From: Escherichia phage JLBYU37 | DNA: 45,011 nt | Reading direction: 5' to 3' (one strand) | Sequence record: NC_073054.1 | In this document: positions 1 to 45,011 of the stretch, piece by piece | Position numbering within the stretch: position 1 is the first letter of the stretch | Layout: each line of letters begins with the position of its first letter | The notes under the pieces: generated by a model | What the model saw: only the letters and a program-made list of their open reading frames with translations | Told to the model about the DNA's origin: nothing | Database searches by the model: none | Position numbers and translations under genes: made by a program

Positions 1-90
1 CCGCTTAGGCGCAACCAAGTAGATTAGCAACCAAGCCGAACGGGGTGGCTCATAATAACCCCGATACATGTGAAAATGAGGAATTGGAAA

Positions 91-873
91 ATGGCTAAAG
101 TCAACCTGAAAAATGTGCGCGTATGTTTCCTTAAAATTTGGGAACGTGATACCCCTAAACAGGATGGACAAAAACCGGCATACCGTGCAGTGATTCTCCT
201 TGATAAAGAAGATCCGCAGGTGGACAAAGTGGAAGCGGCAGCGCGCGCAGTGCTCACCGACAAGCTGAAATCCGAGAAGAATGCTGATAAGTGGATGGAC
301 CGCCACTACGCCCAGGATTCTAAGGAATGCGCAGTTCGCGACGGTGACGAGCGCGACGAAGTAACCGAAGAATTCGAAGGCATGTTGTACATAAACGCCA
401 AATCGTTCAAACAGCCGATCATTCAAACGTCACTCGGCGAGAAGCAGACTGAACAAGGTCTGACCATCAACGGCGACGAGATTGAAGGCCAGGAGATCTA
501 CTCTGGTTGTTATTGCAACGTGTCCCTTGATATTTGGGCGTGGAACAATACCAACGGTAAAGGACTCGGTGCTGGCTTGCTGGGTCTGCGATTCCGTGAT
601 GACGGTGAAGCCTTCGGCGGTGGCGGGTCTTCTTGCTCCGATGAAGACCTGGACAACGACGACGAAGACGAAGCACCGCGCAAGGCTAAGAAGTCAAAAC
701 GTCGTGATGACGATGATGAAGATGACAAGCCGCGCAAGTCCAAAAAGTCCAAGCGCCGCGATGACGACGACGATGAGGAAGATGAAAAACCTCGCAAACG
801 TCGTAAGCCACGCGATGACGAAGATGAGGACGACGACGAAGACGAAGCGCCACGTAAACGTCGCCGCCGTTAA
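91..873 (+). CDS. phage ssDNA-binding-like replication protein (DUF2815-type) with an alternating acidic/basic low-complexity C-terminal tail
   Basis: Track ORF 70-873; likely true start ATG 91 with GAGGA 8 nt upstream. C-terminus carries repeated D/E runs followed by PRK(A/S)KKSKRR blocks. Sits first in the polymerase/helicase module. Confidence 0.6.
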   Translation: MAKVNLKNVRVCFLKIWERDTPKQDGQKPAYRAVILLDKEDPQVDKVEAAARAVLTDKLKSEKNADKWMDRHYAQDSKECAVRDGDERDEVTEEFEGMLYINAKSFKQPIIQTSLGEKQTEQGLTINGDEIEGQEIYSGCYCNVSLDIWAWNNTNGKGLGAGLLGLRFRDDGEAFGGGGSSCSDEDLDNDDEDEAPRKAKKSKRRDDDDEDDKPRKSKKSKRRDDDDDEEDEKPRKRRKPRDDEDEDDDEDEAPRKRRRR

Positions 874-892
874 GGGCAAAGCCCACTATTCA

Positions 893-916
893 AGCCCGCT
901 TAATGCGGGCTTTTTA
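893..916 (+). terminator. rho-independent terminator after the SSB-like gene
   Basis: Hairpin AGCCCGC-ttaat-GCGGGCT followed by TTTTT. Confidence 0.6.
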
Positions 917-931
917 ATAGGACAATGAAAA

Positions 932-1102
932 ATGCGTATTAAAGCCAGCGAAGTAAAAGTCGGAATGCAGGTATGGTCCAAATTGCTGGGCGAGTATTTC
1001 ACAGTTGCCGAGATTCGCAACAATGGAGAAGAGATCGCCCTGTCCGACGGCATCTTCTCCATGATCGGCAGCGCTGACGCCGTAGTGAGGATAAAGCAAT
1101 GA
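932..1102 (+). CDS. small hypothetical protein (56 aa)
   Basis: ATG 932 with AGGA upstream; translation MRIKASEVKVGMQVW...VVRIKQ; stop TGA overlaps polymerase ATG (ATGA coupling). Below the 60 aa track threshold. Confidence 0.4.
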   Translation: MRIKASEVKVGMQVWSKLLGEYFTVAEIRNNGEEIALSDGIFSMIGSADAVVRIKQ

Positions 1103-3390
1103 AAGACTTCGAACGCCTGTTTCTCGACACCGAGACATTCAGCGGGGTTGACCTGAAGAAAGTAGGGGCGTACGCCTACGCAGAGCACCCAACCACCGAG
1201 ATCATGATTTGCACCTACGCCATCGACGAAGGCCGCGTGCAGACATGGGATGCCACTGAATCACCAACAATGCCGCGTGAACTGCGCAAGGCGCTCCGTC
1301 AGGTATCCCGCAAGAAAGCAAAAATCGTGATGGCTAACGGCCTCCTGTTTGACCGCCTGGTTATCCGTGAAAAGTGGGGAATCGACCTGCCGGTAAGCCA
1401 GATCGAAGATACCATGATTATGGCCTTTCGGCACGCGCTGCCGGGCAGCCTCGATATGCAGTGTCAGGTGCTGGGCGTTGACGCAGAGCACGCGAAGGAT
1501 AAGGCAGGCAAGGCGCTGATTAAACGATTCTGCAAGCCTACCCCTAAGACTTACAAAATCCGCCGCTACACTCGCGAGACTCACCCTGAAGAATGGGCCA
1601 AATTTCTGCGATATGCCGCGCTGGATATTATCGCGATGCGGGAGGTCTACTGGCGCATACCGGACTGGGGTAATACCCCGAAGGAAGATGAAATCCTGCT
1701 TATCGACCAGTTGATCAATGACCGCGGCTTCTATGTGGACGTTGACCTGGCGAACGCCGCGATCAAAGCGGTGCAGGCGCATAAGGAAGAATTGAAGGAG
1801 GAAGCCTGGGAGCGATTTGGCGGTAAGCTGACCGGCAATGACTTCCTGCCAATCCTGCGTGATATCGCTCCGGCGTTCACGATCCACAACGCGCAGAAGT
1901 CCACGCTTAACGACCTGCTTGAAGACCCGGACTTCCCCGACGAAGGCAAAGCGCTTATAGAAATGCGCCTCGGAGCGTCATCAACGGCATCGACTAAGTA
2001 CAATCCGCTAGTTAACGGCTTATCCGCAGATGGTCGCCGCCGTGGGTGTCTTCAGTATGGAGGGGCAAAGCGCACGCTACGCTGGGCCGGTAAAGGCTTC
2101 CAGCCTCAAAACCTGGCACGCGGCGAGTATAGCGACGATCACGAAGGGAAGATTAAGCGCCGCGAAGGCGAGAGCGACGTTGCTTTTTGGGTCCGGTCGC
2201 ACATGCTCACCAACGGCATCAATTCCCTGCTACGCGGGACCGCACACTGGGCGTACGACATATCGAAGCTAACAGCCTCGACCGTTCGCGGGTGCATTAT
2301 CCCGGCTAAGGGCAAGAAGTTTGTCGTAGCGGACTACTCCAACGTGGAAGGGCGTGGCCTTGCCTGGATCGCGGGCGAGAAAACCGCGCTAATGGTGTTT
2401 AAGGCCGGTCGCGATATCTATTGTGAGACTGCCGGTAAGATGTTCGGCCTGGACCCGGACTACATTAAAGCTAACCGCAAGGACTTACGCCAGATCGGTA
2501 AGGCGTGCGAATTGGGGCTGGGCTATGGTGGCGGCGTCGCGGCGTTCTTGCAGTTCGCTAAAAACCTGGGCCTCGACCTTTACGCGATGGCGGACGTCAT
2601 GAAGGGCACATTCCCCGATCACATTTGGGCAGCGGCTAAACGGGGTTATGAGTACGCCCGCATTAACGAAGCGAAGCGACCGCCGAAGCCGGGCAAGAAG
2701 GACGAGCGCCCGACTTACATACTGCCGAAAAACGTATGGCTTACGTGTGATGCGATTAAACGCATGTGGCGAGAGGCGCACCCGAAGACGGTAGCCTTTT
2801 GGGCCGAGCTTGAGGACGCGGTGTTGTGTGCAATACGCAATCCGGGCAAAGCATACTGGGCTGGCGCTAACGTTCGCCCGGACGGTAGAAAAGCGCTCAA
2901 GATTGTCCGTACGAAGGCGAAGCACGACCCAACCTTTGACGAGGAGCGCGACGACCCGAACGCCGCGGGGTGGTGGTTGAAAATTGAGTTGCCGTCGGGG
3001 CGCATCATGAGTTACCCCGGCATCGCGCTGTCGGTCACGACCGAGATTGACGAAGACACCGGCAAGAAGCGCACCAGCACCCGCATTAAATATCAGGGCG
3101 AGAATCAGACGACGCGCCAGTGGGGATTCCAGTACACCTACGGCGGCAAACTGACGGAGAACATCGTACAGGCGTTGTGCCGCGATATTCTCGCGTGGTC
3201 CATGCCTGGCGTTGAAGCTGCTGGCTATGAAATCGTTCTATCGGTGCATGATGAATTGATCACCGAAGTGCCGGACACCGACGACTACACGACCGAGGAG
3301 CTTTGCGCGCTGATGTGCGACCTGCCTATTTGGGCGAAAGGCTTCCCACTTGCCGCCGAAGGCGACATTATGTACAGGTACAGGAAGTAA
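1099..3390 (+). CDS. family A DNA polymerase with N-terminal 3'-5' exonuclease domain
   Basis: 763 aa. Exo I motif FLDTETFSG; PolA motif A DYSNVEGR, motif B RQIGKACELGLGYGGG, motif C VHDE. Confidence 0.9.
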   Translation: MKDFERLFLDTETFSGVDLKKVGAYAYAEHPTTEIMICTYAIDEGRVQTWDATESPTMPRELRKALRQVSRKKAKIVMANGLLFDRLVIREKWGIDLPVSQIEDTMIMAFRHALPGSLDMQCQVLGVDAEHAKDKAGKALIKRFCKPTPKTYKIRRYTRETHPEEWAKFLRYAALDIIAMREVYWRIPDWGNTPKEDEILLIDQLINDRGFYVDVDLANAAIKAVQAHKEELKEEAWERFGGKLTGNDFLPILRDIAPAFTIHNAQKSTLNDLLEDPDFPDEGKALIEMRLGASSTASTKYNPLVNGLSADGRRRGCLQYGGAKRTLRWAGKGFQPQNLARGEYSDDHEGKIKRREGESDVAFWVRSHMLTNGINSLLRGTAHWAYDISKLTASTVRGCIIPAKGKKFVVADYSNVEGRGLAWIAGEKTALMVFKAGRDIYCETAGKMFGLDPDYIKANRKDLRQIGKACELGLGYGGGVAAFLQFAKNLGLDLYAMADVMKGTFPDHIWAAAKRGYEYARINEAKRPPKPGKKDERPTYILPKNVWLTCDAIKRMWREAHPKTVAFWAELEDAVLCAIRNPGKAYWAGANVRPDGRKALKIVRTKAKHDPTFDEERDDPNAAGWWLKIELPSGRIMSYPGIALSVTTEIDEDTGKKRTSTRIKYQGENQTTRQWGFQYTYGGKLTENIVQALCRDILAWSMPGVEAAGYEIVLSVHDELITEVPDTDDYTTEELCALMCDLPIWAKGFPLAAEGDIMYRYRK

Positions 3391-3394
3391 GATT

Positions 3395-3586
3395 ATGAAA
3401 GCAGAAATGAGCATTATGCGCGCTGGCGCGGCGGAAAACGACGAGATTCGAATCGTCATTAGACTGGAACGTGGCAAGACCATTACGGCACTTGTCACGC
3501 CTGAAAACCTGGCGCTGGCGCTAACCGGTCGATCGGATATACCGGTAGACCTTCGTCTGCGTAACGTGGAATTGCAAACTAAATGA
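3395..3586 (+). CDS. small hypothetical protein (63 aa)
   Basis: ATG 3395 with AGGAAG upstream; same frame as track ORF 3350-3586; stop overlaps the next ATG (ATGA). Confidence 0.4.
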   Translation: MKAEMSIMRAGAAENDEIRIVIRLERGKTITALVTPENLALALTGRSDIPVDLRLRNVELQTK

Positions 3587-3861
3587 CACCAGAAGGCAAG
3601 ATTCAAAGTCACCTGATGAGACGGGTGAAAGATGTTGGCGGATTCTGCCGCAAACTGGCATGGGAGGGGCGCGCAGGTGCGCCCGATCTGATTATCATCA
3701 TCAACGGCAAAATAGTGTTCGTCGAAGTGAAGCGCCCCGGAGGAAAACCGAAGCCGCACCAGGTACGTGAACATGAGCGGATGGCCCGCCGCGGCGCTGA
3801 CGTTCGCGTTATAGACAACATCGCCGACTGTGATTTATTGGTTGCTGAATTGGTCGCATAG
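3583..3861 (+). CDS. VRR-NUC family nuclease
   Basis: 92 aa; PD-(D/E)XK-type core DLIII...VFVEVKRPGG typical of VRR-NUC. Confidence 0.75.
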   Translation: MTPEGKIQSHLMRRVKDVGGFCRKLAWEGRAGAPDLIIIINGKIVFVEVKRPGGKPKPHQVREHERMARRGADVRVIDNIADCDLLVAELVA

Positions 3862-3901
3862 CGGTATAGTGTGCCGGTTAGCCATATCGAGGATTTTAGA
3901 G

Positions 3902-4075
3902 ATGATTGAAGAAAAACGTTGTAGTAATTGCGGATGTGTCAAGCCGCTATCCCAGTTCCACAAATACACCGGTAAGACTGCGCGAAGCCCGGACGGGTAT
4001 CGGGCTGAGTGCAAATCGTGCCGCAATAAGAAAGAGCGCGAACGGCAGCGCCGCTACCGTGCCGAACAAAAATAA
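3902..4075 (+). CDS. small zinc-ribbon protein
   Basis: MIEEKRCSNCGCVKPLSQFHK...DGYRAECKSCRNKKER: two CxxC pairs plus basic tail; ATG 3902 with GAGGA 8 nt upstream. Confidence 0.5.
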   Translation: MIEEKRCSNCGCVKPLSQFHKYTGKTARSPDGYRAECKSCRNKKERERQRRYRAEQK

Positions 4076-4082
4076 TTAATAC

Positions 4083-4106
4083 GGCGGGCTTGTCCCGCCA
4101 TTTTTG
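4083..4106 (+). terminator. candidate rho-independent terminator
   Basis: GGCGGG-cttgt-CCCGCC hairpin followed by ATTTTTG. Confidence 0.4.
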
Positions 4107-4118
4107 GGAGACATGACG

Positions 4119-4337
4119 ATGAAAGAACACTACCGACTCACCAAGCTGGGCGAATGTAAACCGGGCGATCGCGTATGGTTTATCGCGGGCATGAATGATC
4201 CGCTGCCGTTGACGGTGTGCTGGCAAAAATTTAAGAGCTTCCGGGCTACCGGTGTGCACATCGGACACGCCACCAACTACGACGCCACAAAAAGGAACTG
4301 GAACAGTGAAACAGAAGTCTGGAAAAAGGCGGAATAA
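4119..4337 (+). CDS. hypothetical protein (72 aa)
   Basis: GGGAG RBS then ATG 4119 (alternative ATG 4113); no recognisable motifs. Confidence 0.45.
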   Translation: MKEHYRLTKLGECKPGDRVWFIAGMNDPLPLTVCWQKFKSFRATGVHIGHATNYDATKRNWNSETEVWKKAE

Positions 4338-4341
4338 AGAT

Positions 4342-5766
4342 ATGGCACGTTTCCGACGTCGCGAATATCAGAAGTTGATAACCGCGTTCATCCTCAAGCA
4401 TAAGCGCTGCAATATTTGGGCGACAATGGGGTCGGGTAAAACCGGCGCGACCATGTGGGCGCTGAATAAAATGTTCCAGACTGGCATCCTGTCCGACCAG
4501 GATGACCGCGTACTGGTGCTGGCCCCGCTGCGCGTTGCGTCCGGTACATGGCCCCCGGAACAGGAGAAATGGCGCTTCCCAGCCTTGCTGGTAGTAGACG
4601 GCACTGGGCCAGAGAAGGACCGCATCGCTGCGCTTGAGAGCGACGCTAACGTGGTTTGTATTAACTATGATGTAGTTGAGTGGCTTGTTGAGTATTGCGG
4701 CGACGAGTGGCCCTTTACGGTCGTGGTTGCCGATGAATCCACTAAGCTGAAAGGCTATAGAAGCAAGCAGGGAAGTAAGCGCGCCCGTGCGCTGGCAGCG
4801 ATCGCACATAAGCACGTCAAGCGCTGGATTAACCTGACTGGCACACCCGCACCAAACGGACTGAAAGACCTGTGGGGTCAGACGTGGTTTGTCGACGGTG
4901 GCGAACGCCTCGGCAGTAGTTATAAGGCATTCACAGACCGCTGGTTTATTAGCAAGCCGGTTAAGCCTGGCAGCTTCACGACGCAGCACGCCCCGCTTAA
5001 GAACTCCGAGAAAGAAATACAACAACGACTGTCCGACGTGTCGCTAACCGTTGATGCGGCTGAATACTTCGGGTGTGACAAGCCAATCTATACGCCGGTT
5101 GTTGTGGACCTGCCGAAAAAAGCACGCAAGATTTATGACCAATTCGAAGCGGAGCTATTTGCCGAACTGGAAAGCGGAACGGTGGAGGCGGCGAACGCTG
5201 CTTCGAAGACTATTAAGGGCCTTCAGCTTGCTTCCGGGGCCGTGTATAAGGTCGACGAAGACGGCGAGCGCACCGACGAATGGGTGAAAATTCACGACGC
5301 TAAACTGGACGCGCTGGAAAGTATCGTGGAGGAGTTGAACGGCGCACCGTTGCTCGTTGCCTACCAGTACAAGCATGATCTGGCACGTCTCAAGAAGAAA
5401 TTCCCGCACGGCGTTGCGTTGGGTAAAGGTAAGCAGGGCAATAAGGATATGGAAGCGTGGAACAGGGGCGAGATCCCCATCATGTTTGCACACCCGGCAT
5501 CGGCAGGTCACGGCCTTAACTTGCAGGATGGAGGACACCACCTTGCTATCTTTTCCGACACCTGGAACTATGAGCACTTTGCGCAGATCGTGGAGCGTAT
5601 CGGGCCTGTCCGCCAGATGCAAGCCGGGCACCCTCGTCCAGTATTCGTCTACATTATCCAGGCGCGCGGCACACTGGATGAACTGGTCGCCGAACGTCGC
5701 GACAGCAAGCGTGATATTCAGGACGACTTGATGGAATACATGAAAGCTAAAAAGGCGCGCAAATGA
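4342..5766 (+). CDS. SNF2/DEAD-like superfamily 2 helicase
   Basis: Track ORF 4252-5766; likely start ATG 4342 (MARFRRREYQ) with AGGCGGA RBS. Walker A-like MGSGKTG, motif II ADEST, C-terminal helicase domain. Confidence 0.85.
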   Translation: MARFRRREYQKLITAFILKHKRCNIWATMGSGKTGATMWALNKMFQTGILSDQDDRVLVLAPLRVASGTWPPEQEKWRFPALLVVDGTGPEKDRIAALESDANVVCINYDVVEWLVEYCGDEWPFTVVVADESTKLKGYRSKQGSKRARALAAIAHKHVKRWINLTGTPAPNGLKDLWGQTWFVDGGERLGSSYKAFTDRWFISKPVKPGSFTTQHAPLKNSEKEIQQRLSDVSLTVDAAEYFGCDKPIYTPVVVDLPKKARKIYDQFEAELFAELESGTVEAANAASKTIKGLQLASGAVYKVDEDGERTDEWVKIHDAKLDALESIVEELNGAPLLVAYQYKHDLARLKKKFPHGVALGKGKQGNKDMEAWNRGEIPIMFAHPASAGHGLNLQDGGHHLAIFSDTWNYEHFAQIVERIGPVRQMQAGHPRPVFVYIIQARGTLDELVAERRDSKRDIQDDLMEYMKAKKARK

Positions 5767-6458
5767 TAATCTGGTCATTGTTTGACGGCAGCGGCTTGAT
5801 GATTGAGCGTGCTGCCGAGATGGGGCATAAGTGCTACTGTTTTAACTACTCCGAAGCTGATCACGGGTCATACCTTGACTACCGGATTTATGGTCGCGGG
5901 ATCCGGTATCGCAATGAGTTTATCGATCTGGACTTCGTGGACCGAGCGATGAATGGCGATTTCGGTACGCCGGATATCATTTATGCTTTCCCCCCGTGTA
6001 CGGATCTGGCAGTGAGCGGCGCGCCAGCTTTCCCGCGCAAGCGTGCTAAAGACCCGGCCTTCCAGCTTAAGGCGGTGCGCACCGCGAAGATCGCAGCTTA
6101 CCTGGGTGACTTCTTCGAAGTGCCGTATATGATTGAGAATCCGCGCAGTGTGCTTTCCACACAGTGGCGTAAGCCAGACCACTCGTTTGATCCGTGGGAG
6201 TATGGCGGCTATCTGCCGGAGGATGACGTGCACCCGTTGTTCCCGGAATACATCAACGCGCGCGATTCATATCCGAAGCGGACCTGCTTATGGACCGGCA
6301 ACGGCTTTCGTATGCCAGAGAAAAAGCCTGTATTCGTTGAAAAAGGGTACTCGAAGCAGTATAGTCGCCTCGGAGGCAAATCAGCCCGCACAAAATTAAT
6401 CCGGTCGCTCACTCCGCGCGGCTTCGCGATAGCGGTTAACGAGGAAAATTTAAAATGA
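5763..6458 (+). CDS. short C5-cytosine DNA methyltransferase-like protein
   Basis: 231 aa; motif I FDGSG, motif IV FPPCTDLAVSG (PC dipeptide), ENP near motif VI; too short for a normal target-recognition domain. ATGA overlap with the helicase stop. Confidence 0.55.
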   Translation: MIIWSLFDGSGLMIERAAEMGHKCYCFNYSEADHGSYLDYRIYGRGIRYRNEFIDLDFVDRAMNGDFGTPDIIYAFPPCTDLAVSGAPAFPRKRAKDPAFQLKAVRTAKIAAYLGDFFEVPYMIENPRSVLSTQWRKPDHSFDPWEYGGYLPEDDVHPLFPEYINARDSYPKRTCLWTGNGFRMPEKKPVFVEKGYSKQYSRLGGKSARTKLIRSLTPRGFAIAVNEENLK

Positions 6459-6772
6459 CATTCGAAGCCATCGATTTTTCGGTTGCAATGACTAACCAGT
6501 TATTCTCCTACGACAGCAAAACCGGCGTCATTCGTCTGAAGTCCACCGGCTGCAAAATTGGCAACCTCAATACCGCCGATGGCGGAACACGTATCGAATA
6601 CAACGGCAAGACGCTGTCTGGCGCACGCGTGGCGTGGATTATTGAGACGGGCAATACAATCCCTCCAGGCTTCGCAGTTGTGTGCCGCCAGCGCACTCCA
6701 GGGCACTACGGCAACCGCATAAGCAACCTTTACCTGGTAGACGTCGCACGCGACCCGAACTTTTATGCGTAA
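6455..6772 (+). CDS. HNH_3-like protein with degenerate catalytic residues
   Basis: 105 aa; FSYDSKTGVIRL...YNGKTLSGARVAWIIETGNTIPPGF...NLYLV matches HNH_3 architecture but the HNH histidines are replaced (VVCRQRTPGHYGNRISNLYL). Confidence 0.5.
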   Translation: MTFEAIDFSVAMTNQLFSYDSKTGVIRLKSTGCKIGNLNTADGGTRIEYNGKTLSGARVAWIIETGNTIPPGFAVVCRQRTPGHYGNRISNLYLVDVARDPNFYA

Positions 6773-6773
6773 A

Positions 6774-6805
6774 TTGGTTGCATAATCATATTGGTTGCAC
6801 TATCT
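6774..6805 (+). promoter_or_regulatory. sigma70-like promoter built on two direct TTGGTTGCA copies
   Basis: TTGGTTGCA at 6774-6782 and 6791-6799; TTGCAT (6777-6782) N17 TATCTT (6800-6805). Feeds gene 6856. Confidence 0.45.
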
Positions 6806-6808
6806 TAA

Positions 6809-6838
6809 GGGTGTCCGGTTTGGACGCCCTTTTTTTTT
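6809..6838 (+). terminator. rho-independent terminator
   Basis: GGGTGTCC-ggtt-GGACGCCC hairpin followed by nine T. Confidence 0.7.
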
Positions 6839-6855
6839 AATATGAGGATTTGACG

Positions 6856-7098
6856 ATGAAACGATTCTTTTTAGATTACGACGGTGATTTGCGGTTATGG
6901 GTGTGCATGGTGCTGTTCTTATTCTTTTGTCTCCTGCTGCCGATTTCCTGCACGTATAACCTCGATAAATATGAATGCCGTATTGTCTACGCAGAACTAA
7001 CAGGTCGTAACACCCAGTGGCGCTATGGCACTTGCTGGGTTGAAATGGATGGCAAATTTATACCACGCAAAGAAATTCGCATGACGGAGATTAAATAA
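6856..7098 (+). CDS. small cysteine-containing membrane/secreted protein (80 aa)
   Basis: ATG 6856 with GAGGA 8 nt upstream; hydrophobic segment LWVCMVLFLFFCLLLPISC; four Cys. Confidence 0.5.
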   Translation: MKRFFLDYDGDLRLWVCMVLFLFFCLLLPISCTYNLDKYECRIVYAELTGRNTQWRYGTCWVEMDGKFIPRKEIRMTEIK

Positions 7099-7556
7099 TG
7101 AAAATTTTACAAGAAGAGAAAGCGTATTGGGTAGCACAGTGTCTTGAAGCCCGCGAGAAAGCGGAAGGAGCTACCGCGCTGGCAAATACCTACCTGGCTA
7201 GCTATGAAGAAGAAGAGAAGGTCCGAAAGGAATTAGAGGAACGCTTCGAACTGCTGGGCGAACTGATTACCATTATGCAGCGCACCGGATACACAACATC
7301 CGTATCGCTCACCCGGCTAACTGCCGATGGTCTGCGTGAGCATTGCAAACGTGCCGAGGAGTACGTCCGTCCGAAGGGCAGCCAGTCTTCGATCCCGCGG
7401 AAAGGACTGGTGCGTATAGCGTGGCGTGCAAACGGCAGCTACTATTCCGATAGCCGACCGCTCAGTAGGGCGGAGCTATCCCGAGTCCAACGCGTGCTAT
7501 CCGGTGGCAAGAAAACCGCCCTGTATGCGATAGATCCCGACTATGACGGAGAATGA
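7098..7556 (+). CDS. hypothetical protein (152 aa)
   Basis: Start overlaps the previous stop (TAATG); N-terminal helical E/K-rich region; no recognised motif. Confidence 0.5.
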   Translation: MKILQEEKAYWVAQCLEAREKAEGATALANTYLASYEEEEKVRKELEERFELLGELITIMQRTGYTTSVSLTRLTADGLREHCKRAEEYVRPKGSQSSIPRKGLVRIAWRANGSYYSDSRPLSRAELSRVQRVLSGGKKTALYAIDPDYDGE

Positions 7557-8052
7557 GCAGAAGGATAGCTGGCGCACGCCGCCAGCTTTATTTAAGCCAC
7601 TGCGCAAGGCGTTTAAATTCCGCTACGACATGGCGGCGAGCGACCACAACCATCTATTACCGCGCTACTTCACGAAAGAGCACAGCGCGCTTGATGCTGA
7701 CTGGTCAGAGTTAACAGGGTGGAAGTGGTGCAATCCTCCGTATTCCGACCCGCTGCCGTGGGTGACTTGCGCATCGCGGGGGCGTAAGACGGTAATGTTG
7801 CTCAACCAGGATACGACCACGAAGTGGGCCAAACTGGCAAGGCAAACCGCCAACCTGATTATTTTGCTGGACTGGCGGATCCGGTTTATACACGCCGTCA
7901 CCGGTAAGGTCGGGCCGAGTAACAACAAGTGCCAGCAATTGATAATCTTTGAAGAAGTGCCGCCAAACGGAAGCGCACAAATCGAAATAATGAGCGAAGG
8001 TGAATTAAATGAATATCTTAGTCGTCGATCGAAGTCCTCGCGTTGTGGATGA
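7543..8052 (+). CDS. phage Dam-type N6-adenine DNA methyltransferase
   Basis: 169 aa; WRTPPALF N-terminus and catalytic CNPPYSD motif. Confidence 0.7.
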   Translation: MTENEQKDSWRTPPALFKPLRKAFKFRYDMAASDHNHLLPRYFTKEHSALDADWSELTGWKWCNPPYSDPLPWVTCASRGRKTVMLLNQDTTTKWAKLARQTANLIILLDWRIRFIHAVTGKVGPSNNKCQQLIIFEEVPPNGSAQIEIMSEGELNEYLSRRSKSSRCG

Positions 8053-8230
8053 AATAATTAAACGCTACCAGGTTTTCCCTGGAAATAAAGTAAGGCGCGC
8101 AAGCCAACCTCATCAATTGCTGGGCCTTGACCTAACTGGCTGGCTTGTCATGACGGCGCGTTGCCATCTTGTGTGCGACGCATTCTCGGCCCGTATTGTA
8201 CGTGAAAATTTAATGGCGGAATTAAAATGA
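8009..8230 (+). CDS. small hypothetical protein (73 aa)
   Basis: GAAGGTGA RBS 5 nt upstream of ATG 8009; overlaps the Dam 3' end; stop coupled to the next ATG (ATGA). Confidence 0.35.
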   Translation: MNILVVDRSPRVVDEIIKRYQVFPGNKVRRASQPHQLLGLDLTGWLVMTARCHLVCDAFSARIVRENLMAELK

Positions 8231-8697
8231 AACTACTGATTTGCGATTTGGATGGCGTTATTAACGGTTCAAGCGATGCGCGTGCCGACCTGGTGCCGGG
8301 GATAAAAACGAAATCAACCTTTTGGGTAAAGTGGCACAAAGCGCACGTTCGCGAAGACCTGAACATGGATATGCTGCCGCTACTGCGCATGTATCAAGAG
8401 CAAGGCTTCGAGATCGCGTATCTGACAAACCGGCAGCGCGAATGCTGGGACACCACCGCCGAGCAATTGGAAGTATTCCCCGTAGGGCGGTTGTTTATGC
8501 GCCACATGCTGGACGACACCCCGCCGCCAGAGTTTAAGGCGTGCGCCGTGTTCAAAATGGTCTGCTACGCGGACGTGTCAGAACTGGTCATCATTGAAGA
8601 CTGCCCGAAGAACATTGCAGCTATCCGTCGGGCGTGTAGCGATTTGGTCCCGAATATTTACGCAATAAACGTTGCGAAATTCACTTGCAACCAATAG
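8227..8697 (+). CDS. HAD-superfamily phosphatase-like protein
   Basis: 156 aa; N-terminal LICDLDGVIN resembles HAD motif I (DxDG). Confidence 0.5.
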   Translation: MKLLICDLDGVINGSSDARADLVPGIKTKSTFWVKWHKAHVREDLNMDMLPLLRMYQEQGFEIAYLTNRQRECWDTTAEQLEVFPVGRLFMRHMLDDTPPPEFKACAVFKMVCYADVSELVIIEDCPKNIAAIRRACSDLVPNIYAINVAKFTCNQ

Positions 8698-8714
8698 GTT
8701 GGTTGCACTATAGT
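8685..8714 (+). promoter_or_regulatory. palindromic operator TGCAACCAA-tagg-TTGGTTGCA overlapping a promoter
   Basis: Perfect 9-bp inverted repeat 8686-8694 / 8699-8707; TTGCAA (8685-8690) N18 TATAGT (8709-8714); upstream of gene 8760. Confidence 0.45.
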
Positions 8715-8759
8715 TAACGCGTCGGGGCGATATGGCCCCTAACTAAAAAGGACCACATA

Positions 8760-9281
8760 ATGAAAGCATACGAATACTGCAAAAACGCCGCCACCACTAT
8801 GGAACAGCGCGGAAAAGAAAACGGCTATGACAACGCGAAAGAGGAACGCAGCGCGAAACAAATTGCCGCCGTGTTTAACGCGCTTACCGGTCGCGACCTT
8901 ACCGAGCAAGAAGCCTGGACCTTCTTGATCTGCCTGAAGCTGGTGCGCCAGCACCGTAAGCACCAGGAAGACAATATCGTCGACCTGGTGGCGTATGCGG
9001 CCTTGCTGGGCGAGTCTTACATGACCGTGCATGATGAGATTCAGGTCGATACAACGGCAGCGCAATACGACAGCCTTAAAGGCTGGCCCATCGCCACCGG
9101 CGGAACGTGGCATCCTTCGTCATCGGCAGGCAAGACTGTCAAAGCCGCCAATTTCGGCGTAGCGGCCCAGGACGTCCAGCCTATGGTCGTGCTCACGGGC
9201 GAAGACGGATCGAAAATCCTCATGACGCCGGAAGATTTCCGCAACATGGAAAAAACACTGGTGACTGGCGCACTGAAATAA
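8760..9281 (+). CDS. hypothetical protein (173 aa) with a conserved phage alpha-helical N-terminal domain
   Basis: AAGGA RBS; signature IAAVFNALTGRDLTEQEAWTFLICLKLVRQ...DNIVDLVAYAAL recalled as a widespread phage domain, family not confirmed. Confidence 0.5.
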   Translation: MKAYEYCKNAATTMEQRGKENGYDNAKEERSAKQIAAVFNALTGRDLTEQEAWTFLICLKLVRQHRKHQEDNIVDLVAYAALLGESYMTVHDEIQVDTTAAQYDSLKGWPIATGGTWHPSSSAGKTVKAANFGVAAQDVQPMVVLTGEDGSKILMTPEDFRNMEKTLVTGALK

Positions 9282-9323
9282 TTCTAATCGCGGGCCGAAG
9301 CCCGCATCAATGAGGACCACACA

Positions 9324-9899
9324 ATGTACGGCGAATATGAAATATCAGGTAAACAATTCCACCTGGCGGCAATGATAGCAAGCATCGAGTTTGACCAATG
9401 GCGCTTAAAGTCTGACGCGTGCAAGCAAAGCCGACTCGTCGGTGTGCTGGGTGAAATGTTTGCGGGCATGTACCTTGAAGGGCAAGCAGGCGGGCGCAGT
9501 TGTATACCGCAAGGTTTGCTCATGCGTACCGGCTTGTTTAGTGCCAATACCATTGATCGCGGCGATATCATCATGGTCGGCAAGCGCAAGGTGAAGTCCG
9601 GTCCCGACTTCCGCGAGCATGTGATCGATGCCGTCTGGACCTACGAGGTTAAAGCCACCAGCGGCATTCGCCGCGGACTGGTTGAGGCACGTTGCGCTCG
9701 CGAGTATCTTGCCCGTCGAGTTGCTGGTGTTATCCTGGTGAGCGTAGATTTCGGACAACATAACGCGCACGGCGTGATTGAAGATATCGCGGAACCATAC
9801 GTCATCGTTAATGACTGGCCCTTAGTGGAAGTTGAGGGCAAGGAATATTACGAAAGCCCGCTAGTACGGCGCAAAATGGACTGGGAAAACTCAAACTAG
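9324..9899 (+). CDS. hypothetical protein (191 aa), possible PD-(D/E)XK-fold nuclease
   Basis: AGGA RBS; candidate motif GDIIMVGKRK...WTYEVKATSG (D ... E-x-K). Confidence 0.4.
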   Translation: MYGEYEISGKQFHLAAMIASIEFDQWRLKSDACKQSRLVGVLGEMFAGMYLEGQAGGRSCIPQGLLMRTGLFSANTIDRGDIIMVGKRKVKSGPDFREHVIDAVWTYEVKATSGIRRGLVEARCAREYLARRVAGVILVSVDFGQHNAHGVIEDIAEPYVIVNDWPLVEVEGKEYYESPLVRRKMDWENSN

Positions 9900-9904
9900 A
9901 AAAA

Positions 9905-9930
9905 GGGGCCGCATGGCCCCTTCTATTTAT
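9905..9930. terminator. bidirectional hairpin terminator between convergent genes
   Basis: GGGGCC-gcat-GGCCCC with A run upstream and T-rich run downstream; separates gene 9324-9899 (+) from the tail fibre gene (-). Confidence 0.6.
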
Positions 9931-12344
9931 TTCTTCAACGCCGCGATCTCGGCCTTCAAATCCTCCACCTGCTTATTGAGATATTGAACACACCCCATCA
10001 AGTCCATTACGATCGGGTTAACGTCGATGGATGGGCGGTCCGTCATCTTCTCCCCGATCTTGTTGCCGTCTTCGTCGAGAATATCCTCGATCGGGAACTC
10101 GTGGTGCTTAACGTACTGCGGCGCAATTAACTCCGCTTCTTCGGCGATAATACCGAAGCGCTGGCGGGCCTGCTCATCATCCTTATACACGAAGTTAACA
10201 AGGTGCTGGCTGTTAATGCGGTCCATAGCTTCGCTTGCGTCCGCATCGGCAATATCTTTCTTATACTCGCGGCCGGATGTGCCTTGCAGCGCGATAGTCC
10301 CCGATGCGGTAGTCGGGAAGTTAAGCATAATTTCGCCGGTACGGTTCCCATCCTTACGTCGCATAAACAGGCGAAAATATCGAGTGCCGCTCTTGTCTAG
10401 TGCCGGTTCGAAGAACGTCCTACCGCCTACGACGTCGTTCGGCACGGTTTCGCCTACGGTGTAGTACGGTTCGAATGCAAATTGCGGGTAAGACCCGCGG
10501 CTTACTGCCAGGCTGCCGACGATATCTGACCCTGAACTGTTCACTGTTAGCTTGCCGGGTAGGGTCATCTCGCCGCGGGTGTTGAAGTCAATGCCTGAAC
10601 TCTGCGCCGTCTCCAGGTTAGTGATCGCCAGGCGGGCGTAAGTCTCACCGTCGATATTCGCACGGACGCGCAGCTTTGCTTCCGAGTGTAAAGAAGTACC
10701 GACACGATATTCAGATATAATGCTTCCGCCGTCTGCCGTAGTGCCCGCTGGTGGTTTAGTGGCGTCGCCGTTGATTACCGACCACGACGTGTTAGCGGCG
10801 GCGAATCCGCCTGACGCTCGAATAACCCACACGCCCATGAAGTTATTGGGGCGCAACTCCGATACGGTCCGGCCATAGATCGCGTTGACCTTCGAGGCGT
10901 CCATGTTAATGATGCCGTAGGAGACTGCGCCGTTACCAACAGGTAGGTTGCCTAGCGACCGATATTGCGAAGCCGCTCCACCAGCCCCGTGGAACGCGCC
11001 ACTTTCATGGTTGATAATACTTGCTGACCCGCCGCCGTGTAATTCGATGCGGCCTGTGATGTTAGGTGCTCCTGATTCGTAGATATACCCATCGTTGCCA
11101 CTTTGCCCGCCGTCACCCCGGCAGAACAAGCCGAATATTGACCCAGGCTGAACGCCATTACGGTCCGGCACTCGGAAGGTAGTTGTGCCGTCACCCGTAG
11201 AATACTTTCCGCGCTGATTTGGGTTTGCCAGCCAGGTCTCGTCACTAATTGGCGACAGCATTTGCGCATACGCCCAAAGCTCAGGCCAATCAGCGCGGTT
11301 TAACAATTGACCATCGGACACCACTTCGTAAGGTTGAATATACGCGCGGCTGTCCCGTAAATGGAAATCACCTACGCCATAGTTCATGACGCCGTTCATT
11401 GTAGGGCCGACAGTGCCGGTGTTGATCAGGTTCTGCACCCAGCGCTTTGTCGTGGCGTCGTAGTCACCAACAGGGTCGCCGGCCAGTGGTGTTGCCCCGT
11501 CCGGGCGAACGTTAAGCCAGGCTCGCGGTTTGTCGGTGAGTCCCGCCAGGTTGCCTGATTTTGTTAGCAGGTTATCCGCGTTAACGCTTTGCGCCCACTC
11601 CTCGGCCTGATCGCGGAATCCCTGCGCGGCTGTGCTGGCAGCTTGCGCGTCCGTCTTCGCGGTGTTGGCCTCGTCCCTCATAACGCCGGTGTCAGTCTTG
11701 ATCTGGTTCGTCTGGTCTTTGATGGCCTGCGTATCAGTCTTAATCTGGTCCGTCTGCGTCTTGATGGTATTGGTGGCGTCGTGGATAGCCTGCGTATCCG
11801 CCTTAATCTGGTCAGTCTGCGTCTTGATTGTATTGGTATCGTTTTTGAAGCCTTCGGCCTCATCCCGAAATCCTTGCGCTGCGGATTTCGATGCTTCGGC
11901 TTGCGCTGCGATGTCGCGCATCTCAACGGGGTCTACGTTCTTAAGCAATTCCGACAGGTATCCCCATGACATTCCCTGCATGACTTGCCCGTTAGGTAAC
12001 GTCACTGTGATTTCTTCAGCGTCGCCGAAGATTGCGCGCCAGTTGTTTTCATCTGCGATCATCAAGCGCAACGCTTTCTGCGCCTGTACTGTTACGCCCA
12101 TCGTTGCCAGCGACATGGTATCGCGCTTAACGCCATCCCACGCAAGGCCGGTTGCCGTTGGGCCGTCGAACGGCAGAACCAGCGTGAGCGCGGTTGCGCT
12201 TTCAATGGACGCGATTGCCACGGTGTAGGGGACTTGTCCTACCACCAGCGTTAAGAAGTCGCCAGCTTCAAACGCGGTAAACGTTGTGCCGACCCCTACT
12301 ACCGCCTTGCTATTGTTCGTTACGGATAGTGTACCCGCTGCCAT
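9927..12344 (-). CDS. tail fibre with C-terminal intramolecular chaperone (peptidase S74-like) domain
   Basis: Track ORF 9927-12371; likely start ATG 12344 (MAAGTLSV) with GAGGA upstream. Central coiled-coil repeats; C-terminus ...DADASEAMDRINSQHLVNFVYKDDEQ...LKAEIAALKK typical of self-cleaving chaperone domains. Confidence 0.8.
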   Translation of the reverse strand: MAAGTLSVTNNSKAVVGVGTTFTAFEAGDFLTLVVGQVPYTVAIASIESATALTLVLPFDGPTATGLAWDGVKRDTMSLATMGVTVQAQKALRLMIADENNWRAIFGDAEEITVTLPNGQVMQGMSWGYLSELLKNVDPVEMRDIAAQAEASKSAAQGFRDEAEGFKNDTNTIKTQTDQIKADTQAIHDATNTIKTQTDQIKTDTQAIKDQTNQIKTDTGVMRDEANTAKTDAQAASTAAQGFRDQAEEWAQSVNADNLLTKSGNLAGLTDKPRAWLNVRPDGATPLAGDPVGDYDATTKRWVQNLINTGTVGPTMNGVMNYGVGDFHLRDSRAYIQPYEVVSDGQLLNRADWPELWAYAQMLSPISDETWLANPNQRGKYSTGDGTTTFRVPDRNGVQPGSIFGLFCRGDGGQSGNDGYIYESGAPNITGRIELHGGGSASIINHESGAFHGAGGAASQYRSLGNLPVGNGAVSYGIINMDASKVNAIYGRTVSELRPNNFMGVWVIRASGGFAAANTSWSVINGDATKPPAGTTADGGSIISEYRVGTSLHSEAKLRVRANIDGETYARLAITNLETAQSSGIDFNTRGEMTLPGKLTVNSSGSDIVGSLAVSRGSYPQFAFEPYYTVGETVPNDVVGGRTFFEPALDKSGTRYFRLFMRRKDGNRTGEIMLNFPTTASGTIALQGTSGREYKKDIADADASEAMDRINSQHLVNFVYKDDEQARQRFGIIAEEAELIAPQYVKHHEFPIEDILDEDGNKIGEKMTDRPSIDVNPIVMDLMGCVQYLNKQVEDLKAEIAALKK
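11695..11841 (-). repeat. tandem ~63 bp repeats (about 2.3 copies) inside the tail fibre gene
   Basis: GTCTTGAT...CTTAATCTGGTC.GTCTGC units at 11695, 11758 and 11821 encode 21-aa repeats (TNTIKTQTDQIK.DTQAI.D). Confidence 0.6.
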
Positions 12345-12361
12345 AGCTAAATCCTCATAAA

Positions 12362-12407
12362 TTGGTTGCAATCCTGGCTGAGCGGTGTAATACTAAAACT
12401 CAACCAA
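12362..12407 (+). promoter_or_regulatory. promoter/operator in the divergent region between tail fibre and lipoprotein genes
   Basis: TTGGTTGCA 12362-12370 supplies -35 TTGCAA (12366-12371); TAATAC at 12388-12393; inverted half-site CAACCAA at 12401-12407. Confidence 0.45.
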
Positions 12408-12424
12408 ATATAGGAGATGATACC

Positions 12425-12643
12425 ATGAAAACTTTAATTATGATTTGTGCGGTTCTTTTGTCCGGTTGCGCCGACATGCCCGCTAAAGTCTGCGACGCCA
12501 CATACCAGAATAGCGGCATGGATTATGTGGTCCCTGTGTATGGTGTTGCGGACTTCTCCGGGCATAAAATGCTAAGGGCGGGTTATCCGTTTAGCTTCCA
12601 GTACGTGTCGGTAGACCATTTCAAAAACACCACCTGCGAATAA
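12425..12643 (+). CDS. small lipoprotein (72 aa precursor), candidate receptor-blocking superinfection-exclusion protein
   Basis: AGGAG RBS; signal peptide MKTLIMICAVLLSGC with canonical lipobox; reverse orientation between tail genes. Confidence 0.6.
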   Translation: MKTLIMICAVLLSGCADMPAKVCDATYQNSGMDYVVPVYGVADFSGHKMLRAGYPFSFQYVSVDHFKNTTCE

Positions 12644-12664
12644 TCCCCGAAAGGGGATTTTCTT
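12644..12664 (+). terminator. short hairpin terminator after the lipoprotein gene
   Basis: TCCCC-gaaa-GGGGA followed by TTTTCTT. Confidence 0.5.
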
Positions 12665-13338
12665 CAATCATAATTGGCCGTGTTAATCGCCATAATCGCG
12701 TTGCCGTTGTTAGTATACCCCACCACATCCCCCGTGGCGTTCCCCGACGACGCTGCCGATATACGCGTTCGCGACCCATCAAATCTGGCCCCCGTGTACG
12801 CCGTTACCGATATTACTTGCGGCTGGCCCTGCACAAAAAACCGGATCAGCGTAGACCCCAATATGCCCGGAGCGACGGCGTAGCTGCCATTTAGCGTCTG
12901 GTCAATGTTAATCCCCCCGTTAGCGCCTGGCGATCCGACGGTAACTAAATCGCTTAGTACGCGACTCTCATTAGTAAGCACTAGCTTCCCCGTCTTATCC
13001 CAAATAGCGAAGCCCCACCGCGGAAGGGTCTGTGGGAATATGGCAAAGATGTAAGCCGTCATCGTGAAGCCTTGCCCGAATGGATTGCTGGCGCTCACCT
13101 TCACCACATTACCAACGCGAGAAGACCCTACGACGGTCGGCTGGGCGGTGTGCGTAGTTTTCACAAACGCTATTGCAGGGTAGTCACCACCCAAATTAAT
13201 ATCGGCAGCCGCCGACTGCGCAGTGCCGTTAGCCGAAGACCCAACAACCACACGGCGGAATAGACAAAACGGCGTCGATTCTGGTGTGATAAACGGGTTG
13301 CCGTTTGGTAAGTCAATCAACGCGCCGTAATTAGCCAT
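12664..13338 (-). CDS. tail-associated hypothetical protein (224 aa)
   Basis: Gly/Ser/Thr/Asn-rich beta-type sequence downstream of the gpJ-like gene; start coupled to the upstream stop. Confidence 0.5.
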   Translation of the reverse strand: MANYGALIDLPNGNPFITPESTPFCLFRRVVVGSSANGTAQSAAADINLGGDYPAIAFVKTTHTAQPTVVGSSRVGNVVKVSASNPFGQGFTMTAYIFAIFPQTLPRWGFAIWDKTGKLVLTNESRVLSDLVTVGSPGANGGINIDQTLNGSYAVAPGILGSTLIRFFVQGQPQVISVTAYTGARFDGSRTRISAASSGNATGDVVGYTNNGNAIMAINTANYD

Positions 13339-13640
13339 TATGCTCGCTCCACAAAAACAATAACGTCACATTCAGATGCGGAGTAAACCCCGCCACCTAC
13401 CGCACTTGCCGCGGAAACCGTGATAGTGTTCCCGCTGGCGGTTATTCTGCGGCCTGGCCCGACCGCGCCTTTATCCAGTGCGACCACGTATCCGACCTTC
13501 ATCCCCGCCGGTACAGGGAATGACCATGCGCCTGATTTTTGTCCTTCCGCAAGATGAATCCTTCCGATCACGCTTACCGGTTTAATGCCGTAGTTGTTTG
13601 GGCGTCCTTGCGCGTCCCACGTTGCGATACCGAATGCCAT
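13338..13640 (-). CDS. tail-associated hypothetical protein (100 aa)
   Basis: Compact ORF directly after the gpJ-like gene; no motif recognised. Confidence 0.45.
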   Translation of the reverse strand: MAFGIATWDAQGRPNNYGIKPVSVIGRIHLAEGQKSGAWSFPVPAGMKVGYVVALDKGAVGPGRRITASGNTITVSAASAVGGGVYSASECDVIVFVERA

Positions 13641-13676
13641 AAATAACCTCGTTAAAAAGGGGCCGAAGCCCCTATA

Positions 13677-16600
13677 CTACCAGCTACCAGTAAGCTCACC
13701 AATCTGCACGCGGAGAACGCCGTTTCCGTCCTTCACGCTGATTCTTGTGTTCGTCTGTTTCATCCCGCCGCCGCTACCGGTGCCCAGGTTGATAAACGTT
13801 CCATCTTTCCCTAAGCGCCAGCCGCGCGTGCTGCCGTCGTAGTTATTCGATTGCAGCGTGTCTGTTATCTGCGCGAAGTTGATGGACGCGTTCTTGATGC
13901 GTGCCGTGTCGATATACACCGCGCCACCGTCCACAATAAACGCAGACGACAGCGTCCCATTGGACGGATGCATGATGTAGAACTGGTCCGCCTTGAACGC
14001 AATACGCGATTTAACCGCGTTGCCAGACGTCACAACGGAAAGCTGCATACCCGCATCATAATAAGTCCCGTTATATGTCACGCCAGCCTTAAGGCTATAC
14101 GTGGCGCTACCACCAGAGTGGTTAAACGAGGACGTCATCTTCTGCTCGATAGCGGCGGACTGCTGACCGAACTGTGTAGCGACCTGGGTCTTATATTCCG
14201 CCAGCGCTCCCGCCACGTCTGCGGTTGCCGTTTGTACCTGCTGGATGGCGGCTTCCTGTTCCCCGAACTTAGCGGCAACAGTTTGCTGGTACTGGGCGAA
14301 CGCTTGTTCCTGTGTGCTCTGCGCGGTCTGCAACGTGTGGATCGCAGCTTCCGCGTCATCAAGTCGCGTGCCGATCAACGTCTCCAGTTGAGCGACCGCC
14401 TTGTGGGCGTCCGCCGCCACGTTATACGCGACCGAGATTTCCGCATAAATACCCTTGTACTCGGCGCGGGCGTTGAACAATTGCTGCGCGTCGGTGAGCA
14501 TCGCCTCGTAAATACCCTGCGGGATCGTGTTGATTGCTTCCTGGAAGCGTTTACCATCCTCGGAAGTCAAGAACTCGTCATCAAGCCCCTTCATGTACTC
14601 GTCAACTTTGTCACTCACCTGCCCTTCAAACGGGGCCGACCAGTCCGACAGGTTGCCGATTTTATCCGCTACACGGGCGCGCAACTGCTGGTAAATTCCG
14701 AACTCCAGCGATGTTTGCGCATACTCCGCCCCCGGATATGGGACGTTGGTAAGGAATTTCCATTCAGTCTCACCGGTCTTGCGCACTTCAAGCTCGGTGT
14801 ACGAGATATCAGTAGCGGCGTTGTTGTGGTTCCACTTCCACAAGATCTGGTGAAGGCCCGAAATAGCGTTGGTGATGATTGGTGCGTTAAGCCCACCGAG
14901 ACGACCTTCCACCGGCGTGATGGCGGACGACACCCACGGAGATGAAATCTCGCCCATACCGATCGCGCGGACGCGTGCCTGGTAGTTACCGGAGAACACG
15001 TTGGGGATGTGCGCCCCATTCGACGCCGTGCGTGGGATATTCACCCAGTCGTTACCCCACTGGATTTCCATATTCTGAAGGCTGGTACGCCTCCACTGGA
15101 TTTCATACACCACGGCATCCTTCACCGGAGGGAATACAATATCCACGTTGGTGATTAGCTGCCCTTGCGATGAAATCTGCGACGGGGTGATGGTCACGGA
15201 TTCCGGCCCCTTCATTACCCCGTCAGGCACTTGCGTAAAGATACCCGGATCAAGGCGCGCGCCATTATCAACGGCATCATACTTGCTATCGTTGTACTCA
15301 ATCCCGCGCACCGAGAAAGTGCTCGTAGAGTCGTCATACTCCAGGTCGGTGATGCGGAATTTCTGCAACTGGATATCGTCGCCATCAACGCAAAACGGCT
15401 GGTCAGGAATAGGGTTGGCGTCCAGTGCGGTTTTTAGCGTTACCTTGTTGCCGTTGACGCTGGCGATCTCGCGAGTCTCCACATTACCGCTATCGGTGCG
15501 TACCAGGAACTTATCGCCAGGGCGGAATGTGATTTCGCTGTCCGTGTTCAGCACGGTACGAGTTCCGGGGTCCGACAACAGTCGACCGCCACGCGTCTCA
15601 AAACCGCCAGAAATGTTTGTATCCGCGATCGCGACTACGCTACCGGGAATAAAGAATAACCCTTCCATGCCAACTTTAAAGCTAACTTGCTGGTCAAGCT
15701 GGTTGGAAATTAGCGCCCAGTGCCCGCGACGCTGCGCTTCAGATTCACGCGTACAGCCGATCGCCGTAATATCGAGACGGTTAATCTTATGGCGGCGTAC
15801 CAGTTCGACACGTTGCCCCGTTGCGATAGCATCTTCATAGTGGTTCTTCGGGTTGCCGTATGCTACTGCGAACGTGGAGTACCGAGTTTTCTGGCTACCG
15901 GACGCGTAGTCGAAGCGCCCATCAATAACCGAGGCGTTGGTGATAGTGTGCGACACTGCTGCGACCGGTTGGTCACTGACGATATTCAACATCTGGTTGC
16001 CCCACCAGGTCATTCCGGCGAAGATGGCGGCTAAATCCTTAAGCACGGTCCAGGCATCCGTCTGTGACTGAATGTACATATCATTCTTAAAGCGGATTTC
16101 TCGGCCACCGTTGCCGTCGCTGACCAACTGATCGCAGCGCTGCGCAATCTGGTAGAGCGCGTATCGGTTTAGCATTTGCGGTTTGATACGCCGACCGAGG
16201 CCGAAGCGCTCAGTAATACAAATATCGTACCAGTGCCACGCAGGGTTATCCGTCCATGCGCGTTTAAACGTGCCGTCCCAGTCCCCGGAATAGGTATGAT
16301 TGATCGGGTCGTAGTTGTTCGGTATTAGAACTTTGCGACCTTTGCACTTAATGGACACGCGAGGGATGTTCTGGAACGCTTTGGCGTCGAACTCCACAAA
16401 CAACAGCGCGGTTAGCGGGTAACGCAGGCGGGCGTCAATAATCTCAGTGATGGACTGCACCCGGATATCATTAACCACTTTCGCCGATGTGGAGTCTGCC
16501 GTTATGCGGTGCACCTCCACGCGCCAGCCGGTGTTAACGTTCGGAGGTAATTCGATGCGGTGGTCGCGCTCATATAGCGACATTGTTTTACCAACGGCGG

Positions 16601-17096
16601 CGAATCTGAACTCACGCGGGTCGGCGTTATCCGTATACACAACTATCTTATAGTCGATGCGCCCGCCCACCAGGTCGCCATTATCTTCGTTAGTGTACAA
16701 GGCTGGAATGCCGATTCGAATGCGCACGGCGTCAAGACTGGTGTCATTAATCTGGCGCACCCACGGCGTGCCGTTTTCCAGTTTTACGCCTACGGATTGC
16801 TCACTTTCCACCGCTGAAAATCCGTGGATCACGTCCTGGTGCTGTGTGCCTGGGCGGAACTCCACGCGCGCGCCGGGGAAGTTTTCCGACAGGTCGGCGT
16901 TCTGGATCGGAGTGCCGTCCAGATATACACGCTGCCGTAATTCGCTGTCGCTGGTAATACTTTCGAATTCCCCTTCCCCTAGCGCAAGCAAGATGCGGAT
17001 TTTAGCCAGGGAATGCAGGCTATCCGGCGTTTCCTGCGGGGTGTGCTGTTTGCCGCCGCCGCCTTTATGCCCTGTGACGTCGTAGATAATCGTCAT
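13677..17096 (-). CDS. central tail fibre / host-specificity protein (lambda gpJ-like)
   Basis: 1139 aa; size and position after gpI/K/L/M-like genes. Confidence 0.8.
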   Translation of the reverse strand: MTIIYDVTGHKGGGGKQHTPQETPDSLHSLAKIRILLALGEGEFESITSDSELRQRVYLDGTPIQNADLSENFPGARVEFRPGTQHQDVIHGFSAVESEQSVGVKLENGTPWVRQINDTSLDAVRIRIGIPALYTNEDNGDLVGGRIDYKIVVYTDNADPREFRFAAVGKTMSLYERDHRIELPPNVNTGWRVEVHRITADSTSAKVVNDIRVQSITEIIDARLRYPLTALLFVEFDAKAFQNIPRVSIKCKGRKVLIPNNYDPINHTYSGDWDGTFKRAWTDNPAWHWYDICITERFGLGRRIKPQMLNRYALYQIAQRCDQLVSDGNGGREIRFKNDMYIQSQTDAWTVLKDLAAIFAGMTWWGNQMLNIVSDQPVAAVSHTITNASVIDGRFDYASGSQKTRYSTFAVAYGNPKNHYEDAIATGQRVELVRRHKINRLDITAIGCTRESEAQRRGHWALISNQLDQQVSFKVGMEGLFFIPGSVVAIADTNISGGFETRGGRLLSDPGTRTVLNTDSEITFRPGDKFLVRTDSGNVETREIASVNGNKVTLKTALDANPIPDQPFCVDGDDIQLQKFRITDLEYDDSTSTFSVRGIEYNDSKYDAVDNGARLDPGIFTQVPDGVMKGPESVTITPSQISSQGQLITNVDIVFPPVKDAVVYEIQWRRTSLQNMEIQWGNDWVNIPRTASNGAHIPNVFSGNYQARVRAIGMGEISSPWVSSAITPVEGRLGGLNAPIITNAISGLHQILWKWNHNNAATDISYTELEVRKTGETEWKFLTNVPYPGAEYAQTSLEFGIYQQLRARVADKIGNLSDWSAPFEGQVSDKVDEYMKGLDDEFLTSEDGKRFQEAINTIPQGIYEAMLTDAQQLFNARAEYKGIYAEISVAYNVAADAHKAVAQLETLIGTRLDDAEAAIHTLQTAQSTQEQAFAQYQQTVAAKFGEQEAAIQQVQTATADVAGALAEYKTQVATQFGQQSAAIEQKMTSSFNHSGGSATYSLKAGVTYNGTYYDAGMQLSVVTSGNAVKSRIAFKADQFYIMHPSNGTLSSAFIVDGGAVYIDTARIKNASINFAQITDTLQSNNYDGSTRGWRLGKDGTFINLGTGSGGGMKQTNTRISVKDGNGVLRVQIGELTGSW

Positions 17097-17710
17097 TCGT
17101 TCAAGTCCTCGGTTACTATTCCGGCTGAAATAATAGCGCCGCCGATCTCACGCTCGCCCCATAATACACCAAGCGCCGTGCCTTGCGCTGTTGTATTCAC
17201 TGGCCCGCCGAACGCGTACGACGCTTTGTTATCCACGTCCTGCCTTGTCTGCAATCCTTTCGGTTGTGGCGACAGCAATTGCATAACGCCACCCAGCGCC
17301 ATCGACATCCCGAACGAAAACGTCGCCGTCCCGATAGCGGCAGCGGTTGCAGCCGAAGCCCCGAAAGCGGCAGTAGCAAGTCCGCCCGTATAGAACGACG
17401 CCACTACGATCGCGACACCCGCCAGCAATTGTCCCAACCCTCTTTTTGCGCCCGTCATAACCGGCGCGATGGTAACTACGCGGTTGCCGTGGAACTCGCC
17501 CAGCTCATCATAGCCGGTCATCGTGTGGTCGCCTTTGCGCACCTTGAACATCATATTGTCCAGGTGGGCCGACATTAGAAAGTCCTGTAAGCCGGGTAAC
17601 TTCACGCACAGGCCGGTGATACCCTCGCCCGGAGTGAAGCAGTCCAGCTTATGCACTTTACCGAATCGACGTCCTAAAACGCCGTATAATTTAAATGTGG
17701 TCATTGCCAT
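17093..17710 (-). CDS. tail assembly protein (gpI-like)
   Basis: 205 aa with hydrophobic Gly/Ala-rich C-terminus; between gpK-like and gpJ-like genes. Confidence 0.55.
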   Translation of the reverse strand: MAMTTFKLYGVLGRRFGKVHKLDCFTPGEGITGLCVKLPGLQDFLMSAHLDNMMFKVRKGDHTMTGYDELGEFHGNRVVTIAPVMTGAKRGLGQLLAGVAIVVASFYTGGLATAAFGASAATAAAIGTATFSFGMSMALGGVMQLLSPQPKGLQTRQDVDNKASYAFGGPVNTTAQGTALGVLWGEREIGGAIISAGIVTEDLNE

Positions 17711-18441
17711 TCTGTTATATTCCCCGGTAGGTCTTTATGACGTACCCATTTAACCACATTGTCCCGGAAAAATCCTGACCGGAAGGGTATCACGCTCGAC
17801 AGACTGCCGTAGATATGGTGTAGGAGTTGGTTGCCTGGAAGGAATATCCCGGCGTGGTTAGGCACTGGCGCGCTAATCTGCATGATGACCATCGCCCCCG
17901 GCGTATTCTCCTCGCATTCCCTGAATCCAGCGCCGTACCAGTTATCCATATACAGATTTTCGCCTGTCTCCCACCAGTTATACGGCACGCGGAAGTCTGG
18001 CAAATTTACTCCCTGCTTTTTGTGCCAGTCCATGACGAGGCCGTAACAATCCGTAATTCCGAGAACAAATCGGCGGCCTACCAGCGGCGGGTCTTCCGGG
18101 TCAATCTCAATAAAGTCGCCATATTCGTTAGTGATGGTCCACACTACGCCGCTGCCGTTGCATCCGTTAACGTCGCCCAGTGAGGGGGTTAACTCGCGCT
18201 GACCTGGGTGTGAGTGGACTACGCGCACGACGTCGCCCATATCCTCGGCATCCATCCAGGCCATATCACTAATCGTAAAAGCGTCTTTGCGGGAGCGCAC
18301 GCCGGTCGGGTCTTCGAATACGTTCAGACATGGTACGAACACTTGCTTACGACCCACCATGACAACCAGGCCACAGGCTTCTTCCGGCAGACACGCCGCG
18401 ACGTGTGCGGCGATATCGCTTTTAACCTTTTTCGTTAACAT
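17701..18441 (-). CDS. tail tip assembly protein (gpK-like, JAMM/MPN plus NlpC/P60-like)
   Basis: 246 aa; VVHSHPG metalloprotease-like motif; synteny. Confidence 0.7.
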   Translation of the reverse strand: MLTKKVKSDIAAHVAACLPEEACGLVVMVGRKQVFVPCLNVFEDPTGVRSRKDAFTISDMAWMDAEDMGDVVRVVHSHPGQRELTPSLGDVNGCNGSGVVWTITNEYGDFIEIDPEDPPLVGRRFVLGITDCYGLVMDWHKKQGVNLPDFRVPYNWWETGENLYMDNWYGAGFRECEENTPGAMVIMQISAPVPNHAGIFLPGNQLLHHIYGSLSSVIPFRSGFFRDNVVKWVRHKDLPGNITEWQ

Positions 18442-18443
18442 AA

Positions 18444-19232
18444 CTACCCCTTAATTAATCTGGACCCCGGAAAGCCGCCGAAGTCCAGCACCGCCGCTTT
18501 AGGGTCCGCAAGCCCTTGCCCAAATCGAAGATAACAGTCCGACAAGCATCCGCCGCAGCGGTCCATATTCATTGCGATGACTTCGTTTCCGCGCTCGTCG
18601 TAATATTTGATACCGGGCTTCGCAAGGTTCCACGTGCAGCCATCCCCGCTGGCGTACTTCCCATTTAACGCCCATTCGCACATGTTCATGATCTGGCGGC
18701 GTGGAACTACTTGCCCCTCCATATCCGCGGGTGAGGATAATGCGAAGGTTATTTGCTTGCCAGGATTGCGCCCGACCTGTGAGTCGATGTAATACTCCTG
18801 GACACGTTTTTGCGTCGGGTCTGGATCTGTCCCGTTATCCAGGAACTTCGCGAACGTATCAATGATCTCAACCTTCGCGCCAAGTAGCTGGTCGTGGTTC
18901 AGCGACAGCCGGGTTATTATGCCGCCAATATCGACGATTGTTAGTTGCGGTTCTGCCGCCGTCGATGTGGAGAAGTTAAGGCCGGACAAATCGAAGGGCC
19001 AAAATTCGAACTCCTGCCCGCCGAAGAAGATTGATTTAGGTTTTAGCTTGTCCTCGTCACCGCCTGCGGCGGCAATATCCTCGGCAGTGTGCGGAATAAA
19101 GCAATAGTGAAAATAGTGATGACCCGCGCCGATCGCGCCGTCGCCTGGTTCCACGTCCTGCGCGTCAATGTGAATCAGGCGAACGCGGCCCGATGGGTCA
19201 AAGCGTGTCGCCTCACGGTATAATTTATTCAT
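18444..19232 (-). CDS. minor tail protein (gpL-like)
   Basis: 262 aa; C-terminal cysteine cluster CGGCLSDCYLRFGQG; synteny. Confidence 0.65.
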   Translation of the reverse strand: MNKLYREATRFDPSGRVRLIHIDAQDVEPGDGAIGAGHHYFHYCFIPHTAEDIAAAGGDEDKLKPKSIFFGGQEFEFWPFDLSGLNFSTSTAAEPQLTIVDIGGIITRLSLNHDQLLGAKVEIIDTFAKFLDNGTDPDPTQKRVQEYYIDSQVGRNPGKQITFALSSPADMEGQVVPRRQIMNMCEWALNGKYASGDGCTWNLAKPGIKYYDERGNEVIAMNMDRCGGCLSDCYLRFGQGLADPKAAVLDFGGFPGSRLIKG

Positions 19233-19828
19233 CTTACGAATCCAATAGCAGTCTTAAGGGTGGCGGACACCGTTGCCGTGTAGTGCCCGTTGTCTGTGTA
19301 CGACAAGCTCGAACGCTCGACCACGAATAAACCTGTTTCGCCATCCGGCGCGGTGACAACAAACGGTTTGACGAAGTGCCCGCGAAGGAAGTTGTAAACC
19401 AGTTTAGGGTTGCACCACTTGTCAGTAGTCAGTCCGATGAATTGCACGGGGAACTGTTTCGTTTCGGCGTTCGGGCCGTCCGCGATGTTCTGACCGTAAC
19501 CGTTACCAAACTGCAATTCCTCGGACCGGAAAGCCAACTGCACGTCTCCGCCACCTTGCAATTGCATGTGCCAGTAATAGGGCCATTCGTTTGATCGCGG
19601 GTCGTGCGCTTCGATTAGCTCATAAGCTGCACCGGCTTTTGTCGGTCCGGCCCAGTTATCCGCCAGGGTGATGACGGTGTTAGAGTTGAATGCCGCAATT
19701 TTTCCGGTGTAGTCGTTGCCGTCGATGCGGGTAAATACGCGGACCTTCCCGATCTCGCTCAAGAACGCGGTTCCCACGCCTGTGATGGTCTTACTTCCCT
19801 TAGTTAGTGTGATTGTACCTTGCGCCAT
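19229..19828 (-). CDS. minor tail protein (gpM-like)
   Basis: Track ORF 19229-19867; likely start ATG 19828 (MAQGTITL) with GGGGG RBS; synteny. Confidence 0.55.
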   Translation of the reverse strand: MAQGTITLTKGSKTITGVGTAFLSEIGKVRVFTRIDGNDYTGKIAAFNSNTVITLADNWAGPTKAGAAYELIEAHDPRSNEWPYYWHMQLQGGGDVQLAFRSEELQFGNGYGQNIADGPNAETKQFPVQFIGLTTDKWCNPKLVYNFLRGHFVKPFVVTAPDGETGLFVVERSSLSYTDNGHYTATVSATLKTAIGFVR

Positions 19829-19863
19829 AAAAAAGCCCCCACGTTGTAGTGAGGGCCATTTTA

Positions 19864-22506
19864 TCATCGTTTGTAAAGTACACCACCCGGTTTCGTCGCC
19901 TTCACGATCTCGGCCTTGACCGACTCGGTGATTTGCTTTCCGAACGCCTGCGCGGTGCGCGGGTCTGGACCGCTAACACTGGTATCCGTCTTACCGGTCC
20001 CCATGTTAACGTTGGTCGTTACAATCATTCCCCCGACACCGCCTGCCGCGGCAACGCCAAGTTTACCGTCTGGCCCGCGCTTAAGCGGCATGATGGCCTC
20101 GGGGCCAGCCTCCCCCATCAATCCTGCGCCCTTAGCGAACGCCTGGACGCCATAACTGAAAAAGGTGGGCTGGCTTACCACTTGCCCCGAATAGGCCGCG
20201 AGGTTGCCCCCTGCGTACGCTCCGCCGTCCGCATTCTTAGTGAGGCCGGAGAAAATAGCGCCGAACAATCCGTTTTTGCCGCCGTCACCGCCGAAAGCGC
20301 TAACGATGGACTTGAACGCCTGCGAGGTAGCCAGCTTTATTAATTCGCTCAGAATGGACTTAACCATATCTTTTGCGTTCAGCTTGCCAGTCTCGAAAAA
20401 CTCGTTCATCGTGTCCTGCATAGCGCCGAACGTGAATTTTGTGAGTGACGTCATCTGCGTATAGCCGTTACCCATTTCATCAACACTATCCTTAAGCCCG
20501 CGGCTGAAGCCATCCCATAGCGAGGCGTTAGCACCGGTCTGTGCTTCCTGCACTTCGCGCAGCTTAGACACCGCCAAATCAATATCGGTATCGTTAGCGC
20601 CCACCCGCTTCAGGCGATCAATTAGCTGCAATTCTTCGCGCAGGTTAGCCGCTTCGCGAGTGGAAAGCGCATATCCCGCCGCGGTGGCTTTTAGCTCGGC
20701 GTTCTGGTTCTTGATGAATGCATCGACCTGGGCGTGTGCTTTGATCTGCTTCTCTTTCGCGTCCAGCAATTTGGCTTCTTCGACGATCTGCTCGCGTACC
20801 GATTTAACCGCCTCGAACGCCGCCGTTTGCTGCTTTTCTGCTGCCGTGAGTGCGCGCTCCTTGCTCGCGGTGATTAACTGCTCATTATCGGCAATCAGCT
20901 TGTTCAGGGACGCTTGCGCGCGTTGCGTGCGGGTCTGCGTCGATGCGTTGGCTTCGATCTGCTTTCCAGACTCACGAAGCTGGGCTAATTCGCTTCGCGC
21001 GACTTCCAGCATTTTCAGCCCGGCATCGACTCGAACTGCCGCCGCTTTCTTCGGCGCGGGGTCTTTGTAACGCTCGTTGACCTGCTTCACCGCCTCGGCT
21101 AGTTCTTTCTCGTTAATAACACCGCGCTTATTCAGCAAATTTAGGCGGGCGATCTCGTCGGCTCGCCGCTTCGCGTTGGTTGCGTACTCCTTCTCAAACG
21201 CGGCGCGGTCGCGGGCGGCGCGGTTTGCCTCCTCGTTCGCCTTTGCTGCTTCATCCGCGGCGCTGGCGCTGTCTCGCTCGGCACGGTTGCGAAGGGTGAG
21301 CGACGCTACTACCTTTTCCTGGGCGACCAGTTCGCTGTAAAGCATGTTAATACGCGCTTTCTGCGCTTCGGTCATCACCCCACCGGCAGCGTTTACCGCC
21401 CTCATCTCGGCATAGTACGCCGTGGTCATGCGCTGCAAGGACTCACGCGCTTTCATCTCGGACTCATTCGAGGACTGCGCGCGGCCCACATCCAGGATGG
21501 CATCCCACATAGATTTAGCTGCCGATGTAACTACGTTCATCGACCGCTCAAGCGTACCCATGTTGGACTTTACCTCATCGGTCATGCTGGAGAACGACGC
21601 AGCGGCTGTTTTGTTAGCCAGAGCAACCGCGTCCGTTTCACGCCCCATATCTACAAGCGATTGCACCTGCTGGATCTGCGCCTCGGTAACGACATGATAC
21701 TTATCCGCCAGCGCACGCAGTCCGCCCACTGGGTCGTTCGACAATTTTGAGATGGATTCAACCACGTCAGAGATCGGCTGATTAGACGCCTTCGCGAAGT
21801 CATTCACAACCTTCGCCAGCGCGCCGAAGTCCGCCCCCGCTTTCACACCCGCCGCCGCCAGCGCCTGGATTGTGTCACGCGTCTTGCGGAATGATCCGCC
21901 CATGCGCTCGGCGTTCTCGGATAGCACCAGGATCTGGTTTGCCGTTAGGCCGGAAATGTTACCTGACAGCGCCAGCGTCTTGTTAAGCGCTGCGACCTGG
22001 TTCTCTGCGCGGGACGTAATTGCTACGCCCACGCCTAACGTTGCCGTTACCGCAGCAAGGCCGATCCCAACTGGACCGAGGAAGCCAGCAACATAACGCA
22101 GAGTGTTACCCAATCCACCGAACGCCCCAGTTAGCTGCGGTAACTGCTGAAGCATAACGCGGTGTACCGGCATCCCCATCTCAAGCGTAACTGCGATATC
22201 CTGTAACTGGAATGCGGCGTTACGCGAGGCAAAGCCCAGGTTTTTAGTCGACATGCCTAACCTGTTGGCGAGTCGCTCCTGTTTCGTCATGCCATCGGCG
22301 GCGCGCTGCGATTCGTTTGCCAGCTTTTCCATTCCGCCCGCGGCGTCACTCGTCACCTTTTTGGATTTGCCGAGGGTGTCGTTTAATTTCTTAACCTTGT
22401 TTTCTGTGTTCTCGGATTTCTGTGCGAAGGAGTCCAGCACAGTATTTGCCGTTCTGATTTGTGCAACATCAGCCTTTAGCGTGATGCCTGCTGCCTGATC
22501 TGCCAT
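19864..22506 (-). CDS. tail tape measure protein
   Basis: 880 aa, alanine-rich coiled coil, Gly-rich hydrophobic C-terminal segment; GGGGA RBS; downstream of G/GT. Confidence 0.85.
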   Translation of the reverse strand: MADQAAGITLKADVAQIRTANTVLDSFAQKSENTENKVKKLNDTLGKSKKVTSDAAGGMEKLANESQRAADGMTKQERLANRLGMSTKNLGFASRNAAFQLQDIAVTLEMGMPVHRVMLQQLPQLTGAFGGLGNTLRYVAGFLGPVGIGLAAVTATLGVGVAITSRAENQVAALNKTLALSGNISGLTANQILVLSENAERMGGSFRKTRDTIQALAAAGVKAGADFGALAKVVNDFAKASNQPISDVVESISKLSNDPVGGLRALADKYHVVTEAQIQQVQSLVDMGRETDAVALANKTAAASFSSMTDEVKSNMGTLERSMNVVTSAAKSMWDAILDVGRAQSSNESEMKARESLQRMTTAYYAEMRAVNAAGGVMTEAQKARINMLYSELVAQEKVVASLTLRNRAERDSASAADEAAKANEEANRAARDRAAFEKEYATNAKRRADEIARLNLLNKRGVINEKELAEAVKQVNERYKDPAPKKAAAVRVDAGLKMLEVARSELAQLRESGKQIEANASTQTRTQRAQASLNKLIADNEQLITASKERALTAAEKQQTAAFEAVKSVREQIVEEAKLLDAKEKQIKAHAQVDAFIKNQNAELKATAAGYALSTREAANLREELQLIDRLKRVGANDTDIDLAVSKLREVQEAQTGANASLWDGFSRGLKDSVDEMGNGYTQMTSLTKFTFGAMQDTMNEFFETGKLNAKDMVKSILSELIKLATSQAFKSIVSAFGGDGGKNGLFGAIFSGLTKNADGGAYAGGNLAAYSGQVVSQPTFFSYGVQAFAKGAGLMGEAGPEAIMPLKRGPDGKLGVAAAGGVGGMIVTTNVNMGTGKTDTSVSGPDPRTAQAFGKQITESVKAEIVKATKPGGVLYKR

Positions 22507-22569
22507 TATGCAGTCCCCTTTTTTATGCAGTTGCCGATGGATATTGTATCAGCGATTTCAAAACAAACC

Positions 22570-22890
22570 TTATTCAGTCTCAGACGAGGGGAGCCATTGA
22601 CCCCCGTCTAGTCTGAAAGACTGGGGTGCTATCCCGCTGTCCCGATCGGCTGAAAACCGCGGCAGCACTGGCGGGGATGGGGTGCTGTCCCGTTTTGTCC
22701 CGCCCCTTGTTTGTCCCGCTTTCTGTCCCGCTTACTTTATGCAATAAAACTGCATAGGTATGCACATTTACAGGGCGTGACAAAACGGGACGTCCCGCCT
22801 GTCCCGCTTTGAGTTTATGCAATGAAAGTGATTAGATATGCGGTTTTACAGAGGCGGGACAAAACGGGACGTCCCGCCTGTCCCGCTTCA
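22570..22890. repeat. non-coding iteron-rich element, copy 1 (between GT chaperone and tape measure genes)
   Basis: 22570-22756 is ~90% identical to 39025-39211. Multiple GTCCCGC/TGTCCCG half-sites; 31-bp direct repeat GACAAAACGGGACGTCCCGCCTGTCCCGCTT at 22779 and 22857; 12-bp palindrome CGGGACGTCCCG at 22786-22797 and 22865-22876. Confidence 0.75.
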
Positions 22891-23215
22891 TTATGCGGGG
22901 TTCTGCTGCGCCATCTCATCAAGCGCGATTCGTTCCATTAGCTTGATATCTTTAAACGCGCGCTGCTCGTTTTCGATACCGTGCATCTTAAATAGCCACT
23001 CCAGCACGCCGTAGTCGATGCCGTATGCGCCACCAAAACCGGTGCGCCATTGCGTGGAGCAATCTGTGAAGACTGCGACTATCTTCGCGTTGTCAGGCCA
23101 TAGCGCAACAGGCGGACAAACATCTTCAGGGGCCGCACCCCATAAACTCGCGGCTAAATCTTCGGAGGGTGGCGGCGGGCCATAAAAGCGTCGCGCCGCC
23201 TCAATTAGTTTTTTT
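22891..23215 (-). CDS. T-domain extension of the tail assembly chaperone (GT product by -1 frameshift)
   Basis: A7 slippery run at 23209-23215 ends the G ORF; the -1 frame continues for ~105 codons (LIEAARRFYGPPPP...VALWPDNAKIVAVF...MAQQNPA) with no start codon of its own. Confidence 0.6.
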
Positions 23216-23582
23216 CACGCAATCCCATCAGTTCAAGATAGTACGACGTGTGGAACACCCCGAACGCGCGTGGGTAGTTGACCACCAGGCGGCGGACGTT
23301 CTCCGCGTTAAATTCGTCCGGCAGATTCCAGCCTTCTGCGACGTGCATGATGGCCTCGACCATAACGTTAAAGCCGTCCGGGTCATTGTCGTCATATTCC
23401 GACAGCTTTCGTTCGGTGTCCTGCATGGTTTGCGAAAATTCGTCGATCGGGCGGTGGCGGACGGTAAACGTCATCTTGCCCGGTTCGTTCTCACCTGGGC
23501 GCGGGATCTCAATCGGCAGCTTAAAGGTCGGCTTAGGGTCAAGTGTAAAGAGTGGTGCTTTAGCCATTGTAGTATTCTCCAA
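23205..23582 (-). CDS. tail assembly chaperone (lambda gpG-like)
   Basis: 125 aa; between major tail and tape measure genes; N-terminus AKAPLFTLDPKPTFKLPIEIPRPGE; ends in the slippery A run. Confidence 0.7.
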   Translation of the reverse strand: MENTTMAKAPLFTLDPKPTFKLPIEIPRPGENEPGKMTFTVRHRPIDEFSQTMQDTERKLSEYDDNDPDGFNVMVEAIMHVAEGWNLPDEFNAENVRRLVVNYPRAFGVFHTSYYLELMGLREKN

Positions 23583-23636
23583 TAAAAAAGGGGCCGTGCT
23601 GGCCCCATATTAACACTCGCTATTTAAGCGACCAAA

Positions 23637-24362
23637 TCAAGACAATGCCTCGACCAGATCCTTACGGTAGATAACAATATCAGACTGCATGGTCAGAGTG
23701 GATTGTACTGTTTCCACGTTGTTTACTTCAGCGGAAGGAATCTTCTGGAAAGATACCTTTGCCGGGTAAATACGGATCTCACCTTTGCCGCTTGCCGCTG
23801 CCGGGTTAGTGAACTTAATCACAGTGGTTTTCTGTGTGTCGTCCAGGTCTTCCAGGATTGGGCGGATCGGGTCTTCTTCGTCGTGGGTGAAGGTGTAAGT
23901 CTGTACCAACGGGTTTTTCGTGGTGTTAAGACTGATTGCGGTGTTCACCTGCAACGGCTGGAAGGTAGTAGTCTGCTGGTCGCCACCCGACACGGCAACG
24001 TTAGTAATGAAAGGGAAGTCGATAAAGCTCGACACCTTCACCACTTCGCCCGGAGTGCCTACGCTGAAAGCGCCGGTAGGGTATTTTGTGACGTCAGAGG
24101 AGTCGAAGCGCGCCAGCGTCACGTCGTTCTCGGCTACTTTACCCACGATGAATGCACGGTTAAGCGCTCGGACCCACGGGGTTTTAGTGAACATAACAAC
24201 GTCGCCAACAACCAGGCCATGCGATGCCGCGCAGGTAATTACGCAACCTTGCGTAAGGTCAGAGATTGATGCGGTGGCGTTGGTAGCTGCCGTAACAGCG
24301 ATGCCGCTGCCTAATACGGACCCGATCTGGACGCTGGACCCGTTGGGGAGTTGATAACCCAT
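23637..24362 (-). CDS. major tail (tube) protein
   Basis: 241 aa, Thr/Ser/Val-rich beta-type sequence directly upstream of the G/GT pair. Confidence 0.65.
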   Translation of the reverse strand: MGYQLPNGSSVQIGSVLGSGIAVTAATNATASISDLTQGCVITCAASHGLVVGDVVMFTKTPWVRALNRAFIVGKVAENDVTLARFDSSDVTKYPTGAFSVGTPGEVVKVSSFIDFPFITNVAVSGGDQQTTTFQPLQVNTAISLNTTKNPLVQTYTFTHDEEDPIRPILEDLDDTQKTTVIKFTNPAAASGKGEIRIYPAKVSFQKIPSAEVNNVETVQSTLTMQSDIVIYRKDLVEALS

Positions 24363-24422
24363 AATAAAGCTCCTGTTTAGATATACGGTTTAATGATACA
24401 GCACGCGCAGAATTGCGCCAAA

Positions 24423-24845
24423 TCAGGCACAACAGGAATAGGGCACTGTAACCACGATGCGGGCGCGATCAACATCCTCAATCACCGAACTGGTGTATGG
24501 CGCGTCCTGAAGCTGGAACGCAGCGCCGGTAAGCCTTACGGCCTGCCACTTGTCTGACGTCGCAATGGCGTCCGCCAGTTCGCTCGCATACTGTGTGCCC
24601 GTGCCAGCAGGAAATACCACGGCAATCTGATACACGCCTGCATAGATCCGGCCCTTCTGCTGGAAGCCCACAAACTGGGTAGGGGCCGGAAGCAGGTACG
24701 GTTCCAAGTAGACACCGCTGCCGTTTGCGTGGTCGCCGCTCACGTTCTCCCAGTTAACCTTTATCGGGCGCTGGTTAGTGCTCAGGCTTACCGATAATTC
24801 TTCTACTACGCTGTTAAGCGCCTTGCGGATTAGAGTATTGCTCAT
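24423..24845 (-). CDS. neck/tail completion protein (unassigned)
   Basis: 140 aa; between head and tail modules. Confidence 0.45.
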   Translation of the reverse strand: MSNTLIRKALNSVVEELSVSLSTNQRPIKVNWENVSGDHANGSGVYLEPYLLPAPTQFVGFQQKGRIYAGVYQIAVVFPAGTGTQYASELADAIATSDKWQAVRLTGAAFQLQDAPYTSSVIEDVDRARIVVTVPYSCCA

Positions 24846-25438
24846 TATTTCACCTTCGAATTAATTTCTGCCGCTACGACGCGAACAATCCCCGCGGGCG
24901 CTTGTTTACTCCAGCCATACTCCAGCCGCTGCGCGTACGGCACATTGTTCGTAAACCAGATCGACCCGTATTCGCCAGAATCATAATGCGCCAGCACTTC
25001 ACGCCCTGCGGCTAGTGTTGCCGTTCCGGCCTTGTCCACTCGGTCGATAGCGCCTACAGCCGGACGGTCGAACGTTACCTGCCAGTTACCCCGGAAGCGC
25101 CCACCGGTGTAATTCTTCGCCGCCCAGCCACGCTGGCGGAACGTGACGTTGCCGTTTTTAGTTTTAAATGAGATGAGCACACTGGCGTGCTTCTTCTGCC
25201 CGCGCTTCAGTTTGCCGCCATTCTTGCGGCGCTGTGCGGCGTTCACCTTGTTCGCGTGTTCGCGTGCAAGCGCGTAAGCCTTGTTGATCTTCCACCGGCG
25301 TGGGTCGCCCACCGGGGAGATCTCGATCAGGCGTCCGAGTATTTGCATACCGTACGCCCGCACCGCCTTGTCGTTGTTCTCCTTCGTCTTATCCACCCAC
25401 GTAGCAATAGTGGCGGCGAACGAGTAGACTTCAGCCAC
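24845..25438 (-). CDS. neck/head-tail joining protein (unassigned)
   Basis: 197 aa; coupled to neighbours. Confidence 0.45.
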   Translation of the reverse strand: MAEVYSFAATIATWVDKTKENNDKAVRAYGMQILGRLIEISPVGDPRRWKINKAYALAREHANKVNAAQRRKNGGKLKRGQKKHASVLISFKTKNGNVTFRQRGWAAKNYTGGRFRGNWQVTFDRPAVGAIDRVDKAGTATLAAGREVLAHYDSGEYGSIWFTNNVPYAQRLEYGWSKQAPAGIVRVVAAEINSKVK

Positions 25439-25439
25439 G

Positions 25440-25799
25440 TTACCCCCTTAGCTGTAGTTGAAACAGCATGGTTGTGCCAGCCGGTTGCAGGGGGTTTGGG
25501 TTGATGACCCTGTAGTCTGTATTGTTCAGGCTAATCAAATCCCCGACCTGCACCGGCTTTACTGCCTGGCACAAAAACTTCACATCTCCGGCAACGATAC
25601 GCGTCCCGTCGATCTCGCTTGGCTTGTACTCCTCGCGAAGTCCGATGACGTCAAACGAGGTCGGATGGAGGACCACTTCGTCGCCGTCTACGCGGTCGAC
25701 TGTACCAGGACGCGTCACAGTAGCCGTAATGCCAAACTTTTTAATCAGCGGATTGACTTTCCGCTTTAAGCCCGCGTAATTAAAGCCCGCCATTTTCAT
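25440..25799 (-). CDS. head-tail adaptor-like protein (unassigned)
   Basis: 119 aa; position in the neck region. Confidence 0.45.
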   Translation of the reverse strand: MKMAGFNYAGLKRKVNPLIKKFGITATVTRPGTVDRVDGDEVVLHPTSFDVIGLREEYKPSEIDGTRIVAGDVKFLCQAVKPVQVGDLISLNNTDYRVINPNPLQPAGTTMLFQLQLRG

Positions 25800-25897
25800 C
25801 CCCCTGCACCGGTGGTTCCGGTTCTGGCGCTGGTTCAGGTTCTGGTTGTCGTTTAGTGTTTGCGGCTAAAATAGCCGCCAGTAATGCAGGATTCATA

Positions 25898-26398
25898 TCA
25901 CCCCCGGAATACGTCAAAATTACCCGCTGCGTTGCCGTCCGAGTCAATCCAGTGGCCTAGCAAGCCATCCCACCACGGGAACGAGACACCGCTACCAATC
26001 GTCGCAGGGTCATATTCCATCGTGATCGGGCCAACAGTTTCGCGGATAGTCTCCTTACCACTGCCAACAGGAGAAATATCGACCTCGTCCGCCACCAACA
26101 TCGCCAACCTGTAAACGGCTTGCTCGACGGCAATGGGGATTGATGCAAAATCTACGATCTGCCCTGCAGGCACTACTGCCACAACTTCAGTGAGCGTGTC
26201 GCGCACCGGCTTACCGTCCGATGGGTAATTGATGCGGGGCCATGCGTCTATTCCTGTCTGGTCCGCCTGTTCGCCGATCCAGGTGATGCCGTTAAGGAAG
26301 TCATTAACGATGGTAAGGTGTCGCGTTGCATCGCCCAACGTGACTTCAACGCCTCGCGCAGCGGCATAATCGACAAAGGTTTGCGGGTCGCCATACAT
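25898..26398 (-). CDS. head completion/connector-associated protein (unassigned)
   Basis: Track ORF 25898-26440; likely start ATG 26398 (MYGDPQTF) with AGGAGTGA RBS. Confidence 0.45.
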   Translation of the reverse strand: MYGDPQTFVDYAAARGVEVTLGDATRHLTIVNDFLNGITWIGEQADQTGIDAWPRINYPSDGKPVRDTLTEVVAVVPAGQIVDFASIPIAVEQAVYRLAMLVADEVDISPVGSGKETIRETVGPITMEYDPATIGSGVSFPWWDGLLGHWIDSDGNAAGNFDVFRG

Positions 26399-26412
26399 TA
26401 GATTCACTCCTA

Positions 26413-26437
26413 TAAAAAAGGCGGGCATAAGCCCGCC
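26413..26437 (-). terminator. rho-independent terminator after the major capsid gene
   Basis: Minus strand: GGCGGGC-ttat-GCCCGCC followed by U6. Confidence 0.55.
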
Positions 26438-26456
26438 CATTTGGGATGTGCGCCCG

Positions 26457-27557
26457 TTAAGACACGGTAGTCGCCGTCAGCGTAACCAGTACGCCAGCGG
26501 TTTCCTTGATGTGACGGGTCGGCACTGCCTGTGCTGCCTGGGTCTTACGACGGCCTTTAGTATCGCCATCCCCCACAGCGCCAACATCCTGCACGGTTGC
26601 CGGTGCGTTGTCTACCTGGCCCTGGTCCAGTTCCCAGTTAGCGGAAGTGGTGATATCGTCCAGCTTGAACGAGCGGACGCCTTCGATCGGTGTACGAGCG
26701 GACGCCTTCAGACGGTAGCCTTTAACAGCCACGTTGAAGTCGAACTCGCCCTGCCACCAGCGTTCGATGTTCTCGTTACCGCCTTTCTCCTGCGCCAGCA
26801 TATCGAGGCCGTTGGTGGTAACTGCAACCGCGCCAGGGACCAGACCCAGCATGTTGCCCGCACCCATAGCATCGGCAGCGGCATCGGAGATAATGAAACG
26901 ACGGCCCAGGCCATCACCCATTACCTGGAGATCGCCAATTGCGAATACCTGTTCAGCGGAAGGGAGTGCCTGGTACGCGATGAAGTTTGCCCAGGTAACG
27001 CCGTCCATAAACCAGGACTTAATCAAAGACGCCTGATCGCCGAACTTAGAAGCCGCCAGCGGGAAGTCTGCCAGGGTCGGGAAGGTACGACCGCCAACGC
27101 CGTCAACGCGCGCCGGTTGGGTGTATTTTGCCTCTGCGTTGCTTTCGATCGCCGCTTTACCCGCACCGATACCCGCTTTCAGGTAGTGCAGCATAATCGC
27201 TTGAGTGGCCTGCGCCGCAATCTCAGCCGCAACGCTGTTAACGTTGGTTTCGATCTTAGCCATCATAGCCTTAGTGATCGCTACCGGACCCACTTTCGCG
27301 GATAGGTTAACGGAGTTGGTCAGCATACGCGCCAGCACTTTAGCGGTTGCCGGAGTACCGACAGGGGCGTAGGCGTTACGGTCGGTAACGAGGTTGGCGA
27401 TCAAGCCTACGGACATTTTTTCTACAACATCCTTCAGCACTTCACCAGTACCGAGAACAACAGCGCCATTGGCGGCAGCGTTGAATACGTTCAGGTTGTC
27501 GGGGATCATTTGCGTAACCGCGGTAACGAGTTTACGCTGGAACACTGTTAAAGACAT
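26457..27557 (-). CDS. major capsid protein
   Basis: 366 aa directly downstream of the scaffold gene and followed by a terminator; Ala/Gly/Val-rich composition. Confidence 0.75.
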   Translation of the reverse strand: MSLTVFQRKLVTAVTQMIPDNLNVFNAAANGAVVLGTGEVLKDVVEKMSVGLIANLVTDRNAYAPVGTPATAKVLARMLTNSVNLSAKVGPVAITKAMMAKIETNVNSVAAEIAAQATQAIMLHYLKAGIGAGKAAIESNAEAKYTQPARVDGVGGRTFPTLADFPLAASKFGDQASLIKSWFMDGVTWANFIAYQALPSAEQVFAIGDLQVMGDGLGRRFIISDAAADAMGAGNMLGLVPGAVAVTTNGLDMLAQEKGGNENIERWWQGEFDFNVAVKGYRLKASARTPIEGVRSFKLDDITTSANWELDQGQVDNAPATVQDVGAVGDGDTKGRRKTQAAQAVPTRHIKETAGVLVTLTATTVS

Positions 27558-27654
27558 ATCGAAATCCTTTGAGTTGTGAGCATTCGCCCAGTGACGTTAA
27601 TGTTACCTTAGATTTACGCGCTAGCAAAATCGCCCGCTTTCGCGGGCGGTCTTC

Positions 27655-28356
27655 CTACTCGTCGCCCATCTTAGCGATGATTTCACCAGCCTGTTTCGTA
27701 AGGTCAGTGATACCGAAGCTGTGGCCCATCGTGATTTTCGACTTCACATCTTCGACAACCTGCGTCGGTTTGCTAGGCGCGCCGCCTGCTGGCGTGCCAG
27801 CCAGGACGGACGCAAAATCGGCGTTATTACGGAACTCTTTTTCAAGTTCTTCCATAGTCAGCGCGGACGGTTTGCCATCCTGCAAGACACGCACTTTCAA
27901 GCTGCCGTCTTCGCCGTCTTCCAGCGTCAGGCGGTCCATTACGTGGCGTTGCATGATGCCCGCATTCTTACCGAACAGCTTCGACGCCAGGTCTTTGGCA
28001 GCGCTGCCGATGGTTAGATCGTGGATCTGCTTGCGGTAGGCTTCGATTTTTCCCGATGTGTCTGCTTCGTGTTTCGCAAACTTATCTTTCCAGGACTTGT
28101 CGATCGCTTCGAGGTCGCCATTTTTGCGCGCGGCGGCTTCCTCTTTCTCTTTCGCAAGGCGCTCAGCTTCGGCGCGGCGTTCAGCTTCTGCTTTCTTCTC
28201 GCTCACCAGCTTCGCGTTGTTGTCTTTCAGACCCTTGATTTCCGCCTGTACTTCTTCCGCGGTCATGAACGTTGATTTATACCCGTCGCCATCGGCAACA
28301 AAAAGCGCCTTCATACCTTCCGGCAACGCGTCATATTCTGCTTTGGTAAGTTTCAT
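27655..28356 (-). CDS. capsid scaffolding protein
   Basis: Track ORF 27655-28647; likely start ATG 28356 (MKLTKAEYDALPEG) with AGGGGGA RBS; helical E/K/A-rich; upstream of the capsid gene. Confidence 0.6.
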   Translation of the reverse strand: MKLTKAEYDALPEGMKALFVADGDGYKSTFMTAEEVQAEIKGLKDNNAKLVSEKKAEAERRAEAERLAKEKEEAAARKNGDLEAIDKSWKDKFAKHEADTSGKIEAYRKQIHDLTIGSAAKDLASKLFGKNAGIMQRHVMDRLTLEDGEDGSLKVRVLQDGKPSALTMEELEKEFRNNADFASVLAGTPAGGAPSKPTQVVEDVKSKITMGHSFGITDLTKQAGEIIAKMGDE

Positions 28357-28446
28357 GCTATCCCCCTGGGATTGTGGCAGAGCGGGCCACCCGCTCGACT
28401 TCACGCCTCTAATATTATCAGTGATAAAAATAATCGCAAAATTCGC

Positions 28447-28490
28447 TTGCAATCCGGGTGTTGGTTGCATATATTGGTTGCACACCAACC
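28447..28490 (+). promoter_or_regulatory. sigma70-like promoter with two TTGGTTGCA copies and a GGTTG-cacac-CAACC palindrome at the start site
   Basis: TTGCAA (28447-28452) N17 TATATT (28470-28475); motif at 28461-28469 and 28474-28482; palindrome 28476-28490; GAGGA RBS 7 nt before ATG 28505. Confidence 0.6.
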
Positions 28491-28504
28491 ACGAGGACAC
28501 ATAA

Positions 28505-29269
28505 ATGAGACTGACAAAAGACATTAAAAACCAGATTCTGGCTAACATACTGCGCGACCACGAAATCGCAACCGAAGCCAAATCAATCATGATGGACTCT
28601 CGAAATCTGGCGTACGCCATTACGCTTGACTGTATGCCGGAAGGCATTCATTCGTTCGCCGAGCTACGTGAGCGCATTGAAGCAATCGGCGATGACCCGT
28701 CGCAGATGTACGGCGTCTGTGTGTACACCAACAAGGCGACGTATAGATATGACGCCGACGCCCCATATGGTATCGGCAGCGTTTACGACGCCACTTTCGA
28801 AATCAACGCAGGCGGAAACGTCCGTACCATGTCATTGAGCGGAGACGGACACCGATCCCGAGTACATCGCGGATACTGGGAGTATAAATACATGAATAAA
28901 CTGTCTCCCGATCTCGGCGATATTGTGCCAGGGTATGAGGAAATTTTGTTAGCGGCAGTGTGCGAAGTCGACGACGACGGGAAAGCGCTGCCGATATATA
29001 AGCCACGCGGTCGTATAGACTACCCGGCTGGTCATGATTTATGCAAGCGCCTGGACCGTAACGACAAGGCCCGCCGTGAGTTGCGTGCTAAGTATGACGC
29101 GTTCAAACTAACTGTTACCGGCGTGCTGGATATGCACAATACAGATAAGAAGCTGATCAAGGCGTGGCCTGAAGTTGAACAGTTCATTCCTTACCCGGAC
29201 AAGCCGAAGTCCACGGCGGTGGCGCTGGACGTGAAAACACTAAACGAGATTTGCGGTATCCCGCGCTAA
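28505..29269 (+). CDS. hypothetical protein (254 aa), reverse-oriented moron in the head module
   Basis: Strong RBS and own promoter; opposite strand to all neighbouring structural genes; no motif recognised; flanked by a bidirectional terminator. Confidence 0.6.
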   Translation: MRLTKDIKNQILANILRDHEIATEAKSIMMDSRNLAYAITLDCMPEGIHSFAELRERIEAIGDDPSQMYGVCVYTNKATYRYDADAPYGIGSVYDATFEINAGGNVRTMSLSGDGHRSRVHRGYWEYKYMNKLSPDLGDIVPGYEEILLAAVCEVDDDGKALPIYKPRGRIDYPAGHDLCKRLDRNDKARRELRAKYDAFKLTVTGVLDMHNTDKKLIKAWPEVEQFIPYPDKPKSTAVALDVKTLNEICGIPR

Positions 29270-29275
29270 CGAAAA

Positions 29276-29305
29276 GGGGGCCATCACTGCCCCCGAATTA
29301 TTTTC
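29276..29305. terminator. bidirectional hairpin terminator
   Basis: GGGGGC-catcact-GCCCCC flanked by A/T-rich runs on both sides; between moron (+) and o-spanin (-). Confidence 0.5.
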
Positions 29306-29514
29306 TGCAACTCCAGCACTTGCGCCCGCAGCTTCGCACCACACTCCATATTTTTAACATCAACCAGCAAATCTTCGTCTGGATCTGCCGAGGCATTCTC
29401 AAAGGTGCAAGGTGGCCTATAGACCGACTCGGTTAGCGGCGTCGATGGCACGTTGCTTGATCCGCACGCGCTCATCATCAAAACTGCAATCAGGACGGTT
29501 AGGACGCGTAACAT
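29284..29514 (-). CDS. candidate o-spanin (outer-membrane lipoprotein), overlapped architecture
   Basis: 76 aa; signal LTVLIAVLMMSACGS with lipobox-like Cys; starts inside the i-spanin-like ORF in another frame and extends past it. Confidence 0.45.
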   Translation of the reverse strand: MLRVLTVLIAVLMMSACGSSNVPSTPLTESVYRPPCTFENASADPDEDLLVDVKNMECGAKLRAQVLELQKIIRGQ

Positions 29515-29755
29515 ATTTCACAACCTCTTTCGTGATAGTCCGGTATTCCACATCGCGGGCCTGTTCGGCCTGCACTGCCCCCTCGACAACCTTAGTTTGC
29601 TGCCGTTGGGCTTTCGCTTGCGCTTCTTGCGCCGCTCTCGCCTCAACGCCAGTGCGGTAGGAATCACCCTGCCAGAATCCAACCGCCAGGCCGATAACCA
29701 ATCCAATCGCTGCGTATTTAATCACGCCATAACCCCCGGTTTTTAAGCTGTGCAA
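29417..29755 (-). CDS. candidate i-spanin
   Basis: 112 aa; N-terminal TM helix IKYAAIGLVIGLAVGFW then Ala/Gln-rich helical region. Confidence 0.45.
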   Translation of the reverse strand: MHSLKTGGYGVIKYAAIGLVIGLAVGFWQGDSYRTGVEARAAQEAQAKAQRQQTKVVEGAVQAEQARDVEYRTITKEVVKYVTRPNRPDCSFDDERVRIKQRAIDAANRVGL

Positions 29756-30821
29756 TAGTCATTAATTCGCCCGTATCGGTGAACATCTTCGGCACTTTCA
29801 CGCCTCGCATAATCTGATCGGCGCGCTGCACCCCATATAATTCCTCCAGAATATGGCGCGGCTGGCGCTGCACCCATGAGAAGAAATCAGTCTGCGCGTC
29901 GACCTGCTCACTCAGCAATCTGCCTGCGTCAGCCTTCAGTGCCGGACGCTTACCACTGGGCCAATCTTCCATACCTTTGACTTTCCACGTCTCCGTCGAA
30001 CGGCAGCAATAATGCAGCTTGCCCGGACCAGCGCCATATTGTGATCCCGCCACCACTTTCCCGCCGCGTTTTCCTTTGGTGTCGGGAGTGACGTCAACAG
30101 GATAAAACAGGCGATCGCGTAGCTGGCACATAGGGGAAGTATGAGTGTCCAATGTGGCCAACCATTGGCGACCTTCGAGAATATCGTCATTAGCTTTCAC
30201 CATTAATTCGCGGGCGGTCGCCGCATAGTGGTTGACAGCGGACTTAACAACGCTTGAGATTGCTTGCGCACTACGACCGCCGAGCGCGCGCCTCACGTCC
30301 GCGATAATTTCCATAGTCGGCTTGCCCTGGATGAATCCGGCGCGCACCTGATTGCCGATCTGCGTCCTTGTCCACTCTGAAAGTGAATCCGGCCATTGCA
30401 TCATGGTGTTACCCTGGAACGGGTTTTTCATCGCAGTCGCTGCGATCTGCGCGCCTGTTACTACCCCCACCACCTCGACCGCAGGTACGGCGACCACCGG
30501 CTGGATCGCTGCCGTTAATGTGTCGGCGAGATAATCGGCCTCGGTGTCGGCAAACTCCTGAAGGCTTTCAGCCAGCGCCTTAAACTCGGTGCGCAGTTCT
30601 GTTTTAACGGTCTTGTCGAGTTGCGTTAACAGAGTGGTAAGTGCCTTGTTGTTCATGGACTTTTTGCCATCAAGTAACTCGGTCAGCTTACCCAGTAACG
30701 TGGGCCGGAACTTCTCCCACATAGCCAGCACCCGCCGCGCCTGGTCATTACTCAGGCGCTGGGTGAAGATGTGTCGGCGAATCATTCGATCCGCCATATA
30801 TTGATTAATTGTCTTCGCCAT
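29718..30821 (-). CDS. head morphogenesis protein (Mu gpF / SPP1 gp7-like)
   Basis: 367 aa; WLATLDTHTSPMCQLRDRLFY motif; directly after the portal gene. Confidence 0.75.
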   Translation of the reverse strand: MAKTINQYMADRMIRRHIFTQRLSNDQARRVLAMWEKFRPTLLGKLTELLDGKKSMNNKALTTLLTQLDKTVKTELRTEFKALAESLQEFADTEADYLADTLTAAIQPVVAVPAVEVVGVVTGAQIAATAMKNPFQGNTMMQWPDSLSEWTRTQIGNQVRAGFIQGKPTMEIIADVRRALGGRSAQAISSVVKSAVNHYAATARELMVKANDDILEGRQWLATLDTHTSPMCQLRDRLFYPVDVTPDTKGKRGGKVVAGSQYGAGPGKLHYCCRSTETWKVKGMEDWPSGKRPALKADAGRLLSEQVDAQTDFFSWVQRQPRHILEELYGVQRADQIMRGVKVPKMFTDTGELMTIAQLKNRGLWRD

Positions 30822-32325
30822 TGTCCGCTACCTTGTCCGGGTCTTCTTCGGTAGATTCTACCGCATCAGGGGACATTTGAGGCAATGGATTCTGATTTCG
30901 CAATTCGTCTTCCACCTGCTCGACAGTTTGCGAGTCGTCGATAACGCCCTGCGCCATCATCCACTTGATGAAGTCCGCCAGTCGGACCGTGCCAGTCTGC
31001 ACACCAGACATCATTGCGGTCATAAGCTGCGCATCAACCGTGATTTCGGTGTAGAACTTGTTCAGCGTTACGCGCTGGTCTGCGGTGTCTCCCGTGAATA
31101 GCTGCACGATTTGCAGTGCACGGTTGAAAGCCTTCTCAACGTTACCGGCGATAAGCGACAGGATACTGTTATCAGTCTGCGCATCGTAGGCCGCTTCAGT
31201 TGCCGTCTTAGGTGCGGTCCCCTTCTCGACCAGGGCTGCGCCAAGTTTAGCCATTTGCAATTCGCGACGCTCACACAGCGCAACAGACAAGTTGCGCTCC
31301 TCGGCCTGAATCAGTTTAGCGTCCATGTTCTGGCCCAGGATAACGCCCTTAGTCGCACCGAGGGCAATGCCGCCCTTCAGGTTCTTGTCAGCCCATGATT
31401 GGGTCAAGCCCGTCGCAACGAGGGTAGGTTGGCCCACGATGTGCGCAATCTCGGCGACGTCCGCTTCGGCGTTGTAGTGCTTAATGTTGATGGACGCGAT
31501 ATCCGCCAGCGGAGCGGCGTCAGGCGTTGCGTTGTTGTCCACCGCACCACACCAGCAAAACGGAAGTTGTGTAAGCGCATTACCGGAGGCATCCACCAGC
31601 GGCACCAGGTCGGTGCGGGTGAATCCACGCGGCAAATCCATTTGCACCTCGGACGTGTCCGCGTTGTAGTACCAGCGGCGGGCGTGTGCCGCACCATTAA
31701 CCATGCGAAGCTCGGTCCAGATTGTTACTTCGTGGTTTGCGAAGTCGTCCGGGTCTTCGGTGCTGATTTCGTCCGTTTCCTTCAGCACAATTAGCGTATC
31801 GACGCCGTGGGTCTGCCGCCAGTTGATGATCTGTTCTGCCGTGTACAGGCGTATAAGCGGGCGGTGTGACGCCATCTCGGCGGCTGTCTGCGGAACTACG
31901 TTACCCAGTTCATCAAAGTTAGCCTGGCGGTCGTAGTCCACCATAAAGCCCGCACGTCCTGATTGCAGCACTTCCGACATAGCACCGCGCAGGAGTTGCG
32001 GCAGAGGCATACCGCTGCCGTCTACGTCGTCAATCAGGTCAGCCATCGCCCCGGAAAGGTCCAGACTTACCGGTTTAGCAAAGGCAACGCCTAACAGCGC
32101 GTTAAGTGTGCGGGCGGTGGCGTTCAGGAATACAGCGCGTTGCTTGTACGCCTTATACCGCGCCCGTGCTTTCGGGTCAGTATTGTCGCCACTGGCGGGA
32201 TGAGGCAGGTACAATGGGCCGCACGCCTTCACGGCGCGCTCCCCTGCTACGCAGTCACGGATCATTTTCCACTCTGGCGCGATGCGCGCATAGAGCGGGT
32301 GCTGGTTGTCAACGTTAACGGTCAT
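30805..32325 (-). CDS. portal protein
   Basis: 506 aa; between TerL and the head morphogenesis gene; acidic C-terminus. Confidence 0.75.
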   Translation of the reverse strand: MTVNVDNQHPLYARIAPEWKMIRDCVAGERAVKACGPLYLPHPASGDNTDPKARARYKAYKQRAVFLNATARTLNALLGVAFAKPVSLDLSGAMADLIDDVDGSGMPLPQLLRGAMSEVLQSGRAGFMVDYDRQANFDELGNVVPQTAAEMASHRPLIRLYTAEQIINWRQTHGVDTLIVLKETDEISTEDPDDFANHEVTIWTELRMVNGAAHARRWYYNADTSEVQMDLPRGFTRTDLVPLVDASGNALTQLPFCWCGAVDNNATPDAAPLADIASINIKHYNAEADVAEIAHIVGQPTLVATGLTQSWADKNLKGGIALGATKGVILGQNMDAKLIQAEERNLSVALCERRELQMAKLGAALVEKGTAPKTATEAAYDAQTDNSILSLIAGNVEKAFNRALQIVQLFTGDTADQRVTLNKFYTEITVDAQLMTAMMSGVQTGTVRLADFIKWMMAQGVIDDSQTVEQVEDELRNQNPLPQMSPDAVESTEEDPDKVADNGEDN

Positions 32326-32336
32326 GGTCGGTTTCC

Positions 32337-33722
32337 TTAGTAGAAATCTACGGTAGGAACAACGGCGATTGGACGAATCACAGGGAACAGGTGCGCAATT
32401 GGATAACCCGCGGCATCGTTCATGTGGTCCACACCGGCGGTTTTATCCGGCTCGCCTTTCTTCAGGTCGTAAACCTGCTGTTCCAGACATTTCGCTAGTG
32501 TAGGGCATTTATCCAGGTTGACAAAATACTGGCGCACGCCCTTCGAGTTGCACATCATCGTATTCATCGCGATCAATCGGTCTTTCACAGGCGGGTTAAC
32601 GCTGTCGTATTCCACCTCGAAGCCCGCATCTTCCAGTTGCGCGATATCGGACGACGAAGCGTTAACCGTTTTGCGGGATTTGCCGCTGCTATCCGGGTAC
32701 ACGACAACACGACCGGCAGCGCAATGATCGGGGTAGCGCTCCTCGATCGCTTCAATCATAGCCGGGGTATCAAACAGGTCCACGAATTCATCCACGGCGT
32801 GAATCTCGTCGCGGAACTCCTTGTTCTCGGTGGTACGCTGCCGTCTTACATACACGACCGCCGCCATTTTCGTGACGTTAAAGTCCATACCGATAATCAG
32901 CGTGTCTTCCGGTTGTACTTCTTCGGTGCTGGCGTTCTCCTCGCGATTAAACATCTTGTATACCGCGCCCGATGTAAGGTTGACAAACAGGCCGTTCAGG
33001 TACGCGTCAATAAGGTTAGCCGGGTACTGACTGCGCAGCGTGTCGATAAAGTCTGCCGGTAAATGGTGGTTGTCGGTGGTCTTCGCCCGGATCAGGCGCT
33101 TTTGGCTATCCTTCTCCACCTCGAAAATCTGGTACATCGCCCGGTAGCCTTCCGGGGTGGACACTATGACGAACTGGCGTACAAAGCCTGCACGCAGACG
33201 ACCGAGCAATTTGTGATACGCCGCCAGCGCAACGTCTTGCTTCGTGGTATCGAATTCATCGGCAACAATCCACGCGGCGTTAACCCCGATAAGGCGGGTG
33301 TAGTTCTCCATCGACTCACAGATAACGCGGGTCCATTTGCCTTTCACAAGCACGTTATAGATCTTGTCCTGCTTATTGAACTTCCACCGGAAGCCTGCCT
33401 CGTCGAATGCCTTCTCCAGTTCCGGATACATGATCTTAACCAGGAGGGGAATAGTCGGTTCTGTAACGATGCCGTCATGACCGGGGTTCAGGGTTAAAAG
33501 CTGGATGACCTTACGCGCAGCGACCCACGACTTTCCACCGCCGAAGCCGGAACACAGGCCGAGGATTTTAGTCTTTGTGTCGCGCAGTAGTTCAACCTGG
33601 TGCGGCAAGCAATCAGGCTGATACAGGCGGACGGCCTGCGCAACGCGTGTCGGTCGCGGCGGTCGATTTCGCTTTGCGATCGCCCGTTCGAGGGCGCGGT
33701 GTTCTGCCGCATAGTTACGCAT
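32337..33722 (-). CDS. terminase large subunit
   Basis: 461 aa; ATPase Walker A-like LGLCSGFGGGKS, Walker B VADEFD, C-terminal nuclease-type acidic residues; stop/start coupled to TerS. Confidence 0.85.
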   Translation of the reverse strand: MRNYAAEHRALERAIAKRNRPPRPTRVAQAVRLYQPDCLPHQVELLRDTKTKILGLCSGFGGGKSWVAARKVIQLLTLNPGHDGIVTEPTIPLLVKIMYPELEKAFDEAGFRWKFNKQDKIYNVLVKGKWTRVICESMENYTRLIGVNAAWIVADEFDTTKQDVALAAYHKLLGRLRAGFVRQFVIVSTPEGYRAMYQIFEVEKDSQKRLIRAKTTDNHHLPADFIDTLRSQYPANLIDAYLNGLFVNLTSGAVYKMFNREENASTEEVQPEDTLIIGMDFNVTKMAAVVYVRRQRTTENKEFRDEIHAVDEFVDLFDTPAMIEAIEERYPDHCAAGRVVVYPDSSGKSRKTVNASSSDIAQLEDAGFEVEYDSVNPPVKDRLIAMNTMMCNSKGVRQYFVNLDKCPTLAKCLEQQVYDLKKGEPDKTAGVDHMNDAAGYPIAHLFPVIRPIAVVPTVDFY

Positions 33723-34294
33723 TATTCACCCTGGCCTTTGCCGGAAGGTTCGACAACTACGTCGCCGTTATCATCTTCGTCGTCATCCAGCGGTACATCG
33801 TCGCGGACGCCGTGGTTCGCTTTAAGCAGGAATGTAGCGAAGCCTGCCGCGATGGTCACACCACCGGCTTCCATCAGGAAAGTTTTCTGCAACTCCATAG
33901 CGTCCGCCATCGCCTCGGCGAACTCCTCATGCGCACGCGCCCAGCGATACAGGCAAGCTACGCCCACGCCGATTTCCGCGGCAAATCGACCGAAGGTTGG
34001 CATTTTGTTGCGAGGGATTACTTGCGCAGCGCCTTTATCGGAGTAGTTTACCTGCCAGGCGTCGGCGTCGGCAAAATAGCGGCGAAGCTGGTCACAGTAA
34101 ACGGATCGGTAGTCCGTAGGGCGTCCGCATTTACCGCCTTTGCGGCGCTTTCCGTACTCGATTTCAGGTCCGAGATTGGTGTGCTCGGTTTGCTCTCCTG
34201 GTTTACGGCGCGGGGTAACTGCGACTCGTCCGTCCAGTTTGGCGCGACGGCCCTTAACTTTAATTTCTGCCATGATATAAGCCCTTTTGTTCAT
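33722..34294 (-). CDS. terminase small subunit
   Basis: 190 aa; HTH-like GRPTDY...FAAEIGVGVACLYRWA; acidic C-terminus; immediately upstream of TerL. Start may be the internal MAEIKVKG. Confidence 0.6.
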   Translation of the reverse strand: MNKRAYIMAEIKVKGRRAKLDGRVAVTPRRKPGEQTEHTNLGPEIEYGKRRKGGKCGRPTDYRSVYCDQLRRYFADADAWQVNYSDKGAAQVIPRNKMPTFGRFAAEIGVGVACLYRWARAHEEFAEAMADAMELQKTFLMEAGGVTIAAGFATFLLKANHGVRDDVPLDDDEDDNGDVVVEPSGKGQGE

Positions 34295-34402
34295 ATGCGC
34301 CGACCATCGGCAACATAGGAGACGGCCCTGCCATCTAAGGGGATTATAACAGGCACAAAAAAGCCCACCAAATCGGCAGGCTGGGAGGCTTATGGGTTGC
34401 CG

Positions 34403-35545
34403 TTACTTCAACATTTCCGGGCTAATGGTTAAGCGCGCTACTTCGCCGTAGTTGGCGCTATAGGTGATGACGTTTGCGCTGCGACCGGACATCCAACCGC
34501 CACGACTGGCGTAGGCGTCTTTCGCTGCGAGCGTCCGGTGCTGTTCAACAATCATGTTGCGGGATTCTACAATCTTCTGGTGGTGCAAGTGGCCTACGTG
34601 CGCGTAGCTGTACTCACTGGATCCGAAAGCCTGTCTGAATTTAGAAATCATAACCTGCTCGATAGCATCGAATCGCGCTTTGTGCCCGTGGTGGAAGAAT
34701 AGCGTGGTCTTACCGTGCTGCACCATTTTGTAGACGTCCGGGGACGTATCCACATCGACGCGCGGCTCGTTCTCGTACAGAGTATTGAACATCTCAGCCA
34801 GCCAAATCATACCCGACTCGTCATGATTTCCCTGGACGATTAGCAGTTTGACTTTGTGGTGTTTTTGCAGCGCCAGTTCGACGACGTTGCGCACCATGCG
34901 AATCATGTATCGGACCAGTTTCTGGTAGCGGGTGTCGGCGTCCAGTATGTGACCACTTGCCGGAGTGACAGCATCGAGGCTATCAAAGTGGGCCATATCA
35001 CCGAGGATATTAATTACGGCAGTGCCTGCGTCCGGGGCGCGTGCGAAGGCTTCGACAAACCAGCGGTAGAACAGGTCTTCGGCGATCGCCATATCCCAGT
35101 CTTCGCCAGTCTCCTCGCCCCATGCCAACATGCCCAGGTGGAAGTCTGACACGGTGTACAGGTTGAGCAAGTCGAGCGCCTGGATCGGTACTGGCGGGGC
35201 GCTAACTGGTGCTGCCGGTGTGATTTCGCTGTTCATACCCTCGACAACGGCGCGCATAGCTTCGAGTTGGCGCTCTTTGTCCTGCTCAGTGATGACCCAC
35301 GACATGACCTCTTCGCCATTGCCGCGCACCAGGGCCGATACGCGCTTAACCCCAAAGCCATCGGCAACGCGCTTGCGGATTACGGCATCGTTGCCGTGTC
35401 CAATGCCTTTTTTCGACAGGCGTGCTTTGCGCATATAAACATTGCGCAGTGCAATGCCGTATTTTTTCGCGATATCTTTCGACGTAGTGCCTGCTTGCAA
35501 TTCTGCGATCAATTGCTCGTCGGTGATTTTAGTTTGCGGGTGCAT
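34403..35545 (-). CDS. HTH domain fused to Mre11/SbcD-type metallophosphoesterase
   Basis: 380 aa; N-terminal TSKDIAKKYGIALRNVYMRKARL; phosphoesterase motifs SDFHLG, GDMAHFD, GNHDE, FFHHGH, GHLHH. Confidence 0.65.
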   Translation of the reverse strand: MHPQTKITDEQLIAELQAGTTSKDIAKKYGIALRNVYMRKARLSKKGIGHGNDAVIRKRVADGFGVKRVSALVRGNGEEVMSWVITEQDKERQLEAMRAVVEGMNSEITPAAPVSAPPVPIQALDLLNLYTVSDFHLGMLAWGEETGEDWDMAIAEDLFYRWFVEAFARAPDAGTAVINILGDMAHFDSLDAVTPASGHILDADTRYQKLVRYMIRMVRNVVELALQKHHKVKLLIVQGNHDESGMIWLAEMFNTLYENEPRVDVDTSPDVYKMVQHGKTTLFFHHGHKARFDAIEQVMISKFRQAFGSSEYSYAHVGHLHHQKIVESRNMIVEQHRTLAAKDAYASRGGWMSGRSANVITYSANYGEVARLTISPEMLK

Positions 35546-35606
35546 ATTAATTTACTTCCAGATTGAGATGACCTGGATGCAATATACCACGGTACTGGGG
35601 CAATAA

Positions 35607-35633
35607 ATAAAAAAGCCCGGAATTAACCGGGCT
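35607..35633 (-). terminator. rho-independent terminator after the lysis cassette
   Basis: Minus strand: AGCCCGG-ttaatt-CCGGGCT followed by U-rich tract. Confidence 0.55.
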
Positions 35634-35640
35634 TGATTGT

Positions 35641-35808
35641 TTACGTCACTGGGTCAGATTCTTCCTGTGGCGGCGGGCTTGGCAGCTTCGCATCGAAGAC
35701 CCCAGCGTGGCTGATAGTGTCGGCGATGATAGCGCGTGCGCCTGGGTCTTCGGTTTTAGCCAGTGCGGCAAGCGCGTCCGCATTATGATCAAGAATACTT
35801 TTTAACAT
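35641..35808 (-). CDS. small hypothetical protein (55 aa) downstream of endolysin
   Basis: ATG 35808 with GAGGTG RBS 7 nt upstream; translation MLKSILDHNADALAALAKTEDPGARAIIADT...; below track threshold. Confidence 0.4.
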   Translation of the reverse strand: MLKSILDHNADALAALAKTEDPGARAIIADTISHAGVFDAKLPSPPPQEESDPVT

Positions 35809-35824
35809 ATTGTGTCACCTCGTA

Positions 35825-36316
35825 TTATGCAGCGTTACGACCGATTCGCTCGGCAACGTCCCACTGCTTACCATCAAACAACGCCTGTCTGCCGATTGCA
35901 CGGCGTACCAGACCCTTCAGCACTTCACCGCCTTGCTTGCGGAACTGCGGCAGAGTAGCACGGACCTTCGCCCAGTCGCCCAGGCGGACCGCATCATCGA
36001 AATCATTCGCGACGTCATCCGGTACGATCGGACCCGGACCGGCGTTGATTACCAGGTCCACCAGCGCGTCGAATTGCGCCTGGTTAATGCTCGGATGTGC
36101 GTATTTGTTCACCCAGTCCTCAGCATACGCCACATCGCGCTTGAGCAGTGCCAGCGCTTCCTCGCGGGTAATGCTTCGAGGCGGATTAGTGCCGGTATGA
36201 CCATAACCCCAAGTGTACAGGCCGCGGGCCTGCTCTTTCTTGGTCGCGAAATACGGCACCGGGCTGAAAGCCTCCCATGCTGCCGTAAATCTCAGACCGT
36301 TGTCACTGAATCGCAT
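35825..36316 (-). CDS. endolysin (phage lysozyme, GH24-like)
   Basis: 163 aa; N-terminal catalytic signature LRFTAAWEAF...YTWGYGHTG; immediately downstream of two holin-like genes. Confidence 0.75.
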   Translation of the reverse strand: MRFSDNGLRFTAAWEAFSPVPYFATKKEQARGLYTWGYGHTGTNPPRSITREEALALLKRDVAYAEDWVNKYAHPSINQAQFDALVDLVINAGPGPIVPDDVANDFDDAVRLGDWAKVRATLPQFRKQGGEVLKGLVRRAIGRQALFDGKQWDVAERIGRNAA

Positions 36317-36548
36317 GTTTTACCCCATTCAAAACAGCATTACGCAGTGTGCGCAATGCAAACAGCCAGATTAACGCGGTCCAGGTGGCGTCAGATACGT
36401 CTCCCGTTTGCAACAGACCGACAATACAGGTCATTGCCGTTAGCAGATATAACACCCGACCGAAGAAGCCATCCTGGACGGACGGCGCATACACGTTAAA
36501 CAGGGACGAAGCCCCTATGATAACAAACAACAGGACGGAGATAATCAT
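36303..36548 (-). CDS. holin/antiholin-like membrane protein
   Basis: 81 aa, about three predicted TM segments; ATGA coupling to the upstream holin. Confidence 0.55.
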   Translation of the reverse strand: MIISVLLFVIIGASSLFNVYAPSVQDGFFGRVLYLLTAMTCIVGLLQTGDVSDATWTALIWLFALRTLRNAVLNGVKHAIQ

Positions 36549-36835
36549 TTTGCGCCCCCCGGAAGTCGGAACGACTCAATAGTCTCCCTGATCCGGGCGG
36601 CTATTGGCATCCAGAAGATTGCAGTTACGAAGCCCAAACCGGCGACAGTGCGCTCGCCAGATAAGCCCGCCCACTCGGCGATAGCTGGCGCACCAAATAT
36701 GGCGCACAGGAAGCCAACTACGACATATAAAACGAAGTTCAACGGCCCTTTCGTTGCCTCGCCATGAATGCGTGCGCCTACGAAGCCACCAGCAAGACAC
36801 GCAAGGGCGAATAACCACTCGTTTAGCTTATCCAT
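36545..36835 (-). CDS. holin-like membrane protein
   Basis: 96 aa, three hydrophobic helices, charged C-terminus; first gene of the lysis cassette. Confidence 0.55.
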   Translation of the reverse strand: MDKLNEWLFALACLAGGFVGARIHGEATKGPLNFVLYVVVGFLCAIFGAPAIAEWAGLSGERTVAGLGFVTAIFWMPIAARIRETIESFRLPGGAK

Positions 36836-36870
36836 AAAAAAGTCCCAGTAAGTTTTATCTCACTGGGACT
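36836..36870 (-). other. stable hairpin plus U-tract abutting the holin start codon
   Basis: Minus strand: AGTCCCAGT-12 nt loop-ACTGGGACT followed by UUUUU and then AUG 36835; no Shine-Dalgarno. Confidence 0.45.
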
Positions 36871-36887
36871 ATATCACGCTTGCATAA

Positions 36888-37187
36888 TTAATCGAAAATG
36901 GACCACTTGCCGACGCCTTTCCACTCCCATCCACTCGACCGGACGGCCTCGAACATCCGGCCCCCTATCATATCCCGATACCACAGCCACCACATGCGCA
37001 ACCTGGTCGGGTGCTCCGTGATTCCACGGCGCTTGTATACCTCGAACGTCATCCGGGTAATGCTGGCAGCTTCCACCGCAGGCCATACCAGGAATACCCA
37101 TATTGCGCCCAGCACTCCCGTAACCAGGCATAACATGCTGACCATACCAAACCAATAAATCACATCATGAATCATAATCTGCCCCAT
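36888..37187 (-). CDS. membrane protein (95-99 aa)
   Basis: N-terminal TM helices (VIYWFGMVSMLCLVTGVLGAIWVFLVW); alternative start ATG 37175 coupled to the upstream small ORF. Confidence 0.45.
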   Translation of the reverse strand: MGQIMIHDVIYWFGMVSMLCLVTGVLGAIWVFLVWPAVEAASITRMTFEVYKRRGITEHPTRLRMWWLWYRDMIGGRMFEAVRSSGWEWKGVGKWSIFD

Positions 37188-37273
37188 AGGTATTTAACCA
37201 GACTAATAACCGACGCCAACAGCACCAGGGCCGCCAGACTACCGCCACATACTACCGCGAAGACGTATAGCAT
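37172..37273 (-). CDS. small single-pass membrane peptide (33 aa)
   Basis: GGAAGGGG RBS 8 nt upstream of ATG 37273; MLYVFAVVCGGSLAALVLLASVISLVKYLWGRL; stop overlaps the next ATG. Confidence 0.4.
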   Translation of the reverse strand: MLYVFAVVCGGSLAALVLLASVISLVKYLWGRL

Positions 37274-37378
37274 CGAATTGCCCCTTCCGGTTTGCCAATA
37301 TGGCGCGCCCATGCACGCGCCACGAAGTAATTGCGAAATACCCGACCGCCTATCTCGAAGCGGTTATGCATCAGCATA

Positions 37379-37549
37379 TCACGAATCACAGCCGACACGG
37401 GATACGACCTCCAGATGTGGGTTATGGCGAGGTGCCCAGTGCACTTGCTTAGTCGCCGTATTACGCAGTTTAACCTGGTAATGGGTCACGGCGACAACCA
37501 GGTACAAATCGCGGGTTAATCTATCCCGCACTAAATCGAATTTATTCAT
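37379..37549 (-). CDS. small basic hypothetical protein (56 aa)
   Basis: ATG overlaps the stop of gene 37546-38100 (ATGA); low-complexity basic sequence; weak support. Confidence 0.3.
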   Translation of the reverse strand: MNKFDLVRDRLTRDLYLVVAVTHYQVKLRNTATKQVHWAPRHNPHLEVVSRVGCDS

Positions 37550-38100
37550 CTCAGAACGACCCCGCGCGGATCGGTAGACTTCATGCTGCCGTCAGGGTAG
37601 ACCAGAAGCACACCAATGCCAAAGCGCTTTGCGTCCAGATTAGCCATGCGCATTGCATCGCATTGCTGGGTAATGGCCTTCCGGGCGTTGTCGATATGCT
37701 CGCGCACCTTGCTCTCGTCGTATTTGGTATATGGGTGCTCCGTACGGGTGATCGCTTTCGCCACGACGCCAGGGCGCTTAGGTGTGTAGTTCCGGCCTAC
37801 GCGGGTGTAATTCACCAGGGTGGCGGGGTTAATAGTCGCGCCTGCCACCAGAGTGCTGTCGATAGTAATCCATTCCGTCCCGACTGACTTCACGACCCAG
37901 GTGTAGTCATTGCCATCACAACGCAGCACATCACCTACTCGTACGTCGTGGTGCACTACCTGCAAATGCTCATGCAGGGTGGCTTTCTTGTACCAGAATA
38001 CGCGGTCGCTGGCTTCATGGTACATGCGCACATAGTTCGGCAGCACTTCGATCGGCTTCAGGATATAGCCATCGCACTTACGGCGGAATAGTAATTTCAT
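37546..38100 (-). CDS. hypothetical protein (184 aa)
   Basis: Well-formed ORF coupled to flanking small ORFs; no motif recognised. Confidence 0.55.
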   Translation of the reverse strand: MKLLFRRKCDGYILKPIEVLPNYVRMYHEASDRVFWYKKATLHEHLQVVHHDVRVGDVLRCDGNDYTWVVKSVGTEWITIDSTLVAGATINPATLVNYTRVGRNYTPKRPGVVAKAITRTEHPYTKYDESKVREHIDNARKAITQQCDAMRMANLDAKRFGIGVLLVYPDGSMKSTDPRGVVLR

Positions 38101-38231
38101 TGTTCTGTCTCCTCGATCTCGTCAATTGCTTTTGTGTCGCCATCGCATACCGTAGCGATGCCGTTTTGTTCGTAGTCAAGTACGCACATATGCAGGTCGA
38201 TAAACGCCTGCGATATTCCGTCTAAGAACAT
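38097..38231 (-). CDS. small acidic hypothetical protein (44 aa)
   Basis: GGGAGA RBS 7 nt upstream of ATG 38231; stop coupled by ATGA to gene 37546-38100; overlaps the end of ORF 38222-38497. Confidence 0.3.
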   Translation of the reverse strand: MFLDGISQAFIDLHMCVLDYEQNGIATVCDGDTKAIDEIEETEQ

Positions 38232-38497
38232 TTGCTCAGTCTCCCGTGTTTGCCCACCCGCTCAATGGCGGGCTTCTGGCGTAATGTAATACGTATTCCC
38301 ATTGGTTGCAAGGAAGTCCGCACCCTGAAATCGTGTTGTGCTGCGAACTGGTGTAAGTAGCGAGTCTGCGTCAACGGCTTTACGTCGTCGCGATAGCACC
38401 AGAATACCGATTCGCCCTCAACTGCATTCTCAGCCCATATTCGTATGCAATGCAGGGGAATATGCCACGAAAGCTGTTTTGCTCGCCTACGGCCCAT
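38222..38497 (-). CDS. hypothetical protein (91 aa)
   Basis: AAGGGG RBS directly after the stop of gene 38507-38812. Confidence 0.4.
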   Translation of the reverse strand: MGRRRAKQLSWHIPLHCIRIWAENAVEGESVFWCYRDDVKPLTQTRYLHQFAAQHDFRVRTSLQPMGIRITLRQKPAIERVGKHGRLSKCS

Positions 38498-38506
38498 TTT
38501 GGCCCC

Positions 38507-38812
38507 TTATTTCGCAAGCTGGGTGAATAGCTCACGCTGGGCTTTAATCCGGGCGACGTTTGTCACTGCCTTATCGCCAATACCGAAGCGATATGCCAGG
38601 CGCTCGCGGGAGAATGCACGCGCGTATTCGTGGATTGCCTTCGCCAGCGTCTTCAGTTCGTCAAGGCTGGCATCCATGCCGTCGAGCGCATACATGATTG
38701 CCTGCTGGGCCAGTATTACTACATGCGCCGCGCGGTCTGCGTTGCCGTTCAGAGCCTTCGCTTCGTCCAGCTTCGCCAGGGCCATTGCGTAATTCCAGAT
38801 TAATGCTCTCAT
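38507..38812 (-). CDS. hypothetical helical protein (101 aa), first gene of the minus-strand operon
   Basis: GAGGA RBS; preceded by the motif-bearing promoter at 38824-38880. Confidence 0.5.
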   Translation of the reverse strand: MRALIWNYAMALAKLDEAKALNGNADRAAHVVILAQQAIMYALDGMDASLDELKTLAKAIHEYARAFSRERLAYRFGIGDKAVTNVARIKAQRELFTQLAK

Positions 38813-38823
38813 CGTTCAGTCCT

Positions 38824-38880
38824 CATGTTGGTGTGCAACCAATATAGCAAGGTGCCAGGGCGAATGCAACCAATATTAAT
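38824..38880 (-). promoter_or_regulatory. sigma70-like promoter with two motif copies (minus strand)
   Basis: On minus strand TTGCAT (plus 38864-38869) N17 TATATT (plus 38841-38846) followed by GGTTGCACACCAAC, same cassette as at 28470-28489; TGCAACCAA at 38834-38842 and 38865-38873. Confidence 0.55.
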
Positions 38881-39024
38881 CACGCGCATGAAAAAGTTGA
38901 TCGCTATCTGCTGTGACTGCAAACTGCGTTTTTCACTCCGCATAATGCAACCCGCATTGGTTGCCTAGTTCATCGACGACCGCTCTTCGCATCATGCTGC
39001 CGTGTATTTTGCAATCTCCAGATT

Positions 39025-39211
39025 TTATTCAGTCTCAGACGAGGGGGGCCACTGACCCCCGTCTAGTCTGAAAGACTGGGGTGCTGTCCCGCTGTCCCGC
39101 TCCTCTGGAAGCCGCGTCATCCGGGGCGGGACGGGGGTGCTGTCCCGCTTTGTCCCGCCCCTTGTTTGTCCCGCTTTTTGTCCCGCTTACTTTATGCAAT
39201 AAAACTGCATA
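39025..39211. repeat. non-coding iteron-rich element, copy 2 (beside the primase-helicase gene)
   Basis: ~90% identical to 22570-22756; GTCCCGC half-sites at 10-16 bp spacing; inverted GCGGGAC...GTCCCGC pair; followed by A/T-rich stretch 39190-39235. Confidence 0.75.
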
Positions 39212-39271
39212 ACTATTCATTATATCTACACTACACGGCAACCAATGCGATATAGATTTAATGCTCAATCT

Positions 39272-39352
39272 GGCAACCAATACGCGCACAAATTAATCGT
39301 TTAGCGATATGGGAATTCCCATATCGGCAACCAATACGCGCAAATTTTAATC
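39272..39352 (+). repeat. two ~28 bp direct repeats GGCAACCAATACGCGCA(C)AAATT(T)TAATC
   Basis: Copies at 39272-39299 and 39326-39352, 54 bp apart; second copy overlaps the primase-helicase stop codon. Confidence 0.6.
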
Positions 39353-41611
39353 TTTTAAGTCATCATCGGTCGCCGAAAGCGTGATGGGTATATTCGTTTT
39401 TATGACAATATTCGACGACCCATAGATGGCTCCGGTGTGTGGGTCTGTATAAAAACCGAGTACGCCGCGCTCGACCATATCGTCGATTGCCTTCGTCGAT
39501 GTGCCACCTTTCGCAAGCCCAGCCTGGCGGACAATTGCCGATTTACTGAATCCGGTATGGTCCGGGTTATCTTCCATCAGTTTTTCCAGCGCTGCATAAA
39601 GCACTTTCTCTTTTTCGTTGCGCGGTCCTGCTGCGTTCTCTTCCTTAACTGCTGCCTTGCCAGCGGCCTTCGCCTGTTCGATGGCGAACGGTGCCAGGGC
39701 GACCGGTACGAGGTAAAGAGTCTCGTCGCGTGGCGTGGAGGCAATTGGCTTGACGTCCCAACCGGCAACTACATCGCCGAAGTCCGGCCCGGTGCTGGTG
39801 GACTGGTGTGCCTCGAACGCCTCGGACTTGCGGAGATCCACCTTAACCTTGCACTTGAGCAGGACGAAGCCGCGCGGCGCTTGCTTAATGCCGTTACGTG
39901 CCTTCTCATGATACAGGTTCAATTGGCCTGGCTGGTTGTCGTCTGGTTGCTCCAGGAAGAACGCGGAATCGACAGCACCATGCAGCGCGCCGGACCCACG
40001 GGGAGATCTGCTGCCGTTTGCACCCTTCGCCGGGTGGTGGATGACTCCCGCACTTCCGCCGGTCTTCTCCGCGATGGCCTTCAGCGCTTTGACCACTTCA
40101 CCCATATCGCTGGCGTTGTTCTCGTCGAACGGTTTAGCATCCGCGGACCGCAACGCAACAGTCTGGTTGAGTGAGTCGAACGCCACCAGGCCAACCGGTT
40201 CGCCGTTAGCGGTGCGGTTGATAAAGCTGATAACTTCGCGCAAGCCTGATTTGCTGGTGATATCCCAGCCGCGTGACTGCAGGTCTATAATGTGCAGCTT
40301 GTCCAGGTCGTGCTCATATTTAATCTGCAATGCTTCTTTACGCTGGTTGGAGGCTTCGCCACCTTCCGCGTCAAAATAGAAGCAATGAGACTGGACGACC
40401 TTCGCACCGCCAAACGGAATACCCGCGGCAACTGCGCCCATCTGGCCCAGCACGTAGAAAGACTTACCGATATTCGACTCACCCGCCATATACCAGGTCG
40501 ATTTAAAGTTAATCAACCCCTCGATGATCGGGTCGTGCTTGCTGAACAGCGCAACCGGCTCGTTATCCAGATCCGCATCGGTGCACACGCCGTATTCTTC
40601 GCCGTCGCCAACCGCATCAACAATATGTTCATATAAGGATTCGACTTCCTCGTCGTCCAGCCCCGGAAGGATGGCGGCGATTTGCTTACGGGACATGTTG
40701 TGCGGTTCGACGTTCAGGTGGTCCGGGATCCCGATAAGACGTAGCGCCAGGTGCTGGTGTCTGTTCAGTTCCGAGCAACACTCGTTGCCGGTGTGCATAC
40801 ACTTGAAACGGATCTCGCCATCCTTGACCATGATAGCCGTCGACCCTTCGCCGCTGTGCAGATGTTCGTTCGGGCACGGCACTTCATAACCGCGACCAGA
40901 AGATAACTCCTCGAATCCGGCCTGGAAGCACCAGTCCAGAATGCCGTCTGCCACTGCGTCGTCGCCCTGGGTAAGCTCGCGGCGTACTTCCTCTTTTTCC
41001 ATTCCCAGCTTATCAGCCAGGCGAAGCAGACGACGGACGCGGGCACGTTTGCCGTAGTGACACTTAACAACCGATTGCTGGTGAGGCAGGTACATAAGGC
41101 GGTTTGTGTCTTTCGTGCAGTCGTCGAAGTCCACATCTGACAGGCCCAGTTGGTGCAATAGCGCATACTGGACACGGCCCAGGTCTTCAGCCGGTACAGG
41201 CTTGTCGGTCAACACAAGGAAGCGAGCGCAACGCGTTCCACCTTTCAGTGGGTGACGGTCGCCGGTTGTGGTGTGGAAGACGTGCTCCAGTCCCGCGTCG
41301 ATGAACGCCTTACGGCAGCGGCGTAGGGTGCGGGTGTCAGTACGGTCAATATCGAAGAACAGGATCGAGCGGTCCACCGCACTGGTCTTGCGACGTAAGC
41401 CGTCACTGGTATAAGCCACAATACCATCGGCCTTACGCTTGCGGCGTGCATACTCCGCTTTATCTTCCGTCTTGTTGATATGCACCGAGGATATTTCTTT
41501 CGCATCATTAATAAATTCGAAAAACTCATCGGTGGTCATCTGGAAGTTTTCCGCCCTGGCTTTTTCGCCTTTTTTAGCGGGTTTTGTTACAGCGAATTTA
41601 ATCAAGCTCAT
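39347..41611 (-). CDS. primase-helicase (N-terminal primase-polymerase-like domain, zinc-binding region, C-terminal P-loop NTPase)
   Basis: 754 aa; ILFFDIDR acidic motif, Cys/His cluster CPNEHLH...CMHTGNEC, Walker A GESNIGKS, Walker B-like LVAFD. Confidence 0.8.
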   Translation of the reverse strand: MSLIKFAVTKPAKKGEKARAENFQMTTDEFFEFINDAKEISSVHINKTEDKAEYARRKRKADGIVAYTSDGLRRKTSAVDRSILFFDIDRTDTRTLRRCRKAFIDAGLEHVFHTTTGDRHPLKGGTRCARFLVLTDKPVPAEDLGRVQYALLHQLGLSDVDFDDCTKDTNRLMYLPHQQSVVKCHYGKRARVRRLLRLADKLGMEKEEVRRELTQGDDAVADGILDWCFQAGFEELSSGRGYEVPCPNEHLHSGEGSTAIMVKDGEIRFKCMHTGNECCSELNRHQHLALRLIGIPDHLNVEPHNMSRKQIAAILPGLDDEEVESLYEHIVDAVGDGEEYGVCTDADLDNEPVALFSKHDPIIEGLINFKSTWYMAGESNIGKSFYVLGQMGAVAAGIPFGGAKVVQSHCFYFDAEGGEASNQRKEALQIKYEHDLDKLHIIDLQSRGWDITSKSGLREVISFINRTANGEPVGLVAFDSLNQTVALRSADAKPFDENNASDMGEVVKALKAIAEKTGGSAGVIHHPAKGANGSRSPRGSGALHGAVDSAFFLEQPDDNQPGQLNLYHEKARNGIKQAPRGFVLLKCKVKVDLRKSEAFEAHQSTSTGPDFGDVVAGWDVKPIASTPRDETLYLVPVALAPFAIEQAKAAGKAAVKEENAAGPRNEKEKVLYAALEKLMEDNPDHTGFSKSAIVRQAGLAKGGTSTKAIDDMVERGVLGFYTDPHTGAIYGSSNIVIKTNIPITLSATDDDLKD

Positions 41612-41621
41612 TGCCGTGGCC

Positions 41622-41951
41622 TTACTTAGAAGTTTTATTATTGCGTACCCAGGAGCGCACTGTGCTCTGATTAATTCCGGTCAACTCGGCAATCATCGCC
41701 CAGGATTTGCCCTCGGCGCGCAAACGGATAACCTGTTTTTTGTATTCTTCCATTTCTTCATTGTGCTTTTGCAGCTTGCTTGCTGCCGTGCCGTTGAGCA
41801 ATTCCAGCCTGGCGCGTAATTCTTTTTCGACACTGCGCAGTCGTTCGATTTCAAATAATACAGCCCCCACGGCATCGGTATATGCCCATGACCGGCTTGT
41901 CTCACTGCTAACAGTCTTCGTTAACATTTCGATTGCGTCGTTTACATTCAT
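41622..41951 (-). CDS. small HTH DNA-binding regulator (109 aa)
   Basis: C-terminal helix-turn-helix SWAMIAELTGINQSTVRSWVRNN; N-terminal coiled coil; GGGGG RBS; divergent from the early promoter region. Confidence 0.55.
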   Translation of the reverse strand: MNVNDAIEMLTKTVSSETSRSWAYTDAVGAVLFEIERLRSVEKELRARLELLNGTAASKLQKHNEEMEEYKKQVIRLRAEGKSWAMIAELTGINQSTVRSWVRNNKTSK

Positions 41952-41965
41952 TGTTCTGCCCCCAG

Positions 41966-41980
41966 TTGGTTAATGACCAA
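41966..41980. promoter_or_regulatory. palindromic operator TTGGT-taatg-ACCAA upstream of the HTH regulator gene
   Basis: Inverted repeat 15-29 nt upstream of the regulator start codon; same TTGGT half-site as the dispersed motif. Confidence 0.4.
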
Positions 41981-42024
41981 TGAAACTACACCTAAAACCG
42001 CAGGGTGTCAACTCCTCTGGAATA

Positions 42025-42053
42025 TTGAAACGGGCGCGCACGCGTGTAATAAT
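42025..42053 (+). promoter_or_regulatory. sigma70-like promoter TTGAAA-N16/17-TAATAA(T)
   Basis: TTGAAA at 42025-42030, TG then TAATAAT at 42045-42053; transcripts would run into the terminator at 42083-42118. Confidence 0.5.
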
Positions 42054-42082
42054 ACTCCCGTCTCATTGTCTCTTATTGGTTA

Positions 42083-42118
42083 GCGCCGTCGCATTTTGCT
42101 TCGGCGCTTTTTTTTTTT
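42083..42118 (+). terminator. strong rho-independent terminator
   Basis: GCGCCG-13 nt loop-CGGCGC followed by 11 consecutive T. Confidence 0.7.
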
Positions 42119-42129
42119 GAAATTAGTTG

Positions 42130-42158
42130 TTGACTCCCTTCTGCAACCAATCTAATAT
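42130..42158 (+). promoter_or_regulatory. near-consensus sigma70 promoter of the plus-strand early operon
   Basis: TTGACT (42130-42135) N17 TAATAT (42153-42158); TGCAACCAA motif at 42142-42150 inside the spacer. Confidence 0.6.
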
Positions 42159-42218
42159 TCACTCCGTCGACAGGGCATACCGCCCGGACACCTAAACTTA
42201 ACCAATCGGAGATATACC

Positions 42219-42737
42219 ATGTTTGAGCAAATCGTAAACCTGATCACTCGCGGCGTAGTAGCACTGGAAACCATTGCAAAGCATTATGAAACCGTTGGCG
42301 CTGCCGTTGGTAAGCAGGAAGACAAGAAGCCGTCTAAGGCCAAAAAAGAAGTTGTCGAAGATGGCGACGACGACGCCGAAGACGAAAAACCGGCTAAAGC
42401 TAAAAAAGCACCGGCGAAGGGTAAGGCCAAAAAAGAAGTCGTAGAAGATGACGACGACGAAGACGCCGAAGACGAAAAACCGGCTAAGGCCAAAAAAGCA
42501 CCGGCGAAAGGCAAAGGTAAGAAAGATGCCGATCCGCTGGCGGAGATGCGCGACGAAATCAAACAGTATGCCGCGATTATCGCCGGTGGTGATGACGACG
42601 ATGCGAACGACGAATTCGACGACCTGCTGGAAGCGTTCGAGATCAAATCAATCGCCAAGCTGGAAGATGACGACGTCGAAGACTTCCACAAAGATTTAAA
42701 AGAAATCGTCGAGACTTATTTCGAACTGGAAGACTAA
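42219..42737 (+). CDS. highly acidic protein with tandem charged repeats (172 aa)
   Basis: First gene after the early promoter; two ~90 bp tandem repeats encoding KKEVVEDxDDDAEDEKPAKAKKAPAKGK; acidic C-terminal helical region. Confidence 0.6.
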   Translation: MFEQIVNLITRGVVALETIAKHYETVGAAVGKQEDKKPSKAKKEVVEDGDDDAEDEKPAKAKKAPAKGKAKKEVVEDDDDEDAEDEKPAKAKKAPAKGKGKKDADPLAEMRDEIKQYAAIIAGGDDDDANDEFDDLLEAFEIKSIAKLEDDDVEDFHKDLKEIVETYFELED

Positions 42738-42741
42738 TATC

Positions 42742-42867
42742 ATGGACTATGAAATGAGAATCATGCTCGATTTCATAGCAGAAAATTGGGCGGCATTCAC
42801 CGCCTTCTGCGAAGAAAGAGGCGACGACCCGGACGAGGTTTATAAACAACTCGGCGGTGAAGATTAA
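42742..42867 (+). CDS. small hypothetical protein (41 aa)
   Basis: MDYEMRIMLDFIAENWAAFTAFCEERGDDPDEVYKQLGGED; followed by a terminator; weak RBS. Confidence 0.3.
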   Translation: MDYEMRIMLDFIAENWAAFTAFCEERGDDPDEVYKQLGGED

Positions 42868-42873
42868 TATTAT

Positions 42874-42902
42874 CCGGCCCGCATATTAGCGGGCCTCTTT
42901 TT
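42874..42902 (+). terminator. rho-independent terminator
   Basis: CCGGCCCGC-atatta-GCGGGCC followed by TCTTTTT. Confidence 0.65.
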
Positions 42903-42915
42903 AGAGGACGAGACA

Positions 42916-43167
42916 ATGGCACGATTCACGCTAATCGAGGCGGTGGATTCCCGCGACCAGCGCCCGTACTATTGGCTATTCGAACGCATCGGCAGCTTTC
43001 AATCCCGCGTTGCCGTAATAGATAAACGCCGTAACACGCCCGCGCAAATTAAGCGCACCACCTTTACTAATCCCGACTTTTATATTTGGGCGGATTCAAA
43101 TCTGGAATATGTTCGCTTCGCAGTTGCATCCGAAGCAAAAACAATCGACCGCTGGGAGACAAAATAA
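42916..43167 (+). CDS. hypothetical protein (83 aa)
   Basis: ATG 42916; stop overlaps the next ATG (TAATG); no motif recognised. Confidence 0.45.
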   Translation: MARFTLIEAVDSRDQRPYYWLFERIGSFQSRVAVIDKRRNTPAQIKRTTFTNPDFYIWADSNLEYVRFAVASEAKTIDRWETK

Positions 43168-43346
43168 TGAAATTCTTCGTCATGGCAACTTGCCACGAAT
43201 TAAACGATCACACTTCTTTTATTGTTGAAAACACCAACGCAAGCAATTGCTTTGTGGACGCGCAAAATGAAGTTAAGCGCCGAGTCGAAAAAGCGGGCCT
43301 GGCTAATGTGAAATATGTAATTGTCCAGTTTACACGGGTGGAATAA
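43167..43346 (+). CDS. hypothetical protein (59 aa)
   Basis: ATG 43167 in frame with track ORF 43086-43346; coupled on both sides. Confidence 0.4.
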   Translation: MKFFVMATCHELNDHTSFIVENTNASNCFVDAQNEVKRRVEKAGLANVKYVIVQFTRVE

Positions 43347-44776
43347 TGGCGATTAAACCAAAACGTAAAACGCAATCCGGTAGCAACACGGAACACTCAT
43401 TACTCGGGCCGTCCGGTGCTAAAAAATGGATGGGTTGCCCTGCCGCCCTGGTGGTGGAAAAAGATATCCCGAACGAATCCGGGCAAGCGGCGATTAACGG
43501 TACGAGTATGCACACCGTATCAGAGGTCGTGCTAAACCGCATTATCGCCGGTGAGAAGCTGATAACCGCGAAGACGTATAAAGGGTGCTACGTCGAGAAC
43601 GAAGGCAAGGGGCCAGTAAAGGCCCACCCGAAAGCACCGAAAGGCGGCGTACTGGTCAACGACGACATGGTGAAACAGTGCGACGCGTACATCGACCACT
43701 GGCGACCGCTCCTCGAAGTGGCGGAGTTTGTTCAGCTTGAGATGCGCGCCGATCTGACCCGCGTCCTTCACTCAGGCTTCGAGATCGACGGCAACCTGGT
43801 TAAGACGTTCGGTACTGCCGATATGGTTATGGTCATGAAGAAGACCGACGGCACGTACATGCTGATTGTTGGCGACCTGAAGACGGGACGACATAAGGTC
43901 GAGGCGAAAGAAAACAAACAGCTTATGTTGTACGCGCTCGGCCTGCTGCGCAAGCTGAAAACTATGTACGACATTACGACCGTGCGCCTGGTTATCTTCC
44001 AGCCGTATTGCGGCGGGGCGTCGGAGTGGGATATTTCGGTAGAAGCCCTGGAGATATTCGCGAAGTTTGCGTCCAAGCGTGCTATCGCCGCCCTGGAAGC
44101 GTACGCCCGCGGCAAAAAGGGACTCACCCGTGCCGACTTCAGACCGAGCGTTGATGCGTGTCAGTGGTGCCGATTTGCGGATCAGTGTAGCGCCCGCGCT
44201 AAGGCCGCAATCGACACGATGACCCCACCAACGGCAACAGACGAAGACCTGGGCGACGACGTGAGTATTGCGACAGAGGAAGAATGCGCCAATCACGATC
44301 GCAATATGACCCGCGAAGCCCGCAAAGCGGCACGACGTGCGAAGCGTAGTAAGAAAGAAGCGGCACCAGGCGCTATGAGCGCGGCGGAACTGCGCAAGGC
44401 ATATGAGGGTCTAGACGCAATGCGCCAGCACATCAAGGCTATCGAGTCCGCGGTATTCAAGGCCGTAATGGCGGGTGATGGCGAATCGCTGGGCCTCAAG
44501 ATGGTTGCCGGTAAGGAAGGGATTCGCAAGTGGGCGGACGAACGCGAAGTGATTGAAATCTTCACTAAGGCCCGGATCAAGCGCGATGTGATGTACAAAG
44601 AAACATTACTCAGTCCTACCGATGCCGAGAAGGTACTGAAGGACGAGAAGCCGAAAGTATGGGCGAAGCTGTGTGATAAAATCACGCGCGCACCGGCTAA
44701 ACCGGTATTAGCGCCAATAGACGACCCGCGCCCTGCGTGGTCTGAAGCTACTGACGAGGACTTAAGCAATGAATAA
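43346..44776 (+). CDS. Cas4-like PD-(D/E)XK nuclease (DUF2800-type)
   Basis: 476 aa; central D...E-x-K-type core (IVGDLKTGRHKVE...QLMLYALGL) and cysteine cluster CQWCRFADQC; usual partner of the DUF2815/polymerase/helicase module. Confidence 0.65.
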   Translation: MAIKPKRKTQSGSNTEHSLLGPSGAKKWMGCPAALVVEKDIPNESGQAAINGTSMHTVSEVVLNRIIAGEKLITAKTYKGCYVENEGKGPVKAHPKAPKGGVLVNDDMVKQCDAYIDHWRPLLEVAEFVQLEMRADLTRVLHSGFEIDGNLVKTFGTADMVMVMKKTDGTYMLIVGDLKTGRHKVEAKENKQLMLYALGLLRKLKTMYDITTVRLVIFQPYCGGASEWDISVEALEIFAKFASKRAIAALEAYARGKKGLTRADFRPSVDACQWCRFADQCSARAKAAIDTMTPPTATDEDLGDDVSIATEEECANHDRNMTREARKAARRAKRSKKEAAPGAMSAAELRKAYEGLDAMRQHIKAIESAVFKAVMAGDGESLGLKMVAGKEGIRKWADEREVIEIFTKARIKRDVMYKETLLSPTDAEKVLKDEKPKVWAKLCDKITRAPAKPVLAPIDDPRPAWSEATDEDLSNE

Positions 44777-45011
44777 AGTATTCGCAATCTTATTGATGTT
44801 TTTGCTCGGCGCGCTGGGTTTTATTCTGCATTGCGTACAAGGCGTATTAATGGTGGCGTGGATGATTCGACATCCGACCCGCTGGCTGGACGACGGTTAT
44901 AGCGACGCTGCCGTCGACTGGGTGGAGAGGAATATCGACCGCCCGCCGTTAAGCTGGATCGAGAACGCTACCAACTACGTGACCAGAAATCTTTTTAATA
45001 AAAGTGCTTGA
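44769..45011 (+). CDS. small membrane protein (80 aa)
   Basis: Hydrophobic helix pair AILLMFLLGALGFILHC...LMVAWMI; ends at the last base of the window. Confidence 0.45.
   Translation: MNKVFAILLMFLLGALGFILHCVQGVLMVAWMIRHPTRWLDDGYSDAAVDWVERNIDRPPLSWIENATNYVTRNLFNKSA

Follow-up and report, generated by a model that had tools for sequence, protein, structure and literature searches.

Compact Dcm-like cytosine methyltransferase and a degenerate HNH-like protein encoded downstream of an SNF2-family helicase in Escherichia phage JLBYU37

Canonical cytosine-C5 DNA methyltransferases contain a target-recognition domain (TRD) of about 80 residues. In two-subunit C5 methyltransferases of the M.AquI type, the remainder of the TRD and motifs IX-X are carried by a second polypeptide. 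The phage Dam family (PF05869/TIGR01712) includes the T1 and 933W-type enzymes, which are GATC-specific. The closest described relative of the cytosine methylase studied here is the Dcm of K42/KarlJaspers (Bas06), which, when expressed alone, makes 5-methylcytosine (5mC) and activates the retron Ec86/Eco1; 5mC was detected on the msDNA by LC-MS, and the effect was lost in a quadruple mutant of C82/E128/K175/K176 (bioRxiv 10.1101/2023.08.16.553469). The CCWGG specificity of K42 Dcm was assumed from E. coli Dcm and was tested only by mutation of the msDNA site (bioRxiv 10.1101/2023.08.16.553469). Its true specificity may differ from CCWGG, because the retron is not triggered by a dcm+ host.

Gene order and transcription unit

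The window, i.e. the whole stretch of 45,011 nucleotides that was analyzed (NC_073054.1), is the genome of a Dhillonvirus (HK578-like) coliphage having ca. 91% nucleotide identity with SECphi4 and bob. In those two phages, the counterparts of the three genes of principal concern are annotated as Dcm, putative HNH endonuclease, and Dam. The features considered were the following:

4342..5766, + strand: SNF2-family DNA helicase (Pfam SNF2-rel_dom, E 4.6e-11; phrog_62, E 6e-156)
5763..6458, + strand: compact Dcm-like C5-cytosine DNA methyltransferase, 231 aa (phrog_757, E 8e-83)
6455..6772, + strand: catalytically degenerate HNH_3/I-HmuI-N-terminal-like protein, 105 aa (phrog_99, E 2.6e-16)
6807..6840, + strand: intrinsic-terminator-like hairpin; 11-bp stem with 6 GC pairs, and a downstream T run
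7543..8052, + strand: Dam-type N6-adenine DNA methyltransferase, 169 aa (Pfam PF05869, E 7.1e-37; phrog_111, E 6.6e-53)

The open reading frames that an earlier note on this DNA had given for the last three proteins (5763-6458, 6455-6772 and 7543-8052) were recovered unchanged. The helicase start was placed at ATG 4342, which agrees with the start of the orthologue; the program-made open reading frame opens at GTG 4252. The helicase is 70% identical to that of Edwardsiella phage eiAU, and the alignment begins at M31.

The helicase gene is the first, and the HNH-like gene the last, of a coupled run of three. The end of dcm overlaps the beginning of the HNH-like gene in an ATGA, and a GAGG is located ca. 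10 nt upstream; the translational coupling noted earlier was thus confirmed, and it is kept across the Dhillonviruses. Because an ATGA overlap of the same kind joins the end of the helicase gene to the beginning of dcm, the coupling is not specific to the dcm/HNH-like pair. The three genes would form one transcription unit that ends the replication module. The hairpin at 6807..6840 closes this unit; phage WF5505 has an annotated terminator at the corresponding position, and dam, which lies after the hairpin, belongs to the next transcription unit. All of dcm, the HNH-like gene, and dam are kept in more than 150 Dhillonvirus genomes, and all are under purifying selection; they are therefore not chance open reading frames.

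The compact cytosine methylase and the Dam-type enzyme

The 231-aa protein was aligned by BLASTP with Bas06 bas06_0055 over 230 residues (54% identity, E 3e-87). It belongs to a compact methylase family of ca. 2,900 homologues, all of 225-250 aa, that is found in 1,510 phage records. The gene had been described as truncated, a term that does not suit it: 231 aa is a normal length for the family, and the dN/dS of dcm (0.037) is close to that of the helicase gene (0.035). A decaying pseudogene was also considered and rejected on dN/dS, both for dcm and for the HNH-like gene (0.11). An annotation as a truncated gene or pseudogene should be avoided in favour of compact Dcm-family C5 DNA methyltransferase.

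The motifs were assessed in an alignment of 117 family members. Motif I is F7-D8-G9-S10-G11 (LFDGSG), of which F7, G9, S10, and G11 each reach a conservation of 90% or more; motif IV (P77-P78-C79) and motif VI (E125-N126-P127) are invariant, as is K172, which together with R173 is equivalent to K175/K176 of K42 Dcm. The PPC and ENP motifs and the motif I core reported earlier thus stood, the last being nearly invariant. Bas06 bas06_0055 has exactly the residues mutated in K42 Dcm (C82/E128/K175/K176); C79, E125, and K172 of the 231-aa protein are identical to the first three, and K176 is replaced by the conservative R173. A fused motif IX/X (R214-S-L-T-P-R-G-F) resembles RSLTPRGFAxAV. The TRD position, between strand 174-179 and helix 208-214, holds ca. 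28 mostly coil residues (ca. 180-207); no separate TRD was found between motifs VIII and IX, in keeping with the earlier remark that the protein is too short for a canonical one. A split methylase of the M.AquI type was rejected, as the motif IX/X-like sequences lie inside the 231-aa protein and the 105-aa protein has HNH_3 homology only.

Direct searches of Pfam, NCBIfam, and PDB sequences with the 231-aa protein gave no useful match, and nothing was found when the family profile was compared with the PDB. In the Pfam comparison that had been proposed as a check, PF00145 did not match the 231-aa protein at E≤1 (i.e. it was below the gathering threshold), and it matched 70 of the 117 relatives at that level (best, 1.3e-6). 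The protein has the fold of a C5-methyltransferase catalytic domain. Judged from its sequence, it is a C5 DNA methylase with intact catalytic motifs and without a TRD of canonical size; the fold and the biochemistry of the homologue both argue against a non-methyltransferase Rossmann family, for which the earlier note had left room.

The 231-aa product is thus predicted to be active on its own, as a SAM-dependent DNA cytosine-C5 methyltransferase. In the proposed mechanism, Cys79 of motif IV would attack C6 of the flipped-out cytosine, Glu125 of motif VI would protonate N3, K172/R173 would make substrate contacts, and the loop of ca. 28 residues would replace the full TRD. Both the activity and the sequence specificity of the enzyme are extrapolated from the 54%-identical protein. 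The enzyme would methylate replicating phage DNA, probably within or near CCWGG, the site proposed for the K42/Bas06 homologue. No data on the specificity of the compact Dcm were found in the papers on Druantia, Retron-Eco2, Retron-Eco7, Retron-Eco11, and Danish wastewater. There is no strong avoidance of CCWGG (158 observed v. 169 expected) or GATC (163 observed v. 204 expected) in the genome; these counts fit protection by methylation, and specificity is not readable from them.

The Dam-type methylase noted earlier was confirmed. Its open reading frame scored 127.1 bits against PF05869 (cutoff, 28.1) and contains NPPY at N64-P65-P66-Y67; against TIGR01712 it scored 87.9 bits, under the equivalog cutoff of 97.05. 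The dN/dS of dam is 0.09, and two dam allele classes circulate in the genus Dhillonvirus. The 169-aa protein appears from these matches to be a bona fide PF05869 Dam-type enzyme, with its specificity a prediction, and it would add N6-methyladenine independently of the Dcm.

We infer an anti-restriction role for dcm, in which 5mC would protect the phage against cognate restriction, and the presence of two orphan methylases is consistent with such a role. The BASEL data show that Dhillonviruses stay sensitive to the tested restriction-modification systems. Of the multilayer anti-restriction module envisaged in the earlier note, the two methylases fit; the combination of a truncated methylase with a specificity partner is not supported. 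The cost of 5mC would be exposure to methylation-sensing defences, e.g. the retron Eco1/Ec86, and carriage of dcm thus predicts sensitivity to defences of this kind. The Dam gene likewise predicts sensitivity to Dam-sensing retrons such as Sen2 (cited in PMC12640716). Two independent deletions of dcm in Shigella Dhillonviruses suggest that the defence cost is real in nature.

The HNH-like protein and its neighbours

The 105-aa protein scored 13.2 bits against Pfam HNH_3, i.e. below the threshold of 24.8, and its phrog_99 match is taken to show homology only. The canonical HNH_3 pattern “AHR...DH...DNR...NLR...SENxxN” reads “GAR...VC...GHYGNR...NLY” in this protein, which then ends. V76-C77 aligns to the catalytic D-H, so the earlier observation that the catalytic residues had been replaced was borne out; Cys77 is conserved in eiAU and in P0126, and the degenerate clade shows no variation at His84, Asn91, or Asp100. 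In the structural model, the chain turns to coil after strand 92-96, and the α-helix of the ββα-metal motif is missing. A Foldseek search with the model returned a single match with a probability above 0.3, namely I-HmuI (1u3e; probability 0.99, E 0.012, TM 0.50, 86 columns). The protein is best read as what remains of a homing endonuclease of the I-HmuI/HNH_3 type, domesticated and devoid of nuclease activity, and its probable role is that of an accessory factor that binds DNA or protein; some residual chemistry or a metal ligand may persist via the conserved His84/Asp100. The names HNH endonuclease and homing endonuclease should not be given to the gene.

The HNH-like gene was found in 160 phage records, compared to 1,510 for the compact methylase, and in more than 1,300 phage genomes the compact methylase occurs and the HNH-like gene has no homologue. 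Outside Dhillonvirus, the HNH-like gene occurs only in eiAU and a small number of metagenomic phages; when IMG/VR and a metagenome collection were scanned for further lineages with the degenerate protein, all matches came from Dhillonviruses or eiAU. In eiAU and in every Dhillonvirus examined, the gene occupies one fixed locus. The order in eiAU is helicase, HNH-like gene, and then a non-homologous, full-size PF00145 methylase. BLASTP of the compact Dcm against that methylase was insignificant, and hhalign of the compact family profile gave a match of only 28 columns (probability 1%); the two were treated as different subfamilies, not as orthologues. In one metagenomic phage (L009), the HNH-like gene comes directly after the helicase C-terminus, and there is no methylase; in another (L010), the order is helicase, DUF7167, HNH-like gene, and no methylase is nearby. 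In the Shigella Dhillonviruses EP23 and 1b, dcm is deleted, yet the HNH-like gene is still intact and preceded by its Shine-Dalgarno site. The contigs bearing a distant relative (P0137) were short, and neither a helicase nor a methylase gene was present on them. In Bas06, no annotated or Pfam-detectable HNH-like gene adjoins dcm. The constant neighbour of the HNH-like gene is thus the SNF2 helicase, not the methylase, and the function of the 105-aa protein would go with the helicase module.

These observations bear directly on the proposal of the earlier note that the coupled HNH-like protein supplies DNA specificity to the short methylase, or serves as a decoy. The ATGA coupling kept in Dhillonviruses, the mere ca. 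28 residues at the TRD position, the likeness of the fold to that of the I-HmuI N-terminal domain, which contacts DNA, and the C5 methylase that likewise adjoins the HNH-like gene in eiAU would all suit a two-subunit enzyme. However, K42/Bas06 Dcm works alone, the great majority of compact methylases occur in genomes devoid of the HNH-like gene, an overlap of the same kind couples the helicase gene to dcm, the eiAU methylase is full-size and unrelated in sequence, and the HNH-like gene occurs without a methylase in the two metagenomic phages and in EP23 and 1b. A specificity partner or decoy is accordingly very improbable. A looser functional link between the HNH-like protein and C5 methylases may exist, since the gene adjoins one in both Dhillonvirus and eiAU. 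Scarcely credible, and the least probable of the alternatives, is a reading of the 231-aa protein as a dead methylase relic or as an enzyme that does not methylate DNA (e.g. a tRNA methyltransferase like DNMT2, or a transferase of a different group such as carboxymethyl): PPC and ENP are invariant and motif I nearly so among the 117 relatives, purifying selection is very strong, and the K42 homologue yields 5mC in DNA, detected by LC-MS, in a manner dependent on C82/E128/K175/K176.

That the 105-aa protein has instead kept site-specific endonuclease activity (homing or nicking) through Cys77, His84, and Asp100, as a selfish element beside dcm, was judged unlikely. Many records annotate it as an HNH or homing endonuclease, its His84, Asn91, and Asp100 do not vary within the clade, and a block of 100% nucleotide identity with bob spans the gene, as gene conversion might yield. 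Yet the metal-binding Asp and the general-base His are both gone (V-C), neither the ββα-metal α-helix nor C-terminal DNA-binding modules are present, the fixed locus differs from the sporadic placement of mobile homing genes, and a dN/dS of 0.11 suits a host-beneficial protein. The explanation that we favour, comprising an active, stand-alone compact Dcm, a separate Dam, and a dead HNH-like protein that tracks the helicase, is considered probable as a whole. A more speculative extension is doubtful, but not to the degree of the alternatives above; it holds that the dead I-HmuI-like domain is a dedicated subunit of the SNF2 helicase, that the dcm cassette has repeatedly been inserted or deleted between them, and that the compact Dcm proteins are the smallest natural DNA C5 methyltransferases. 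Such a subunit may, for example, target or load the helicase on particular DNA structures or sites.

Comparison with known systems

The Dcm of K42/KarlJaspers (Bas06) (MZ501090 bas06_0055) is of the same family over its full length (236 v. 231 aa), and its C82/E128/K175 correspond to C79/E125/K172 here. Both genes belong to the replication module and have an SNF2-type helicase gene close by; the dcm described here is downstream of the helicase gene and translationally coupled to it, whereas that of Bas06 is upstream, with two small genes between. Compared to M.HhaI, M.HaeIII, and E. coli Dcm (PF00145), the compact Dcm is ca. 100 residues shorter, with ca. 28 residues in place of the canonical TRD of roughly 80; motif IV is PPC-T instead of PCQ, and motif VI is ENP instead of ENV. 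The closest structural analogues are the catalytic domains of DNMT3A and DNMT3B (13-16% identity), both of which also have minimal TRDs; the DNMT3 enzymes work in oligomeric form, together with DNMT3L and regulatory domains. The Dam-type enzyme shares with the phage Dam family a strong PF05869 match and NPPY, and differs in its score below the TIGR01712 equivalog cutoff.

The N-terminal β-sheet and β-hairpin of I-HmuI (1u3e) align to the 105-aa protein over 86 columns with 23% identity, and the YD..TG ... RVAW ... NL signature is common to this protein and HNH_3 (PF13392) proteins. It departs from I-HmuI/HNH_3 in the replacement of D-H by V-C and of the His of the upstream “AHR” motif by Ala, and in lacking both the helix that bears the metal-binding Asn and the NUMOD/HTH DNA-binding modules. 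In contrast to homing endonuclease genes, the HNH-like gene is held at a fixed genomic position under purifying selection.

Layout of the locus

The features considered here, in order along the genome, were as follows.

4342-5766 (+), SNF2 helicase gene
5763-6458 (+), dcm, encoding a 231-aa compact Dcm-like C5-cytosine methyltransferase
6455-6772 (+), HNH-like gene, encoding a 105-aa HNH_3/I-HmuI-like protein
6807-6840, strong hairpin followed by a T run, just 3' of the HNH-like gene
7098-7556 (+), 152-aa ORF
7543-8052 (+), Dam gene
8009-8230 (+), 73-aa ORF
8227-8697, HAD phosphatase/PNK-like gene

An ORF check placed dcm, the HNH-like gene and the Dam gene where the earlier note had located them, and that observation was accurate. 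Positions 5000-9000 were matched by 156 phage records, nearly all from Dhillonvirus (HK578-like E. coli siphoviruses); the closest were SECphi4 (91.4% identity) and bob (90.9%). The helicase-dcm-HNH-like-Dam locus is a known arrangement and is widely annotated, the matching records carrying the names Dcm or C-5 cytosine methylase, putative HNH endonuclease, and DNA N-6-adenine methyltransferase. The dcm stop codon and the start codon of the HNH-like gene overlap in ATGA, with GAGG upstream, and an overlap of the same type joins the helicase gene to dcm. Given these overlaps and the hairpin with its T run, the helicase, dcm and HNH-like genes form the end of a single transcription unit, and the next unit contains the Dam gene.

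The Dam gene product was confirmed as a separate Dam-like methyltransferase (PF05869, 127 bits against a cutoff of 28.1; NPPY at residues 64-67). It scored slightly under the equivalog cutoff of TIGR01712, its dN/dS was 0.09, and it is an ordinary phage orphan Dam. Two allele classes, of 169 and 161 aa, were noted.

Several other features of the region were recorded. The mechanical helicase ORF begins at a GTG (4252), but the orthologues in eiAU (an Edwardsiella phage) and in annotated Dhillonviruses begin at the ATG that corresponds to 4342 (M31), for a length of 474 aa. Phage bob is 100% identical in nucleotide sequence over 6124-6724, a stretch that spans the 3' half of dcm and the greater part of the HNH-like gene; identity drops to 89-96% in the flanks and to just 62-87% in the Dam region, a pattern of typical recombination mosaicism. 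The 152-aa ORF is named "DNA ligase" via phrog_10530 (E 5e-84). It had no Pfam match, its size is far below that of a ligase, and one GenBank record itself carries a "no evidence" remark on the name, which is probably an annotation artefact. By size and synteny, the 73-aa ORF is the putative counterpart of Ksap1, a Dhillonvirus protein of 74 aa and an activator of the NLR-like defence KpAvs2 (PMC11564622).

The compact methylase and its tested homologue

The catalytic motifs, fold, family membership and selection of the 231-aa protein were all shown by the analysis. Sequence searches of Pfam, NCBIfam and the PDB with this protein gave no match; it matched phrog_757, "DNA methyltransferase" (E 8e-83), and PF00145 was reached at E<=1 by 70 of 117 relatives (best 1.3e-6). 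A search of 5.8 billion proteins yielded ca. 2,900 homologues; among the matches listed, lengths were 225-250 aa, barring a few shorter entries. Judged against its family, the protein is thus of full length, and its description as truncated was not supported. By tblastn, the family occurs in 1,510 phage genomes; Dhillonvirus, Drexlerviridae, Vequintavirinae and 9NA-like phages are among the carriers.

The C5-methyltransferase motifs reported previously were present. P77-P78-C79, E125-N126-P127 and K172 were invariant in the 117 aligned members, and G9-S10-G11 and the C-terminal RSLTPRGF were invariant or nearly so. The AlphaFold model was confident (pLDDT 90.8), and its top Foldseek matches were the catalytic domains of DNMT3A/B. 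Where a target-recognition domain would lie, the model has ca. 28 residues (about 180-207), mostly coil, which leaves no space for one of canonical size. Across six Dhillonviruses, the dN/dS of dcm was 0.037, low like that of the helicase gene (0.035).

One member of this family has been tested. In a preprint on retron Ec86, escape mutants were isolated of phage K42 (95.4% identical to KarlJaspers/Bas06), and every escape mutation fell in a 711-bp dcm gene; pBAD-expressed Dcm alone was toxic only with the retron present, LC-MS showed raised 5mC in msDNA, and a C82A/E128A/K175A/K176A mutant was inert (10.1101/2023.08.16.553469). In the Bas06 sequence (MZ501090, accession via the BASEL supplement), bas06_0055 is 711 bp and encodes a 236-aa product with exactly C82, E128, K175 and K176. 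This product is 54% identical to the 231-aa protein over its full length (E 3e-87), in which the four residues correspond to C79, E125, K172 and R173. The family of the 231-aa protein therefore has a biochemically active, partner-free representative. The CCWGG specificity of K42 Dcm was taken from E. coli Dcm and backed only by mutation of the msDNA site (10.1101/2023.08.16.553469); CCWGG should thus not be regarded as firmly established for compact methylases lacking a target-recognition domain.

Proposed action of the methylase

By established C5-methyltransferase chemistry, Cys79 would attack C6 of a flipped cytosine, Glu125 would protonate N3, and SAM would donate the methyl group. The enzyme may methylate phage DNA after replication; such methylation would shield the phage from cognate type II enzymes and would also expose it to retron Eco1/Ec86. 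In the BASEL data, Dhillonviruses are still sensitive to the tested RM systems, so any anti-restriction benefit would be site-specific at best. Neither CCWGG (158 sites) nor GATC (163 sites) was strongly avoided in the genome. Over the whole window, CTAG was strongly under-represented (18 observed, 52 expected), CCCGGG was absent (7.9 expected), and GGCC stood at 0.69 of expectation.

The HNH-like protein and its neighbours

The 105-aa protein matched phrog_99, "HNH endonuclease" (E 2.6e-16), and scored only 13.2 bits on Pfam HNH_3. Its family is narrow, with five clusters among 5.8 billion proteins and 17 representatives among 1.8 billion. Canonical relatives read AHR...DH...DNR...NLR...SENxxN, whereas the clade of the window reads GAR...VC...GHYGNR...NLY, followed by the protein end; the catalytic DH is thus replaced by VC, in keeping with the loss of catalytic histidines proposed earlier, and AHR is replaced by GAR. 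The AlphaFold model (pLDDT 87.9) comprises a beta-sheet and a beta-hairpin and lacks the terminal helix, and its sole meaningful PDB match was the N-terminal part of I-HmuI (1u3e; probability 0.99, TM 0.50). Cys77 and GHY are also present in eiAU and in a metagenomic relative, so the degenerate state is an old one. The dN/dS of 0.11 indicates purifying selection, and the protein is functional and almost certainly non-nucleolytic. Some relatives (P0132 and P0133) are tandem proteins in which a degenerate HNH_3-like N-terminal copy precedes a canonical D-H-bearing one. Versions of the domain without nuclease activity have thus arisen repeatedly and may act as modules for DNA binding or dimer mimicry.

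The suggestion that this protein is a partner of the methylase was not supported: against the 1,510 phage genomes with the methylase family, only 160 carry the HNH-like gene, all Dhillonvirus by annotation or Dhillonvirus-like in genome size except four Edwardsiella eiAU-type phages. The neighbours of dcm in Bas06 and atuna are other small genes. The order in eiAU is helicase (70% identical to that of the window), HNH-like, methylase and Dam; this methylase, a PF00145 protein of 330 aa, showed no detectable resemblance in sequence to the compact Dcm. Among metagenomic contigs, L009 has the HNH-like gene directly after the helicase C-terminus, and L010 has the order helicase, DUF7167, HNH-like, with no methylase of any kind in the vicinity. 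A working dcm is missing from two of the 34 tabulated Dhillonvirus loci, both from Shigella phages and both with an intact HNH-like gene. Phage 1b has lost dcm residues 12-181 in frame (L011 2989-3174); in EP23 (L021 4951-5010), a deletion joins the 3' end of the helicase gene to the final ca. 17 nt of dcm and leaves the HNH-like gene with its Shine-Dalgarno site and start codon. The deletions are independent, and both keep the expression signals of the downstream gene. Across these arrangements, the SNF2 helicase is thus the constant neighbour of the HNH-like gene. The dead HNH domain is helicase-linked, and dcm, which occupies the slot between the helicase and HNH-like genes, behaves as a dispensable cassette. 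In having lost dcm, EP23 and 1b are like the escape mutants that arose by dcm loss under selection by retron Ec86.

Follow-up and report, generated by a model that had tools for sequence, protein, structure and literature searches.

A core gene at the end of the Dhillonvirus replication and DNA-modification operon is predicted to encode a small PD-(D/E)XK-fold nuclease

Background

Small nucleases of the PD-(D/E)XK superfamily are common in phages. Among the described proteins that bear comparison with the one considered here, the archaeal Holliday-junction resolvase Hjc (solved structures 2eo0 and 1gef; PF01870) has about 120-145 aa and an α-β-β-β-α-β core, with a glutamate in α1, an R-S pair on β1, an aspartate that starts β2 and an ExK motif in β3. 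Further comparisons are offered by type II restriction enzymes (HincII, 2aud; PvuII; DpnI) and by endonuclease I of phage T7 (gene 3), a small phage PD-(D/E)XK enzyme with an E/D/ExK site that is expressed together with DNA-metabolism genes and forms a domain-swapped dimer. Other systems have adopted the PD-(D/E)XK fold for functions other than nuclease activity.

Ksap1, a 74-aa Dhillonvirus protein whose gene is flanked by those for a methyltransferase and a phosphatase, directly activates the Klebsiella Avs2 (KpAvs2) sensor (PMC11564622), and the anti-Tmn protein is ORF35 of phage ΦSMS22 (PMC11846954). Escape-mutant atlases and the RAZR study map to the SSB, polymerase and portal genes, while proteomics of cells infected with phage EE09 detected four phage proteins, the orthologue of the gene described below (CDS7) not being among them. 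None of this literature (on Ksap1/KpAvs2, anti-Tmn, the escape-mutant atlas, RAZR and EE09 proteomics) concerns the gene that is the subject of the present analysis.

This gene lies at positions 9324-9899 on the plus strand of Escherichia phage JLBYU37 (NC_073054.1), a Dhillonvirus, that is, an HK578/SO-1-like virulent siphophage of E. coli. The whole stretch analyzed, 45,011 nucleotides in length, is referred to below as the window. The original prediction, made from the sequence alone, had pointed to a possible PD-(D/E)XK nuclease signature in the product of this gene and had placed it at the end of an accessory block.

Results and discussion

The gene and its translation-initiation region

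The open reading frame list and the sequence agree with the original prediction on the extent of the gene (9324-9899, plus strand, 191 aa), which has an ATG start preceded, 8 nt upstream, by a GAGGA Shine-Dalgarno element. The product is the orthologue of gp26 in both HK578 and SO-1 and belongs to PHROG 10558, a family with no functional annotation, whose profile spans residues 1-191 of 191 (E 1.2e-118) and also matches 14 of the 14 aligned homologues. Scans against Pfam, NCBIfam and PADLOC returned no family match for the protein, in line with the earlier statement that it has no clear family, and the same scans of all 14 family members returned no nuclease family.

In the translation-initiation region (9312-9326, plus strand; box at 9313-9326), the GAGGA element lies within the box AGGACCACAcAATG / AGGACCACAnAATG. 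The box AGGACCACAnAATG is identical before the last two genes of the operon, at 8749-8762 and 9313-9326. A pattern search yielded these two exact copies and two further matches with two mismatches, a total of four that was reached in none of 100 shuffles. Short GC-rich hairpins without a T-run precede both boxes, at about 8724-8739 and 9290-9305, which suggests that each box and the hairpin before it form a repeated intergenic cassette. The hairpin closest to the gene (GCGGGC-CGAA-GCCCGC, 9290-9305, plus strand; RNA fold -12.7 kcal/mol, z -1.9) has no T-run and is not a terminator but possibly an element of mRNA stability or processing.

Distribution and selective constraint

The gene is widely distributed in the genus. 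A 2-kb query around it had 80-95% identity to 155 phage records, with Dhillonviruses of Escherichia/Shigella making up almost the entire set, and tblastn of the protein retrieved 198 phage records, about 156 of which are Dhillonviruses at 78% identity or more. The DNA polymerase gene has 156 matching records, approximately the same number. Of the approximately 156 Dhillonvirus genomes in the collection, essentially all carry the gene, which is therefore a core gene.

In seven Dhillonvirus orthologues the length of the protein is fixed at 191 aa, and dN/dS ranges from 0.01 to 0.12 at dS values of 0.1-2.6. Comparison of the five terminal genes of the operon gave the lowest dN/dS (0.045, at 95.8% amino acid identity) for this gene, followed by Dam and the HAD phosphatase (0.11 each) and the DUF6378 gene (0.16); for the Ksap1-like ORF, at about 70% amino acid identity, dN/dS was not computable. 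This is a real gene under strong constraint. The label ‘accessory’ in the original prediction has to be abandoned, since the gene occurs in about as many records as the polymerase gene and no other of the five is under such strong purifying selection.

A divergent branch of the family, at approximately 30-38% identity, includes about 40 T1-like phages of Klebsiella and Enterobacter and also phages of Pectobacterium and Dickeya. A scan with the single protein turned up no relative in 185,579 genomes that represent bacterial and archaeal species, and one entry labeled ‘Brucella’ among the relatives lies on a 47-kb, phage-sized contig. We read the family as restricted to phages because of this empty scan and because its members occur near-exclusively on contigs of phage-genome size. 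A fragment of the gene was also observed in the lambdoid Enterobacteria phage mEp021 (MH706966.1), where an unannotated remnant at 138-248 is 86% identical to residues 155-191 and adjoins a convergent tail-tip gene. This arrangement suggests that a tail-fibre module was exchanged with a Dhillonvirus and carried along the 3' end of the gene.

Sequence searches and family boundaries

Searches of PDB sequences with phmmer and with a profile (hmmsearch) gave chance matches only (ribosomal protein S4 and an FMN-binding protein). There was no match to Hjc (PF01870) when the 14 family members were compared with Pfam at E<=10, and when the family profile was aligned by hhalign with an Hjc profile of two sequences, one being Pfu Hjc (100% identical to 1gef_A), the probability was 0.1. 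Pfam likewise returned no match to VRR_NUC (PF08774), the VRR-NUC of this phage being a separate gene (3583-3861), and none to the Cas4/RecB-like PDDEXK_1 family, nor does the protein have the conserved cysteines of a four-cysteine Fe-S cluster (family members have from one to four cysteines, none of them conserved). Since sequence-profile methods provide no link, we rejected membership in Hjc, VRR-NUC, Cas4/PDDEXK_1 or any other defined family.

The family is also small. Only nine relatives came out of an exhaustive phmmer search through 1.84 billion representative proteins. Two profile searches, covering 5.8 billion proteins, brought in a few others, and all searches together gave only about 20 clusters. 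As none of these clusters has a Pfam domain, they contain no bridging relatives. One match (P0012, 478 aa, repetitive) was discarded as spurious, and gp005 of Klebsiella phage vB_KleS-HSE3 (P0016) was left out of the alignment as frameshifted. The latter protein reads as 211 aa with an unrelated C-terminus, owing to a frameshift after about residue 125 that is probably a sequencing or assembly error. In GenBank record PQ658967, the orthologue carries the label ‘restriction endonuclease’, which derives from automatic Prokka/UniProt transfer.

Candidate active-site residues

The original prediction was built on two segments, GDIIMVGKRK (residues 80-89) and TYEVK (residues 106-110), with 27 residues from D81 to E108. 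The residues and their spacing are indeed present, but the pattern is not above chance: D-x(8,35)-[DE]-x-K turns up in 60% of 5000 shuffles of the protein, and the native sequence itself holds a second, chance instance. The significance of the motif comes only from conservation and from structural placement.

Conservation singles out a small set of positions. D81 (codon 9564-9566; GD motif at the N-terminal end of β2) is the candidate catalytic aspartate, while E108 and K110, in the ExK motif of β3 (E108-V109-K110, codons 9645-9653), are the candidate catalytic glutamate and lysine; all three are invariant across the 14-member alignment, which reaches down to 27% identity, and D81 is so in every alignment made. 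E44 (codon 9453-9455; GVLGEMF motif in helix α1), a candidate metal ligand or auxiliary acidic residue, belongs to a GxxGE motif and is invariant in one alignment (A3) and at least 90% conserved in another (A5). In the 14-member alignment, at least 90% conservation was also found for R37, G40 and V109, as well as for R68, G64, G80, Y128, P158 and W165. The isoelectric point, which spans 5.2 to 9.5 in the family, was dropped as a discriminator between possible roles.

Predicted fold and structural matches

Fold prediction was the check that the original prediction had named, and it came out in favor of a PD-(D/E)XK protein. The final AlphaFold2 model was built from 14 sequences, with a pLDDT of 87.2 and a pTM of 0.84, all five models lying at 84-87. 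It replaced an earlier model from five close sequences, for which the pLDDT was 80.7 and the five models were inconsistent. The predicted elements are β4-8, α10-25, α31-54, β59-61, α63-68, β82-87, β101-112 and β119-121 in the first half of the order along the chain, followed by α122-130, β135-143, β147-156, α158-164, β167-170, β173-177 and α179-190. Within this order, α31-54, β59-61, β82-87, β101-112, α122-130 and β135-143 make up the α-β-β-β-α-β arrangement of the PD-(D/E)XK core. Placed relative to the predicted secondary-structure elements, by their order along the chain, the conserved residues take the canonical positions: E44 is in α1 (31-54), D81 stands immediately before β2 (82-87), and E108 and K110 are inside β3 (101-112).

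Comparison of the final model with the PDB by Foldseek gave Hjc ST1444 (2eo0) as the top match (E 3.4e-3, probability 0.97) and HincII (2aud) as the second (E 5e-2), and the top 24 went on to include Cas4, Hjc 1gef, Mus81, PvuII, AspBHI and DpnI. TM-scores to solved structures are low (0.3-0.4), and only the match to Hjc 2eo0 is individually convincing; as a whole, the list is strongly enriched for one superfamily. The earlier five-sequence model had no significant match in the PDB, although HincII, influenza PA-N and AspBHI were listed, and HincII was the second-best PDB match with both models. Among predicted viral structures (BFVD), Foldseek found 14 matches below 1e-3, with E-values down to 5e-7, TM-scores of 0.45-0.66 and 181-211 alignment columns, which is most of the query, at a sequence identity of 7-16%. 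They are mostly unnamed phage proteins of 150-200 aa, two being named ‘Restriction endonuclease’, and one protein lower in the list is named ‘PD(D/E)XK endonuclease domain-containing’. A0A6J7XSJ9 and A0A6J5NRJ2 are examples of these structural neighbors. These matches suggest a broad structural class of small uncharacterised phage nucleases.

We assign the protein to the PD-(D/E)XK superfamily (Pfam clan CL0236), with an intact predicted active site, because the confident model has the canonical core, the conserved residues lie in place and the Foldseek list is enriched for this superfamily. The assignment is supported at the level of a predicted structure, and it newly places an orphan phage family in a very well-known enzyme superfamily.

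The similarity to Hjc extends from the core topology and the positions of E, D and ExK to the R-S pair, which is found on β1 in both proteins. In contrast to this structural likeness, sequence-profile similarity is not detectable, and at 191 aa the phage protein is the longer one. It has an additional strand and helix at the N-terminus (residues 4-25) and another helix between β1 and β2; its β2-β3 hairpin is long, with 27 residues between the aspartate and the glutamate (12 in Hjc), and a β-β-α extension follows at the C-terminus. Type II enzymes are likewise among the structural matches, and the phage gene shares its operon with DNA methyltransferases; however, the E-values are marginal (5e-2 or worse), no cognate methyltransferase is adjacent, and the methyltransferase family varies by lineage. 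T7 endonuclease I resembles the protein as a functional analogue and was not among the Foldseek PDB matches.

Operon structure and neighboring genes

The gene is the last one of a plus-strand operon, which starts with genes for an Enc34-type SSB, PolA, VRR-NUC, an SNF2 helicase, a 231-aa methyltransferase (PHROG 757) and an HNH protein, and continues through an 82-aa ORF (6850-7098), an anti-Tmn-like gene, Dam, a Ksap1-like ORF, a HAD phosphatase and a DUF6378 gene to the gene under study and the terminator. The methyltransferases of the phage are encoded at 5763-6458 and 7543-8052. The neighbors named in the original prediction were correctly described. The gene at 8227-8697 (plus strand) encodes a HAD-superfamily, PNK-phosphatase-like protein with a DLDGV motif (PHROG 415 at 3.7e-36, and a weak Pfam match to Acid_phosphat_B, HAD IIIB), and the then unknown 173-aa protein directly upstream (8760-9281, plus strand) matches Pfam DUF6378 (E 1e-9). 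The putative bidirectional terminator is a strong, GC-rich hairpin at 9901-9924, which folds on both strands (-16.5 and -17.4 kcal/mol, z -3.5 and -3.3) and is shared by the plus-strand operon and the converging minus-strand tail-fibre gene (9927-12371), the C-terminus of which is an endosialidase-chaperone. According to a terminator scan of both strands, the minus strand has a clean T-run, while that of the plus strand is interrupted.

The homologues of metagenomic relatives and T1-like phages also lie at or near the 3' end of a primase/polymerase-methyltransferase operon, beyond which come either a terminator and the lysis cassette or convergent tail genes. Each of the eight lineages with enough upstream sequence (8/8) has the gene at or near the 3' end of its operon and a DNA methyltransferase gene 0.5-3.5 kb upstream in the same operon; these lineages represent only two related module types, so that this linkage is not independent support. 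The family of the upstream methyltransferase varies (Dam, PF05869; MT-A70; N6_N4_Mtase), and unrelated genes lie in between. A small HTH ORF abuts the homologue in two distant lineages, upstream in L009 (HTH_26, 4e-7) and downstream in L010 (HTH_3, 1e-14), and these ORFs resemble controller (C) proteins of R-M systems. The genome of JLBYU37 has no C-protein-like HTH ORF, the gene upstream being that for DUF6378.

Two other neighbors recur in the family. DUF6378 proteins, often mislabelled ‘phosphofructokinase’, co-occur with it in the window (8760-9281) and at L012 5277-5777, L009 5355-5789, L011 8275-9039 and L018 6805-7608, with Ymer among the contexts; their genes are adjacent in Dhillonvirus-like phages, whereas T1-like phages have them on the opposite strand at a distance of 0.5-2 kb. 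T1-like phages have a gene for a DNA-binding protein that resembles GcrA (faint Pfam GcrA match), two genes upstream of the homologue and just after Dam (L011 4958-5620; L004 3868-4530, annotated as ‘DNA-binding protein’ in KLB22). GcrA-type proteins read adenine methylation in Caulobacter.

Other nucleases and host-interaction genes of the genome

Two more genes of the window encode proteins of the PD-(D/E)XK superfamily. The 92-aa VRR-NUC (3583-3861, plus strand) has a further match to a PHROG with the annotation Holliday-junction resolvase, and other Dhillonvirus records list a putative Holliday junction resolvase beside the polymerase gene. The second protein is a DUF2800/PDDEXK_1 exonuclease of 476 aa (43346-44776, plus strand), which is accompanied by the Enc34-type ssDNA-binding protein (70-873). 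A further nuclease-type gene of the 45-kb genome encodes a calcineurin-like metallophosphoesterase of 379 aa (34403-35545, minus strand; PHROG 704 ‘DNA repair exonuclease’, SbcD/Mre11-like) and adjoins the small terminase gene.

Host-interaction genes lie in the same block as the gene at 9324-9899. The 73-aa ORF at 8009-8230 (plus strand; PHROG 10685), between Dam and the HAD phosphatase, is by its position the orthologue of Ksap1; its amino acid identity of about 70% among five phages makes it the fastest-evolving gene of the block. The 152-aa ORF at 7098-7556 (plus strand) is 74% identical to CDS0035 of ΦSMS22 (SM_S22) and most probably corresponds to anti-Tmn, judging by numbering and predicted structure; it is absent from HK578, and its PHROG label ‘DNA ligase’ (phrog_10530) is probably a mis-annotation. 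With Ksap1 being the ORF at 8009-8230 and anti-Tmn most likely that at 7098-7556, we rejected the identification of the gene at 9324-9899 with either of them.

Proposed function and alternative explanations

We propose that the product of the gene, the last one of a replication/DNA-modification operon, is probably a metal-dependent DNA endonuclease that has the PD-(D/E)XK fold and is competent for catalysis. In the proposed mechanism, the gene would be transcribed last, its product being made alongside the enzymes of replication and modification. Mg2+ would be bound by D81 and E108 with the help of E44, K110 would act as the general base or position the attacking water, and the protein would cleave DNA phosphodiester bonds.

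Provided that the protein is a nuclease, our tentative suggestion for its substrate is DNA that lacks the phage's own modification, that is, the host chromosome or co-infecting DNA. The phage genome would be shielded by the methyltransferases encoded upstream, and cleavage of unmodified DNA would supply nucleotides or remove competitors. We favor such a role because a resolvase candidate (VRR-NUC) and a recombination exonuclease (DUF2800) are already encoded, so that a third nuclease likely does something different, because the gene consistently shares an operon with methyltransferases that are expressed before it, and because type II enzymes are among its structural neighbors. Against it stand the differences in methyltransferase family between lineages and the unrelated genes that separate the methyltransferases from the nuclease gene, the Dam+ genotype of E. 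coli itself and the lack of a C-protein-like ORF in the window. The viability of SECphi18 escape mutants that have lost part of the Dam gene (PMC11564622) also counts against it. A more speculative idea, which we hold to be unlikely, is that the protein is the cutting arm of a dispersed phage-borne R-M-like module that exists in two replication-module types (Dhillonvirus-like and T1-like). The upstream genes would modify phage DNA, by methylation or otherwise, and the endonuclease, expressed last and in some lineages beside a C-protein-like HTH ORF, would shred unmodified host or competitor DNA. Such a module would be the bacterial-virus counterpart of the host-degrading R-M enzymes of chloroviruses.

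The main rival to cleavage of unmodified DNA, rather unlikely in our estimate, is that the endonuclease is structure-specific and acts like archaeal Hjc or T7 endonuclease I, to resolve Holliday junctions or to debranch DNA. It would then trim branched intermediates of replication and recombination ahead of headful packaging and might aid host DNA breakdown in the manner of T7 gp3. The appeal of this reading comes from the structural comparison, in which Hjc is the top solved match (2eo0, probability 0.97), 1gef and Mus81 are also listed, and the order of E44, R58/S59, D81 and E108/K110 mirrors that of E9, R25-S26, D33 and E46xK48 in Hjc 1gef; a core gene of a DNA-metabolism operon would also be a fitting place for it. 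However, the VRR-NUC of the same operon already matches the Holliday-junction-resolvase PHROG, and other Dhillonvirus records place their putative resolvase beside the polymerase gene. The hhalign probability of 0.1 against Hjc, the lack of a Pfam Hjc match, TM-scores of only 0.31 and 0.41 and a length that exceeds that of Hjc by 40-70 residues, with extra N- and C-terminal elements, likewise speak against a resolvase, as do the isoelectric points of the family (5.2-9.5), which are not uniformly basic.

The remaining explanations keep the fold and change the role. A nuclease engaged in counter-defence or regulation, for instance in degrading a nucleic-acid component of host immunity such as retron msDNA or guide or signal nucleic acids, or in RNA processing together with the PNK-like HAD phosphatase, would suit a block rich in host-interaction genes (the Ksap1 orthologue at 8009-8230 and the 74%-identical homologue of the putative anti-Tmn gene at 7098-7556) and the company of a PNK-type HAD phosphatase and DUF6378 in several lineages. 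Genes of this kind are usually variable and sporadic, as shown by Ksap1, with about 70% identity, and by anti-Tmn, which HK578 lacks, but the gene at 9324-9899 is universal in the genus and the best conserved of the block; moreover, none of the published escape-mutant and anti-defence screens examined maps to it, and it has no PADLOC match. We consider this role quite improbable. Even less credit, to the point of being very improbable, is given to a non-catalytic protein that keeps a PD-(D/E)XK-like scaffold, such as a DNA-binding or structural adaptor. This fold has been recruited elsewhere for non-nuclease functions, but inactivated members usually lose their catalytic residues, and here, over a range of 27-96% identity, all four canonical positions for catalysis show no or almost no variation. 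Both the counter-defence and the non-catalytic roles are made less likely by the universal presence of the gene, its tight constraint and the integrity of the catalytic residues.

Conclusions

The result is useful for annotation rather than conceptually new, small PD-(D/E)XK nucleases being frequent among phages. It concerns a core gene that is annotated as ‘hypothetical protein’ across sequenced siphophages of enterobacteria, about 200 in number and including many under development for therapy or biocontrol, and for which a predicted function can now be tested. The block that contains the gene also includes an immune trigger defined by experiment (Ksap1) and a gene that probably acts against host defence (anti-Tmn), and the function of the putative nuclease would help to interpret this region. 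If the protein is a resolvase, it would explain how phage DNA is debranched before headful packaging. Degradation of host or foreign DNA, if this is what the protein does, would have consequences for the risk of transduction, for burst size and for competition between phages.

Follow-up and report, generated by a model that had tools for sequence, protein, structure and literature searches.

The cor gene of the virulent, FhuA-dependent coliphage JLBYU37 is linked to a host-recognition cassette and probably acts on FhuA in the manner of T5 Llp

Introduction

The lipoprotein Llp of phage T5 (PDB 8A60 chain B; 7QJF) binds the periplasmic face of FhuA, whereupon the extracellular loops of the receptor rearrange allosterically, and a disulfide between C11 and C58 that links the N- and C-terminal parts of Llp is essential (Llp literature, including the 2026 Llp preprint). 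Cor inactivates FhuA as well, and Cor and Llp share a fold (KanT1 paper; Llp preprint); in an AlphaFold3 model from the KanT1 paper, a T1-like Cor is docked on the periplasmic side of FhuA with an ipTM of 0.84. Exclusion combined with inactivation of FhuA is known for the Cor proteins of phi80, mEp167, HK022 and T1, according to the works cited there. Rtp45 (PDB 9RPS) of LptD-targeting small siphophages is likewise a lipoprotein of the periplasm by which a phage disables its own receptor, but its mature sequence is unrelated to that of Cor, its target is LptDE, and the blocking is steric rather than allosteric.

At the genome level, the receptor can be predicted from a hypervariable receptor-binding-protein locus located after gpJ, taken together with the cognate exclusion protein (Maffei 2021; 2026 receptor-prediction preprint), and the extended cor cassette tracks the use of FhuA (KanT1 paper 2026).

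Here we analyze a small lipoprotein gene of Escherichia phage JLBYU37 in its genomic context. All coordinates refer to the window, that is, the entire stretch of 45,011 nucleotides that was analyzed (NC_073054.1). The J protein encoded in the window exactly matches UGO56832.1 of JLBYU37, a virulent T1-like coliphage of the genus Dhillonvirus. This phage was isolated as FhuA-dependent, and deletion of loop 8 of FhuA blocks infection completely (PMC10373560), so that FhuA as the terminal receptor, which is expected of a Cor carrier, is documented for JLBYU37 by the same study.

The cor gene and its product

The gene and its immediate surroundings are as follows:

12425-12643, plus strand: cor coding sequence, from the ATG at 12425 to the TAA at 12641-12643, encoding a 72-aa prolipoprotein
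12412-12416, plus strand: Shine-Dalgarno sequence AGGAG, 8 nt 5' of the ATG; AGGAG or GGGGA in relatives
12425-12466, plus strand: signal peptide of cor, followed by the codon for the putative lipidated Cys15 (12467-12469); the mature protein comprises 58 aa
9927-12344/12371, minus strand: lateral tail fiber gene (805/814 aa) with a Peptidase_S74 chaperone domain and matches to tail fiber PHROGs
12664-13338, minus strand: 224-aa gene (phrog_425, E 4.6e-70), homolog of phi80 gp23, N15 gp23 and T1 ST31

Translation of the open reading frame at 12425-12643 (plus strand) yields the 72-residue protein MKTLIMICAVLLSGCADMPAKVCDATYQNSGMDYVVPVYGVADFSGHKMLRAGYPFSFQYVSVDHFKNTTCE. Its N-terminus reads MKTLIMICAVLLSGC followed by ADMP, with Ala at position +2; Lys2 is followed by a hydrophobic core of 10 residues and by the lipobox L-S-G-C (LLSG ahead of the Cys). 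The product thus has the makeup of a lipoprotein-type precursor of about 70-80 aa, with a signal peptide and a lipobox Cys (MKTLIMICAVLLSG preceding the C, and Ala at +2), and a PROSITE-like lipoprotein rule is satisfied by only 4 of the window's 566 frames that begin with Met and reach 40 aa. An initial reading of the DNA made without database searches (hereinafter, the sequence-only reading) had described a 72-aa precursor with a canonical lipobox on the strand opposite to the tail genes, and both points are borne out by the open reading frame, the L-S-G-C box with Cys15 and the rarity of the pattern, and by the location of cor on the plus strand between the lateral fiber and 224-aa genes, both of which are on the minus strand.

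A longer version of the same frame, with a TTG start at 12362, is also listed for the window; in the protein alignment, the Met encoded at 12425 coincides with the starts of the T1, phi80 and N15 homologs. Pairwise dN/dS values for six Dhillonvirus alleles of cor range from 0.03 to 0.25, and the frame at 12425-12643 is therefore a real, translated gene on which purifying selection is strong.

Another open reading frame with a lipoprotein signal is located at 29284-29514 on the minus strand; its 76-aa product (MLRVLTVLIAVLMMSAC followed by GSSNVPSTPL) is Pro-rich and may be an outer membrane spanin.

Membership in the Cor family

The protein is recognized by the NCBIfam equivalog model NF047972, 'phage exclusion lipoprotein Cor' (lamb_exclu_cor), over residues 2-72 with a score of 56.3 bits, against a cut-off of 31, and by phrog_1119, 'Cor superinfection exclusion protein', over residues 1-72 with an E-value of 3e-26; Pfam returned no family for Cor or for the two proteins of 100 and 224 aa encoded next to it. 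When Cor was compared by tblastn with 50,697 phage records, 241 full-length matches were obtained, including phages of the HK and mEp lambdoid series, and the identities amounted to 46.6% for cor of T1 (E 1e-13), 41.6% for cor of phi80 and 40.5% for gene 24 of N15. A homolog search with the Cor protein alone recovered 6 near-identical proteins, and a profile built from this protein together with the Cor proteins of T1, phi80 and N15 reached 206 homologs. In the alignment with T1, phi80 and N15 Cor, the lipobox C15, C23, C71 and the RAGYPF motif (R51-F56) are invariant, and all three Cys, including those at mature positions 9 and 57, are invariant in 95 homologs. On this homology, the encoded protein is a full-length member of the Cor family.

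Among the described relatives, T1 Cor (ST30, YP_003915) is 47% identical over the full length and has the lipobox, the Cys pair and RAGYPF as in JLBYU37. The Cor proteins of phi80, N15, HK022 and the mEp series, at 40-42% identity, have the same precursor architecture and are encoded in the same cassette after J; the phi80 record annotates Cor as FhuA-blocking. The mature Cor of JLBYU37 is 3-5 residues shorter than that of the temperate phages.

Within the genus, the protein sequence is identical to UGO56829.1 (JLBYU37) and to UGO51146.1, annotated as 'super-infection exclusion protein' (Teewinot), and the region is 98.8% identical to Dhillonvirus genomes whose records list the gene as Cor or as super-infection exclusion protein. 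Cor at 60% identity or more was found in 75 phage records, and the N-terminal part of J at 90% identity or more in 156; therefore, about half of the Dhillonvirus records carry cor. Eight records labeled 'Campylobacter phage' (e.g., A13a, A110b and A16a) contain homologs of Cor and of the 224-aa protein with 45-55% identity; such values are typical of T1-like coliphages, and the host labels look doubtful.

The essentials of the gene are already annotated or published, so that the sequence-only find was correct but ordinary. The label of the sister phage in GenBank (UGO51146.1), the curated NCBI model and the structural kinship of Cor and Llp are all on record, and so is the connection between the Cor cassette and FhuA (reportedly Wietzorrek 2006; Maffei 2021; KanT1 paper 2026).

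The recognition cassette and its unit of exchange

In addition to the 224-aa gene, two elements on the far side of cor are relevant:

13338-13640, minus strand: 100-aa gene (phrog_557, E 1.1e-32), homolog of phi80 gp22, N15 gp22 and T1 ST32
13677-13837, minus strand: tip of J, its last ~53 codons, delimited by the break of homology with locus L019; the entire J-like tail tip gene spans 13677-17096

The order J, 100-aa gene, 224-aa gene, cor is common to the window, T1, phi80 and N15. The locus of the 224-aa gene is treated in the literature as a receptor-binding-protein locus (Maffei 2021; KanT1 paper; 2026 receptor-prediction preprint), and we consider the 224-aa protein a candidate receptor-binding protein in an FhuA-specific host-recognition cassette. 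T1, which is virulent and uses FhuA, has the same cassette, with cor convergent with the homolog of the 224-aa gene; the gene upstream of cor in T1 is recE (annotated as exonuclease VIII), whereas in JLBYU37 it is the lateral fiber gene. In JLBYU37, as in T1, cor is antisense to the tail operon of a virulent phage, whereas it runs in the direction of the tail genes in the temperate phages phi80 and N15, as a lysogenic-conversion moron expressed from the prophage. The layout also differs from that in T5, where llp presumably adjoins and diverges from the receptor-binding gene pb5 (oad): the cassette neighbors of JLBYU37 cor, that is, the 224-aa and 100-aa genes, are convergent with cor. The T5 protein pb5, the partner of Llp, is not evidently related to the module of J tip, 100-aa and 224-aa proteins.

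The linkage within the genus was assessed by cross-tabulating 16 Dhillonvirus loci that were chosen by the conserved N-terminal part of J. All cor-positive loci contain the 100-aa and 224-aa genes and match the J C-terminus in full; all cor-negative loci lack both genes, and their J C-terminal segment is matched over 79% of its length only, with divergence in the last fifth. In the comparison with the non-Cor locus L019, 98% homology extends up to 12473 (cor codon 17, just past the lipobox) and restarts at 13838, ~53 codons before the end of J. These breakpoints define an exchange unit that extends from the J tip through the 100-aa and 224-aa genes to mature Cor; thus, cor is inherited as one unit with these elements, in line with the published receptor-binding-protein locus after gpJ and its cognate exclusion protein. 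Where cor and the two genes occur together, use of FhuA is predicted, which is of value for annotation and receptor prediction, and the exchange unit, from ~53 codons before the J end to cor codon 17, should be useful for host-range engineering with receptor-matched exclusion.

All 16 loci have, in the slot and orientation of cor, a lipoprotein gene for 72-81 aa that is preceded by the same promoter. Apart from Cor, three arrangements were observed. In the first, the lipoprotein has 73 aa and precedes a 321-aa protein; in the second, it has 72-76 aa and precedes one of 310-311 aa; in the third, a lipoprotein of 80-81 aa lies beside an extended J of 1272-1280 aa. The variants in the slot include L019 13475-14664, L013 13476-14638, L018 13851-14093 and L017 13817-14062. 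In two of the non-Cor types, a putative receptor-binding gene (310-321 aa) is located 3' of the lipoprotein gene on the same antisense strand, in contrast to the 224-aa gene, which is opposite to cor; the type with the extended J (~1275 aa) has no separate receptor-binding gene. The lipoproteins of types B and C in the slots of sister Dhillonviruses appear, by analogy with published systems, to be Rtp45-like. These putative Rtp45-type lipoproteins occupy the exact slot of cor behind the same promoter, sometimes with the same signal peptide, and one non-Cor lipoprotein type contains exactly the Cor signal peptide MKTLIMICAVLLSGCA.

The cor-positive Dhillonviruses have two alleles of the 224-aa gene that are 53% identical, with 71-72% identity for the 100-aa protein and 85-89% for Cor (L007 13763-14434, L011 and L016 compared with 12664-13338 of the window). 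Therefore, at least two FhuA-type recognition modules exist in the genus, in combination with nearly the same Cor.

Predicted structure and probable mode of action

The 58 mature residues were modeled with AlphaFold2 on an alignment of 95 sequences, which yielded a small four-stranded beta structure with a mean pLDDT of 88.5. By structure comparison, the nearest neighbor of the model is T5 Llp as present in the complex with FhuA, and the model thus shows the small beta fold typical of Llp. The Foldseek search was less decisive, with Llp in 11th place (E 0.11), yet Llp had the best two-way TM-scores, 0.61 and 0.58. At the sequence level, the similarity of T5 Llp and Cor is marginal: a phmmer search of PDB sequences with Cor gave no hit, and with the Cor profile Llp was the best PDB match (E 0.0043, 20 bits), in an alignment over positions 1-45 that mostly covers the signal peptide. 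Cys9 and Cys57 of mature Cor are located at positions equivalent to C11 and C58 of Llp.

Combined with the Llp precedent, these results suggest the following course of events. As family knowledge implies, Sec would export the precursor, which would then receive its lipid at Cys15 and be processed by signal peptidase II, and the Ala at +2 would direct Lol sorting of Cor to the outer membrane. There the mature 58-residue beta-barrel, probably clamped by a Cys9-Cys57 disulfide like the C11-C58 bond of Llp, would bind the periplasmic face or the plug of FhuA and rearrange its extracellular loops, so that FhuA-dependent phages, JLBYU37 among them, could not adsorb. Since JLBYU37 needs loop 8, an Llp-like action would exclude this phage itself. 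Uptake of ferrichrome by FhuA would be blocked as well. For a lytic phage, the pay-off would be that the infected cell is spared superinfection and the progeny is spared adsorption to FhuA in cell debris. By analogy with Llp, Cor most likely shuts the FhuA of the host from the periplasmic side.

The sequence-only reading had proposed a receptor-blocking exclusion lipoprotein of the Cor type, similar to Llp, and this assignment is upheld by NF047972 and phrog_1119, the full-length homology to Cor, the Llp-like predicted fold and the use of FhuA by the phage. Its notion that the receptor is masked is probably wrong, given that the solved mechanism of Llp involves periplasmic binding and allosteric rearrangement of the loops. 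Altogether, we regard it as quite probable that 12425-12643 represents cor of JLBYU37, a virulent phage dependent on FhuA, and that this gene is linked to the recognition cassette and closes FhuA in an Llp-like manner.

Alternative interpretations

An indirect action of Cor, either through other outer membrane proteins such as OmpA and porins or after adsorption, for example on DNA entry, appears unlikely but deserves consideration: a requirement of Cor for other outer membrane proteins is attributed to Arguijo-Hernandez 2018 in the KanT1 paper, the 2026 Llp preprint notes that the molecular mechanism of Cor is not yet elucidated, and the sequence similarity of Cor to Llp is, as indicated above, marginal. 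Direct closure of FhuA is better compatible with FhuA-bound Llp being the best structural neighbor of the Cor model, with the conservation of the N-to-C Cys pair as in Llp, with the published AlphaFold3 placement of Cor on the FhuA periplasmic face (ipTM 0.84) and with the strict co-occurrence of cor and the FhuA-type cassette. We assign a very low probability to an entirely different role, namely an outer membrane spanin or other lysis component or a periplasmic helper of the 224-aa protein. A small predicted outer membrane lipoprotein in a phage genome could in principle be any of these, and the 100-aa and 224-aa neighbors are named 'outer membrane' and 'membrane associated' protein in the database; however, cor lies outside any lysis module, the family models name Cor above the curated cut-off, the separate 76-aa lipobox frame at 29284-29514 is a possible spanin candidate, and tail assembly takes place in the cytoplasm, whereas Cor would be exported.

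The least probable of the alternatives, with hardly any weight in our assessment, is a pairing of Cor with the lateral fiber, such that Cor would block the receptor of the fiber (LPS or O-antigen) or aid its function. The two genes are adjacent and divergent, with a common intergenic region of 80 bp, and the sequence-only reading had implied such a partnership, with co-variation of the lipoprotein and the fiber in related phages as the expected sign. Among the 16 loci, the fiber allele is independent of cor: L019 encodes a fiber that is 95-98% identical, together with a different lipoprotein and a 321-aa putative receptor-binding protein and without cor, and L006-L008 have cor with fibers whose distal parts are unrelated. 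There is thus no co-variation of fiber and cor, and the partnership is therefore rejected; furthermore, cor of T1 is located 3 kb from the fiber gene, and the intergenic region common to the two genes stays constant whichever lipoprotein allele is present. The lateral fiber is a neighbor of cor, not its functional partner, and closure of FhuA by Cor is the interpretation that we retain. Within the fiber, residues ~175-245 (~11620-11820, minus strand) include the near-repeats TNTIKTQTDQIKADTQAIHDA, TNTIKTQTDQIKTDTQAIKDQ and TNQIKTDTG, which might possibly, as a guess, form a coiled-coil shaft.

Predicted promoter and terminator of cor

The following signals flank the coding sequence:

12362-12394, plus strand: promoter-like region of cor, read from the sequence and its conservation, including the TTGGTTGCA motif at 12362-12370
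12642-12665, plus strand: predicted intrinsic terminator, a hairpin with a U-rich tail, from folding and conservation

The promoter-like region combines a -35 element TTGCAA (12366-12371), a 17-bp spacer, a TGn element (12386-12388) and a -10 element AATACT (12389-12394), that is, 8 of the 12 consensus positions plus the TG of an extended -10. Because a score of 9 of 12 is needed in the consensus promoter scanner that we used, this region was not called. The 80-bp region between cor and the fiber gene is nearly invariant in 15 of 16 related Dhillonvirus loci; in the aligned loci, the promoter-like region is kept 5' of every lipoprotein allele, and the -10 area varies solely by T or C at the 'n' of TGn, which favors the extended -10 reading. 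The predicted promoter is plausible, not strong. For the promoter claimed from the sequence alone, at 12366-12393 and sharing the motif, the region is conserved and contains TTGGTTGCA, and the match to consensus is weak (8/12, with the scanner silent).

A terminator had also been claimed for cor. The hairpin AAUCCCC-GAAA-GGGGAUU at 12642-12659 is followed by UUCUUC and takes up all of the 20 bp that separate cor from the convergent 224-aa gene. Folding on the plus strand gave -12.8 kcal/mol and a z-score of -3.1, compared with a z-score of -1.5 on the minus strand, where the hairpin may also be weakly active. Relatives have the stem AGCCCC/GGGGCT, in which a T:A pair is replaced by G:C in a compensatory manner, and their loops differ. 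The terminator scanner made no call at this hairpin, which was judged instead from its sequence, folding and conservation; in T1, the record shows a terminator at the corresponding site, between cor and the homolog of the 224-aa gene.

The promoter scanner flagged two minus-strand sites in the vicinity, at 12437-12464 (inside the signal-peptide codons of cor) and at 12657-12686 (at the end of the 224-aa gene). The site at 12464-12437 was rejected as the promoter of the fiber gene, the stretch being unconserved in loci with other signal peptides. For transcription of the lateral fiber gene past the antisense cor, the candidates are read-through of the hairpin, which is weak on the minus strand, and an internal promoter.

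The TTGGTTGCA motif

Of the side observations, the TTGGTTGCA motif is of most interest: it is conserved in the genus and undescribed in the searchable literature, where a search for it found only unrelated primer sequences. The window contains 11 copies, compared with 0.5 expected, and none of 100 shuffled sequences reached 11. The copies are located as follows:

6774, 6791, 8699, 12362, 28461, 28474 and 38302, plus strand: TTGGTTGCA
8686, 38834, 38865 and 42142, minus strand: TTGGTTGCA

Tandem pairs are spaced by 13, 17 or 31 bp, and a perfect palindrome, TGCAACCAA-N4-TTGGTTGCA, is present at 8686-8707. The motif recurs at syntenic positions in Dhillonvirus loci and is absent from the T1, phi80 and N15 loci, so that the cor locus of the window differs in this respect from that of T1. 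A promoter or operator element specific to the genus is one possible role of TTGGTTGCA. As a promoter motif common to cor and the left-hand nonstructural genes on the plus strand, it suggests early expression of cor.

A broader interpretation, which we put forward as a rather doubtful one, is that the promoter, the 5' UTR and the first 5-16 codons form a socket that takes receptor-specific lipoproteins, with TTGGTTGCA marking an early regulon and antisense transcription causing a late shut-off. If so, exclusion lipoproteins would be recombined in together with their receptor-binding genes, TTGGTTGCA would be the operator or promoter of an undescribed phage-specific early regulon that turns cor on early, and convergent late tail transcription across the antisense cor would turn it off.

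Elsewhere in the window, two promoter-like regions, at 28449-28505 (plus strand) and 38873-38805 (minus strand), have a common 20-nt block, TATATTGGTTGCACACCAAC. In these regions, TATATT is located 17 bp after TTGCAA or TTGCAT, the block includes the inverted repeat TTGGT...ACCAA, and both regions lie ~15-25 nt 5' of a Shine-Dalgarno sequence and ATG. At 6774-6850 (plus strand), the tandem motif pair is directly followed by a GC-rich hairpin with nine T (GGGTGTCCGGTTTGGACGCCC-T9), with the next gene starting at 6850; this combination of promoter-like and terminator-like elements might represent an attenuator or a small RNA, or might serve to terminate the upstream gene.

Follow-up and report, generated by a model that had tools for sequence, protein, structure and literature searches.

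In Escherichia phage JLBYU37, the otherwise universal adjacency of the tail chaperone genes (G and T) and the tape measure protein (TMP) gene is broken by non-coding DNA rich in short repeats, part of which recurs 16 kb away, and the question is what kind of element this is and which protein reads it. The window, i.e. the whole stretch of 45,011 nucleotides that was analysed, is essentially the complete genome of this virulent Dhillonvirus siphovirus (HK578/SO-1-like). By profile matches, G belongs to Phage_TAC_4 (E 1.7e-23), T to DUF1799 (E 6e-21), and the TMP on the far side of the gap matches both TMP_2 and Tape_meas_lam_C. A preliminary description of the sequence had placed about 385 bp of non-coding DNA between GT and TMP, and the gap, here called region A, proved to be 384 bp long; it is this region that explains the odd break in gene order. 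The second copy lies in region B, the gap directly behind the helicase-primase gene. Dhillonviruses are common coliphages used in work on defence systems and phage therapy, and their replication and gene control are without study. The GenBank record of SO-1 already labels both places as repeat_region ("region A" and "region B") and notes their mutual similarity; the literature searched contained neither a discussion of these regions nor, for Dhillonvirus, a map of origins, promoters or protein binding.

The minus strand carries, in order, the gene of a 109-aa helix-turn-helix (HTH) protein, the helicase-primase gene, region B, small genes and the lysis genes. An exonuclease-like gene of the metallophosphatase family comes next, then those for terminase, head and tail; G and T precede region A, and beyond it lie the TMP gene and the distal tail genes. 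The DNA polymerase and the remaining replication genes are on the plus strand. The two copies had been said to bracket a block of lysis, packaging, head and tail chaperone genes, and the lysis, packaging, head and proximal tail genes are indeed all found between them. No role in replication had been proposed for the element in that description, and the context favours one. GC skew across the window gave no origin signal, the skew following the direction of transcription. A reading of the element as a cos or pac end was set aside, PhageTerm analysis of the near-identical phage Opt212 having indicated headful packaging and circularly permuted genomes (PMC9022532).

Read on the sense (minus) strand from the T stop codon, region A begins with two iteron clusters, each containing a palindrome, that are separated by 46 bp of AT-rich DNA; then come 54 bp, likewise AT-rich and containing TATGCA-N7-TGCATA, four direct copies of (G/A)CGGGAC, a G+C-rich spacer, two further iterons, hairpin B, hairpin A, the invariant TGATACAAT and finally the TMP start codon (Table 1). 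The repeats first described as direct GTCCCGC half-sites at helical-turn spacing are present, but the four iterons of copy 1 are spaced irregularly, by 10, 16 and 12 bp, and match a helical turn only roughly. Similarly, the palindrome CGGGACGTCCCG does occur twice, but the repeated unit that holds it is not the 31 bp at first assumed: the real tandem repeat is about 79 bp long. The short hairpins noticed near the 5' end of the element correspond to hairpins A and B, which are present in both copies.

Table 1. Positions of the elements of regions A and B and of the candidate binding proteins in the JLBYU37 window
Feature	Position	Strand	Remarks
Region A, whole non-coding gap between T (DUF1799) and TMP	22507-22890		384 bp; T-frame stop 22891-22893 (minus), TMP ATG 22506
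Candidate extended -10 promoter TGATACAAT	22543-22551	minus	~35 nt upstream of TMP ATG; consensus match only
Shared 195-bp module, copy 1	22570-22764	minus (sense)	AT-rich inverted repeat, iteron array and two hairpins; repeat family D1
Longest ORF in region A	22580-22822	minus	80 aa, TTG start
Hairpin A, copy 1, AGACGGGGG-loop-CCCCTCGTCT	22582-22609	minus	G.T wobble on sense strand
Hairpin B, copy 1, AGTCT-TTC-AGACT	22610-22623	minus	invariant in all copies
Module iterons, copy 1	22631-22644; 22687-22731	minus	two degenerate sense copies; then, beyond a G+C-rich spacer, four sense (G/A)CGGGAC
Two ~79-bp tandem units	22732-22888	minus	in each, AT-rich DNA (65-67% A+T) and an iteron cluster holding palindrome CGGGACGTCCCG; repeat at 22736-22809 and 22814-22888 (repeat families D8, D17)
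Palindrome CGGGACGTCCCG	22786-22797; 22865-22876		one in each tandem unit
AT-rich inverted repeat TATGCA-N7-TGCATA	22738-22756		adjoins iteron array
Region B, non-coding gap from helicase-primase stop to next gene	38813-39346		
Shared module, copy 2	39025-39219	minus	
Hairpin A, copy 2	39037-39064	minus	
Hairpin B, copy 2	39065-39078	minus	
Module iterons, copy 2	39086-39100; 39126-39132; 39142-39186	minus	39126-39132 inverted
Inverted repeat, copy 2	39193-39211	minus	
AT-rich part of region B	39219-39346	minus	63% A+T; between helicase-primase stop and module
TATAAT	39219-39224		in AT-rich part of region B
ATTGGTTGCC, three copies	39238-39246; 39273-39281; 39327-39335		in AT-rich part of region B
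20-bp palindrome GATATGGGAATTCCCATATC	39306-39325		in region B
Helicase-primase gene, proposed initiator	39347-41611	minus	754 aa; AAA_25, phrog_3228; stop codon abuts region B
Helicase-primase C-terminal ~85 aa, proposed iteron reader	39350-39619	minus	predicted winged helix
109-aa HTH protein, alternative candidate binder	41622-41951	minus	HTH_23, HTH_28, Sigma70_r4_2

Region B is built from similar parts. In sense order, the stop codon of the helicase-primase gene is followed by 128 bp of AT-rich DNA, the shared module, about 160 bp of further sequence, a promoter-like site (TTGCAT-17-TATATT) and the next gene. Seven iterons are present, 161-261 bp past the stop codon, as compared with about 13 in region A, which has two extra palindromic clusters. 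The first 187 bp of the element were originally found to recur at about 90% identity at 39025-39211; alignment of the two copies extends the match to 195 bp, with 89% ungapped identity.

The clustering of the repeats is clear from their distribution in the genome. The window contains 20 copies of GTCCCGC, compared with 9.3 +/- 3.1 in shuffled sequences (none of 100 shuffles reached 20), and 15 of the 20 heptamers fall within regions A and B. An unbiased k-mer scan starting from copy 2 gave a single further dense stretch in the whole genome, at 22500-23100. The repeats are present in both orientations and also as perfect palindromes, and the G+C-rich clusters (18-35% A+T) alternate with or adjoin AT-rich stretches (63-67% A+T) in a genome of 45.6% A+T. 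In region A the AT-rich stretches lie between the clusters and in region B they adjoin the array, but the spacer inside the shared module is G+C-rich.

Several other interpretations of the repeats were tried and rejected. The terminator-like calls in the element are just the iteron palindromes. By eye, a sigma-54 element of the -24/-12 type lacks its GG, the TTATGCA-type matches to DnaA boxes are partial and inconsistent, and a CsrA-type GGA sponge or a G-quadruplex does not agree with repeats in both orientations and with loops that are too long. A scan of the module for the sigma-70 consensus gave nothing convincing. A hidden gene in region A was also discarded, as neither Pfam nor PHROG gave a match to the 80-aa ORF and orthologs differ in it by several 1-nt indels.

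The element of region A gave matches in 157 phage records, almost exclusively Dhillonvirus of Escherichia or Shigella, and its identity to Opt212, bob and mckay is 99%; both sites are occupied in each of the 157 Dhillonvirus records. Among 30 distinct copies of the module from IMG/VR and GenBank, conservation equals or exceeds that of the coding DNA on either side; there is no variation in the hairpin stems and in most iterons, while the loop of hairpin A varies freely. Sixteen region A orthologs were aligned, and CTGATACAAT, at the candidate -10 promoter, is invariant in all 16. Identity is 86% among the A copies and 87% among the B copies but 75% between A and B, which indicates that the two regions are old paralogs, each kept separately. 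The view of the element as something inserted at the GT-TMP junction is not supported, since it is fixed in all these records, A and B are old paralogs, and an analogous gap is present at the same junction in Eiauvirus (see below). Blastn found no match to the element in 72,556 plasmids or 5,426 complete E. coli genomes, and an origin as host repeat or plasmid replicon was dismissed on this basis. Apart from Dhillonvirus and Eiauvirus, a hairpin scan of IMG/VR returned only chance G+C-rich matches.

More distant phages were then compared through their helicase-primases. In each of the relatives examined whose helicase-primase is 44-69% identical to that of JLBYU37, a short repeat array occupies the gap that directly follows the gene's stop codon, but the repeat itself is lineage-specific: GCGGGAC in L128 (helicase-primase 69% identical), where the module and its hairpins are nearly identical to those of the window; GGGGGAGA in Cornellvirus VSiA (44%), with 5 of the 7 genomic copies in the gap against 0.7 expected; CGCCCCG and GCCCGCCCC in Eiauvirus eiAU-183 (about 45%); TTGCGAGT in L129 (49%), with 6 of the 11 copies in 22 kb located in the gap; and GGGGATC plus CTGCCAAC in L130 (46%). 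Five lineages thus have five different repeat sequences. The genes downstream of the array differ between lineages, and the array stays at the 3' end of the helicase-primase gene. No array or gap was found downstream of this gene in Kagunavirus and Jerseyvirus, whose helicase-primases are 32-34% identical.

The presence of two similarly built regions with common repeats, one at the gene of the proposed initiator and the other among the late genes, recurs in two of these lineages. The Eiauvirus TMP is only 37% identical to that of JLBYU37, yet Eiauvirus likewise has a gap, of about 1.1 kb, between GT and TMP; this gap contains a 40-nt module and repeats in common with region B of the same phage, as well as a clear homolog of hairpin A, in the same orientation upstream of the TMP gene. 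L129 likewise has a homologous second module, about 200 bp long and carrying five TTGCGAGT copies, but there it follows a Mu_F-like head gene instead of lying at the GT-TMP junction, showing that the second copy is not tied to one particular downstream gene. Cornellvirus VSiA has a single cluster.

From the arrays, the preliminary description deduced a sequence-specific DNA-binding protein, and the comparison upholds this: the repeats occur in both orientations, their conservation equals or exceeds that of neighbouring coding DNA, and lineages that differ in the repeat sequence agree in the architecture and in the adjacency to the helicase-primase gene. It is therefore very probable that the arrays are protein-binding sites on duplex DNA. 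The further statement that no such protein is identifiable in the window did not hold, as there are two candidates, the helicase-primase and the 109-aa HTH protein. The core of the helicase-primase is a RecA/DnaB/RepA-like AAA_25 domain (E 1.8e-19) and not an SF3/AAA+ core, and its best sequence match in the PDB, a weak one, is RepA of RSF1010. For the C-terminus, AlphaFold2 with a 44-sequence alignment predicted a helix-helix-helix-wing structure with core pLDDT values of 84-91 (prediction from the single sequence was uninformative, with pLDDT 43). The top matches of this model in Foldseek were all winged-helix DNA binders (MarR family, the globular domain of histone H1, and LexA), with weak E-values (at least 0.03) and probabilities of up to about 1.0; P4 alpha was absent among the matches listed.

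The C-terminal segment of about 85 aa is also the most divergent block of the protein between lineages (18-36% identity, versus 60-84% in the ATPase core), and within the clade having GCGGGAC repeats it is 50-100% identical. Repeat sequence and C-terminal domain thus change together between lineages, a correlation that extends across few lineages. In the Dhillonvirus helicase-primase P0005, the N-terminal 200 aa have been swapped, and the C-terminus is 92-100% identical. A C-terminal tail, DDDL(K/E)D, is conserved in the lineages aligned.

Regions A and B can be interpreted as iteron-type origin elements bound by a self-loading helicase-primase, with region B as the origin and region A as a second origin-like site, because this layout matches those of the SaPI, P4, RSF1010 and SPP1 origins; we give this interpretation about an even chance of being correct. 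The helicase-primase, which we infer to be the binding partner, would attach to the (G/A)CGGGAC heptamers of region B, directly 3' of its own gene, through its C-terminal winged helix; the hexameric RepA/DnaB-like ATPase would then load itself as the AT-rich DNA melts, and the N-terminal primase would start synthesis. The two invariant hairpins beside the array may serve as signals for single-strand initiation, loading or priming. Region A, the old paralog of the module inside the late operon, would be bound by the same protein and may act as a second origin, as a cis enhancer like crr of P4, or as a protein-bound fork barrier like oriR of SPP1. The analysis thereby predicts the location or locations of the origin as well as the protein domain that reads them, and the lineage-specific pairs of repeat and domain could be a natural set in which to study how origin specificity evolves.

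Transcription control is a possible but doubtful alternative. The arrays would then be operator or upstream-activator sites for a phage regulator, e.g. the 109-aa HTH protein, with region B switching on the gene block that comes after the replication genes and region A driving or tuning a separate transcript for the TMP and the distal tail. Region B does lie at the boundary between replication genes and the lysis and structural genes, on one strand, with the promoter-like TTGCAT-17-TATATT downstream of its module and a TATAAT just upstream, and at region A the invariant extended -10 sequence is situated between the module and the TMP start codon. A phage needs far less of the TMP than of the upstream tail proteins, which makes a control point before the TMP gene plausible. 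A small HTH gene is found just upstream of the helicase-primase gene in every lineage examined, and a lineage-specific change of repeats would be equally expected of a transcription factor and its operators. However, the HTH family is not constant, being HTH_23/sigma-r4-like in the GCGGGAC clade and Cro-like HTH_3 elsewhere, and the recognisable promoters of the genome share a different motif, TTGGTTGCA. The constancy of the array is with respect to the 3' end of the helicase-primase gene and not to the variable genes that follow, and the second copy precedes the TMP gene in two genera but takes its other position, after the head gene, in L129. The close resemblance of the architecture to known origins also argues against regulation of transcription as its function.

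A narrower alternative concerns region A only, which instead of firing could be a protein-bound roadblock or sink where the initiator stalls forks or transcription and so brings about the switch to concatemers or lowers expression of the distal tail genes. In SPP1, gp38 at oriR has been proposed to stall the fork (PMC6316719), concatemers are needed for headful packaging (PMC9022532), and the higher number of iterons in region A, including its two extra palindromic clusters, would suit such a function. The argument, however, proceeds purely by analogy, and the hairpins and AT-rich parts that region A retains from the module would be superfluous in a simple roadblock; we regard this explanation as unlikely. 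A more elaborate proposal is that region A is a conserved coupling device, in which initiator bound within the late operon physically links the state of replication to tail-gene expression or to the concatemer switch, the hairpins being a new kind of signal, for loading or priming, that is used by an AEP-like primase joined to a RepA-type helicase. This is quite unlikely; if it were true, a need for two cooperating sites would account for the two-copy layout of three lineages that differ in their repeats and in the place of the second site.

The module might also work as RNA, as a structured leader or 3' untranslated region in long minus-strand transcripts, mediating antitermination (like put of HK022) or serving as a processing site or protein sponge. 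Both copies are sense-oriented within a single 32-kb direction of transcription, the sense strand folds far more stably than shuffled sequence (z = -5.8), and a G.U wobble of hairpin A on the sense strand, which on the other strand would be an A.C mismatch, is kept in Eiauvirus. The antisense strand, however, folds equally well (z = -6.1), the whole window gave no Rfam match at gathering thresholds, the stems are invariant and so provide no supporting covariation, and the repeats are found in both orientations. In addition, region B orthologs differ in how the 7-nt centre of TATGCA-N7-TGCATA is oriented (one way in 9 and the other way in 5 of 14 genomes), a flip that alters an RNA but leaves the symmetry of the duplex unchanged and hence fits a palindrome in duplex DNA, not a sequence-specific RNA. 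A function as RNA is accordingly very unlikely. It is improbable in the extreme that the element is a selfish, MITE-like mobile repeat duplicated into the GT-TMP junction and devoid of function for the phage, as two copies of a non-coding module with inverted repeats in one genome might suggest, given its two fixed sites in Dhillonvirus, its absence from the plasmids and E. coli genomes searched, the age and separate conservation of the two copies, the conservation at or above that of coding DNA, and the relatives that retain the architecture with other repeat sequences.

If regions A and B are origin elements read by the helicase-primase, their closest functional parallels are found in satellites. 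In the SaPI Rep and PriRep proteins, a C-terminal winged helix reads iterons of 5-6 bp, which are found immediately downstream of rep on both sides of an AT-rich centre (PMC9371898). Here, too, iterons (of 7 bp) immediately follow the helicase gene; both systems have 6-12 of them, oriented either way and close to AT-rich DNA, along with a C-terminal winged helix as the reader (predicted in our case) and a match between iteron and C-terminal domain that is specific to the lineage, and in SaPI5 the primase and helicase are likewise fused (PMC9371898). The differences are that the helicase of JLBYU37 is RecA/DnaB-like (AAA_25) whereas that of SaPI is SF3/AAA+, that the spacer of the module is G+C-rich where the SaPI centre is AT-rich, that two hairpins are attached and a second copy is located 16 kb away, and that the element belongs to a virulent phage with its own DNA polymerase.

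The alpha protein of P4 similarly combines primase, helicase and a C-terminal origin-binding winged helix in one polypeptide. Two separate iteron regions are reportedly needed in cis in P4, and crr, made up of direct repeats, is said to adjoin the alpha gene. Alpha binds its origin repeats via the winged helix (PMC4234260). P4 differs from JLBYU37 in its octamer, TGTTCACC, in having a primase of the Toprim and a helicase of the SF3 type, and in the 4.5 kb between its ori and crr; no sequence similarity was detected. We therefore propose that the JLBYU37 system may work like those of SaPI and P4 without being a homologous member of that family. The hairpins have a possible counterpart in oriV of RSF1010 (IncQ), where RepC iterons stand beside two small stem-loop structures, ssiA and ssiB, the start signals for the RepB' primase, and where the helicase is of the RepA family; RSF1010, however, employs three separate proteins and 20-bp iterons, its ssi sites are on opposite strands, and the role of the hairpins in JLBYU37 is putative.

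With regard to the second copy, the closest parallel is SPP1, also a virulent siphovirus of about 44 kb with headful packaging, which has two similar origins, one of them interrupting late structural genes (PMC6316719). The SPP1 origins resemble each other in build, with direct repeats plus a DNA-unwinding element that is AT-rich, and the same initiator binds both; one is located at the initiator gene, and the other breaks the late-gene order and is bracketed by transcription signals (PMC6316719). SPP1 differs in that gp38, the initiator, is separate and has a loader (gp39) and a DnaB-type helicase (gp40) of its own, and in that oriL is inside gene 38, not after it; the repeats are unrelated. 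On these comparisons, the JLBYU37 element is best classed as a probable iteron origin that is served by a self-loading helicase and duplicated as in SPP1 or P4, and the pair most likely represents a known type of two-part origin, as in SaPI, P4 and SPP1, and not a new type of element. Such an assignment would extend the scheme of a helicase with a C-terminal winged helix and short iterons behind its own gene from the satellites SaPI and P4 to one group of virulent siphoviruses, whose helicase-primase is of the RepA/DnaB type.

The window contains 14 exact matches to the motif (A)TTGGTTGCA, which are frequently paired, lie almost exclusively between genes and are directed at the next gene. Because the TTGCA(A/T) of this motif is followed 16–18 nt downstream by TATAGT, TATATT or TATCTT in most cases, (A)TTGGTTGCA resembles a promoter signature of the phage itself, perhaps combined with an operator. 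The intergenic regions of Eiauvirus are also full of (A)TTGGTTGCA, and in L130, a lineage with a helicase-primase 46% identical to that of the window, TTGGCAGCA is found in its place.

Positions of promoter-like, repeat and other features (window coordinates unless a locus is named)
Feature	Position	Strand	Remarks
(A)TTGGTTGCA sites	3838, 3850, 6774, 6791, 8687-8706, 12362, 28461, 28474	+	
(A)TTGGTTGCA sites	38842, 38873, 42150	-	
ORF with repeated blocks	70-873	+	repeat families D2-D7
ORF with repeated blocks	42219-42737	+	172 aa; phrog_3127 (unknown function); repeat families D2-D7
TATGCA-N7-TGCATA	39193-39211		also in orthologs L016-L084
15-mer GTGAATAGTTATGCA	39205-39219; L004 (Cornellvirus VSiA) 37040-37075	sense	edge of iteron array; ATGAATAGTTATGCA in the window
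20-bp perfect palindrome GATATGGGAATTCCCATATC	39306-39325		between two ATTGGTTGCC motifs, just past helicase-primase stop
(CACACG)n microsatellite	L128 12590-12615		inside region B gap
GT-TMP gap features	L005 (Eiauvirus) 42123-42900		
Reverse-orientation gene	L005 42367-42720		within GT-TMP gap

Region B, the non-coding gap directly 3' of the helicase-primase gene, carries the inverted repeat TATGCA-N7-TGCATA. On the sense strand its N7 centre reads ATAAAAC in 9 Dhillonvirus orthologs and the reverse complement, GTTTTAT, in 5, a flip-flop inversion of the kind that template switching typically produces where a hairpin or cruciform forms. The 15-mer GTGAATAGTTATGCA is identical between Cornellvirus VSiA and most Dhillonvirus copies of region B despite helicase-primases that are only 44% identical, and it may be bound by a conserved protein or host factor. 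The version in the window, ATGAATAGTTATGCA, differs by one base; VSiA has two copies of GTGAATAGTTAT, the second followed by TCG, not GCA, and several copies of TTATGCA(C/T/G) are present in region B of Eiauvirus. The palindrome GATATGGGAATTCCCATATC falls outside the shared module. The microsatellite belongs to a clade with a helicase-primase 69% identical to that of the window.

When compared with the window helicase-primase (39347-41611), the Dhillonvirus protein P0005 shares 92–100% identity over residues 200–754 and only 30–38% over the first 200 aa; its N-terminal domain has been cleanly swapped. The element of the window's GT-TMP gap was also detected in Campylobacter phage A144 (MG065648.1; 95% identity to the full gap) and Acinetobacter phage NJ01 (OQ221563.1; 87% identity to the 211-bp module). 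Both look like ordinary Dhillonviruses, so either the hosts assigned to them are questionable or there was contamination of the samples.

In the two D2-D7 ORFs, the repeated blocks code for acidic tracts and, after these, basic segments resembling KPAKAKK; the phrog_3127 ORF opens the plus-strand early block.

In Eiauvirus, the GT-TMP gap contains an intrinsic-terminator-like hairpin immediately behind the T-domain gene and at least one reverse-orientation gene with its own TATAGT promoter, an arrangement by which the tape-measure block is physically severed from the upstream tail operon.

Follow-up and report, generated by a model that had tools for sequence, protein, structure and literature searches.

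In phage lambda, Cro and CI act from two operator regions, OR and OL, through 17-bp dyads. The MotA boxes of phage T4 take the place of the -35 element, a set number of bases from an ordinary -10; they are centred at -30 and always stand in that register. DnaA boxes and the iterons of Rep proteins are asymmetric 9-mers that occur in both orientations at variable spacing, cluster by replication genes and are also found in promoters. In the temperate mycobacteriophage L5, whose immunity repressor is gp71, the 'stoperator' sites are reported to affect elongation (Brown et al. 1997, cited in PMC11447400). These are short asymmetric sites, about 20-30 in number, that lie mainly in short intergenic regions and contain a -35-like hexamer, one copy overlapping the -35 of an early promoter (PMC11447400). 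Finally, the T1-like phage TLS, which is virulent, infects E. coli as a siphophage and relies on the host RNA polymerase, carries a 21-nt direct repeat, aaATAGCACnnnTTGnTAAAA, dispersed over 21 intergenic sites; a regulatory role has been proposed for it (PMC11447400).

The system described here, a short motif dispersed among the promoters of an E. coli siphophage together with a candidate phage regulator, shares features with each of these. As in lambda, a small early helix-turn-helix (HTH) gene lies beside divergent early promoters, sites cover -35, -10 and +1 positions, a dyad (TTGGT-N5-ACCAA) is present at the regulator's own promoter, and early turn-down would be expected. In contrast to lambda, about ten dispersed promoters take the place of two operator regions, the sites are mostly single asymmetric 9-mers in either orientation, and the 109-aa candidate regulator is a long helix with a C-terminal HTH rather than a Cro or CI fold. 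The likeness to T4 lies in four promoters, where the phage word stands in for the -35; most copies, however, are found elsewhere in the promoter, and 20 scanned proteins gave no hit to MotA or AsiA. Whereas L5 stoperators have a single orientation relative to transcription, the intergenic copies here are mixed (12 sense, 5 antisense) and are tied to promoter cores. The TLS repeat is unrelated in sequence and belongs to another phage family, and here the repeat is placed within promoter cores and comes with a candidate regulator. DnaA boxes and Rep iterons, which can likewise include an inverted repeat at the regulator's own promoter, show no sequence or protein homology to the present system, whose copies are mostly at promoters and not at an origin. 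The searchable literature yielded no description of the promoters, motif or regulator of dhillonviruses, and no binding, transcription-start or expression study on any of them. What we report is most likely a conventional kind of phage operator/regulator control, previously undescribed for this group.

The window, by which we mean the whole stretch of 45,011 nt that was analysed, is a complete Dhillonvirus genome (an HK578-like E. coli siphophage) opened just after a stop codon. Positions 27000-30000 are 94-96% identical to more than 130 Dhillonvirus genomes, for example Envy, Gluttony and GeorgBuechner, and the gene order is that of phage Envy. The phage appears virulent. Its transcriptional blocks, the predicted promoters and the sites discussed below are listed in the table.

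A preceding sequence-only reading had listed 11 copies of the 9-mer TTGGTTGCA, and all 11 coordinates proved exact. Far from being no commoner than base composition predicts, the 9-mer occurs 11 times in the whole genome against 0.50 expected, and none of 100 dinucleotide shuffles reached that number. A 13-mer, ATATTGGTTGCAC, matches perfectly at 6788, 28471 and, on the minus strand, 38833. Genome-wide, however, the most over-represented 9-mer is ATTGGTTGC, with 14 copies against 0.42 expected, and it is this word rather than TTGGTTGCA that forms the true core of the motif. The 8-mer TTGGTTGC occurs 20 times; the additional copies had been absent from the earlier list because a final A had been required. 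Fifteen of these 20 copies lie in non-coding DNA, although non-coding DNA makes up just 8.6% of the genome (binomial P ~1e-12), and 2 more fall within the last 25 nt of a gene. Of the 17 copies that are intergenic or at the end of a gene, 13 have A at position 0; position 9 is A in 10 copies and C in 4, and the farther flanks are nearly information-free.

Three TTGGT-N5-ACCAA palindromes are present where 0.01 would be expected, and there is one tail-to-tail palindrome; most copies, however, are single or form variably spaced direct repeats. Distances from copy to copy are 9, 13-17, 31, 35 and 54 bp, and both orientations are used. With respect to two further palindromes that had been proposed, the one at 41966-41980 is real (TTGGT-N5-ACCAA), as is that at 28474-28488, whereas the one placed at 38947-38965 is only an imperfect inverted pair. 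The asymmetry, mixed orientation and variable spacing would be easier to reconcile with monomer-like or flexibly linked binding than with a rigid dimer. Scans of the genome for RNA families (Rfam) and for tRNAs gave no match. When IMG/VR was scanned for exact matches to paired copies, most of the matches listed were unrelated tandem coding repeats.

Table. Transcriptional blocks, predicted promoters and motif copies in the window.
Feature	Position	Strand	Remarks
Early/replication block	42219 across the window ends to 9899	+	
HTH and helicase-primase pair	41951-39347	-	
Long block: small genes, lysis, terminase, head, tail	38812 down to 9927	-	
cor-like lipoprotein gene	12425-12643	+	Insert interrupting long minus-strand block
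Nmad5-domain gene	28505-29269	+	Insert interrupting long minus-strand block
HTH gene, 109 aa	41622-41951	-	Immediately upstream of helicase-primase gene
TTGGTTGCA copies	6774, 6791, 8699, 12362, 28461, 28474, 38302	+	
TTGGTTGCA copies	8686, 38834, 38865, 42142	-	
Further TTGGTTGC sites	3838, 38957	+	Beyond the earlier list
Further TTGGTTGC sites	11, 27, 39238, 39273, 39327	-	Beyond the earlier list
Intragenic TTGGTTGC sites	17827, 21176	+	New
P_SSB (SSB/polymerase operon)	-35 TTGACC 45008-45011 and 1-2; -10 TAGATT 20-25		Straddles the window ends
P_SSB reversed TTGGTTGC copies	11-18, 27-34	-	First in spacer, up to -10; second starts 1 nt past -10
P3842	3837-3870	+	ATTGGTTGC 3837-3845 supplies -35 TTGCTG; -10 TATAGT 3865-3870; within the final 25 nt of gene 3583-3861; Lar-like gene and helicase genes follow
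P3842 spacer variant ATTGGTCGC	3849-3857	+	
P6778	6773-6806	+	ATTGGTTGCA 6773-6782 supplies -35 TTGCAT; -10 TATCTT 6801-6806
P6778 second copy	6790-6799	+	Fills spacer
P8685	8685-8714	+	-35 TTGCAA from reversed copy; -10 TATAGT 8709-8714; gene 8760 downstream
P8685 palindrome TGCAACCAA-tagg-TTGGTTGCA	8686-8707		Forward copy fills spacer
P12366 (cor-like lipoprotein gene)	12361-12394	+	ATTGGTTGCA 12361-12370 supplies -35 TTGCAA; -10 TGtAATACT ends at 12394
P28447 (Nmad5-domain gene)	28447-28488	+	-35 TTGCAA 28447-28452 outside any copy; -10 TATATT 28470-28475
P28447 copy 1	28461-28469	+	Fills spacer
P28447 copy 2, ATTGGTTGCA	28473-28482	+	Over -10/+1; part of palindrome TTGGTTGCACACCAA 28474-28488
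Intragenic ATTGGTTGCA	38301-38310	+	Antisense within gene 38222-38491
P38869 (head of long minus-strand operon, first gene 38507-38812)	38828-38874	-	-10 TATATT 38841-38846
P38869 copy	38865-38874	-	Supplies -35 TTGCAT
P38869 copy	38834-38843	-	Over -10/+1; gives palindrome 38828-38842
Imperfect inverted pair	38946-38964		ATTGGTTGC 38956-38964 (+) facing GGTTGCA 38946-38952 (-); reads GCAACC-cgca-TTGGTTGC; no clear promoter there
Direct-repeat cluster, three ATTGGTTGCC copies	39238-39246, 39273-39281, 39327-39335	-	Just downstream of helicase-primase gene
P_HTH	41966-42011	-	-35 TTGACA 42006-42011; -10 TAGTTT 41983-41988
P_HTH variant palindrome TTGGTTAATGACCAA	41966-41980		About +1 to +17, upstream of HTH gene
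P1	42025		-35 TTGAAA; -10 TGtAATAAT; variant 24 nt downstream of -10
P1 variant ATTGGTTAG	42075-42083	+	Inside short P1 transcript and terminator
P2, early promoter of operon from 42219	42130-42158	+	-35 TTGACT; spacer 17; -10 TAATAT 42153-42158
P2 reversed copy TGCAACCAAT	42142-42151		Fills spacer
Variant ATTGGTTAA	42198-42206	-	Beside ribosome-binding site of gene 42219

Reading the sites together with their neighbours yielded 10 predicted sigma-70-type promoters, all with spacers of 17-18 bp, which would be expected to fire. A generic scan for 9 of 12 consensus positions independently recovers three of them (8685, 28447 and 42130), but matches of this kind are not above chance in number genome-wide, and the scan by itself proves nothing. 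Nine of the 10 carry the motif or a variant of it between -40 and +17, at -40/-32, -21/-13, -10/+3 or +1/+17. Four forward copies occupy the -40 to -32 register (P3842, P6778, P12366 and P38869), where they supply the -35 and where the A of the motif stands exactly 28 bp 5' of the -10. The 9 bp immediately 5' of the -10 are occupied in six promoters, in either orientation, and the -10/start-site register is covered at P28447, P38869 and P_SSB, as well as by the variant palindrome at P_HTH. Promoters with a canonical TTGAC -35 have the motif in the spacer or at +1 only. The late-strand intergenic regions have terminators but hold no copy of the motif.

These placements alter the initial picture in several respects. 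The sequence-only reading had regarded the motif as the mark of a set of accessory genes. Instead, it marks essentially every early/middle promoter: those of the SSB/polymerase, helicase, first early and HTH-primase operons, the one that heads the long minus-strand operon, and those of cor and of the Nmad5 gene. That TTGCA of the motif can serve as a -35 holds for four forward copies, while the others lie in the spacer, at -10/+1 or in a promoter-poor cluster. The copy at 42142 is better read as a reversed copy in the spacer of a plus-strand promoter, TTGACT-17-TAATAT, than as a minus-strand -35. Of the two bases offered for a single regulon, a regulator fits, whereas a phage promoter consensus fails as the sole explanation on account of register, orientation and the TTGAC promoters.

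One alternative account has no dedicated binder at all: the motif might merely be this phage's flavour of sigma-70 promoter, with an extended -35 or UP-like element. The four promoters in which a forward TTGCA stands at the right distance from the -10, and the A/T-rich bases 5' of the copies, are what one would expect in that case. Nevertheless, position largely rules it out. The copies are mostly off the -35 (that register holds just 4 of some 17 intergenic copies), or reversed, or in spacers, or after the -10, or accompanied by TTGAC boxes, and ATTGGTTGC is invariant while the last two bases of the putative -35 hexamer drift. We therefore regard this account as very unlikely. A version that makes every forward copy provide the -35 for a separate tandem promoter fails at 6791, 8699, 28461, 28474 and 38835, where no -10 is found at 16-18 bp. 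Likewise, a sigma-54 promoter (TGGCAC-N5-TTGCW, with GG-N10-GC) was considered and rejected: GG-to-GC distances, taken inside copies and from one copy to another, are 4, 8 or 17 nt rather than 10, and the TGGCAC-like spacer at P38869 is not conserved. Nor do the palindromes appear to act as hairpins at the 5' end of the mRNA; predicted start sites fall within them, which would leave their 5' arms untranscribed.

It also seems very improbable, and slightly more so, that the motif is bound by an E. coli protein of the host which the phage exploits. Some copies partly resemble GTTGCATT-like CytR half-sites, and this gives no more than a lead. The conserved bases are ATTGGTTGC and not GTTGCATT, the bases 3' of GTTGC vary, and the sigma-54 spacing just mentioned is unmet. 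Moreover, the motif co-occurs with an HTH protein that is restricted to this phage lineage. On sequence grounds, then, the motif would behave as an operator and not merely as a -35 consensus.

Comparison with relatives supports the view that the motif is under selection. We aligned homologous regions from the full genomes of Envy, Gluttony and CHD5UKE2 and from IMG/VR dhillonvirus contigs (11-16 relatives). Over eight regions, 114 of 128 motif columns were invariant, compared with 451 of 888 other intergenic columns (odds ratio 7.9, Fisher P 6e-18), a contrast drawn within alignments of sequences that are related and not phylogenetically independent. The same can be seen at individual promoters. 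At P6778, the 7 bases that separate the two copies take seven forms in 15 sequences, while both copies and their 17-bp spacing are invariant. At P2, TGCAACCAATC is invariant in 15 sequences, whereas the remaining spacer varies and so does the -10 (TAATAT, TATCAT, TATTAT). The 17-bp spacer of P38869 is almost free and its -10 is TATATT or TAGATT, yet both copies are invariant, and 19 of 20 columns of the P_SSB copies are conserved. The last two bases of the would-be -35 drift (TTGCAT, TTGCGT, TTGCAG, TTGCAC), whereas the ATTGG upstream never changes.

Conservation extends farther still. In two metagenomic relatives that are about 72% identical over roughly half their length and otherwise differ in gene content, the top 9-mer is still ATTGGTTGC, with 12 and 8 copies in 20 kb. 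It also stands in the same places: as a pair in the promoter of the late operon, as two copies spaced 17 bp apart ahead of a terminator, reversed and in tandem within the P2 spacer, as a palindrome preceding the HTH gene and as a cluster behind the helicase-primase gene. These data bear on the possibility that the motif, now functionless, is a passive leftover from the duplication of promoter cassettes. P28447 and P38869 do align, with a common 20-nt block, TATATTGGTTGCACACCAAC. But the motif is invariant amid diverging flanks at no fewer than 14 separate sites, and is so also in the ~72%-identical genomes, and we give this possibility hardly any weight.

Which protein might read the motif? 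The HTH gene had been put forward as a candidate. Its product is the sole recognisable DNA-binding candidate that we found among 20 proteins scanned; the other 19, mostly small early/middle proteins of unknown function, showed no recognisable DNA-binding domain. The gene belongs to a divergent early control region, where three canonical promoters lie, and has the palindrome at its own promoter. The 109-aa protein passes Pfam thresholds for HTH_23, HTH_28 and Sigma70_r4_2 (residues 65-105). Its PHROGs family is labelled 'transposase', and in GenBank records it appears as transposase, resolvase or Gam inhibitor; there is no evidence behind the transposase, resolvase and Gam labels. An AF2 model (pLDDT 87) consists of a short helix, a 59-residue helix (21-79) and a C-terminal HTH (84-107). 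A Foldseek search of this model against the PDB returned only local, generic HTH matches (LuxR/GerE, DeoR and resolvase C-terminal domains; best E 0.79) and no global fold match.

The protein was found in dhillonviruses only (153 records). Across 20 clusters there is no variation in its C-terminal 62 residues, among them the recognition helix STVRSWVRN, and its N-terminal 45 residues are hypervariable. A second allele type at the same locus encodes 142-169 aa and is 47% identical, with S-T-[VI]-R-x-W kept. Phages with this allele keep the motif, but the palindrome is absent from the promoter of their HTH gene; autoregulation would therefore not be universal. The link between protein and motif is one of co-occurrence without co-variation, the recognition helix and ATTGGTTGC being unchanged in all homologues and phages compared. 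Because both are invariant, a co-variation test is powerless. On these grounds the early 109-aa HTH protein is the most likely binder of the motif.

The reading that we tentatively prefer, and to which as a joint proposition we give a little less than an even chance, is that the 109-aa HTH protein binds ATTGGTTGC(A/C) operators and thereby turns down the early and middle promoters, its own included, in the manner of Cro. The early/middle sigma-70-type promoters, essentially without exception, would hold one or two operator copies in their core (-40 to +17), and the predicted regulon would comprise essentially all of these promoters. The protein would be made early from a canonical promoter, TTGACA-17-TAGTTT, and would return to that promoter through the TTGGT-N5-ACCAA palindrome at +1, giving autoregulation. 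It would also occupy the other promoters, at the -35, in the spacer next to the -10 or at the start site. There, binding by the protein would be expected to result in repression: since all registers overlap RNA-polymerase contacts and most promoters have two copies, Cro-like occlusion is the simplest outcome. The late genes, whose intergenic regions are motif-free, would remain unaffected, so that late transcription could continue. Besides the palindrome missing in phages with the second allele type and the local, generic structure matches, two observations count against this scheme. An asymmetric site with variable spacing and both orientations is unusual for a simple dimeric repressor, which weighs against a Cro-like reading, and the four -35-register copies are where a class-II or MotA-type activator would sit, which weighs against pure repression.

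The latter copies invite a dual switch, in which the HTH protein or another early protein activates weak middle promoters with TTGCNN and represses the canonical early promoters P2, P_SSB and P_HTH, in the style of phi29 p4, lambda CII or T4 MotA; the activating copies would be those at P3842, P6778, P12366 and P38869. In all four of these the A of the motif keeps its fixed distance of 28 bp from the -10, and the -35 is just TTGC with two free bases. The confinement of the motif to spacer or +1 in the TTGAC promoters and the match of the 109-aa protein to a sigma-70 region-4 profile point the same way. On the other hand, pure activation does not sit easily with the second copy that most of the four promoters carry, be it in the spacer or over the start site. 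In addition, TTGCAA/TTGCAT-17-TATATT/TATAGT scores 9/12 and should fire unaided, and neither MotA nor AsiA has a homologue among the 20 proteins scanned. We consider such a switch unlikely, though it is the foremost rival of the preferred reading.

Another possibility is suggested by the cluster downstream of the helicase-primase gene. Its copies are 35 and 54 bp apart and conserved as a cluster; the 39327 copy lies within an indel found in only some relatives. The region is promoter-poor, its last copy being 13 bp upstream of TATAAT 39219-39224. Two to four ATTGGTTGCC copies directly follow the helicase-primase gene in this genome, in L042 and in L044. The protein might accordingly be mainly an origin-binding or helicase-loading factor, reading an asymmetric 9-mer box much as DnaA or plasmid Rep proteins do, with the cluster at 39238-39335 as its main target and the promoter sites, together with the inverted repeat at its own promoter, serving autoregulation and coupling. 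Besides the recurrent cluster, this idea draws on the position of the HTH gene immediately upstream of the helicase-primase gene, with which it would be co-transcribed, and on the asymmetry, mixed orientation and variable spacing of the box. Iteron plasmids provide a comparable layout, with direct repeats and an inverted repeat at the Rep protein's own promoter. However, about 14 of 17 intergenic copies lie in promoter cores genome-wide and not at one origin, and a better iteron candidate adjoins the same gene, namely GCGGGACA, with 13 copies in two clusters. A primary role in replication thus strikes us as improbable.

Equally improbable in its entirety is a combination in which one sigma-region-4-like HTH protein reads the asymmetric 9-bp box in any orientation, by the logic of the DnaA box and with no RNA-polymerase modifiers. 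It would shut canonical early promoters, replace -35 recognition at middle ones and mark the origin-proximal cluster, and late transcription would come from -35-independent extended -10 promoters. If true, these three jobs would give this large and much-used group of E. coli phages a temporal programme that is minimal yet complete.

Under the preferred Cro-like reading, the gain is one of coverage and not of principle. Few E. coli siphophages are commoner in collections than the dhillonviruses (more than 150 genomes), which are used in therapy-oriented and defence-system studies. A promoter/operator map together with a single candidate regulator makes their early-to-late switch directly testable. 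It also corrects the transposase, resolvase and 'Gam' annotations, and would offer compact regulator-controlled promoters for phage engineering.

Two minor observations concern individual sites. The terminator hairpin of the preceding operon (6807-6831) lies directly 3' of P6778. The intragenic copy at 38301-38310 is kept in relatives with differing flanks.

Copies of the motif, the repeated nine-base word that forms a putative operator at early and middle promoters, are found in relatives at places where the window has none (14400-14460 in L042 and 13960-14020 in L044, two metagenomic relatives, and 14254-14300 in L004). One of these extra copies precedes a hairpin, GCATCCTG...CAGGATGC, and another extra site is a pair adjoining the bidirectional terminator at the end of the lysis genes. 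Membership of the putative motif regulon therefore differs among dhillonviruses. Within the window, the motif is absent from the late-strand intergenic regions. These regions carry extended -10 elements with no -35, positioned 3' of terminators and 5' of late genes, which may represent a distinct, -35-independent class of late promoters.

At the predicted motif-bearing promoter P6778, the upstream operon ends in a terminator hairpin (6807-6831 and its T-run, in window 6801-6840) that directly abuts the -10 element, and transcripts from this promoter would start within the 5' arm of the hairpin and so escape termination. This compact overlap of terminator and promoter is kept even in L042, a relative of 72% identity. 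Upstream of the predicted motif-bearing promoter P38869, a block that is near-invariant across relatives contains an IHF-like ATCAA-N4-TT core; the block may be an additional control element for the long minus-strand operon that P38869 heads.

Coordinates and composition of predicted regulatory and repeat features
Feature	Position	Strand	Description
Late extended -10 elements	about 35575-35585, 34340-34350, 28412-28422	(-)	TGgTATATT, TGtTATAAT, TGaTAATAT
GCGGGACA clusters	22638-22886 and 39085-39186	nearly all (-)	together 12/13 exact copies
22-bp palindrome	8686-8707		TGCAACCAA-TAGG-TTGGTTGCA
Perfect 20-bp palindrome	39306-39325		GATATGGGAATTCCCATATC, between two ATTGGTTGCC copies
~45-bp block 5' of P38869	38880-38930	(-)	CAGCAGATAGCGATCAACTTTTTCATGCGCGTGATTAAT
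Predicted promoter P1	42025-42053	(+)	canonical TTGAAA-17-TGtAATAAT, end at 42053
Strong predicted terminator after P1	about 42082-42120		within about 60 nt of P1
~135-nt insertion	L010 about 9640-9780		equivalent point between window 42174 and 42187

In the early control region, the predicted promoter P1 and its terminator form a unit (window 42025-42120) that is near-invariant in 15 relatives and whose predicted short transcript contains ATTGGTTAGC. This unit had no Rfam match; it may specify a small RNA made early, or a leader subject to attenuation, just upstream of P2, the predicted promoter of the operon starting at 42219. Most relatives have a conserved insertion of ~135 nt between P2 and the first early gene, which is missing from the window and from L012, L005, L004 and L016; it likewise had no Rfam match, and may be a leader with secondary structure or else a very small gene.

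A second repeat family, GCGGGACA, has 13 exact copies in the window. Within 22560-22886 and 39030-39225, both of its clusters are enclosed by a direct repeat of ~200 bp, whose two arms also share TATGCAGTTTTATTGCATAAAGTAAGCGGGACA and a hairpin, and one cluster lies immediately downstream of the helicase-primase gene. The arrangement is similar to that of P4 ori/crr, and the GCGGGACA repeats are a better candidate for origin iterons than the motif.

The HTH protein, the candidate regulator encoded at 41622-41951, is hypervariable in its N-terminal 45 residues among phages that share identical C-terminal 62 residues, and some phages have a second, longer allele type at this locus. Together, these features suggest diversifying selection or module swapping acting on a domain for partner binding or sensing. 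The 20-bp palindrome is part of an indel that only some relatives have. In Envy (L030) and Gluttony, the central 4 bp of the 22-bp palindrome read CCTA rather than the TAGG of the window, which means that these phages have the entire palindrome in the opposite orientation, as would result from an inversion mediated by a hairpin or by recombination.

Follow-up and report, generated by a model that had tools for sequence, protein, structure and literature searches.

A Conserved Terminator-Like Hairpin Set Directly Against the Holin Start Codon of Dhillonviruses and Its Possible Role as a Terminator/Promoter/Ribosome-Binding Site Composite

Results

Position of the Hairpin Between the Early Block and the Lysis Cassette

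The hairpin described here resides on the minus strand of a stretch of 45,011 nucleotides from Escherichia phage JLBYU37 (NC_073054.1), the whole of which is termed the window in the following. For the 2.7-kb stretch around the hairpin, matches were obtained in 155 GenBank phage records, most of them with 90-95% identity, and nearly all of the records stem from Escherichia or Shigella phages assigned to Dhillonvirus, i.e., HK578-like virulent siphophages with genomes of 42-47 kb. Not a single match was obtained in 5,426 complete E. coli genomes, and a prophage or host origin of the locus was rejected on this basis. Taken together, the matches throughout Dhillonvirus and their absence from the E. 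coli genomes identify the 45-kb window as essentially one (near-complete) Dhillonvirus genome. Gene order, Shine-Dalgarno (SD) sequences and the accessibility of start codons were measured on an annotated relative, JLBYU60, that is 92% identical.

On the JLBYU60 strand that is equivalent to the minus strand of the window, a divergent promoter region is followed by gam, primase/helicase and seven small genes and then by two holin-like genes, the endolysin gene, a small ORF and the genes for exonuclease, terminase and head and tail proteins. The hairpin occupies precisely the gap that separates the last small gene of the replication/early block from the first holin-like gene. The former (36888..37187, minus strand, TAA at 36890..36888) encodes a predicted membrane protein of 99 amino acids (phrog_2531, function unassigned). 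The first gene of the lysis cassette (36545..36835, minus strand, AUG at 36835..36833) encodes a protein of 96 amino acids that is assigned as a holin by its family alone (phrog_2359, 'holin'); relatives annotate it as 'holin-like class II', and a Pfam search with the 96-residue protein gave no match. Homology establishes the AUG at 36835 as its start, since M-D-K opens the protein in three genera. Neither a nearby second in-frame start nor a dual-start motif is present in the N-terminus, M-D-K-L-N-E-W. The second holin-like gene (36303..36548, minus strand; 81 amino acids, phrog_2508, 'holin') has a strong GGGGGG SD and overlaps the first one by ATGA, and it is followed by the endolysin gene (35825..36316, minus strand; Phage_lysozyme, PF00959). 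A putative terminator of -14.4 kcal/mol (35613..35634, minus strand) closes the lysis cassette, and behind it an extended -10 sequence, TGGTATATT (35589..35581), is available for the exonuclease gene. The holin-holin-endolysin cassette is bracketed in this way by two predicted terminators, the holin-leader hairpin and that at 35634..35613.

Anatomy and Stability of the Hairpin

Read 5' to 3' on the minus strand, the TAA of the upstream gene (36890..36888) is followed by 17 nt, AGTCCCAGTGAG, AUAAAA, CUUACUGGGACU, UUUUU and the holin AUG. The 5' arm (AGTCCCAGTGAG / AGUCCCAGUGAG, 36859..36870) and the 3' arm (CUUACUGGGACU, 36841..36852), both derived from sequence and fold, enclose the loop AUAAAA (36853..36858), and the U-tract (36836..36840) represents the predicted terminator tail and at the same time the entire spacer to the AUG. 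The stem comprises 12 bp (six G-C, one G.U) and spans 36870..36841 on the minus strand with a loop of 6 nt. An earlier note on this DNA had proposed a stem of 9 bp with a 12-nt loop; the hairpin itself was thus correctly recognized while its dimensions need revision, as the stem extends to 12 bp and the loop shrinks to 6 nt. The UUUUU (36840..36836) and the holin AUG (36835..36833) were found directly after the stem just as described there, and the statement that an SD sequence is missing is nearly accurate: the sole SD-like element is a weak GGGA (36846..36843) that lies 7 nt before the AUG and is buried in the 3' arm. When the paired U at 36841 is included, the T-run comprises six residues, the first of which is paired to the A at the stem foot. 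This foot consists of A-U, G-C and U-A and is lower in G+C than that of textbook terminators.

The stem alone has a free energy of -19.3 kcal/mol, the strongest value among all terminator-like stems in the window. For an 81-nt fold a z-score of -5.4 was calculated, and none of 200 shuffled sequences folded equally well. Six inverted repeats of at least 12 nt are present in the 45 kb, and the holin-leader hairpin is the only true stem-loop among them. A genome-wide repeat scan (seed 8, maximum distance 15) missed the hairpin, and re-runs listed it. No ORF covers positions 36836..36873 on either strand. On the opposite strand, the sequence after the stem reads ATATCACG, so that the U-run is strand-specific.

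Some further candidate explanations for the structure were discarded. An outer helix CGUGA/UUAUG, considered as the reason for the conservation of CGTG in front of the stem, is out of register in Kagunavirus and was rejected. A match in Rfam to the cyanobacterial sRNA NsiR1 remained below threshold (28.1 bits vs. a gathering score of 39) and is read as a generic likeness of terminator hairpins, and an RNase III site was dismissed because a stem of 12 bp is too short for one.

Indications for Transcription Termination

With regard to termination, the structure combines a stable G+C-containing stem, a 6-nt loop and a strand-specific U-run directly 3' of it, i.e., the features by which Rho-independent terminators are recognized, and the stem begins 17 nt past the TAA of the last early-block gene, on the transcribed strand. 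In a scan with the consensus for intrinsic terminators the holin-leader hairpin ranks second, and two GenBank records, LR999870 and MK373790 (phages CS16 and WF5505), already annotate it as 'terminator'. Other terminators in the same genome lie 15-20 nt from the next ATG, a distance within which a normal GGAG is found, and in-operon terminators are present between structural genes, e.g., after the major capsid and the major tail genes. Judged by these sequence features, the holin-leader hairpin very probably constitutes a functional terminator.

We found no RNA-end mapping (Term-seq, 3'-RACE, start-site or in vitro) in the literature on Dhillon-, Kaguna- and Jerseyviruses. The paper on the Dhillonvirus EE09 contains nothing on promoters or terminators, that on fBC-Eco01 provides promoters and terminators as software predictions only, and an RNA-seq study on the Kagunavirus K1B4 is too coarse, lacks end mapping and leaves the holin unmentioned.

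Occlusion of the Holin Ribosome-Binding Site

Because the AUG adjoins the U-tract, the hairpin also buries the ribosome-binding region of the holin gene. Measured on JLBYU60, the duplex of GGGA with the anti-SD amounts to -3.9 kcal/mol compared with a genome median of -5.95 kcal/mol, and among the 62 annotated starts of this phage that of the holin exhibits the lowest unpaired probability over positions -15..+3 (0.16 vs. a median of 0.56). According to these folding models, occlusion of the ribosome-binding site (RBS) by the hairpin is likely to matter.

Conservation in Dhillonvirus and Homologous Hairpins in Related Phages

The hairpin element is present in all of the 155 GenBank Dhillonvirus records, in 144 of them with at least 95% identity. 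In a set of 15 ordinary Dhillonviruses, pairwise differences per site amount to 0.017 in the 52-nt spacer and to 0.17-0.23 at the third codon positions of the genes on either side, which renders the spacer 10-13x less variable than the flanking synonymous sites. Within the hairpin and the U-tract of ordinary Dhillonviruses, variation is confined to the loop (A/C at 36858, A/G at 36856), and the one further variable site in the spacer, 36887, is located just past the stop codon. The stretch of 17 nt before the stem, of which a terminator has no need, is conserved to the same degree as the stem itself.

Outside this group, the divergent LM40P1/L015 lineage carries a C-G in place of a U-A pair, together with a bulge, while Kagunavirus (K1G) and Jerseyvirus (LSPA1) possess a homologous hairpin in front of a homologous holin (~46% identical). 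In these, an anti-SD CCUCC in the 5' arm pairs with a perfect GGAGGA SD in the 3' arm, the start codon is a UUG that follows 6 nt after the stem, the tail reads UUCAUCUU and does not contain a clean U-tract, and the loop of K1G comprises 22 nt, a size atypical for a terminator. We found no literature describing the holin-leader hairpin of the Guernseyvirinae. When the stems from Dhillonvirus and Jerseyvirus are anchored on the common CCAGU/ACUGG core, eight pairs are identical, four are compensatory and none is broken; these cross-genus pairs were counted on an explicit structural alignment, and a MAFFT alignment left the arms out of register. In a Kagunavirus variant an A-U pair is replaced by G.U, and the toleration of G.U indicates that RNA pairing is selected and not a DNA palindrome. 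A metagenome scan and a second viral scan yielded no lineage beyond Dhillonvirus and the LM40P1-type, Kaguna-/Jerseyvirus and KLB22-type phages, such that the covariation rests on few independent comparisons.

The Klebsiella phage KLB22 features an unrelated stem followed by U7 and ATG in the same flush layout, and Dhillonvirus and KLB22-type phages alike conserve a run of U6-U8 that directly follows a strong stem. Among the sequences compared, a clean U-tract is specific to these two groups. As the Kaguna-/Jerseyvirus hairpin sequesters the SD without a clean U-tract, the cross-genus constant is a hairpin that hides the holin RBS, and termination may not be the ancestral role. In the Pantoea phages LIET2 and MED16, unrelated classical terminators reside ~50 nt upstream of the holin gene and are followed by a -10 element. 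Together with KLB22, these cases suggest that a terminator before the lysis cassette is a recurring theme of this holin family.

An Extended -10 Motif at the Foot of the Stem

An extended -10-like motif of putative promoter function, TGATATAGT (TG, n, TATAGT; 36868..36876, minus strand), overlaps the hairpin by 3 nt, the end of the motif forming the beginning of the stem. It agrees with TGnTATAAT at eight of nine positions and contains the TGn and the hexamer with T-12, A-11 and T-7 that define a sigma70 extended -10 element. LM40P1 also carries TGATATAGT, the equivalent position in Kaguna- and Jerseyviruses is occupied by TG[G/C]TATCCT that varies at n alone and shares the preceding CG as well (CGTGnTAT), and KLB22 has TACTAT without the TG. 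Since three of the nine bases of the motif lie inside the stem, part of its conservation is explained by the latter. A credible -35 element for TGATATAGT was not found, the best candidate agreeing at 3/6 positions, and a two-hexamer promoter scan omits the site.

Transcription usually starts 7-8 nt from the -10 element, and with this spacing the predicted start falls at ~36861/36860, inside the 5' arm. The predicted start-site accessibility amounts to 0.66 in promoter-derived RNA vs. 0.25 in read-through RNA; the corresponding values are 0.44 vs. 0.24 for K1G and 0.49 vs. 0.24 for LSPA1, and the gain is small in LM40P1 (about 0.28-0.30 vs. 0.19). We are slightly inclined to regard the embedded extended -10 promoter as functional.

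Occurrence of the Same Motif Class Elsewhere in the Genome

On the late strand of JLBYU60, nine of the 39 matches to TGnTAnnnT fall into the intergenic 6.4% of the genome. Several occupy positions typical of promoters, namely TGGTATATT after the terminator of the lysis cassette, TGTTATAAT ahead of the terminase gene, TGATACAAT ahead of the tape-measure gene and TGATAATAT ahead of the scaffold gene. A comparison of the window with the divergent LM40P1 shows six extended -10 sites of the late strand to be conserved, the holin-proximal one included, and at most of these sites the surrounding sequence has drifted or acquired insertions. Changes within the conserved sites hit weakly constrained positions, e.g., TGTTATAAT is replaced by TGATATAAT in LM40P1. 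Conservation of the sites amid drifting flanks suggests that the extended -10 class probably comprises the real late-strand promoters of the phage, the holin-proximal copy among them.

Of the 24 terminator-like sites on the minus strand of the window, four have the motif directly against the stem, compared with 0.09 expected, an association that is inflated because the motif includes the true upstream stop codon in two of the four modules (TGA 19866..19864, TAG 13679..13677). None of 20,000 local-composition shuffles reached four abutting sites, and the motif abuts the stem at none of the control sites on other strands or in K1G (0/21, 0/16 and 0/30, 67 in total). LM40P1 retains three of the four abutting modules, and in one of these three the stem differs. 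The sister module after the tape-measure gene (19834..19866, minus strand) constitutes a second complete copy of the -10/stem/U6/AUG layout, with TGATAAAAT (19866..19858), a hairpin (19857..19834) that has GGGGG in its 3' arm, U6 and AUG 19828, a start of the minor tail protein that is backed by PHROG 9922. In the module after the major tail gene (23590..23615, minus strand), TGTTAATAT (23615..23607) abuts a hairpin (23606..23590) that is followed by a normal GGAG SD and ATG. As a separate aspect of annotation, gene callers mis-place starts beside such hairpins, e.g., those of JLBYU60 gp11 and gp20.

Discussion

From the anatomy of the hairpin, its conservation and structural covariation, the occlusion of the RBS seen in silico and the -10 motif, which is both recurrent and conserved, we infer how termination, promoter activity, the position of the start site and the effect on holin translation might be connected. 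The best single explanation, which we hold with about even confidence, is a composite of terminator, promoter and RBS. A Rho-independent terminator would close the early unit (gam, primase/helicase and small genes) just before the lysis cassette, and the same hairpin would bury the holin RBS, its 3' arm containing GGGA and its stem ending 5 nt before the AUG. Owing to this weak GGGA and the proximity of the AUG to the stem, read-through RNA would be a poor template for holin synthesis. The lysis genes would be expressed mainly from the sigma70 extended -10 promoter TGATATAGT at the stem foot, transcripts of which would begin within the 5' arm and for this reason could not form the hairpin, thereby escaping termination as well as occlusion. 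Such promoter-derived transcripts would have an open leader of 25-26 nt, in which the loop is followed by the 3' arm in the role of an SD and by the U-tract in that of a spacer. In this way transcripts would be filtered by their origin: those of the early unit would be terminated and kept from translation, and those of the embedded promoter would be translated. As a point against this model, a constitutive sigma70 promoter in front of a holin gene calls for a separate means of delaying lysis, such as a weak RBS or gene dosage.

Going beyond the holin gene, we tentatively suggest that the ~50-nt composite module is a repeated design unit of the Dhillonviruses and in part of the Guernseyvirinae. 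Its elements might be arranged, equally tentatively, in the order extended -10, 5' arm (with discriminator and start site), loop, 3' arm (SD), U-tract and AUG. The layout is full at the holin and the minor-tail genes and partial at two further late-strand terminators. At the lysis genes, such a module would shield against early transcription with no need for a dedicated regulator.

The earlier note had interpreted the hairpin as an intrinsic terminator or a translational gate. Anatomy, annotation in relatives, position at the boundary between early and lysis genes, the least accessible start and the SD hairpin of the sister genera speak in favor of this interpretation.

The main rival of the composite, in itself rather unlikely in our view, is a plain leaky terminator (attenuator) that would end most early transcripts and allow expression of the lysis genes from the read-through fraction alone. 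The -10-like motif would then be non-functional or have another role, and translation would be inefficient, relying on the weak GGGA together with the U-rich tract (ribosomal protein S1), a variant that we consider just as doubtful. The evidence for a terminator is identical for both models, other in-operon terminators, i.e., those after the major capsid and major tail genes, must likewise be read through or bypassed, no -35 element accompanies the motif, the promoter scan omits the site and stop codons partly explain the presence of the motif at two sister sites. Furthermore, a low output of holin is in line with the finding that the translation rate of the lambda holin sets the lysis time (bioRxiv 10.1101/2025.05.14.654169). 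On the other hand, a plain attenuator leaves unexplained the invariant 13-17 nt before the stem, the occurrence of CGTGnTAT at the same position in Kaguna- and Jerseyviruses and the conservation of the motif class at other promoter-like positions amid drifting flanks. Its read-through RNA would also have the least accessible start of the genome, which would handicap genes essential for release twice over.

That the hairpin primarily serves as a translational gate similar to that of lambda S, limiting the access of ribosomes to the holin SD and AUG and thereby setting the lysis time, with the U-run as spacer between SD and AUG or as an S1 site and with incidental or weak termination, appears improbable. 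Such a gate would fit the Kaguna-/Jerseyvirus hairpin with its CCUCC:GGAGGA pairing, weak UUG, lack of a clean U-tract and 22-nt loop in K1G; the holin start is the least accessible of 62, and there is a documented precedent in the lambda S mRNA, where an upstream stem-loop controls access of ribosomes to the SD (bioRxiv 10.1101/2025.05.14.654169). However, the U6-U8 that Dhillonvirus and KLB22-type phages conserve after a strong stem has the textbook form of a terminator tail, and a stem of -19 kcal/mol at a distance of 5 nt from the AUG, with GGGA alone, would nearly abolish translation rather than tune it. In addition, the dual-start motif is absent, and distant relatives have classical terminators, not RBS hairpins, before the holin gene.

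The earlier note had also compared the locus with terminator-controlled late operons in which read-through is regulated. A switch of this kind (lambda Q/tR'-like or N-like), in which a phage factor would enable late read-through and turn on the lysis genes and possibly downstream late genes, is very improbable, and the comparison is not borne out: no antiterminator gene and no competing minimum free energy (MFE) fold were found, and transcripts from the promoter would lack the terminator. A resemblance to lambdoid late operons does exist in the location at the early/late boundary and in the succession of late-strand terminators, and several small upstream genes have no assigned function. Nevertheless, no Q-, N- or other antiterminator family was detected in Pfam or PHROGs among the genes between 35.6 and 42.7 kb, and MFE folds of longer upstream context keep the terminator hairpin without a competing fold, the upstream complement to the 5' arm amounting, by eye, to only 5 nt (UGGGA). 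Each downstream module has a conserved extended -10 element of its own, which would make processive antitermination unnecessary. Finally, a DNA-level element (operator palindrome or cruciform) or a functionless chance inverted repeat can practically be dismissed, since, although an inverted repeat overlapping a promoter-like motif is what operators often look like, the conserved or newly arising G.U (G.T) pairs fit RNA pairing, arms of 12 bp with centers 18 bp apart are unusual for HTH dimers, and a U-run on one strand only, the extreme degree of conservation and a z-score of -5.4 exclude chance.

Holin supply sets the time of host killing, and a terminator-plus-RBS hairpin overlapped by a small promoter would be a compact, not unprecedented way of insulating lysis genes. 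Dhillonviruses and Kagunaviruses are common therapeutic candidates and are represented among the coliphages of the BASEL collection, and their gene regulation is essentially unstudied. Should the composite hold true, a virulent phage without a recognizable late regulator would insulate its lysis genes from early transcription within ~50 nt, and synthetic biology would gain a very compact insulator that unites terminator, promoter and RBS in one hairpin. If solely the plain terminator holds true, there is nothing unusual about the feature, and public records already annotate it.

Comparison With Known Systems

The hairpin shares with Rho-independent terminators of E. coli and its phages the 12-bp stem, the 6-nt loop, the U-run, the position after a stop codon and the location at an operon boundary. 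Unlike in ordinary intrinsic terminators, the U-tract runs straight into the AUG without a separate leader or SD, and a -10-like element overlaps the stem foot. By its sequence it would best be classified as an ordinary terminator inside an unusually compact overlap of terminator, promoter and RBS.

As in the pR'/qut/tR'/Q system of lambda, the putative terminator separates the lysis genes from earlier transcription of the same strand, but a Q-like gene was not found in Pfam and PHROGs searches. Moreover, lambda tR' lies well downstream of its promoter and every transcript meets the terminator, whereas the -10 motif is only 0-3 nt away from the stem here. With standard spacing, a start 6-9 nt past the -10 element removes the 5' arm, so that the terminator would not be contained in the transcript as it is in the lambda type.

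The stem-loop upstream of lambda S is similar in that a hairpin resides directly 5' of the holin start and carries an SD-like G-run in its 3' side. In contrast to lambda S, neither a Met1-Lys2-Met3 dual start nor an antiholin is present, the holin family is unrelated (phrog_2359, no Pfam match, set apart by family assignment), and the stem is far more stable and in Dhillonvirus is accompanied by a terminator U-tract. The hairpin works like the lambda S control region, yet it is not a member of that class.

Closest in sequence, the leader hairpin of the Guernseyvirinae has the CCAGU/ACUGG core, the CGTGnTAT in front and the M-D-K start of the holin in common with that of the Dhillonviruses, and it differs by perfect pairing of SD and anti-SD, the UUG, the UUCAUCUU tail instead of U6 and the 22-nt loop in Kagunavirus.

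In the E. coli pyrC and pyrD genes, the chosen transcription start decides whether an SD-blocking 5' hairpin forms. The holin leader resembles this arrangement insofar as inclusion of the 5' arm in the RNA decides, here in silico, whether the RBS is sequestered. Different from pyrC/pyrD, the choice would be made between an upstream operon and an embedded promoter and not between NTP-sensed neighboring start nucleotides, and the hairpin would in addition be a terminator.

Extended -10-like motifs at terminator hairpins

Besides the holin site, three terminator hairpins on the late (minus) strand were found in which the foot of the stem coincides with the exact end of an extended -10-like motif of the TGnTAnnnT class. 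These hairpins are located at 19826-19866 (motif TGATAAAAT), 23590-23615 (motif TGTTAATAT) and 13658-13682 (motif TGGTAGTAT), all on the minus strand. In the first of them the AUG of the next gene (19828) is flush against the hairpin and a GGGGG lies within the 3' arm. With the holin site included, the motif-abutting arrangement occurs at four of the 24 minus-strand terminator-like sites of the window vs. 0.09 expected, and three of the four are retained in the divergent Dhillonvirus LM40P1.

Terminator hairpins seem to have caused misannotation of two gene starts in the related Dhillonvirus JLBYU60 (NC_073052.1), i.e., gp11 at 8281 and gp20 at 14824. The annotated ATG of gp11 (window equivalent approximately 26430) falls inside the loop of terminator GGGCGGGCTTATGCCCGCC, and GGAG plus an ATG are present after the terminator U-tract. 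The annotated start of gp20 (window equivalent approximately 19867) lies upstream of a hairpin, and the PHROG 9922 profile starts at the AUG past the U-tract.

Repeated octamer in intergenic regions

The octamer TGTCCCGC, a plus-strand motif, is present in 13 copies vs. 2.3 expected, a number reached in none of 100 shuffles. Twelve of the copies form two clusters, both in long intergenic regions: the first (22696-22886) lies upstream of the promoter-like site of the tape-measure gene, and the second (39085-39186) directly follows the primase/helicase gene. Part of the octamer forms CGGGACGTCCCG palindromes, and similar repeats are present in LM40P1. The repeats may represent iterons or regulator-binding sites and are possibly relevant to late-promoter control.

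Holin leader of Kaguna- and Jerseyviruses

A small palindrome, TTAGGA-TAAT-TCCTAA, is found about 30-45 nt 5' of the holin start in Kagunavirus K1G and Jerseyvirus LSPA1 and likewise in the further Kaguna/Jerseyvirus sequences L037-L076, directly upstream of CGTGnTAT, roughly where a -35 element would be located. The two arms show no covariation among the Kaguna/Jerseyviruses and TTAAGA variants occur, so that the element resembles a site of protein binding or a -35 region more than an RNA helix. In Kagunavirus contigs (L099, L076/L123) one pair of the holin-leader hairpin stem exhibits single-step variants: A-U is replaced by G.U in two contigs and by A.C in one, the latter being the sole broken stem pair among all sequences seen. 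These variants may represent intermediate steps on the way to G-C.

Organization of the lysis genes

The second holin-like gene (36303-36548, minus strand) shares an ATGA overlap with the first (36545-36835, minus strand). Its Shine-Dalgarno sequence, GGGGGG (-9.4 kcal/mol), is among the strongest of the genome, while the start of the first gene is, in contrast, occluded; both membrane proteins may thus be produced in very unequal amounts. Do they constitute a holin/antiholin pair? The terminator closing the cassette (35613-35634) scores on both strands, with a poor T-run on the plus strand, and in LM40P1 a stretch of some 30 nt, either inserted or diverged, separates it from the exactly conserved CCGTGGTATATTG that follows.

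In Dhillonvirus as well as in Kagunavirus, the spanin genes are annotated amid head genes and distant from the holin-endolysin cassette (gp05/gp06, 4623-5064, in JLBYU60; 4663-5158 in K1G), a gene order indicating that lysis functions are divided over two transcription modules in both groups.
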